27,907 nt of DNA from Bacteroidales bacterium. Its GTDB lineage: Bacteria; Bacteroidota; Bacteroidia; Bacteroidales; VadinHA17. The stretch spans positions 1 through 27,907 of the forward strand of contig JAITVX010000160.1 in NCBI GenBank assembly GCA_031285575.1, given 5' to 3'. A program made the position numbers and the translations under genes. Shown here piece by piece: positions 1 to 27,907 of the stretch (its first letter is position 1; the number at the start of each line of letters is the position of its first letter). The notes beneath the pieces were generated by a model. The model saw only the letters and a list, made by a program, of their open reading frames with translations. It made no database searches and had not been told where the DNA came from.

Positions 1-1420
1 ATTATTTGTAAGCGTTCCGGTTATCGTCGCTGCATTGCTTCCGCTGGCGCCGCCTTCCAGAACATCTCCGGTTGGAACAGTAGGCGCACTCCACGTGTAG
101 GTTGTGTTGACCGGAATAATATTGTTGTTCGTGCCGCCATTGGCAGGCTCTAATTTAAATTCTTTTCCGCTGCAAACATTAATAGGCTCTGCCTTGACAA
201 ACGGCTTCGGGTTAACGGTAACAACAATGTCGAACGTTTCGCCTGTGCAGTTGCCACTGCGCGGCGTTACTGTATATGTTGCTTTCTGCGGAATATTTGT
301 TGTGTTGGTAAGCGTACCTGTTATTTGCGTTAAGTTATTACCGGTGCCGGCCTGCCCGCCAGTAAGAGCGCCAGAATTTTCTAAAACAGGCTCGCTCCAC
401 GTATAGCGTGTGCTTGTTGGAACAATACCGTCGGTGCCGTTTACAGGCTTCACCGCCGTAAACGCTACCCCGCTGCATGTTTCACGTTCAAAATTACCAA
501 TATCAGGCTTCGGATTAACCACTACCCAGATATGAAATGGTGTTCCCGAACAGTCGCCTGATTTTGGAGTAACAACATATCTTACGGTTACGTTTGCATT
601 AGTTCTGTTTGTAAGGGTATTAGAAATTGACGTAACCGGATTGTTCTGTGGACTTTCACCGTCCACATTGCTCCATTGGGAACTAGAATAAAGTGTCCAT
701 GTATAGGTTGTATTTGAGGGAACAATTCCGTCAGTGCCATCGACAGGAACTACAGTAAATGTTTCGCCGCTACAAATAGTTTTGTCTATACGCTGAATTG
801 ACGGCGTGGGGTTAATTTTAACCGTAAAATCAAACGACGTTCCCTCGCATTCTATTGTGCCCAGCGCCGTGGTTGTTTTGGTTGTCGGGGTAACTGTGTA
901 TATTACTTCCTTAACCTCGGAAGTATTGTTTTTGGGAGCAACAGATATCGAATTTCCAGCGCCGCTGTTGCCGGCTTCGAAGTCCGATACTCCTGTAACA
1001 TCAGCTTTTGGCACCCACGAATAGGTTGTATTTGGAGGAACTCGGTCGGCGTCGCTGTGCACCGGGGTTTTGCTGGCTGTTTCGCCGGAGCATATTTCAG
1101 CGTCTTTAGCTTTGATGTCTGCATTTGGTGCAACCGTAACACGAAGCGTAAATGGGTCTCCCTCACATGCAGCAAGACCGTCGGGACGAACAATGGTTGG
1201 GGTAATTTGATATATTACAGTTACCGGCTGGGTTGTGATATTATTCAGTGTTTCCTGTATAGAGCCGGATTGTCCGGCTCCCAGCCCATTATTTATACCG
1301 GTAACCACAGACCTGCTCCATTTGAAATTATAGCGGTAAGTACCGGCTGGCAGTGTCCGTCCCTGGCCCTGTTTTTCGCCTGTTGCGTTATAGATGAACA
1401 GTTTGCCGGAGCAGGCTAAA
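1..1420 (-). repeat. At least 5 tandem ~100-aa (~300-bp) PKD-like domain repeats inside the surface protein
   Basis: Recurring CSG motifs near 1405, 1090, 770, 475 and 170. DNA-level similarity of 401-447 to 701-747 (exact 300-bp offset). Each repeat carries a Cys pair. Confidence 0.85.
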
Positions 1421-3312
1421 TCTGTAGCAGGGCTGTTAACCGTTGGAAAAGGATATACAGTAACGGTAACTGTACGCTCCTGCGAAGGGCAGTTTGGCGC
1501 TGTGGTATATTCGCGGAAAACCTTTACTGTGTGTTCGCCGTCAACAGTTCCTGCGGTAACGTTTATTGAGCGTGTACCCTGCCCGCTGTTTATTTTCCAG
1601 CCGGCGGGCACTTCCCATCTATATTGCGTAGGCCCGCCAAATGGCATGTCGGCCGGAGCAGCGGCAACAGAAAATGTGGCGTTAGCTCCGTTGCAAATAT
1701 ATGCAGGATTGGCTGTTATTATGCCGGGGCGCGGAAGCGTTTCCCTTACGGTAAGCGTTACCTTGGTAGCCTCGCTGATACATTTGAGGCCGTCAACACT
1801 CTGGTCGGTTACATAATATGTATATGTGCCGGGGGCGGTTACGTTAGGAGTATATGCAGTGCCTGTAGCAACAACGGATGAAGCAGTAAGGTTTGCGTCG
1901 GAATACCATGTAAGCGTTCCTGCCGGAGCACTTGTAACGGTAAGTGTTCTTGCATCGGGGCTGGCAGGCGGCGTTGTTATATCTTCAAGGCATATTGTGC
2001 GACTTGACACAGTGGGCGCCGCAGGAGCGTCAACAACCAGAATCTGGATACGCTCGGAAACATATTTATCGTCTGCCCGGTTACAGTCATTCCAGTATTT
2101 AAGGTAAACCCAGAAATAATCGCCAGCCTCTGCTGTTTCAGGTATTGTAATTGCATCGCTCGCAGTTCCGGCGCTCTGTATGCCATTTATTCTTTGGCCA
2201 TACCGCCCGGCTGTTGCAGTTGCATTGCCCAGGCTGCCAACGGCAACAGCGCCATGTATTGTATTTTGAATGGCTCCGGTTGCATTCCACGCTCCACGAG
2301 CAGGCTCCACTCCATAAAACCACTGTATATCCCTTCTTGAGCTATTTGGCTTGCCCAACACAGGCGCCAGACAGTTCCAGATACTGTTGTCGAGCAGTGT
2401 TACTACAGATTCCTTGCCTTCGCACACCTCAATAACGCCTGCATCATTTACCTCCCACGGAGCGGCAGGCGCAATTACAACATCGCCGTCGCCGTAATCC
2501 AAATCTTCCGGCCCATGCAGCTCAACATTAATAAAAGTCGTGAACGACATACCGCAACGATTTGTTATAGTAATACGGGCTTCTACAGCACACAGCCCTT
2601 CTAAGTATGCGTAAGTATGCAGCCACGGTGAACCTTCGTCTGGCGGAGGCGGAACTTCATTATCAACACTCGACGTAAATGTGGTTTTAGTCCCATCTCC
2701 CCAGTCCATTTCCCATACTGTACCTTCGTAAATCCCGGTATAATTTGGATCGGTCCGTAACTGTCCGGTCTGCGCCTGGGCTGAAAAATAAGCAGTTGCT
2801 CCCACATTTACACACTTTCCGCCTTGATTAAAATTATACCACACATCTGGCTGCGGGCATGTGTTTGTGGTAAAATAAGCCGCTTCAGGATTATAAGCAT
2901 GGTTGTTGCCGCTTTCACCTTCTGCAACAAAAAAAACTGTATATTCCTGGCTGGCAATAAAATTCCCAAGCGTTATTACGTGGCTTTGTGCTCCATTATC
3001 AGTAACATCCAGCACAACCCCTTCATAGGTGCCGGCGTTAATACGGTTTTTTATCTGGTTTGAATTCCATTGATTAGCCGGAAAATTGCCCGGCAAAATC
3101 GCCACATATACCTTCCCTGCTGTTCCGAAATTATCGACAGCATAATTTAAAGTAATATTTAAACCGCCATTCACATTAGTTACTGTCGGCGCCACACTCC
3201 ACACAGGCGTTTGCGCCAGCGCAGCAGCAGCCGTTAAAAAAAACAGCGAAAACAGCGCAATAAACCTTCCTGCCTTCGCACGAAACATCTCTTTTATATT
3301 CAATATGCTCAT
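1..3312 (-). CDS. Large secreted surface/adhesin-like protein with PKD, Ig-like (CHU_C-associated type) and tandem PKD-like repeats; 3' end outside the window
   Basis: Manually translated minus-strand frame from ATG 3312 (alternative ATG 3288). I read 3312 to about 2300 and 2100 to 1 with no stop and in one consistent frame. Signal peptide MFRAKAGRFIALFSLFFLTAAAALA|Q; PKD motif WEMDWGDG; Ig-like LTWYSDA...GTYTYYVT; YRWEVPAGWKINSGQGTRSI; then repeats of C-S-G...TYTW...ITGTLTN...YTVTP...C.G..F...V.VNP.P. The ORF track omits it because the stop lies outside the window. Confidence 0.9.
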   Translation of the reverse strand, partial: MSILNIKEMFRAKAGRFIALFSLFFLTAAAALAQTPVWSVAPTVTNVNGGLNITLNYAVDNFGTAGKVYVAILPGNFPANQWNSNQIKNRINAGTYEGVVLDVTDNGAQSHVITLGNFIASQEYTVFFVAEGESGNNHAYNPEAAYFTTNTCPQPDVWYNFNQGGKCVNVGATAYFSAQAQTGQLRTDPNYTGIYEGTVWEMDWGDGTKTTFTSSVDNEVPPPPDEGSPWLHTYAYLEGLCAVEARITITNRCGMSFTTFINVELHGPEDLDYGDGDVVIAPAAPWEVNDAGVIEVCEGKESVVTLLDNSIWNCLAPVLGKPNSSRRDIQWFYGVEPARGAWNATGAIQNTIHGAVAVGSLGNATATAGRYGQRINGIQSAGTASDAITIPETAEAGDYFWVYLKYWNDCNRADDKYVSERIQILVVDAPAAPTVSSRTICLEDITTPPASPDARTLTVTSAPAGTLTWYSDANLTASSVVATGTAYTPNVTAPGTYTYYVTDQSVDGLKCISEATKVTLTVRETLPRPGIITANPAYICNGANATFSVAAAPADMPFGGPTQYRWEVPAGWKINSGQGTRSINVTAGTVDGEHTVKVFREYTTAPNCPSQERTVTVTVYPFPTVNSPATDLACSGKLFIYNATGEKQGQGRTLPAGTYRYNFKWSRSVVTGINNGLGAGQSGSIQETLNNITTQPVTVIYQITPTIVRPDGLAACEGDPFTLRVTVAPNADIKAKDAEICSGETASKTPVHSDADRVPPNTTYSWVPKADVTGVSDFEAGNSGAGNSISVAPKNNTSEVKEVIYTVTPTTKTTTALGTIECEGTSFDFTVKINPTPSIQRIDKTICSGETFTVVPVDGTDGIVPSNTTYTWTLYSSSQWSNVDGESPQNNPVTSISNTLTNRTNANVTVRYVVTPKSGDCSGTPFHIWVVVNPKPDIGNFERETCSGVAFTAVKPVNGTDGIVPTSTRYTWSEPVLENSGALTGGQAGTGNNLTQITGTLTNTTNIPQKATYTVTPRSGNCTGETFDIVVTVNPKPFVKAEPINVCSGKEFKLEPANGGTNNNIIPVNTTYTWSAPTVPTGDVLEGGASGSNAATITGTLTNN

Positions 3313-3461
3313 ACTCGATAATATTATAAATAATAAACAGTCAGCACATGCAATTAACACTTACCGCATACAACCATGCACCAATTAACTTAATGACAAC
3401 GGCGCTGAAAGAAAGGTTGCATTAAAAAATCCCTGTTCATTACAATCGCCGTCATTGGTCA

Positions 3462-3493
3462 TGTGATATTTTATGTAAAAATGATTAATTTTG
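3462..3493 (+). promoter_or_regulatory. Putative Bacteroidota sigma-A promoter for the Rpn gene
   Basis: TGTG (3462-3465), 20-nt spacer, TAATTTTG (3486-3493, matches TAnnTTTG), 25 nt upstream of ATG 3519. Confidence 0.6.
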
Positions 3494-3518
3494 CCATGTA
3501 TAACAAAATCATACTGCT

Positions 3519-4394
3519 ATGGTACATTATCTCGACCCCAAAAATGATTTAACTTTCAAGCGTGTTTTCGGCGAACACAAGCACCTATGTATGAGTTTAA
3601 TCAACAGTATGCTTACGCTCGATGCACCGATTGTAAGCCTCGAGTATCAAACAGGCGAACTGATACCCGAAATTTCCGACCTGCGCAACTCCATTGTTGA
3701 CGTGCGCTGTACCGACGAAAACGGACGGCAGTTTATTGTAGAGATGCAGATGCACTGGTCGGAGAGTTTCAAGAGCCGTGTGCTGCTAAACGCATCAAAA
3801 GCATACGTGAGGCAACTTGACAGAGCAAAAGATTTCGTGCTTCTGCAACCTGTGTATGCCATCAATTTCGTAAACGACACGTTCGACAGGTCACCCGGAA
3901 TGGAAAACGAATACTATCACTACTACAAAATTGTAAACATCAGAGACACCGAAAAACAAATAAAAGGTTTGGAGTTTCTTTTTGTCGAACTGCCCAAATT
4001 CAAGCCACTGAATCGCGCCGAAAAAAAACTGCATGAACTGTGGCTTCGTTTCCTAACCGAAATAAACGAAAGTACGGAGGGGGTTCCACAGGCATTGATA
4101 GACAACGAACTTACGTGCGAAGCAATAAGTTACATGGAGCGTGCGGCCTACACAAAAGAACAGCTTGACGCCTACGACCAGAGGAAGATTGACGCCATGA
4201 CCGAACGCGGCATCATTATCGACGCACAGAATAAGGGAATAACCGAAGGAAGAATTAGAGGAGCAGCCGAAGGAAAAATAGAAGGAAAAATAGAAGTTGC
4301 GTTGAATATGTTGAATTATGGCATGTCTGTTGACGATGTGAGTAAGATGACAGGCTTATCAATACAACAGACAGAAGAACTTAAAAAGGGGTAA
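3519..4394 (+). CDS. Rpn family recombination-promoting nuclease / PD-(D/E)XK putative transposase
   Basis: N-terminal LDPKNDLTFKRVFG, catalytic IVDVRC...IVEMQ, FVELPKF, and C-terminal EG..EG repeats followed by an 'IAKMTGLS'-like HTH tail. Confidence 0.92.
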   Translation: MVHYLDPKNDLTFKRVFGEHKHLCMSLINSMLTLDAPIVSLEYQTGELIPEISDLRNSIVDVRCTDENGRQFIVEMQMHWSESFKSRVLLNASKAYVRQLDRAKDFVLLQPVYAINFVNDTFDRSPGMENEYYHYYKIVNIRDTEKQIKGLEFLFVELPKFKPLNRAEKKLHELWLRFLTEINESTEGVPQALIDNELTCEAISYMERAAYTKEQLDAYDQRKIDAMTERGIIIDAQNKGITEGRIRGAAEGKIEGKIEVALNMLNYGMSVDDVSKMTGLSIQQTEELKKG

Positions 4395-5216
4395 TCGTCC
4401 CTGTAAATACCTGCGGTATGAAACAATAACATATTTAACAGGGTTTTTCACCTTCTGCATAATCATTTCGGTTATCCACTCGAAAATATTATCGTTCCAC
4501 CGTTGCGGATGGGTATTTATTATCACCGCATGTGGCAAGGTACCGCCTTTTACCGCGCGAATTATGTCATCCGTACCTTTAAATGTGAAACAGTCGCTTA
4601 ACGGCTTGCCCGATGTAAGCCCGATACCGGGCGTTACCCTGTCGCGCACGTTTACTTTTTTATTGTCCCATTTCCGTCCTGTGTCGGTAAGGTACAAAAC
4701 CGAAGAATAGTCAATATCATAATAGGGTTCGCATACTATGCCTTCGCCGTTATAGCTGAAGGCCTGCCACAAGCTTCTGTTATCGGTCAGCGAAGCGGGG
4801 TCGCCATGCATGGAGGCTACGCGCACAGGGTAATATTGCCTTAAAAAAGCCAGGTTACTGCGAAAGGCCGTCCATGCGTTTTTTAAGATACTCTCATTAA
4901 GCCGCCCCTTTCTCGATATTCTGCTAAGGTCTTCATAATGATAGGCGACTTCATGACCAAGCTCTCCTGTTTTTACCAGCATATCCGGGTCTTTCCTCGC
5001 CTCATCGGCTCTGAAATGGTAGCTTGCCCTGATATCCATCGACGCTTCAATCTGTGCAAACCGCATGGCGTTGGCCGGGCGCCTGTCAACATCATGACGC
5101 AGTATTACAGTTTTTTCAGAACGATTATTCATAAATTCTTCAAACGTTTGAAAAGAATATCCGGCACCTTCGAGAGCCTCCAGAAGGGAAATGTATTTAG
5201 CGCAACTGAAATCCAT
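4359..5216 (-). CDS. Polysaccharide deacetylase-like (NodB-fold) protein, last gene of the polysaccharide locus
   Basis: ILRHDVD motif, GHEVAYHYE, SMHG and YLTDTGRKW motifs. Overlaps wecB by 20 bp. Confidence 0.7.
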   Translation of the reverse strand: MDFSCAKYISLLEALEGAGYSFQTFEEFMNNRSEKTVILRHDVDRRPANAMRFAQIEASMDIRASYHFRADEARKDPDMLVKTGELGHEVAYHYEDLSRISRKGRLNESILKNAWTAFRSNLAFLRQYYPVRVASMHGDPASLTDNRSLWQAFSYNGEGIVCEPYYDIDYSSVLYLTDTGRKWDNKKVNVRDRVTPGIGLTSGKPLSDCFTFKGTDDIIRAVKGGTLPHAVIINTHPQRWNDNIFEWITEMIMQKVKNPVKYVIVSYRRYLQGRLPLFKFFCLLY

Positions 5217-6300
5217 ATCTTTCCGACAGTATTCCGACTATTCTCTCCGCCGTCCGGCCATCCCACAGTTCGGGTATGTGTCCCTGCTTTTTATTTCCGG
5301 ATATTATATCGAAAGCGGCCTTTTTATTTTTTTCAACGTCTGTACCAATCAGTTGATTTGTTCCGATGTCAACCGTTGCCATGCTTTCTGTATTATCTCT
5401 CGCGGTAATACACTGTACCTGTAAAAAAGTAGCCTCGGCCTGTATCCCCCCGCTGTCGGTAATAATCAGTTCGGCATTCTTCACAAGATGTAAAAAATCG
5501 AGGTATCCCAATGGTTCCGTAAATATTAAATTGCTATTTGCATGCATACCACCCCCTGTTCTTTCAAGTGTTTGCCGCGTTCGGGGATGAACAGGAAAAA
5601 CCACAGGTAATTTTTCCGACAACTCATTCAGCAAACCTGTAAGCGATTTCAGTCTGTCGGCCGAATCGACATTGGAAGGCCGGTGGAAGGTGCAAAGGCA
5701 ATACTTTTTACCAGCAATACCCAGATGCGATATTATTTCCGATTTTTCTATATCAGGCAAATGCTCAACAAGACTGTCTATCATAATATTCCCGACAAAA
5801 AATATCTTATCTTCGCTTATGCCCTCTTTTCGCAGATTCTCAATACCGCTTTTCTCGCTCACAAACAGATAATCGGAAAGAACATCTGTTACCATGCGGT
5901 TTATTTCTTCAGGCATTGTACGGTCGTTGCTTCGCAGCCCCGATTCAATGTGTGCAATCGGTATCCCGGCTTTTGAAGCCACAAGAGCAGCCGACATTGT
6001 TGAATTAACATCGCCCAAAACCACTACCAAATCGGGCTTCAGCTCCGTAACAACCTTCTCAAATCCGGTTATTATGCCCGCAGTTTGTATGGCATGCGAG
6101 CCACCGCCAACGCCAAGCCAGAAATCGGGACGCGGCATCTTCAATTCGTCGAAGAACACCTTCGACATTTTATCGTCAAAGTGCTGCCCGGTGTGGCACA
6201 TATAGTTTTTAACACCCGAATATTTTAAAAACTCCCTGTGCAGCGGCGCAATTTTAATAAAATTAGGCCTCGCTCCTACTACGCTCAATACCTTTATCAT
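5197..6300 (-). CDS. wecB: Non-hydrolysing UDP-N-acetylglucosamine 2-epimerase (WecB/WbpI-like)
   Basis: VVGARPNFIK, HTGQH, GDVNST, HIESGLRS..RTMPEEINR, FPVHPRT, ITDSGGIQ.E motifs. Confidence 0.92.
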   Translation of the reverse strand: MIKVLSVVGARPNFIKIAPLHREFLKYSGVKNYMCHTGQHFDDKMSKVFFDELKMPRPDFWLGVGGGSHAIQTAGIITGFEKVVTELKPDLVVVLGDVNSTMSAALVASKAGIPIAHIESGLRSNDRTMPEEINRMVTDVLSDYLFVSEKSGIENLRKEGISEDKIFFVGNIMIDSLVEHLPDIEKSEIISHLGIAGKKYCLCTFHRPSNVDSADRLKSLTGLLNELSEKLPVVFPVHPRTRQTLERTGGGMHANSNLIFTEPLGYLDFLHLVKNAELIITDSGGIQAEATFLQVQCITARDNTESMATVDIGTNQLIGTDVEKNKKAAFDIISGNKKQGHIPELWDGRTAERIVGILSERYGFQLR

Positions 6301-6326
6301 ATTTCAATAAATAACTTCAACTATTA

Positions 6327-7418
6327 TTACCTGAACCTGAACTGATAATCGAGATTATTGAGCATAGTTCTTTTACTTTCAGGATAATTTTCAACAAACC
6401 ACACCATAAATGCTGTAACGTCAATTTTGTCGGCCAGCATTTTATCTCTTTTCATGCTCCACTCTTTTGCCGTGTCCGGATTATTAACAATTTCTTTTAT
6501 CTTTGCCATCATATTTTCAAACCTGTTTGGCTTAAAAGAATACATCAATTCATATTTGTGCTCCTGCTCTTCAAAAGTTGCAATACGCCCCGCCATAGAA
6601 ATACAGCAGAATGCAGGAACGCCCAGCACTGCCGCTTCCGACGTCATAGTCCCGCTGTCTCCCACAAATAATTTCGCATAACTCATCAGGGAGTGAATTT
6701 TATGCGGCGGTATTTTAAGCTGATACTGCCGCAGTTCAGGCTCAATATCCTTCTCGGTGGTAATAAAAACCCTTCCGAAACCCGACAGATACTCCGCCAG
6801 ACATATTTTATTATCCAGCGACACTCCCCTTTCGCCAACATCATGATGCGCCTCAAATGCATTAAATCTCATAATAAAAAATGTTTCGCCATGCTCAAGT
6901 CCGGCTTCCTGCAAAACAGAAATATCCGGAGTAAATCTTTTTGGATGCAGATACGCCAACTCATGATACCCTGCATAAAATACAGTATCCTTTTTCTTCC
7001 TGTTTCCTTTCAGCATATCAGGCGACAGCAGGCAGTTTGCAAAAGGATGCCCAAAATGTGTCATTAATGGCTGACGGCTATCATCGTCGTCGTCAAAAAT
7101 AATCGACTTCATTGGCGACAGCATCGATGCATGACAGTTTGTAATCGATGTACCAAGGCCTATATCAATCTTCTCACCGTATGCCATTGCCAGCATCTGC
7201 GTATCAAACTTCAACTGTTTAATTCCTTTGCCTATTATCGAACCACCGCGCCTGCCCGTCTCAATGAAAGGCATGTCATATAAATTTAACAACTTCTTTG
7301 CAATCGGAATATCTTTTACCGTTACAAGTATTTCATGTCCACGACCTGCCATTTCCATATAAAAATTCCGATAAAGATGCACATGCGCCGGATGTCCTAT
7401 GTCTATCAAAATTTTCAT
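6327..7418 (-). CDS. DUF354 family protein (GT-B-like fold)
   Basis: MKILIDIGHPAHVHLY, GYHELAYLHP.RF.PD, GDSGTMTSEAAVLGVP signatures. Confidence 0.85.
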   Translation of the reverse strand: MKILIDIGHPAHVHLYRNFYMEMAGRGHEILVTVKDIPIAKKLLNLYDMPFIETGRRGGSIIGKGIKQLKFDTQMLAMAYGEKIDIGLGTSITNCHASMLSPMKSIIFDDDDDSRQPLMTHFGHPFANCLLSPDMLKGNRKKKDTVFYAGYHELAYLHPKRFTPDISVLQEAGLEHGETFFIMRFNAFEAHHDVGERGVSLDNKICLAEYLSGFGRVFITTEKDIEPELRQYQLKIPPHKIHSLMSYAKLFVGDSGTMTSEAAVLGVPAFCCISMAGRIATFEEQEHKYELMYSFKPNRFENMMAKIKEIVNNPDTAKEWSMKRDKMLADKIDVTAFMVWFVENYPESKRTMLNNLDYQFRFR

Positions 7419-8440
7419 CGCTTCCTCAGAATTATTTTTCTCATCTTATATCCGAACATGATTATTGAATAAAGTGTCTTTTTATGCACGCATAAATATC
7501 TTCCTATATTTACAGTTTCCCCCCCGAACTTCTTCTTATAGTCCCTAACCCCGTAAGGTTTACCTGGCTTCCCTGCACCGCCAAAATCAAACATACTGTA
7601 TCCATTGTCAATACCCCATAAAAAAATCTTCCACGAAAGAACGTCAGTAGGGCGCTTGTCATTGTCATCACCAACAGACGCTACATACCAATTATACATC
7701 TTCTCTTTGAAACAAAGAATCGCATAAAACCCAATCAATTTTGAATCAATTTCTGCCACAAAAAGCCTTAACATTCCGTTTATTCCCAATATTTCAGCCG
7801 CATATTTAAAATATTCCGGCGAAGGTAATGGAACACCAAGCTGTTTATACCTCGCCTTCAGTATAGCATAACACGCATCAATAACATCATGCCTTCCAAT
7901 GTCAACCGCCGAAACACTGACACCAAGTTTTAAGCCGCGCGTTATCGTTCTTCGCCGCGTAGAATGTACTTCCGACCAAAGTACATCTCTTCCTTTCGAC
8001 AGGTAGATATGTATATCGAGGTGGTCTTCAAATGCGTATCCATTTGAACTGAATGCAGCGCCAAGCAGCGACATGTCTTTCAGATTCCTGAACTGGCTGT
8101 ACAGCGTCTTTTTCCGCACAACATAGTTATATTCTGCGAGCAACAGCGAAGCCACGTTGCAGTCGTTATCCATCACCAGAGGCCCGCCAAAAACGACCGA
8201 CCGCGCCGTAAGCCACCCGACAAACCCTGAATCCTCGCGCTGAATAACAGAAACAAGAACTCCGCAAATCATACCGCCATTAACGCAAAACAACGCTACA
8301 CCCGAATATTCAGGAATACTGTTGCACAAATCAAAATACTCGGGAGTATGAAAAATATTGCCATCATCGTGGTTAAGCACAAACTCACGCCATGCATCCC
8401 TGTCAATTTTATCAGGCTCTTTAATAACAGTAAAATCCAA
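7415..8440 (-). CDS. GNAT/FemAB-like acyl- or aminoacyl-transferase
   Basis: TTG start (in-frame TAA two codons upstream); NIFHTPEY, RRRTITRGLK, FDFGGAGKPGKPYGVRDYKKKFGG. 4-bp ATGA overlap with DUF354. Confidence 0.8.
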   Translation of the reverse strand: MDFTVIKEPDKIDRDAWREFVLNHDDGNIFHTPEYFDLCNSIPEYSGVALFCVNGGMICGVLVSVIQREDSGFVGWLTARSVVFGGPLVMDNDCNVASLLLAEYNYVVRKKTLYSQFRNLKDMSLLGAAFSSNGYAFEDHLDIHIYLSKGRDVLWSEVHSTRRRTITRGLKLGVSVSAVDIGRHDVIDACYAILKARYKQLGVPLPSPEYFKYAAEILGINGMLRLFVAEIDSKLIGFYAILCFKEKMYNWYVASVGDDNDKRPTDVLSWKIFLWGIDNGYSMFDFGGAGKPGKPYGVRDYKKKFGGETVNIGRYLCVHKKTLYSIIMFGYKMRKIILRKR

Positions 8441-8553
8441 AACTGATTATTATAAAATTTATTAATATCTACATATCTGTAAAACGAAATCCCGTTTCTC
8501 GCAGAGAGGTTAACTATGACGGCGTGCTTCGAGTTTCGACATACACAATTAAT

Positions 8554-9498
8554 TCATACATCTTTGCAGGCAATAATAACCTTTGCGTACTCTTCTTTTA
8601 TCTTTTGCGCAACAGAGCGCGAATCGAGGCCAAGCTGAAATATTTTTCTGCGCCCGTCGGAGCGTTCATTCCGGGCAATTACCTCGCAAATACAGCGCGA
8701 AACATCCTCCGCACTGTTGATGCAAATCATCGAATTACAAACTCCGGCTATCAGCTTCCTGACGTCGCCAACATCAGTCGAAACAACAGGCAGATTGCAG
8801 GCCATAGCCTCTTTTACCACATTAGGCGAGCCTTCCCACAGCGACGTGAGCAGTAAAATGTGTGCAGAGTTGTAGTAAAGCGGCAGCATGGCGGTTTCAA
8901 TGCTGTTTAAAACTGTCAGTTCAATATCGGGATTGTTTTTTTGAGCCAGCTCGACGGCTGCTTTGGCAAGCGGGTAGTTTTTTTCAGGCCGCGAATGATT
9001 GCTTGCAAAAAGTATGTTTATTTTTCCTTGATTAAGGCCTGTTTTTTCGATACATTCTTCCCTGCTTGCCGGCTTAAACAGTTCCGTATCTACTCCGTTC
9101 GGTATAACAATGGGTCGTCGCAGGTTAAGTCGCCGTCTCATTTCAGCAGATTTCACAATAGTTAGTTCAGAAAGCATCGAAACCTTCCTTGTACAAAACC
9201 GCAGAAGCCATTTTTTCATTGCGTCGCTTCCCATAAGCGAAATTACAAGAGGCCGTGCACCTGCAAGAAATGCAAGAAACGCCGAAAATGAATAGTGTGC
9301 GTGAACAACATCTGGTTTAAAGGTTTTTATTTTCCTTCTTAGCGGGGCAATCGACCTAAAATAACTCATTACTCCCCTACCCTTTACGCAGAAATATTCA
9401 ATGGTTATTCCGAGCCGTTCAATTGACGTTCCCTGGTTCCTTACTACCGCTCCGGGGGCGCCCGTTGTACCTCCGGAGCATACAAAAAGCACTTTCAT
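8554..9498 (-). CDS. Glycosyltransferase family 4
   Basis: PDVVHAHY, VIPNGVD...F.P, EGSPNVVKEAMACNLPVVSTDVGD (canonical EX7E). Confidence 0.9.
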   Translation of the reverse strand: MKVLFVCSGGTTGAPGAVVRNQGTSIERLGITIEYFCVKGRGVMSYFRSIAPLRRKIKTFKPDVVHAHYSFSAFLAFLAGARPLVISLMGSDAMKKWLLRFCTRKVSMLSELTIVKSAEMRRRLNLRRPIVIPNGVDTELFKPASREECIEKTGLNQGKINILFASNHSRPEKNYPLAKAAVELAQKNNPDIELTVLNSIETAMLPLYYNSAHILLLTSLWEGSPNVVKEAMACNLPVVSTDVGDVRKLIAGVCNSMICINSAEDVSRCICEVIARNERSDGRRKIFQLGLDSRSVAQKIKEEYAKVIIACKDV

Positions 9499-9513
9499 TT
9501 GGTTATATTTTTT

Positions 9514-10863
9514 TTAATCTTCAAGTTCTGAAAACAGGTATCTGAACTTGCCCGATGTATCGTTTGGCAGTTTATCATACAGTTCAATTACTACATTGTT
9601 GGCAAAATGCAGTAATGCGCTTTGAATATGATGTATTATTCTTTCCGGTATCTGTATTTTTGTTTTCTCGAGGCGGCAAACAAAATCACCTTTAGTTTTT
9701 TGATAAATCTGAAAGCGTGTAAAGTATTCAAAATTATCGTAACCGAGCTCGTGGAACAGGTTTGTGAAGAAGATTCCGTTAACAGGGCTTCCGCTTTTCA
9801 GGTAAATAAGGTCATGGGTGCGCCCCGATATTGACGTGAGAAGTTCCGACGTTCTGCCGCAGCTGCATTTCTGCGAGCTTTTTACTGCACTATCACCATT
9901 TTCGTAACGTATAAAAGGCATTGCGTAGTTATCCAAATCGGTTACAACCACGCGGCCTGCCGTGTCGTATATATTTCGGCCTGCTTCGTCCACAATTTCC
10001 ATTAAACAGTGTTCTTCCGATATGTGAAGACCGTTATGCGCCGCACATTCAAACGCCATGCCGCTGCACTCGCCGCAACCGTACTGGTCGTATGTTTCCA
10101 CTCCGAAAACATGCCTTATGTATATTCTGTATGGCGGCAAAAGCGTTTCTGTCGTGCTCAATACGGCTTTAAGCGAAGGTAATGTCAAATTGTTTTCTTC
10201 AAAATATTTCGCAACCTGCAAAATGGCGCTTAAATATCCCCGCAGTAGCACCGGTTTAAACTGCATTATCCTGTCTGCCACCTCCGGCAAAGTTTTTTCG
10301 TTCAAATTGAAACTGCTGATTTCCAATCTGTGTGACAATTTGTTAATTACACGCTCTTTCAGCTTTACATACCGGTTCTCATGAAGCAATGTGGGGTCGC
10401 CCCACAATACAACAGTTTTGTCGGCGTATTTTACCCCCATCCAGCCATGCCAACGCCTGTATGCGCCCCATGTAAAGCCGCGTGTCTGTGCATTTTTATA
10501 CAGTTTCAGCGGCGCTCCTGTTGTTCCGCCGGTTTTTCCCTCCTTTATCCGCCTATCTTTTAAATTAACATTGTCTGCAAGCAACATAGCATTTTTTTTT
10601 CGAACCATATCTTTAGTCGATATCGGTATTTTTTGAATGTCAGACAAATTTCTTATGTCTGAAGGTTTCACACAAACGCTGTCCATCAACTGCGTGTAAT
10701 ACGGAACATGCCCGTAGCTGAACTTTACTAACTTTTGAAGCTTTTCAAGGCGGTATGCTTCCATCTTTTCAACCGTCCATTTTTCCGATTTGTCTAAGAA
10801 ACGCTTGGTTTTAGCAATGCTGGTGCCTCTAATCAAATCATGAATATGCGTAACAAAACTCAT
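9514..10863 (-). CDS. Phenylacetate-CoA ligase-like / CapK-type adenylate-forming enzyme
   Basis: P-loop TGGTTGAPL, YDQYGCGE, TDLDNYAMPFIRYENGD, C-terminal SGKFRY. Confidence 0.88.
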   Translation of the reverse strand: MSFVTHIHDLIRGTSIAKTKRFLDKSEKWTVEKMEAYRLEKLQKLVKFSYGHVPYYTQLMDSVCVKPSDIRNLSDIQKIPISTKDMVRKKNAMLLADNVNLKDRRIKEGKTGGTTGAPLKLYKNAQTRGFTWGAYRRWHGWMGVKYADKTVVLWGDPTLLHENRYVKLKERVINKLSHRLEISSFNLNEKTLPEVADRIMQFKPVLLRGYLSAILQVAKYFEENNLTLPSLKAVLSTTETLLPPYRIYIRHVFGVETYDQYGCGECSGMAFECAAHNGLHISEEHCLMEIVDEAGRNIYDTAGRVVVTDLDNYAMPFIRYENGDSAVKSSQKCSCGRTSELLTSISGRTHDLIYLKSGSPVNGIFFTNLFHELGYDNFEYFTRFQIYQKTKGDFVCRLEKTKIQIPERIIHHIQSALLHFANNVVIELYDKLPNDTSGKFRYLFSELED

Positions 10864-10888
10864 GCTTATATTAATATAAACTAACTGT

Positions 10889-12025
10889 TTAAATATCGAA
10901 ATCGATCATAAAAGATTTATCTTTCATCGAAACCCACTCCAAAACCTCTTTTGTAAATTCGCCAAACAGAGGCCCGTTAAGCATCTGGTAGAAATTAATT
11001 TCGTTATTAACATTATTAACTTCTATCAGTTTTACTTCACCTTCCGCATCAACGCACATATCAAACCCAAGAAGCCGCGAATATGCAAACTCTTTTGCTA
11101 TTCTTTTTGCAGTTTTTTTCATACTTTCAAATCCTGGAAGCCTTAAATCCTCTTCAAGTTTTACGCCATTCACTTCGCGGAAGCTGCTTCCTGCCTTGTT
11201 TACAGCCTTTCCTGTAAGGCATCCGTCATCTGTTACACCGCATGCAAACCCTCCTGACGCCTGATTATCGGTTACACTCCCCGCACGGCCTGCACGCAAA
11301 ACGCTGTGAAGCACATGCACCTGCTCATCGGCTACCGAGCGGTATGTAAAAATTCTTACCGTATTAAGCGACGTTGCATTAAAACATGCGTAAAACTCAT
11401 GCTGTTTGATTACCTTCTGTACCGTAAAATTTTTCCTGTAATTACGGAACAACTCCTCTGTTTTTACAGCACAGCCCTCTTTATCTGAAAAAACATCGCC
11501 CACACGGCGATAAAGGCGAACGGCTTTCCCCCCACCCGAATCAACCGACGGTTTAATTATAAAACTTTCGGCCTGCTCAACAGTTCTGCACGCTTCATTT
11601 AAATCAATTGCCGCATTTTTGCTGTTATAAAAAACGCCATTTATGTTCTTTACAAATGTTTCAGGCAACAATGCACTGTCAATTGTTTTCCAGTAGAAAT
11701 TTTTGTCGTTATATGCCTTTGCAAACGCCTTGTTGTTAAGGCACGGCTCAATTATTGAATAGTAAATTCGCTCCGAAACATACCGCCTGTCCCACAATCC
11801 CGAAACGCTTCCGTAAATTTTAAGCCACTTCACGTCAATACCTCTCAAAACCGGCTTCCAAAACTCCCTGTATGCCTGCAATGTTCTTTCAGGAGGATTT
11901 TTTGCAGTTCCCTCCTTCTTCAGTGTTGAAATAATTTTTCTCGCCTTCTTCCTTAAAGTGTATTTAACAAACGAATCATATACAAATACCGTAATTTTTT
12001 TTACTGTCGAAATCATATCAATCAA
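10889..12025 (-). CDS. Sugar-transfer-associated ATP-grasp protein
   Basis: FIIKPSVDSGGGKAV, SLNTVRIFT, LRAG...DNQASGG, GFDMCVD...LIEVN. Confidence 0.8.
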   Translation of the reverse strand: MIDMISTVKKITVFVYDSFVKYTLRKKARKIISTLKKEGTAKNPPERTLQAYREFWKPVLRGIDVKWLKIYGSVSGLWDRRYVSERIYYSIIEPCLNNKAFAKAYNDKNFYWKTIDSALLPETFVKNINGVFYNSKNAAIDLNEACRTVEQAESFIIKPSVDSGGGKAVRLYRRVGDVFSDKEGCAVKTEELFRNYRKNFTVQKVIKQHEFYACFNATSLNTVRIFTYRSVADEQVHVLHSVLRAGRAGSVTDNQASGGFACGVTDDGCLTGKAVNKAGSSFREVNGVKLEEDLRLPGFESMKKTAKRIAKEFAYSRLLGFDMCVDAEGEVKLIEVNNVNNEINFYQMLNGPLFGEFTKEVLEWVSMKDKSFMIDFDI

Positions 12026-13764
12026 TCGGTAACTAATTTTTCTTTAAATCTGTCTAAAAGGAATCCCATTGCAAAAACCAACGGGCCAACACCTTTTCTC
12101 TTTATCAGGTTCTCAGGTTTAACCGGCAATCCCAGCCTTTTAACCGTTAAAAATGATTTTGAAAACACCTCAAAACGACACATAAAGGTCTCCCACAGGC
12201 TTATATCCTGTGGAAATACAAACTCTTTAATTCTGTTCGATAACCTGCACGGGATGAAGTTATTCAATACTGTAGCCGAAACAATCCTGCCCAGTGGCTC
12301 GCCGTCGCCAAGCCTGAAACTGTAACTCGCAGGCGCATCCATCAGCTCCGGAGCTACATACTTTATGAGCTCTGCCTCGTAATCCATCGACCAGCCGAGA
12401 AATTTTGCCGCATTTATGGCTGCTGCCGAAACTTCGCGGTCTGCAAACGGATACAGAAAAAACGAAAGTCTGTTTTCGTAGCTTCCACGCAACCCCCTGT
12501 TGGCCGGGATATAAATATGGTTCATGCATTGCTTAATCGCGGTCATATCCATCTGCTGTTTTACATTCAGCCTCTTCTTGATTTTGTCGGAAATTCTGGC
12601 AACCACACCGTCAATCGTCTTGCTGCCGGCTATATTTTGCCCGCAATGCCTTATAACAAGTTCCAGCCGTATAAATCTGTCCAAACCCGGATAAAAATAC
12701 TTTTCCATATTCCTGTACTGCTCGCCGCCAATTCCACTAAGCCCAAGTTTTTTATCATGCAAAATATTAATCCTGTAACCGGCGGTATTAAACTCCTCGT
12801 GCCAAAAACAGTTTGTTCTCACCTGACCGTCGCAGAACAGCATGCTTCTCGAAAGAATGTTCTCAACAGCTGAATTATCCTCTTCGCAGGTATCATTAAG
12901 CTGCAAATTGACAAAGTTCAGGTTTTTCAACTTACAGAGTTCCTCGCCTGCAATAAAATCCCTGTCAATGTTCTTTCTTTTGTGTGAATGAAACTGTAAC
13001 TTTTCTGCATCAAACTTTCTGAGTGCCATTGCCAGAATAAGCCTGCTGTCGAAACCGCCTGTAATGCCTGCATCAGCTCCATATTCATTTACAATTGCCG
13101 CCATTCCTGCAAAACAGTTATCGAGGGCTTCTATTTGTGCATTTTGACTTTCTTTTCTGTTTTTATATTGAACGGTATTTTGTTCCGGCGCAGCTTCCGT
13201 CGCGAAACGGATTCCGGCAAGGTCTGCCGGCAACTGCGGTTCAAACCTTTTAATCTCTTTGAAGACAGTATCGCTGCCTGTTATTGATCCTGTAAGCAGG
13301 TTTTCAAGTAGTGTATCTCTGTCGGGGCTAAGCTTTCCAAGTCCTTCGGCAATGGCCATGAACGAAGAGGATATTATCGTGGCGTCAGCGGTGTGGTAAA
13401 TACTGTAAATACCCGATGCGTCTGTCTTAAACAACAGCCTGCCTTCGTTTTGGAAAAGCATAAAATACTGTCCCGATATTGCAGGTATTTCATTATTATC
13501 GCATAGCTTTCTGAAAACATAATCGAGCGAATCGGCATAACTCTTGCCATGAATATACGGGGTGCCGGTTGCAAACAGTGATGCTTTATCTGATATCCTG
13601 AAGTTACCGGCATCAACAAGCGCTTTCCTGAAAAGAAAAAGGCGCCACCCGTCCGGCAAATCGAACTCCGAAGGCTCTGCCATGCACTGCTGTTTAATAA
13701 CATCAATGGCCTTCCCTTCGTTAAAGTCAGTGCTGTTTTTCGATACCAGCAGAAATGCTCCCAT
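12022..13764 (-). CDS. Asparagine synthetase-like protein (PP-loop amidoligase with a degenerate N-terminal Ntn domain)
   Basis: TDASGIYSIY (TD..G.. motif), GITGGFDSRLILA PP-loop, LSGIGGEQYR. The N-terminus MGAFLL lacks the catalytic Cys2. Confidence 0.75.
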   Translation of the reverse strand: MGAFLLVSKNSTDFNEGKAIDVIKQQCMAEPSEFDLPDGWRLFLFRKALVDAGNFRISDKASLFATGTPYIHGKSYADSLDYVFRKLCDNNEIPAISGQYFMLFQNEGRLLFKTDASGIYSIYHTADATIISSSFMAIAEGLGKLSPDRDTLLENLLTGSITGSDTVFKEIKRFEPQLPADLAGIRFATEAAPEQNTVQYKNRKESQNAQIEALDNCFAGMAAIVNEYGADAGITGGFDSRLILAMALRKFDAEKLQFHSHKRKNIDRDFIAGEELCKLKNLNFVNLQLNDTCEEDNSAVENILSRSMLFCDGQVRTNCFWHEEFNTAGYRINILHDKKLGLSGIGGEQYRNMEKYFYPGLDRFIRLELVIRHCGQNIAGSKTIDGVVARISDKIKKRLNVKQQMDMTAIKQCMNHIYIPANRGLRGSYENRLSFFLYPFADREVSAAAINAAKFLGWSMDYEAELIKYVAPELMDAPASYSFRLGDGEPLGRIVSATVLNNFIPCRLSNRIKEFVFPQDISLWETFMCRFEVFSKSFLTVKRLGLPVKPENLIKRKGVGPLVFAMGFLLDRFKEKLVTD

Positions 13765-15040
13765 TAATTCTTTCCCTTTTTATATTCAGTATTATGTTTC
13801 TTAAAACGCCTGTAATGCCTCCAAGGTATAAAAATACGAGGCACCGCTCGCCGATTGTTCCGGAGCCTGTTACTGATACTGCAAAGTAGCTAATCAATAT
13901 TGCAAAATAAACTGCAAATAAATCTTTTATAACCGGCAATCGTCTTAATACCGTATAATATCTTACACCTTCACGGAACAGACCTGCATAAATTAATATG
14001 TACATAATAATCCCGACAAGTCCTGAACCATAAAAAAACATTGTAATGTCACCGTGAATCATTCTTCCTCTGTCAAAATACTTAATGCCGAATGTTGCTG
14101 CGGTATTAAATATCTCCTCTCCAAAAAGTTTCTGTACAGTATCTGATTCTTTAAATTCATCCAGGGCATATAAAAATTCTACTACTCTTCCTTCTCTGTC
14201 AATATTCTCAGTTTGTCTAAGTCTCGACTCGTATCTCGTCATGAATGCATTTTCAAAAAAAGGAAATATCAGATATAAAACAAATATGGATGCTATTATG
14301 TACTTTATGAAGTTTATTCTCGACGACAGAAATAATAAACATACTAAAAGTCCTACAACCAAACCTACTATTGCAGCCCTTTTCATTACCATAAATATTA
14401 AAAATACGGATATAATGCCTATAAAATAAATTATATACCACATTATCTTCGGCAGTATGTCCTTTTTTGTTTTTAACAGAAACGGATATGTAAGCAGAAT
14501 AATTGAGAGTTGGTTTGTTATTCCAACTCCGGCTCCTCCGGTATAGAAAGTATCGTCTGCGTAGGCTGAAACACCATAGTTTAGAAATTGAGCAATAATA
14601 AGGTTGCCACAGGTAATAAGAGCACTGAATATAAAAAATATATTCAGCTGCAGAAGCATGTGATAATTTCTTATATAATAAATTCCTATCGAATACATTA
14701 ATAGAGGAATAAGCCATTTAAGATAACCGGAAAAAAAAGACCTTACTATATCTGATGAAAACAGGGTGCATATAAAAATATAGGCAAGGAACAGAATAAT
14801 ATACCGACCTTGCCGGCCTTGTGAAATCCTTTTAAATCCTAAAAGAGCTACAAATAATAACAGTATTATCCCCCTTGTTATACCGGGGTGAAATACTTTC
14901 GCTTCCATAAATGCAAAAAAGTAATAAATTGTTGAATCGGCAATGGCATTTATTATCGGAACTGCAAGAAGAAAGTAAAAAAACTTCCTGTCAACACCGT
15001 TAAACGGGTTATAAATCCTGTTAACAAAATTCAATTTCAT
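13727..15040 (-). CDS. wzy: O-antigen polymerase/ligase-like polytopic membrane protein (Wzy)
   Basis: About 10-12 hydrophobic segments, KRAAIVG motif, periplasmic loop with R...IHGD, AT-rich coding sequence, position inside a wzx/wza/wzc locus. Confidence 0.75.
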   Translation of the reverse strand: MKLNFVNRIYNPFNGVDRKFFYFLLAVPIINAIADSTIYYFFAFMEAKVFHPGITRGIILLLFVALLGFKRISQGRQGRYIILFLAYIFICTLFSSDIVRSFFSGYLKWLIPLLMYSIGIYYIRNYHMLLQLNIFFIFSALITCGNLIIAQFLNYGVSAYADDTFYTGGAGVGITNQLSIILLTYPFLLKTKKDILPKIMWYIIYFIGIISVFLIFMVMKRAAIVGLVVGLLVCLLFLSSRINFIKYIIASIFVLYLIFPFFENAFMTRYESRLRQTENIDREGRVVEFLYALDEFKESDTVQKLFGEEIFNTAATFGIKYFDRGRMIHGDITMFFYGSGLVGIIMYILIYAGLFREGVRYYTVLRRLPVIKDLFAVYFAILISYFAVSVTGSGTIGERCLVFLYLGGITGVLRNIILNIKRERINGSISAGIEKQH

Positions 15041-15144
15041 TTATTCCGGTTTATAGAATAAATTTTGTGCAACGGAGTAAACGACTAAATTACTAATGCA
15101 CTAAAGTGCACAGGTTTGGATAGCGAATGAAATTCGCCAGCTCA

Positions 15145-15250
15145 CGTCATTGCGAAGCAACTTGTTGCTGAAGCAACCGAGTTTACGAGCTCGGCGAAGC
15201 CAATCAATGTTACGTTCTGGATTGCTTCACCCTGCGGGTTCGCAATGACG
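15145..15250. repeat. CGTC-tagged REP-like palindrome with internal sub-hairpins
   Basis: Ends CGTCATTGCGAA...TTCGCAATGACG; inner TGAAGCAA/CAATC versus GGATTGCTTCA. Same family as the 16597 and 25479 cores. Confidence 0.85.
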
Positions 15251-15341
15251 GTAGAGTTTTATAGAAACTAAAGTAGCTGCACTAAAAGTGCAGGGTTTTA
15301 ACCGATAAAGCGATAATAAAAATGTAAAAACTGTTTTAAAA

Positions 15342-16118
15342 TTATTCTTCAGGCTCCGGTGGAGGCGGAATAGTTTCTACTTTCTCTTTTCTGTTGTTTT
15401 TTCGCAGCGTGGTGCGTGTTTTTATCCGCGTGCGATAATAATTGTTAAGTGTGTTTAATTCGTTAACGAGCGGATTATAGTCAACGTCATCATGCTGGTA
15501 TGTACAGTATTCAACGGAATCGAAAAACATGCCAATAGCCTTGCTGCATGAGCTGCGCAGTGCAGAAATATCTATATGCTGTTCGGCGCTTTTATCGGCA
15601 ATATAGTCGCGAAACAGTATTTCGTACTCTTTGTTGGCTGCAAACAGGCGCTCAAGAAGCGGGGCTATGCCTAACGCTGCTGCTGCATTGCGTACAGCGG
15701 TGTTTTCATTATAATCTTTTTCAAGTGCGGTTATTCTTTCACTTTGAGAAGTAATGCTTGCCCCTGCAATGCTTCCGGCGCGGTGCTTTTCAAACATACC
15801 GGAAACTGCTTTATATGCATTTGCAAACATGTCTATCCTAACCGGTTTAAAACATTTTACTATTTTATACGATACTTTTATAAGCGTGTCGCGTTCCCTG
15901 TCTATTTCATTTGCTTTTGCAAGCTTTTCATTTTTGCCAACACTCTTTATCATATTTGCAAGCTGCGGCAAAAATACAGCAAGGTTGCCATAGCTTTTGC
16001 CGAGGTGCATTTCGTTCATGTCATACTTGCCGGCAATAGCAATTGTGCGTTGTGCAGCGTTTGGAAACTCACTGTTCCATAAATCCTTATAGTGTACCCG
16101 TGCAATAGTCTGTTTCAT
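15342..16118 (-). CDS. DUF6261-like (HagB-related) helical protein
   Basis: Motif order NSEF...DRERD...SERITALEKD...LGIAPLLERLFAANKEY...R...Y...LVNELN.LNNYY...R matches my recollection of DUF6261; basic/Pro-rich tail. No HMM search was run. Confidence 0.7.
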   Translation of the reverse strand: MKQTIARVHYKDLWNSEFPNAAQRTIAIAGKYDMNEMHLGKSYGNLAVFLPQLANMIKSVGKNEKLAKANEIDRERDTLIKVSYKIVKCFKPVRIDMFANAYKAVSGMFEKHRAGSIAGASITSQSERITALEKDYNENTAVRNAAAALGIAPLLERLFAANKEYEILFRDYIADKSAEQHIDISALRSSCSKAIGMFFDSVEYCTYQHDDVDYNPLVNELNTLNNYYRTRIKTRTTLRKNNRKEKVETIPPPPEPEE

Positions 16119-16235
16119 ACTGTTTTTATTGTTTTTTTAATAAAAATTATATATAATAACCGGAAAAGCATAACATTATTCTGTATATACATATATTATT
16201 TTATATTTTTATTAATAAATTTATAAAAGTGTGTT

Positions 16236-16540
16236 TTTAATTTCGGGAAACATACTGTTTTTATTTTTAAAGCATTTTCCCAACCGGAAAATTATATTTA
16301 ACTACTGTCAATCCATTTCCCCTTCGGGGAAATAATACTTATTGCTGTTAATCCGTTTTCCCTTCAGGGGAAAATGCTGTTTTATTTAATATAATTAATT
16401 TCCCTTTTGGGGAAATGCTGTTTTTTTAATTAATATTGATTCCCCTTTCGGGGGCAAGGTATTTTATTTTTGAAAGCATATTTCCCCTGCAGGGAAACGA
16501 TGTGATTTTATTTAAACAATTACCTCCCTTTCGGAAAAAA
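16236..16540. repeat. Non-coding array of ~8 palindromic units (consensus ATTTCCCC-TTC-GGGGAAAT) at 41-42 bp period
   Basis: Hairpin centres at about 16243 (degenerate), 16283, 16324, 16365, 16407, 16448, 16489 and 16530, with a possible outlier near 16160. The AT-rich linkers resemble one another. Confidence 0.85.
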
Positions 16541-16561
16541 ACATTCTACATTGCCGTATAT

Positions 16562-16708
16562 TAGACTTTCTTCGTAAAAATATGCAGTATTCAGCATCGT
16601 CATTGCGAACGCAGTGAAGCAATCCAGAAAATGAGTACCACATGGATTGCTTCACTGCGTTCGCAATGACGAACAGGGTATTGAAGTTCTATTTTCCGAA
16701 GAAGTATA
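16562..16708. mobile_element. MITE-like element (copy 1) with ~19-bp TIRs enclosing a 30-bp-arm REP hairpin
   Basis: Ends TAGACTTTCTTCGTAAAAATA / TATTTTCCGAAGAAGTATA; perfect arms 16597-16626 and 16643-16672 around a 16-nt loop; abuts the GT4 stop codon at 16709. Confidence 0.8.
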
Positions 16709-17881
16709 TTATTTGCCACATGTGTTATTGACAATATTTTCTATCAAATCAACCTCATACTCCGTGCGTTCCTGCCAGCTCATAAAATTATCAAGAATAA
16801 ACTGACGGGCGGCTGCGCCTGTGCGTTGCAGAAAGGCACCGTCTGCAAGTGCAGCTGATATTATTTGGGGTAACCTGTTTATTTCATTCTGTTCAACAAG
16901 TATTCCATTTACATTATGCTCAATTAGCTCCGGAGTAGCGCCTTTGTTGAGGGCTATTACTGTTTTACCGCATATCATTGCTTCCAGTACCGGATTACTT
17001 ATACTGCTCAATGCGTTCATGCTTATAAACAGGTCGGCAATTGATATATAGTTATTAATATCGCTGTGTGGCAGTGCTCCTGTAAAGTAAATGTTGCCAG
17101 GAATACCAAGTCTGGTGCAGAGATATTTCAAATTATGTTCTTCAGGACCGTCGCCAACAATTATAAGTTTCACATTACTGTTCAGCGACAGCAGTCCTGG
17201 CATGGCTTTTATAATTAAATCTACCTGCTTCCACTTTGCAAGGCGCGATACTGTCAGTATTATCTGTTCATTATTGGGTGCTATCTGTTTTTTCAGTATT
17301 TCGTCTGTTGTATTGGAGTTCCAGCTTTTATCTATGCCGTTTTTCAGGAAGTGTATTTTGCTGTCTGGAATGCCAAATGACAGTGCCACATTACGGGCAT
17401 TTGTTCCGTCGTCGGTAAGTATGTAAACATCGGCTATGAGGCTGAATGCAAGCCGTGGAAAGAGATATGACGCCTTGAGTTTGAAGGTTGGGCTGTAAAA
17501 AACACCATACATTCGCATTACATAGCGTGTTTTAAAAAGCCGCGAGAGTAAAAAAGCAGGCAGAGCGGTTTCGGCAGTATGTGAATATATAACATGCGGC
17601 CTGGTTTTAATGATTTGACGTATGGCGGCAATGAAAAAACATATAAAGTTTAAAGGAAAAAAAATTACGTGAAGACTTGGATGTGTTTTGCTGTAAAGAG
17701 TTCTGATTCGTTTTATTGTAATTCCATCGAAATTTTCGCTTTTTTGACAGGAATAGTTTGTAATATAGCATACGCTGTGGCCTCTTTGGATAAAACCTTT
17801 GAGCGGAAGATACGTTGACAGGCGTCCTTTGCCCGGGCTAATGTCCCACATTCCGAGAGTTGAAAGATGAAGCGTATTCAT
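16709..17881 (-). CDS. Glycosyltransferase family 4
   Basis: RPHVIYSH, LKNGID, VSRLAKWKQVD, IVGDGPE, NPVLEAMICGK...NGILV. Confidence 0.88.
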   Translation of the reverse strand: MNTLHLSTLGMWDISPGKGRLSTYLPLKGFIQRGHSVCYITNYSCQKSENFDGITIKRIRTLYSKTHPSLHVIFFPLNFICFFIAAIRQIIKTRPHVIYSHTAETALPAFLLSRLFKTRYVMRMYGVFYSPTFKLKASYLFPRLAFSLIADVYILTDDGTNARNVALSFGIPDSKIHFLKNGIDKSWNSNTTDEILKKQIAPNNEQIILTVSRLAKWKQVDLIIKAMPGLLSLNSNVKLIIVGDGPEEHNLKYLCTRLGIPGNIYFTGALPHSDINNYISIADLFISMNALSSISNPVLEAMICGKTVIALNKGATPELIEHNVNGILVEQNEINRLPQIISAALADGAFLQRTGAAARQFILDNFMSWQERTEYEVDLIENIVNNTCGK

Positions 17882-17882
17882 A

Positions 17883-19205
17883 TCAGTTTTTTGCCGGTTT
17901 TACAATATTAATTATCTGGAAAATAATACCTGTTGCTATGATATAGTGTATTGCAAGTCCGGCGCTGTAAATTACAAGTGTTGATATGGCAGTCAGCTGC
18001 ATGAAATATGACAGCAAAAATATTGCAGTTATTATCGACGTCCTTATTATTTCTATTACCAATATTGTATTCTGCCTGTTAAAAACGTTTACAATACCGT
18101 CGCTTATGGGGCTGTAAACAAACTGCATCAGCAGGCAGAACGACAGTATGCGTGCAAAAACTCCGGCCTGAAGCCATGCTTCGCCAAAAATTATTTTGAA
18201 TATCCACGGGCCAGATATAAAGATGATAATGAACGGAATGAAACTGAACAGAAACAGTTTCTTCATTATCGATGCCGTGAGGCTGTATATCTGTTCCGGG
18301 GCCTTGCGCCCTATTGTCGATATTTCTGCATAAAATGCCTTGCCAACAGATGCGCATACAAGTGTAACGGGTATCGACAGCATTGTTACCGATAATGATA
18401 GCTGTCCGGTTATTTCGGCGCCGTATTTCCATGCAAAATAGAGTAACGGCATTTTTGCTGAAAAAACAAGCAGAAAACTCGACGGGAGGCGGTATCGTGG
18501 AAAGTCGATATAATATAAACCTGAAAAACGCAGCAGTGATTTTTTCAAATATCTGATGTTCTGCCTGAAATCGGCAATAAATGTACGCAGGAGATATATT
18601 ACTCCACCCATTTGCGTCAGCATTTCGCCGGCAAGCAGGCCAAACGGCTTCAGTCCGCACAGTCCGAGCACTATTTTACCTGTTGCCCCGGCAAGTTTCT
18701 GTGTTACTTTTGTGCGTGCAATTGCAGCAAACTGTTTTTTGCGCAGCGCCCACTGCGTAAGTATTTCATACAGACCAACAGCAAAATATGCTATGGGTAT
18801 TATATACCAGTATCTGTGTATTTGAATGGCCGACAGGTTTGAGAGAAGCAGCTTTCCGCAGAACGGGTATATTGCAAAGATTAATACTGTTGTTCCGCAC
18901 AGAATAATGAATGAAAGCGCCGTTAGATTGAATGACATGCGGTCGTTTCGCGGCAGCGGAATTGCCGTAGAGTATCTCAGTGTTGAAAATGGAGCCATTA
19001 AGGCAAGCAGTGAAACGAATACCGACAGAATGCCCATCTGCTCCGGTAAATAAATGCGGGTAATAATTGGAGTTGTTATAAACCCTATTACGCGGGCAAT
19101 GCCATCTCCTGCAATTAATTTTACTATATTTTTAAGGATGCTTCTTTCGGCCTTATTGTCAATAGAGCGTTTCAGTTTGTTTTTTATTTTTACAGAAAAC
19201 TGCAT
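17883..19205 (-). CDS. wzx: Oligosaccharide flippase (Wzx)
   Basis: TPIITRIYLPEQMG, LRYSTAIPLP, multiple TM helices, YIDFPRY motif; directly follows wzc. Confidence 0.88.
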   Translation of the reverse strand: MQFSVKIKNKLKRSIDNKAERSILKNIVKLIAGDGIARVIGFITTPIITRIYLPEQMGILSVFVSLLALMAPFSTLRYSTAIPLPRNDRMSFNLTALSFIILCGTTVLIFAIYPFCGKLLLSNLSAIQIHRYWYIIPIAYFAVGLYEILTQWALRKKQFAAIARTKVTQKLAGATGKIVLGLCGLKPFGLLAGEMLTQMGGVIYLLRTFIADFRQNIRYLKKSLLRFSGLYYIDFPRYRLPSSFLLVFSAKMPLLYFAWKYGAEITGQLSLSVTMLSIPVTLVCASVGKAFYAEISTIGRKAPEQIYSLTASIMKKLFLFSFIPFIIIFISGPWIFKIIFGEAWLQAGVFARILSFCLLMQFVYSPISDGIVNVFNRQNTILVIEIIRTSIITAIFLLSYFMQLTAISTLVIYSAGLAIHYIIATGIIFQIINIVKPAKN

Positions 19206-21665
19206 CTATTCTTCATCATTATTATAGTATGACTTATTGCCCTTATTAAACCCATACTTTGTTGAGGTGTAGTCTCCATACAAACTGTACCCGTACGAGT
19301 ATCCCCTGTATTTCATTGTATAGCCGTATCTTAATCCATACCCATAATACCCCGAAAGGCTGATATCGTTTATGATAATTGACAGGTTTTTAAACTTTTT
19401 AGTCTGGTAAAATTCCTGTATCAGGTGCAGGGTGTCTTTTGTTGTATATCGCTGCCTCACAATAAAAAGGTTTATGTCGGCATAGCGCGAAACAAGCAGG
19501 GCGTCGGTAACAACGGCAATTGGCGGGGTGTCGATAACCACATAATCGAACCGTTTTCTGGCCTCGTTAATAAACTCAAGCATTCTGTCAGACGCTATAA
19601 GTTCAGCCGGGTTTGGCGGTATGGGGCCTGATGTAGCAAGCCAGAGGTTGTTTATTCCCGTTTCCGTTATCGATTCATCAAATTCTGCCTTGCCGCTAAG
19701 GTAAAGGCTCATCCCGGCGGCGTTATCGGTATCGAGAGCTTTATGTATTTTAGGCTTTCTTAAATCGAGGCCTACGAGCAATACTTTTTTGCCAAGATTG
19801 GCAATTATCAGAGCCAGGTTAACCGAAATAAACGACTTGCCTTCGGAACTTACCGTTGATGTAATTGAAATAACCGGGTTTCCTGTGTCGGTCAGAAAGA
19901 AATCGAGGGCCGTCCTCACGGCCCTGAACGACTCCGCAAGCGTTGACGACGGTTTTACGGCAACCGGAATGTCTGTCTTGTACTCATTATGGCTTATAAA
20001 ACCGAGTATTGGCGCTTTTGTAATCCGTTCAACATCTTTTTTATCAATAATTTTATTATTCAAAGCATTCAGAACAAGTATTATTATTGCCGGTATCATA
20101 AATCCCAATATGGCGGCCAGCAGGTAATTCCTCAACTGCGTAGGCTTAATCTGAACAACATTCTGCACACCGGCATAATCGACCACCTTGTTGTCGGAAA
20201 TATTTGAAGCCTCGGTTATTTTTGCCTCGGCTCTTTTCTCAAGCAGGTAGTTGTATATTGTATTGTTAAGGTCGAACGTGCGCTGAATCCTTATATACTG
20301 TTTTTCAGTATCGGGAAATCTTTCCAGGGCCGCTTCTGTTTCGCCGAGCTTGGTATTGAGCTCGGCAACCGACAGCTCGATACCCTGAAGGTTGCTTTTA
20401 ATGTTTTCCTTCAGCGACTCCTTGCCGGCGGCAATCCTGTCGTCGAGCATGCCTACTGCCGGCTGGTTGGCAATCAGATTAAGGTTAAGCTGCGAATGCT
20501 GAAGCTGAAGTGTGCGAAGCTCGGTAATAAGCCTCTCGAGCACCGGGTCGTTAATGCCCATTACCGACGGAGCAACTATGTCGCCCATCTGGTTTTTGGC
20601 GTCGAGATAGACTGATACATGGTCAAGGTACTGTTTTTTAAGCAGCAGTGCGAATTTGTCTGTTTCAAACTTTTCAAGCCTCGCCTTTATCGACGAGCCT
20701 TCATTAGAGATATCTATAAGCCGGTTGCTGCGGCGAAAAGCCTGCAGGATATCCTCGGCTTTTCTTAACGAATCGGTTATTATGTCAAGCTGCCCGTCAA
20801 TAAATACTACTGTCTGTTCCGACGTTTTGTTCTTCTCGTTCAGCCCGCGCTTTATGTATAAATCCATCAGTTTGTTCAGGTAATCTATTTCCTGCATCGG
20901 AGCATGTCCGACAACCGAAAGGATAACAAGCGACGCTTCCTCGTCGATAGGATTCACGGCAAGCTTGCCCAGATATTCATTGGCCACAGCATCGGGGGCA
21001 ACAAACCTGAAGCTGTATTTTCTCGACGCTGGCTCGTTAATGCCGGGCACATAGCTGTTTCTGCGTAAAATAAGAATTTCAAACGCATCCTGTTCATCGA
21101 CATCGAACACAGCAGACGGCAGTGTGTCGCCATATACGCCGGCAAAAGTGTTATCGTTATACGACACGGTATAATTTTCGCTGCCATTTACAGCAATTTC
21201 AAAAACGCCGCCGGGCATCCGTCCCGACACATGTGCGGCGGTAAACGGAGTGTTTTTATACACCTGCTGCTCGGCAATACCGCGCCTGCCTATCATTGTA
21301 TATTCAATGCCGAACTCGGGCAGCGAATCGACAACCTGCCTGTTCAGATGAAACGACTTCAGTATGCCTATCTCATTCCGCAGGTTCTGGTTCGACCGCA
21401 GCATTTCCCTGCCGGGAAAGATGGGGCTCATTTCGCTGTATCCGCCAAGGCTTTCATCTTTTATAAGTATCGACGAGCTTGCCCTGAAAAGCTTCACTGA
21501 ATATCTGTTGAACCCGTAGGCAACAGTAGCTGCAACAAACAGCGCAATGACAAACCAGTGCCAGTTGCTGACAAACAGTGAAACATACGACTTGATGTCC
21601 ATTGTATCATCTTCATCGAAAATCGACCGGTCGGCATTCACACTGTCAAAATCAAAATTGTTCAT
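19206..21665 (-). CDS. wzc: Polysaccharide co-polymerase / BY-kinase (Wzc)
   Basis: Two TM segments flanking a coiled-coil domain, ESFRAVRT, Walker A STVSSEGKS, DLRKP, Walker B VVIDTPP, C-terminal Tyr cluster. Confidence 0.95.
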   Translation of the reverse strand: MNNFDFDSVNADRSIFDEDDTMDIKSYVSLFVSNWHWFVIALFVAATVAYGFNRYSVKLFRASSSILIKDESLGGYSEMSPIFPGREMLRSNQNLRNEIGILKSFHLNRQVVDSLPEFGIEYTMIGRRGIAEQQVYKNTPFTAAHVSGRMPGGVFEIAVNGSENYTVSYNDNTFAGVYGDTLPSAVFDVDEQDAFEILILRRNSYVPGINEPASRKYSFRFVAPDAVANEYLGKLAVNPIDEEASLVILSVVGHAPMQEIDYLNKLMDLYIKRGLNEKNKTSEQTVVFIDGQLDIITDSLRKAEDILQAFRRSNRLIDISNEGSSIKARLEKFETDKFALLLKKQYLDHVSVYLDAKNQMGDIVAPSVMGINDPVLERLITELRTLQLQHSQLNLNLIANQPAVGMLDDRIAAGKESLKENIKSNLQGIELSVAELNTKLGETEAALERFPDTEKQYIRIQRTFDLNNTIYNYLLEKRAEAKITEASNISDNKVVDYAGVQNVVQIKPTQLRNYLLAAILGFMIPAIIILVLNALNNKIIDKKDVERITKAPILGFISHNEYKTDIPVAVKPSSTLAESFRAVRTALDFFLTDTGNPVISITSTVSSEGKSFISVNLALIIANLGKKVLLVGLDLRKPKIHKALDTDNAAGMSLYLSGKAEFDESITETGINNLWLATSGPIPPNPAELIASDRMLEFINEARKRFDYVVIDTPPIAVVTDALLVSRYADINLFIVRQRYTTKDTLHLIQEFYQTKKFKNLSIIINDISLSGYYGYGLRYGYTMKYRGYSYGYSLYGDYTSTKYGFNKGNKSYYNNDEE

Positions 21666-21697
21666 TATGTAATATGTGTGTGCGGTTTAAAAGTCGG

Positions 21698-22492
21698 CTA
21701 TTTGAAATAGTTAAGCAGCAGCAGCGTAACGGTTACGGCCGACGTTACCGAAGTGAGTGCAAATGAAAGCGTGGGCAGGTTAAGGTTGAATATTTTCTTG
21801 GGGCTTGCCTGAACTATCACAACATCGTTGGGCAGCAGAAAATACGCCTCGCTCGACAGAATATTCTTATCCTGCAGGCTTAGCCTGAACGTCTTCGTGC
21901 CACCGTCAACAGACCTCACAACGAGAATCATGTTTCTCTTGCCGAAATCGCTTATGCCGCCGGCCCGGCCTATTGCCTCCAGAACCGTCAGGTAATTATT
22001 GTAATTAATATATGAGCCGGGAATCCTAACCTCGCCTATAACCGTAAACTTAAAGCTCAGCAGCTTGCACTCAACGGTTGTGTTGCGGAAAACGCCGTCA
22101 ACAGCCAGCTGAATCTTCCGGCCGGCCTCCTCGAGTGTAATTCCGGCCACCTCTATGCGTCCTATGGCGGGCAACGATATGAAACCTTCAGAATCGACAT
22201 TATAACTGTAAACAAAACCTCCCGACTCCGACTGGATAACATTTACATTTGAAATACCTCTGTTTGTTGAAAGAAAATCGGCAATATAACCGTCGGGTGT
22301 CATGGCCCTTGCAGTTATGTACAGCATGTCGCGCGGCTGAAGCCTGTACTCGGGAACCGACATCGCAAACATCTCCTCACCGCCCGTTTCGGGCAGATTG
22401 CGCAGATAGGCCAGCTCTTTCTGGCTCGTACACGAACCGAGAAACAGCACCGCAACAGTAAAATAAACAGCACTCTTCATATTAATATTCAT
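21698..22492 (-). CDS. wza: Polysaccharide export outer-membrane lipoprotein (Wza/Poly_export)
   Basis: Lipobox LFLGSC, YRLQPRD, VDSEGFISLPAIG, VIGEVRIPG, LEAIGRAGG. Start reassigned to 22492 (or 22480) so that the signal peptide is N-terminal. Confidence 0.9.
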   Translation of the reverse strand: MNINMKSAVYFTVAVLFLGSCTSQKELAYLRNLPETGGEEMFAMSVPEYRLQPRDMLYITARAMTPDGYIADFLSTNRGISNVNVIQSESGGFVYSYNVDSEGFISLPAIGRIEVAGITLEEAGRKIQLAVDGVFRNTTVECKLLSFKFTVIGEVRIPGSYINYNNYLTVLEAIGRAGGISDFGKRNMILVVRSVDGGTKTFRLSLQDKNILSSEAYFLLPNDVVIVQASPKKIFNLNLPTLSFALTSVTSAVTVTLLLLNYFK

Positions 22493-22662
22493 AAAATACA
22501 CCTCAGATAACTGCTGAAAAAACTTCCTGCCAACCAGCCTCGGCAAGCTGCAGAGCATCACTTCCCGGTATGCTCGCGCGGCGTCGGCCACATCAAAAAC
22601 ACAGGCAACCAACAACTTCGCTGCAAACACCGGAACCCGGAAACCACAGCTACGGCGGCCAG

Positions 22663-22694
22663 CAAAGTTATACTATTGGCAGTCCATAACCAAA
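22663..22694 (-). promoter_or_regulatory. Bacteroidota sigma-A promoter of the polysaccharide operon
   Basis: Minus strand TTTG (22694-22691), 20-nt spacer, TAACTTTG (22670-22663): a full match to the -33/-7 consensus. Confidence 0.75.
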
Positions 22695-22744
22695 TTGTTG
22701 AATAGATTTCAATAATACCGGCAGTAATTACATACATTTACACC

Positions 22745-23740
22745 ATGAAAAAACTCCTGCCCGCACTCTCGCTCCCCCCCTCCCCTGCCGCCGACAGCCG
22801 GCAACTTGCCGAAATGCTCAGGCAGGTAACAGACTGGCCGGCGCTCGTAACGCTCATAAACGCACACGGAGTAATAGCCCTCGCTGCAGCCAATATAACT
22901 GCTGCAAGCCTCACACACATGGTGCCGCCAGAGCAGATGGCAATGCTGCGCAACGGTCTGTTGCAAAGTATCGTACGCAATACATGGCTGGCTCAACAAT
23001 GGGAAGAAACAAACCGGATACTGCTGGCCGGCGGAATAAAACACATACTGCTGAAGGGGATGGTGCTCGAACATACAGTGTATGGCGCCGCAGGACTGCG
23101 CCAGATGTCGGACTGCGACATGCTTGTAGAACACCGTGATGCACGCCGCGCATGGAACCTGCTGTGCAGCCACGGTTTCCGCCCTCTCGAAATGAAATCG
23201 CCACTGCACCGGCGAATAATGTTCAGCACAAGACACCATTTGCCGGCACTCGTAAAAAACGGATACCCGGTTGAAATACACACAGAACACAACCTGCCGT
23301 TACTGACGGCCGACCCCGAACACGGGCTGCTGCACCACTGCGAACAGTTCACCGTAAACGGCGTACCGGCGCTGAAGCTGAAAGACCCGCTCCACATCGC
23401 CTTCCTGCAGCAGCACTTCAACCACCACGCATCAAACGGCGAATGTCAGCTGCGCACCTTCACCGACCTCTGCCTGCTCGACCCCGGTACACCACGCATA
23501 TTCCCACAGGCATTCATGTGCAACCCCATACAGACACACCTGATGGCCTTCCGCAAGGCAGCCTGGTGCCACACGCTGTCGTCAATGCCCCCGCTGACAA
23601 AACTGCTGTTTATAGCCGGCGACATATTCCCCACCATGGCGTGGATGAAAAAACGGTATCGCTGCTCAACCCCGCAGGCAATACTGAAATACCCCGCCCG
23701 CGCAGGCAAGCTGTTGTGGCTGCTGCAGGGCACTGTATAA
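22745..23740 (+). CDS. Nucleotidyltransferase family protein (NTP_transf_5-like)
   Basis: ILLKG..L...VYG..GLRQMSDCDMLV, followed by HHLP...VEIH; divergent from wza. Confidence 0.85.
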   Translation: MKKLLPALSLPPSPAADSRQLAEMLRQVTDWPALVTLINAHGVIALAAANITAASLTHMVPPEQMAMLRNGLLQSIVRNTWLAQQWEETNRILLAGGIKHILLKGMVLEHTVYGAAGLRQMSDCDMLVEHRDARRAWNLLCSHGFRPLEMKSPLHRRIMFSTRHHLPALVKNGYPVEIHTEHNLPLLTADPEHGLLHHCEQFTVNGVPALKLKDPLHIAFLQQHFNHHASNGECQLRTFTDLCLLDPGTPRIFPQAFMCNPIQTHLMAFRKAAWCHTLSSMPPLTKLLFIAGDIFPTMAWMKKRYRCSTPQAILKYPARAGKLLWLLQGTV

Positions 23741-23807
23741 CCGACACAGGGCAAACGTACGAAATTTTATGCGGCAGGCTTAGAATAGATCCAAACAGAC
23801 CCGCTTA

Positions 23808-23849
23808 GAGGTGCACGATTGGTCCTCCGAGGTGAACGATTGGTCCTCC
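23808..23849. repeat. 21-bp tandem duplication GAGGTG(C/A)ACGATTGGTCCTCC
   Basis: Copies at 23808-23828 and 23829-23849 differ at one base. Confidence 0.85.
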
Positions 23850-23875
23850 GAAGAGGCGACGCCAATGCCATAAGT

Positions 23876-23914
23876 GCAGAAACCGGAGTTGCCTGTGGCA
23901 ACTCCGGTTTCTGC
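23876..23914. repeat. Perfect 18-bp inverted repeat (hairpin); possible terminator or REP-like unit
   Basis: GCAGAAACCGGAGTTGCC-TGT-GGCAACTCCGGTTTCTGC; no clear U-tract on either side. Confidence 0.75.
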
Positions 23915-24094
23915 GGCCGGCTGCCTCCAATGCCGCCCTTGAATGTTCCGGCGAAACGTTTCTTCAGTTATTCATAACCTCACAACTGGTGAAGCGGAAC
24001 AGTGTCGAAATCTTCCCAACTGCCTCGACAGGCGGAGTCTGCGCAATTTCCGGATGAAAATCAAATTACATTTTATATTCCGTACACTTTCCGT

Positions 24095-24102
24095 TACTTT
24101 TG
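24095..24102 (+). promoter_or_regulatory. Putative -7 promoter element for the Fsr-like MFS
   Basis: TACTTTTG matches TAnnTTTG, 16 nt upstream of ATG 24119. Confidence 0.6.
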
Positions 24103-24118
24103 CGCCCCAAAATCGGAA

Positions 24119-25312
24119 ATGGAAAAGAGGGACAATAATAATATTACTTACACTATTTTGCTGTCGCTGAGTTTAACGCATTTTATGAACGATGCGTTTC
24201 AGTCGGTGCTGTCGGCAGTGTACCCTATTTTAAAGGACAATCTGCTGCTGAAATTCAGCCAGGTGGGACTGATTACGCTTGTTTATCAGATATGCGCATC
24301 GGTGTTTCAGCCCGTATTCGGCTTTGTGTTCGACAAAAAGCCAAGCCCGTGGTATCTGGTTGCAGGCTCGGCATCGACCTGTGCAGGGCTGTTTTTTCTG
24401 GCTTATGCCGATTCGCTGTTTCCGGTGCTGGTGGCGGTTGCAATCATTGGCCTGGGTTCGTCGATTATTCATCCCGAAGCATCGCGCCTGACGCACAAGG
24501 CTTCGGGCGGGAGGCACGGACTGGCGCAATCCATCTTCCAGGTGGGCGGCAATCTTGGCAGTTCGCTGGGGCCGCTGCTTGTTGCGCTGATTATTGCGCC
24601 GTACGGACAGCGCTACATTGTGTTTTTTGCCTGCGCCGCCTTTGTTGCAATTTTTATGAAGTATCACATTTTTACATGGTACGGCAAAATGCTGAAACGC
24701 ATTAAAACCGGCACCGAACCGAAGGCTGCCGTTAAGGCAAACCTGCTGCCGCGCAAAACAGTTGTGTTCTCGCTATGCATACTGCTCATACTTATTTTTT
24801 CAAAATACGTGTACATGGCAAGCCTCACCAACTTTTATACTTTTTATTTGATTGAAAAGTTCGGCGTAACCATTCAGCACTCGCAGTTTTACCTGTTTGC
24901 ATTTCTGTTTGCCATGGCGCTGGGTACCTTTGTTGGAGGGCCGGTTGGCGACCGCATTGGCCGGAAGTATGTTATATGGGTGTCTATTCTGGGCACTGCT
25001 CCCTTCACACTGCTGCTGCCGCATGTTAATCTGTTCTGGACGTGCGTTCTTACTATATTTATCGGGTTCATACTTTCGTCGGCCTTCTCGGCAATTCTGG
25101 TGTATGCGCAGGAGCTGATGCCCTCCAAGGTAGGATTGCTGTCGGGGCTGTTTTTCGGTACAGCCTTTGGCATTGCCGGCATAGCGGCGGCGGTGCTTGG
25201 CAACATTGCCGACGTGCGCGGCATCGAATATGTGTATCAAATATGCGCCTTCCTGCCGTTGCTGGGCATTGTAACGGTGTTTTTACCCAACGTGCGGTTA
25301 AACAGAAAATAA
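24119..25312 (+). CDS. fsr: MFS transporter, Fsr (fosmidomycin resistance-like) family
   Basis: HFMNDAFQS, QICASVFQP, HPEASR, GGRHGLAQSIFQVGGNLGSSLGP, GGPVGDRIGRKYVIWVSILG. Start taken at ATG 24119, downstream of the -7 box. Confidence 0.85.
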   Translation: MEKRDNNNITYTILLSLSLTHFMNDAFQSVLSAVYPILKDNLLLKFSQVGLITLVYQICASVFQPVFGFVFDKKPSPWYLVAGSASTCAGLFFLAYADSLFPVLVAVAIIGLGSSIIHPEASRLTHKASGGRHGLAQSIFQVGGNLGSSLGPLLVALIIAPYGQRYIVFFACAAFVAIFMKYHIFTWYGKMLKRIKTGTEPKAAVKANLLPRKTVVFSLCILLILIFSKYVYMASLTNFYTFYLIEKFGVTIQHSQFYLFAFLFAMALGTFVGGPVGDRIGRKYVIWVSILGTAPFTLLLPHVNLFWTCVLTIFIGFILSSAFSAILVYAQELMPSKVGLLSGLFFGTAFGIAGIAAAVLGNIADVRGIEYVYQICAFLPLLGIVTVFLPNVRLNRK

Positions 25313-25442
25313 GCTTACCTGACCTGTGTATTTCTTATTCTGCTGTTTTCATGTTCTTCCCGATTGACTGTCTTCTGTTCTTTATGGCACTCCGGTGCAA
25401 GTTTAGTTCTTATACCGTAAATATATATCAGGCTTTATATAT

Positions 25443-25606
25443 TAGACTTCTTCGGAAAATAGAACTTCAATACCATGTTCGTCATTGCGAACGCAGTGAA
25501 GCAATCCAGAAAATGAGTACCACATGGATTGCTTCACTGCGTTCGCAATGACGATGCTGAATACTGCGTTTGAAACAATATACTGCATATTTTCCGAAGA
25601 AGTCTA
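25443..25606. mobile_element. MITE-like element (copy 2) with perfect 19-bp TIRs and the same 76-bp REP core
   Basis: TAGACTTCTTCGGAAAATA (25443-25461) and its exact reverse complement (25588-25606); core 25479-25554 is identical to 16597-16672. Confidence 0.85.
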
Positions 25607-25643
25607 TTATGTTACCGAAAGAGAAACGGTATCTGATTTTTTT

Positions 25644-25651
25644 TATATTTG
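25644..25651 (+). promoter_or_regulatory. Putative -7 promoter element for the amino-acid permease
   Basis: TATATTTG, 15 nt before ATG 25667; no clear -33 box seen. Confidence 0.5.
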
Positions 25652-25666
25652 TAAAAATAAATCATT

Positions 25667-27133
25667 ATGTATAATACATTTTTTAAAAACCTGTTCAGGA
25701 AAAAAGATATTACCGCCATATTGCACGAAGCTGAAACAACCAACGGCGGGCTGCGGCGAACATTGACGGCCTCCGGTCTGGTGGCGCTGGGAATTGGCGC
25801 CATTATAGGTACCGGTATTTTTGTAATAACAGGGCAGGCTGCCGCACAATATGCCGGGCCGGCTCTGACTGTTTCCTTTGTCATTTCGGCAGTAGGATGT
25901 GTTTTTGCAGCCCTGTGCTATGCCGAGTTTGCCGCCATGATTCCTGTTGCCGGCAGCGTATATTCATACAGTTATGCAACAATGGGCGAGTTCCTTGCAT
26001 GGTTCATAGGCTGGGATTTAATTCTGGAATACCTGTTTGCATGTTCCACCGTTGCCGTCGGATGGTCGGGCTACATGCAGAGCCTGCTGCACGAATGGGG
26101 CATCGACTTGCCGTATAACCTGGCGCGGCCTGCGCTGGAACATGCCAACGGAACATGGGCGCTTACGGGCAGCATTGTCAATTTTCCGGCCGTGTGCATT
26201 GTTGCCATTATCACGGCTCTGCTGCTGTGCGGCATAAGGCAGTCGGCATGGGTAAACAGCGTTATTGTTATTATTAAGATTTCCGTAATACTGCTGTTTG
26301 TCGGTTTCGGACTGTCGTATATCGACACGTCAAACTGGGTACCGTATATCCCTGAAAACACCGGCGAGTTCGGTCATTTCGGATGGAGCGGCATTATGCG
26401 CGGTGCGGCTGTGGTATTCTTTGCCTATCTCGGCTTCGATGCGCTTTCCACAACGGCACAGGAAACGCGGAATCCGCAACGCGACATGCCCAGAGGCATC
26501 CTGATTTCGCTTATCGTCTGTGCGCTGCTCTACGTGGCAGTTACCGCCGTGCTTACCGGCATGGTAAAATACGACAGGCTGAATGTTGACGCCCCGATTG
26601 CCCTGGCCATCGACAATGCCGGAGCCGGCCTTGCATGGATGAGCCCGTTTATAAAACTGGGAGCCATTGCCGGCATCAGCTCTGTTATTCTGGTGATGAT
26701 GATGGGGCAATCGCGTATATATTACGCCGTTTCCAAAGACGGACTGCTTCCCCGGCTCTTTTCCGAAGTAAGCGCCAAACACGGCGTACCTCACAACGCC
26801 ACCGTTTTTGCAGGTATTGCCACCGGCGTCATTGCAGGCGTTTTTCCTTTGAGCGTACTTAGCGAGCTGGTGTCGATCGGAACGCTGCTGGCGTTTGCAA
26901 TTGTATGCATATCGGTAATGGTGCTGCGCAAAACGCATCCGGAACTGAAGCGTCCGTTCCGGGTTCCTTTTGTATGGGTTATTCCTTCGCTTGGCGCTTT
27001 TTTCTGCCTGCTTCAAATGGTGTCGCTTCCGTGGGCAACATGGCTACGCCTCATACTGTGGACGCTGGCCGGGATTGTTATTTATTTTGCTTACGGCAGA
27101 AGAAACAGTTATTTGGGAAGAAAAAAACAATAA
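25667..27133 (+). CDS. APC-family amino acid permease (cationic amino acid transporter-like)
   Basis: GIGAIIGTGIFV, YAGPA, LCYAEFAAMIPVAGSVYSY, FFAYLGFDA, ETRNPQRDMP, LSELVSIGTLLAF. Confidence 0.93.
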   Translation: MYNTFFKNLFRKKDITAILHEAETTNGGLRRTLTASGLVALGIGAIIGTGIFVITGQAAAQYAGPALTVSFVISAVGCVFAALCYAEFAAMIPVAGSVYSYSYATMGEFLAWFIGWDLILEYLFACSTVAVGWSGYMQSLLHEWGIDLPYNLARPALEHANGTWALTGSIVNFPAVCIVAIITALLLCGIRQSAWVNSVIVIIKISVILLFVGFGLSYIDTSNWVPYIPENTGEFGHFGWSGIMRGAAVVFFAYLGFDALSTTAQETRNPQRDMPRGILISLIVCALLYVAVTAVLTGMVKYDRLNVDAPIALAIDNAGAGLAWMSPFIKLGAIAGISSVILVMMMGQSRIYYAVSKDGLLPRLFSEVSAKHGVPHNATVFAGIATGVIAGVFPLSVLSELVSIGTLLAFAIVCISVMVLRKTHPELKRPFRVPFVWVIPSLGAFFCLLQMVSLPWATWLRLILWTLAGIVIYFAYGRRNSYLGRKKQ

Positions 27134-27219
27134 GCAACACAAAGTAAAAATACGGTGCCGGCTTTTGGGGTAGTGTTCATTTGACGGTGTTCTTTTATTG
27201 TTTCATTTTCAATGCTGCC

Positions 27220-27907
27220 CTAATCACAGCTTTTCACATCGGATGTTCGTAGCGTTTTGTTGATAAAATAAACTGTTCCAAGCGCCAGCATTATAATTCC
27301 CGTTCCGATAAGGATGTAATTTATATTGACAACATCGCCAAGCGGGCCGAAAAACAGCATCCCAAATGGCATGGCAAGGCTGCCGGTCATGGTAAAGACT
27401 GACAGGATTCGCCCCAGGTAGTCGGGCGCCACTTTCTCCTGTATCAGCGTCATGTTAGGGGCGTTGTAGTATGGCATCATTATTCCGCAAATGCCCATAC
27501 AGGCAAGGTACGGAATGAAATCAGTAAATAATCCGAGTAAAACGGTCATCGCTCCGAATACAACGGAACTTATCCCGATGGAGTATATTTTGTTGCGAAA
27601 ACTCCATACGCCGACAAGTATCCCGCCAAGCATCATGCCGCCGGCAAACGCAATTTCAATTGCCGACAGCCGCCACACATCTGTTCCGAAGTTACGTGTT
27701 ACCTGAAGGGGTGTCAGTACCGATACGGGTGTCATCGCAATCATGTAAAGGGTGGACAGGATGATAAGCAGCAACAGATATTTTTGTGTATGTATATACT
27801 TTAATCCGTCCACCAGTTCCCCGAAGTGCGAAACTTTTTTTCCGTTTTCCGGTTTGTTTTCCGTATGCGGAACTTTAACGAAGAGGTAAAGGATTCCGAC
27901 GGCAAAT
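27220..27907 (-). CDS. MFS transporter (Mef/DHA3-like), 5' part outside the window
   Basis: The frame stays open to the right edge (FAVGILYLFVKVP...ELVDGLKY); PLQVTRNFG, TLIQEKVAPDYLGRILS. Confidence 0.85.
   Translation of the reverse strand, partial: FAVGILYLFVKVPHTENKPENGKKVSHFGELVDGLKYIHTQKYLLLLIILSTLYMIAMTPVSVLTPLQVTRNFGTDVWRLSAIEIAFAGGMMLGGILVGVWSFRNKIYSIGISSVVFGAMTVLLGLFTDFIPYLACMGICGIMMPYYNAPNMTLIQEKVAPDYLGRILSVFTMTGSLAMPFGMLFFGPLGDVVNINYILIGTGIIMLALGTVYFINKTLRTSDVKSCD

Follow-up and report, generated by a model that had tools for sequence, protein, structure and literature searches.

The locus: a DUF6261 gene behind a row of palindromes

The window, by which we mean the whole stretch of 27,907 nucleotides analysed here, is contig C112 of a Bacteroidales genome (2.03 Mb in 265 contigs, 78% complete) that originates from a termite-gut metagenome. 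In this window, a DUF6261 gene on the minus strand is preceded on its 5' side by a tandem array of short palindromes, and palindromic repeats of high copy number lie on either side of the pair. The neighbouring genes are Wzy_C-like, Glycos_transf_1 (GT4) and Polysacc_synt (flippase), which makes the surroundings a chromosomal polysaccharide locus. The features are as follows.

15130 to 15250, no strand: second palindromic repeat of the kind at 16597 to 16672, on the 3' side of the gene (sequence, depth)
15342 to 16118, minus strand: DUF6261 (HagB-like) gene, 258 aa (PF19775 match, AF2 model)
16119 to 16273, minus strand: A+T-rich spacer from the array to the start codon, with a decayed eighth unit inside (sequence)
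16274 to 16539, no strand: tandem array, 7 units of about 41 bp (repeat search, TRF, pattern enrichment, Logan contig)
16274–16291, 16315–16332, 16355–16372, 16398–16415, 16439–16456, 16480–16497 and 16522–16539: the unit palindromes (repeat search)
16597 to 16672, no strand: palindromic MITE-like element, high-copy, with a 30-nt perfect inverted repeat beginning GTCATTGCGAA (inverted repeat search, depth)

The repeat search returned an 18-nt unit in seven copies at the positions listed, with start-to-start spacings of 41, 40, 43, 41, 41 and 42 bp and with 72–100% identity to the reference copy, and TRF reported a 41-bp period across 16273–16453 with matches of 74–87%. Each unit contains a palindrome of 17–19 bp of the type ATTTCCCC-loop-GGGGAAAT (consensus TTTCCCC-N3-5-GGGGAAA in the 7 units), and the linkers between palindromes are A+T-rich. 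The last unit of the array is decayed, and a decayed eighth unit (TTTCGGGAAA, at about 16241–16250, 72% like the unit at 16355) lies in the spacer that extends for 155 bp from the end of the array to the ATG. We counted 8 occurrences of TTCC-N4-8-GGAA in the window as compared to 2.0 ± 1.5 in shuffled sequences (at least 8 in 0 of 100 shuffles), and 5 of the 8 fall within the array. The first-pass annotation of this DNA, which was made from the letters alone, had described palindromes at a period of about 41 bp, one of them decayed, on the 5' side of the gene, and this description holds. It had also taken the array to be non-coding, and we agree: there is no open reading frame of at least 50 aa on either strand over 16119–16646, and a coding reading was rejected on this ground and because 41 is not a multiple of 3. 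A CRISPR array was rejected because it is the entire 41-bp unit that recurs (TRF), unique spacers are lacking, and such a period is too short for one. An Rfam scan of 14900–16900 with a permissive E-value gave no family at its gathering score; the best scores over the array were 23.8 against a gathering score of 94 and 20.9 against 41, and we discarded the sub-threshold microRNA-type matches as noise driven by the palindromes. The TCCCC-type core of the window array is private to it, in that no other array in the genome shares it.

A Logan contig, produced by an independent assembler, covers 15257–16611 with zero differences and at single-copy depth, and the array is therefore not an assembly artefact. 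The sole public run with the locus is one termite-gut DNA run, which is kept as contigs. In the metagenome, word depth is 6.8 for the cassette of gene and array, which corresponds to a single copy, as compared to several hundred to 1400 for the palindromic repeats on either side (15067–15334 and 16541–16741). The element at 16597–16672, where word depth is 270–1400, bounds the cassette on the array side, and the repeat at 15130–15250 has a word depth of 330–690. Elements of the 16597–16672 type are also found just outside the arrays of contigs C114, C163, C77, C23 and C50.

The window protein matches PF19775 (DUF6261) with an E-value of 9e-18 and 65.1 bits against a cut-off of 27, over profile positions 3–154 of 154; this is its sole Pfam match and it confirms the family assignment made earlier. 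A custom HMM of 31 DUF6261 members scores the protein at E 1e-68, and in the ESM Atlas it groups with DUF6261 clusters of Bacteroidota. The AF2 model (19 homologues) is an all-helical bundle of ten helices with a pLDDT of 89, and the translation carries a basic C-terminal tail, RTRIKTRTTLRKNNRK, of a kind that is common among homologues, so that the helical protein with a basic tail that had been foreseen is what we found. We saw no signal peptide in the translation. D73, R76 and D77 are invariant across the 19 homologues. Searches with the window protein against the PDB, by fold or by sequence, and against NCBIfam and PADLOC returned nothing credible. Among AFDB clusters, the model matches some that automatic annotation has named 'Hemagglutinin protein HagB' (TM up to 0.66, E 2e-7 to 5e-5); this is the likeness to the HagB/HagC hemagglutinins of Porphyromonas gingivalis, and it is set against an identity of 14–18% between the window protein and these AFDB relatives. 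Starting from one query, the DUF6261 family comprises 403 proteins at E ≤ 0.001, and a word-based homologue search with the window protein found 3 proteins only. The family is multi-copy, with 8 genes in this genome and 20–43 first-look candidates in some genomes.

When two copies of the protein were modelled together, a symmetric homodimer was predicted with a score of 0.53 as compared to 0.00 for the best control. Of proteins solved as one-chain pairs, 20 of 30 attained this mark, as did 1 of 23 solved as single chains; these counts hold only approximately because we used an alignment of our own. The predicted interface (residues 75–98 and 148–157) adjoins the invariant D73, R76 and D77. The prediction thus supports a homodimer of the window protein, and it is silent on nucleic-acid binding.

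Linkage of the array with DUF6261 genes and inheritance of its period

All 8 DUF6261 genes in this genome are preceded by a 41- or 42-bp array that ends 5–155 bp before the ATG. DUF6261 is present in 39 of 400 genomes of the order, and a pattern of three palindromes gives 1–8 matches each in 20 of the 400; DUF6261 occurs in 11 of these 20 pattern-positive genomes as compared to 39 of 400 overall. We took the best DUF6261 locus per genome in 29 other genomes, and TRF found a 41- or 42-bp array 55–350 bp upstream of the gene at 18 of the 29 loci and downstream of it at none. Two further public assemblies have arrays of 5 × 41 bp and 5.3 × 42 bp that end 74–76 bp before the ATG, which brings the total outside this genome to 20 of 31 DUF6261 loci with an upstream array and none with a downstream one. 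The suggestion that gene and array belong together is upheld by these counts. At the other 11 of the 31 homologue loci a TRF-detectable array is absent, which counts against reading the array as an operator. The window locus fits the DUF6261-linked class by its period of 41–42 bp, its locus-private palindrome and its 5' position.

The sequences of the units are unrelated between genomes, and the period is held while the unit sequence is replaced. Where related genomes can be compared, compensatory changes keep the dyad, as in TTTCGC...GCGAAA of genome G117 and TTTCAC...GTGAAA of genome G251; it had been proposed that stem symmetry is maintained while the letters vary, and this pair is an instance of it. 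We built a maximum-likelihood tree from 26 proteins whose genes have an array and placed the period label, 41 or 42, on it. The label required 3 changes as compared to 8.3 in shuffles (0 of 500 shuffles were as low), and the ten 42-bp arrays all belong to a single clade (support 97/97). Because related proteins share their period labels, gene and period have descended together and do not reflect independent events. Paralogues differ in copy number, from 2 to 8.5, and the units are homogenised within each locus. Gene and array probably work as one unit.

DUF6261 genes sit alone behind a non-coding stretch of 600–700 bp. The homologue loci have housekeeping genes around them, and no gene next to DUF6261 is conserved across these loci, so the neighbourhood supplies no other dedicated binder for the array. 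These surroundings also bear on a proposal of the first-pass annotation, an iteron- or parS-like binding array, which we read as the centromere of a mobile replicon or a set of replication iterons. In the sopC site of plasmid F, a 43-bp repeat occurs 12 times in direct orientation and contains a 16-bp inverted repeat in every copy, and these inverted repeats are bound by dimeric SopB, which is encoded next to the site (type Ia partition). The unit design in the window is close to this, with head-to-tail units of about four helical turns and one short inverted repeat in each. However, the genes on either side are of the Wzy-like, GT4 and flippase kinds, and we saw no ParA, ParB or Rep gene close by. 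The locus is part of a chromosome, a single chromosome set contains 8 gene-array pairs and 79 arrays, and the homologue loci lie among housekeeping genes. The array here also stands 5' of its gene, not 3' of an operon, and DUF6261 has no recognised helix-turn-helix. We consider a parS- or sopC-like partition site, or an iteron, very improbable, and the proposal of a recombination scaffold that spreads the gene found no direct support.

Arrays elsewhere in the genome and the MITE that carries some of them

TRF over the whole genome found 79 arrays with a period of 40–43 bp and 2–8.5 copies, and many arrays of 21 and 23 bp besides. When each consensus was rotated to its best hairpin, the arrays proved to have a common design: a palindrome of 17–18 nt, usually TTGC-nnn-loop-nnn-GCAA or TTTC-nnn-loop-nnn-GAAA, with inner arms that vary by array (GCGCC, GCACA, GCATC, GCCGG, GCGGG, GCGTC, TCACA, TCTCA, TCTTG, and TCCCC in the window) and often a second, weaker dyad about 21 bp from the main palindrome. 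A pattern of three palindromes at 40–43-bp spacing gave 78 matches in this genome as compared to 0 in 60 congeners. About 70 of the 79 arrays adjoin genes other than DUF6261, many of them within a MITE, so the array type is not exclusive to DUF6261, contrary to what had been supposed, and this too counts against the operator reading. The arrays are found in divergent, tandem and convergent intergenic regions, and in an all-against-all BLAST the array-neighbour proteins are mostly singletons. Running the custom HMM over the array neighbours recovered the 8 known DUF6261 genes and one weak match, on C201; distant DUF6261 relatives as neighbours of the remaining arrays were rejected on this result.

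One subfamily of 42-bp arrays is enclosed by 18-bp terminal inverted repeats, CAGGGCAAACGCATGAAA and its complement, and three insertions, two on C174 and one on C21, are flanked by 9-bp target duplications (GTTACTGAT, TGTTAACAC and TATTTATTC). The CAGGGCAAACGCATGAAA ends also enclose 21-bp arrays on C8, C264 and C255. There are about 70 copies of this terminal repeat in the genome, many of them at contig ends, which explains the fragmented assembly. A partial MITE copy with a 21-bp array is present in the window at 23747–23851. On C114 and C163, the units that precede the DUF6261 genes are homologous to the 42-bp unit of the MITE. None of the 60 congeners has a match to the MITE sequence; the genes that flank the MITE are about 70% identical in congeners and are not adjacent there, and no empty site is readable.

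Elements of this kind are known from P. gingivalis. MITEPgRS/MITE464 carries 41-nt tandem direct repeats without spacers (Naito 2008; Klein 2015, PMC4596501), so MITE-borne 41-nt repeats as such are already known. The same source describes BrickBuilt as 23-nt intergenic tandem repeats without spacers, in about 19 copies per genome. The BrickBuilt and MITEPgRS arrays lie between IS5-like short terminal inverted repeats with GAGAC... ends (PMC4596501). The genome studied here has the same three periods, 41–42, 21 and 23 bp, and a MITE with 18-bp ends, 9-bp duplications and a 42- or 21-bp array inside. In contrast to the IS5-like GAGAC... ends of P. gingivalis, the terminal repeat here begins CAGGGCAAACGC, and the window array differs from MITEPgRS and BrickBuilt in that it has no element ends and is single-copy. 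Hemagglutinin or hag genes receive no mention in Klein 2015 (PMC4596501). The first-pass annotation had allowed that the array might match a known standalone repeat family unrelated to the gene. This is true in part: some arrays are carried by a MITE and MITE-borne 41-nt repeats have been published, and on the other side there is no match to an Rfam family.

The arrays could be selfish DNA, that is, minisatellites that MITEs and other dispersed repeats carry and whose association with DUF6261 would come from preferred insertion or hitch-hiking and do nothing for the gene. The 42-bp subfamily with its terminal inverted repeats and target duplications at three sites, the roughly 70 copies of the terminal repeat, the presence of arrays in every orientation of intergenic region (convergent, tandem and divergent), the 78 pattern matches here as compared to none in 60 congeners, the homology of the MITE units with the arrays that precede DUF6261 genes on C114 and C163, and the published 41-nt tandem repeats inside MITEPgRS are all in line with such an origin. 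The window array itself, however, is not surrounded by terminal inverted repeats (at best, an inverted repeat of 15 nt at 73% flanks it), a target duplication was not found at it, the MITE end CAGGGCAAACGCATGAAA is absent near 16100–16700 (the nearest copy is at 23747), and its depth is single-copy. The link with DUF6261 also holds in many families with genomes that contain few or no other arrays, and the array invariably lies 5' of the gene with a period that tracks the protein tree, which indicates long co-descent and not repeated insertion. We regard a purely selfish origin as quite unlikely.

Possible roles of the array: binding sites, leader RNA or length tuner

The reading that we put first, while giving it somewhat less than an even chance, is that a helically phased row of dyad binding sites controls the gene and is perhaps bound by the DUF6261 product. 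The array would then be the cis-acting partner of the DUF6261 gene. With one 17–19-bp palindrome every 41 bp, or four helical turns, all sites would face the same side of the duplex, and a symmetric dimer could bind them cooperatively and set the expression of the gene. Half-sites of 7 bp with a centre of 3–4 bp suit a dimer that contacts two successive major grooves. The most economical candidate for this dimer would be the DUF6261 product itself, for which the predicted symmetric homodimer speaks, and this would make the array a private autoregulatory operator. Gene and array descend together, and unequal recombination or slippage keeps the units of one locus alike; from one locus to the next the sequence is replaced entirely, with period and dyad symmetry preserved. 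In this termite-gut genome, a MITE and other dispersed repeats have also captured this kind of array and carried it to about 70 more intergenic positions. The data show the anatomy of the locus, its association with DUF6261 in many genomes, a period that is inherited and carriage by a MITE; that a protein binds, which protein it is and what this does to expression we infer. No DNA-binding fold or motif (HTH) was recognised in DUF6261, which counts against this operator reading, as do the arrays beside other genes and the loci without an array.

To place the arrays relative to promoters, we scanned for TAnnTTTG, the −7 box of Bacteroidota. In the window, the gap at 16119–16273 and the 200 bp beyond the array have no perfect box, near-matches only; the promoter of the gene may lie in the 16119–16273 spacer. 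Over all the arrays scanned, there were 6 perfect boxes between array and ATG, 8 upstream of the array and 0 inside arrays. On C23 and C44, where the arrays end 5–20 bp before the ATG, canonical TTTG-N20-22-TACATTTG promoters are located 86 and 125 bp upstream of the arrays, and if those promoters drive the gene, the arrays are transcribed as a leader. In contrast, at L104, L106, L116 and L014 there is a perfect −7 box between array and ATG. The position of the array relative to the promoter is thus not uniform, which argues against a simple upstream activating array.

A leader that is transcribed could act as RNA. The array would then be a 5' leader of tandem 41-nt hairpin units, which might affect stability or translation in cis or release unit RNAs as partners for the DUF6261 protein, much as in a type III toxin-antitoxin system. 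The toxIN system has 36-nt repeats 5' of the toxin gene, and the toxI/toxN repeats described by Blower et al. are said to be private to each locus and of fixed unit length. The locus resembles type III systems (toxIN, cptIN, tenpIN) in that private repeats of fixed length (36–45 nt in those systems) immediately precede one protein gene on its 5' side; the arrays without exception keep to the 5' side and to a short distance from the gene, the C23 and C44 arrays would be transcribed under the promoters described above, the loops of the window array on the sense strand include GAAA and GAA, and there is a weak skew of A over T on the sense strand (in 17 of the 25 arrays that have a skew, as compared to 8 with the opposite skew).

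An RNA hairpin under selection should strongly favour G.U mismatches. Among 26 arrays of known sense, however, stem mismatches are of the G.T type in 20 cases and of the A.C type in 15, which is no strand asymmetry. As RNA, the window array folds equally well from both strands (−78.4 kcal/mol sense and −77.4 kcal/mol antisense, with z about −5 for both), and its minimum-energy fold prefers pairing between units over local hairpins. Such symmetry of mismatches and folds is expected of duplex DNA sites and not of RNA, and many palindromes have 2-nt centres, which are unable to form an RNA loop. The RNA reading is also at odds with the lack of an Rfam match, with the perfect −7 box downstream of the array at other loci, and with the absence of the window sequence from RNA runs (among public runs it is in one DNA run only). 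With regard to type III systems, the all-helical DUF6261 bundle is unrelated in fold to the ToxN/AbiQ-type endoribonuclease, PADLOC gave no credible match, the repeats have no strand bias, and no terminator was identified between repeats and gene. Strand symmetry and 2-nt centres favour duplex-DNA sites for a symmetric binder, and the RNA-hairpin idea of the first-pass annotation gained no support from folds or mismatches; we think it unlikely that the array acts as RNA.

The array could also act through its length. It would then be a hypermutable minisatellite beside the promoter of a HagB-like multi-copy family, possibly of surface or adhesin proteins, and gain or loss of units would alter spacing or leader length and thereby expression, with no dedicated binder. 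A comparable expression tuner is known from Haemophilus influenzae, where 7-bp repeats precede the hmw adhesin genes. The range of 2–8.5 copies between paralogues with homogenisation within each locus, the multi-copy nature of the family (8 genes here and 20–43 first-look candidates in some genomes) and the AFDB relatives named hemagglutinin HagB are consistent with this. So is the promoter activity of BrickBuilt segments in P. gingivalis (PMC4596501). On the other hand, a pure length tuner needs neither a palindrome in each unit nor a period of 41–42 bp that persists over deep divergence. Copy-number variants were absent from the one metagenome with the locus, although contigs drop rare variants. 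A tuner without a dedicated binder therefore seems doubtful to us.

A further reading is that every DUF6261 dimer binds the palindrome specific to its own upstream array, whether in DNA or in a leader RNA. The family would then be a large set of self-specified protein-repeat pairs, in which concerted evolution diversifies the recognition code and leaves the spacing of four helical turns unchanged. We consider such self-specified pairs improbable; if they exist, Bacteroidota would have a phased operator system of a new kind, and in termite-gut species MITEs would have copied it through the genome and so wired dozens of unrelated genes to DUF6261 proteins. Taken together, these data partly support the overall interpretation given in the first-pass annotation.

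In the literature we found only two passing mentions of DUF6261, both in Streptococcus, nothing on 41/42-bp arrays in Bacteroidetes beyond the P. gingivalis MITEs, and no paper on a rule that places an array before DUF6261 genes or on a conserved period with dyad symmetry. The arrays and their MITE carriers break assemblies and occupy a sizeable share of the intergenic DNA in termite-gut Bacteroidales, and if the MITE-borne copies are functional sites, a regulatory element would be spreading by transposition in this genome. DUF6261 is a large Bacteroidota family without an assigned function that resembles proteins named HagB. A cis element that keeps its 41–42-bp period and its dyad over deep divergence while its sequence is replaced gives this family a testable handle on function, through array binding, autoregulation or partnership with an RNA.

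The host genome and its congeners

The window's own genome (G000) holds eight DUF6261 genes and 78 pattern matches for 41-42-bp arrays. Among 60 congeners searched we found no 41-42-bp arrays, and among 26 congeners searched we found no DUF6261. Genes common to this genome and its congeners are only about 66-73% identical at the DNA level, so the genus in question is broad.

Repeats around the DUF6261 cassette

The DUF6261 cassette (gene plus array) is flanked by high-copy palindromic elements of the type GTCATTGCGAAsGCA...GCTTCAC...CGCAATGAC, and the window also carries a partial copy of the array-carrying MITE:

15130-15250, palindromic element, one side of the cassette
16597-16672, palindromic element, other side
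23747-23851, partial MITE copy, in which 2.1 copies of a 21-bp unit (GAGGTGAACGATTGGTCCTCC) come directly after the MITE's end sequence CAGGGCAAACGTACGAAA

The flanking elements reach a metagenome word depth of 270-1400, as compared to 7-9 for unique DNA, and the same element lies immediately beyond the arrays on contigs C114, C163, C77, C23 and C50. Another note of the first-pass annotation places such an element at 25479-25554 as well.

Arrays of other periods

Arrays with shorter units are found elsewhere in the genome:

21-bp units: C234:756-949, C244:6723-6922, C97:665-765, C238:4290-4356, C144:7081-7292, C211:1-117
23-bp units: C131:8937-9035, C176:3570-3682, C177:3179-3311, and others

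The 21-bp units are of the type ATTTCC-TTCA-GGGAAAT and are surrounded by a 14-bp inverted repeat, AACTGATGTTACGC ... GCGTAACATCAGTT; they represent a second element family, MITE-like or perhaps invertible. The 23-bp units contain the hairpin GTTCCCyATGCGGAAC and share their period with BrickBuilt, a MITE of P. gingivalis; however, the sequences are unrelated.

Sequences upstream of and across arrays

Some 42-bp arrays are preceded by a dispersed repeat, GCTTAGCATTTAC(C)nATTTGTCTATAAATCA, with a tract of 8 to 18 C:

C135:2665, C249:8542, C173:about 20, C43, C41 and eight more, poly-C dispersed repeat

Because tract length varies among copies, the tract is a candidate slipped-strand switch. On C49, a 592-codon open frame (1-1779) begins at the contig start and crosses a 42-bp array (1-206). 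Canonical Bacteroidota promoters (TTTG-N20-22-TACATTTG) are located upstream of the DUF6261 arrays at C23:about 8230 and C44:about 1050, 86 bp and 125 bp from the array, respectively, and both arrays stop 5-20 bp short of the DUF6261 start codon. Transcription from these predicted promoters would place the C23 and C44 arrays within the 5' leader.
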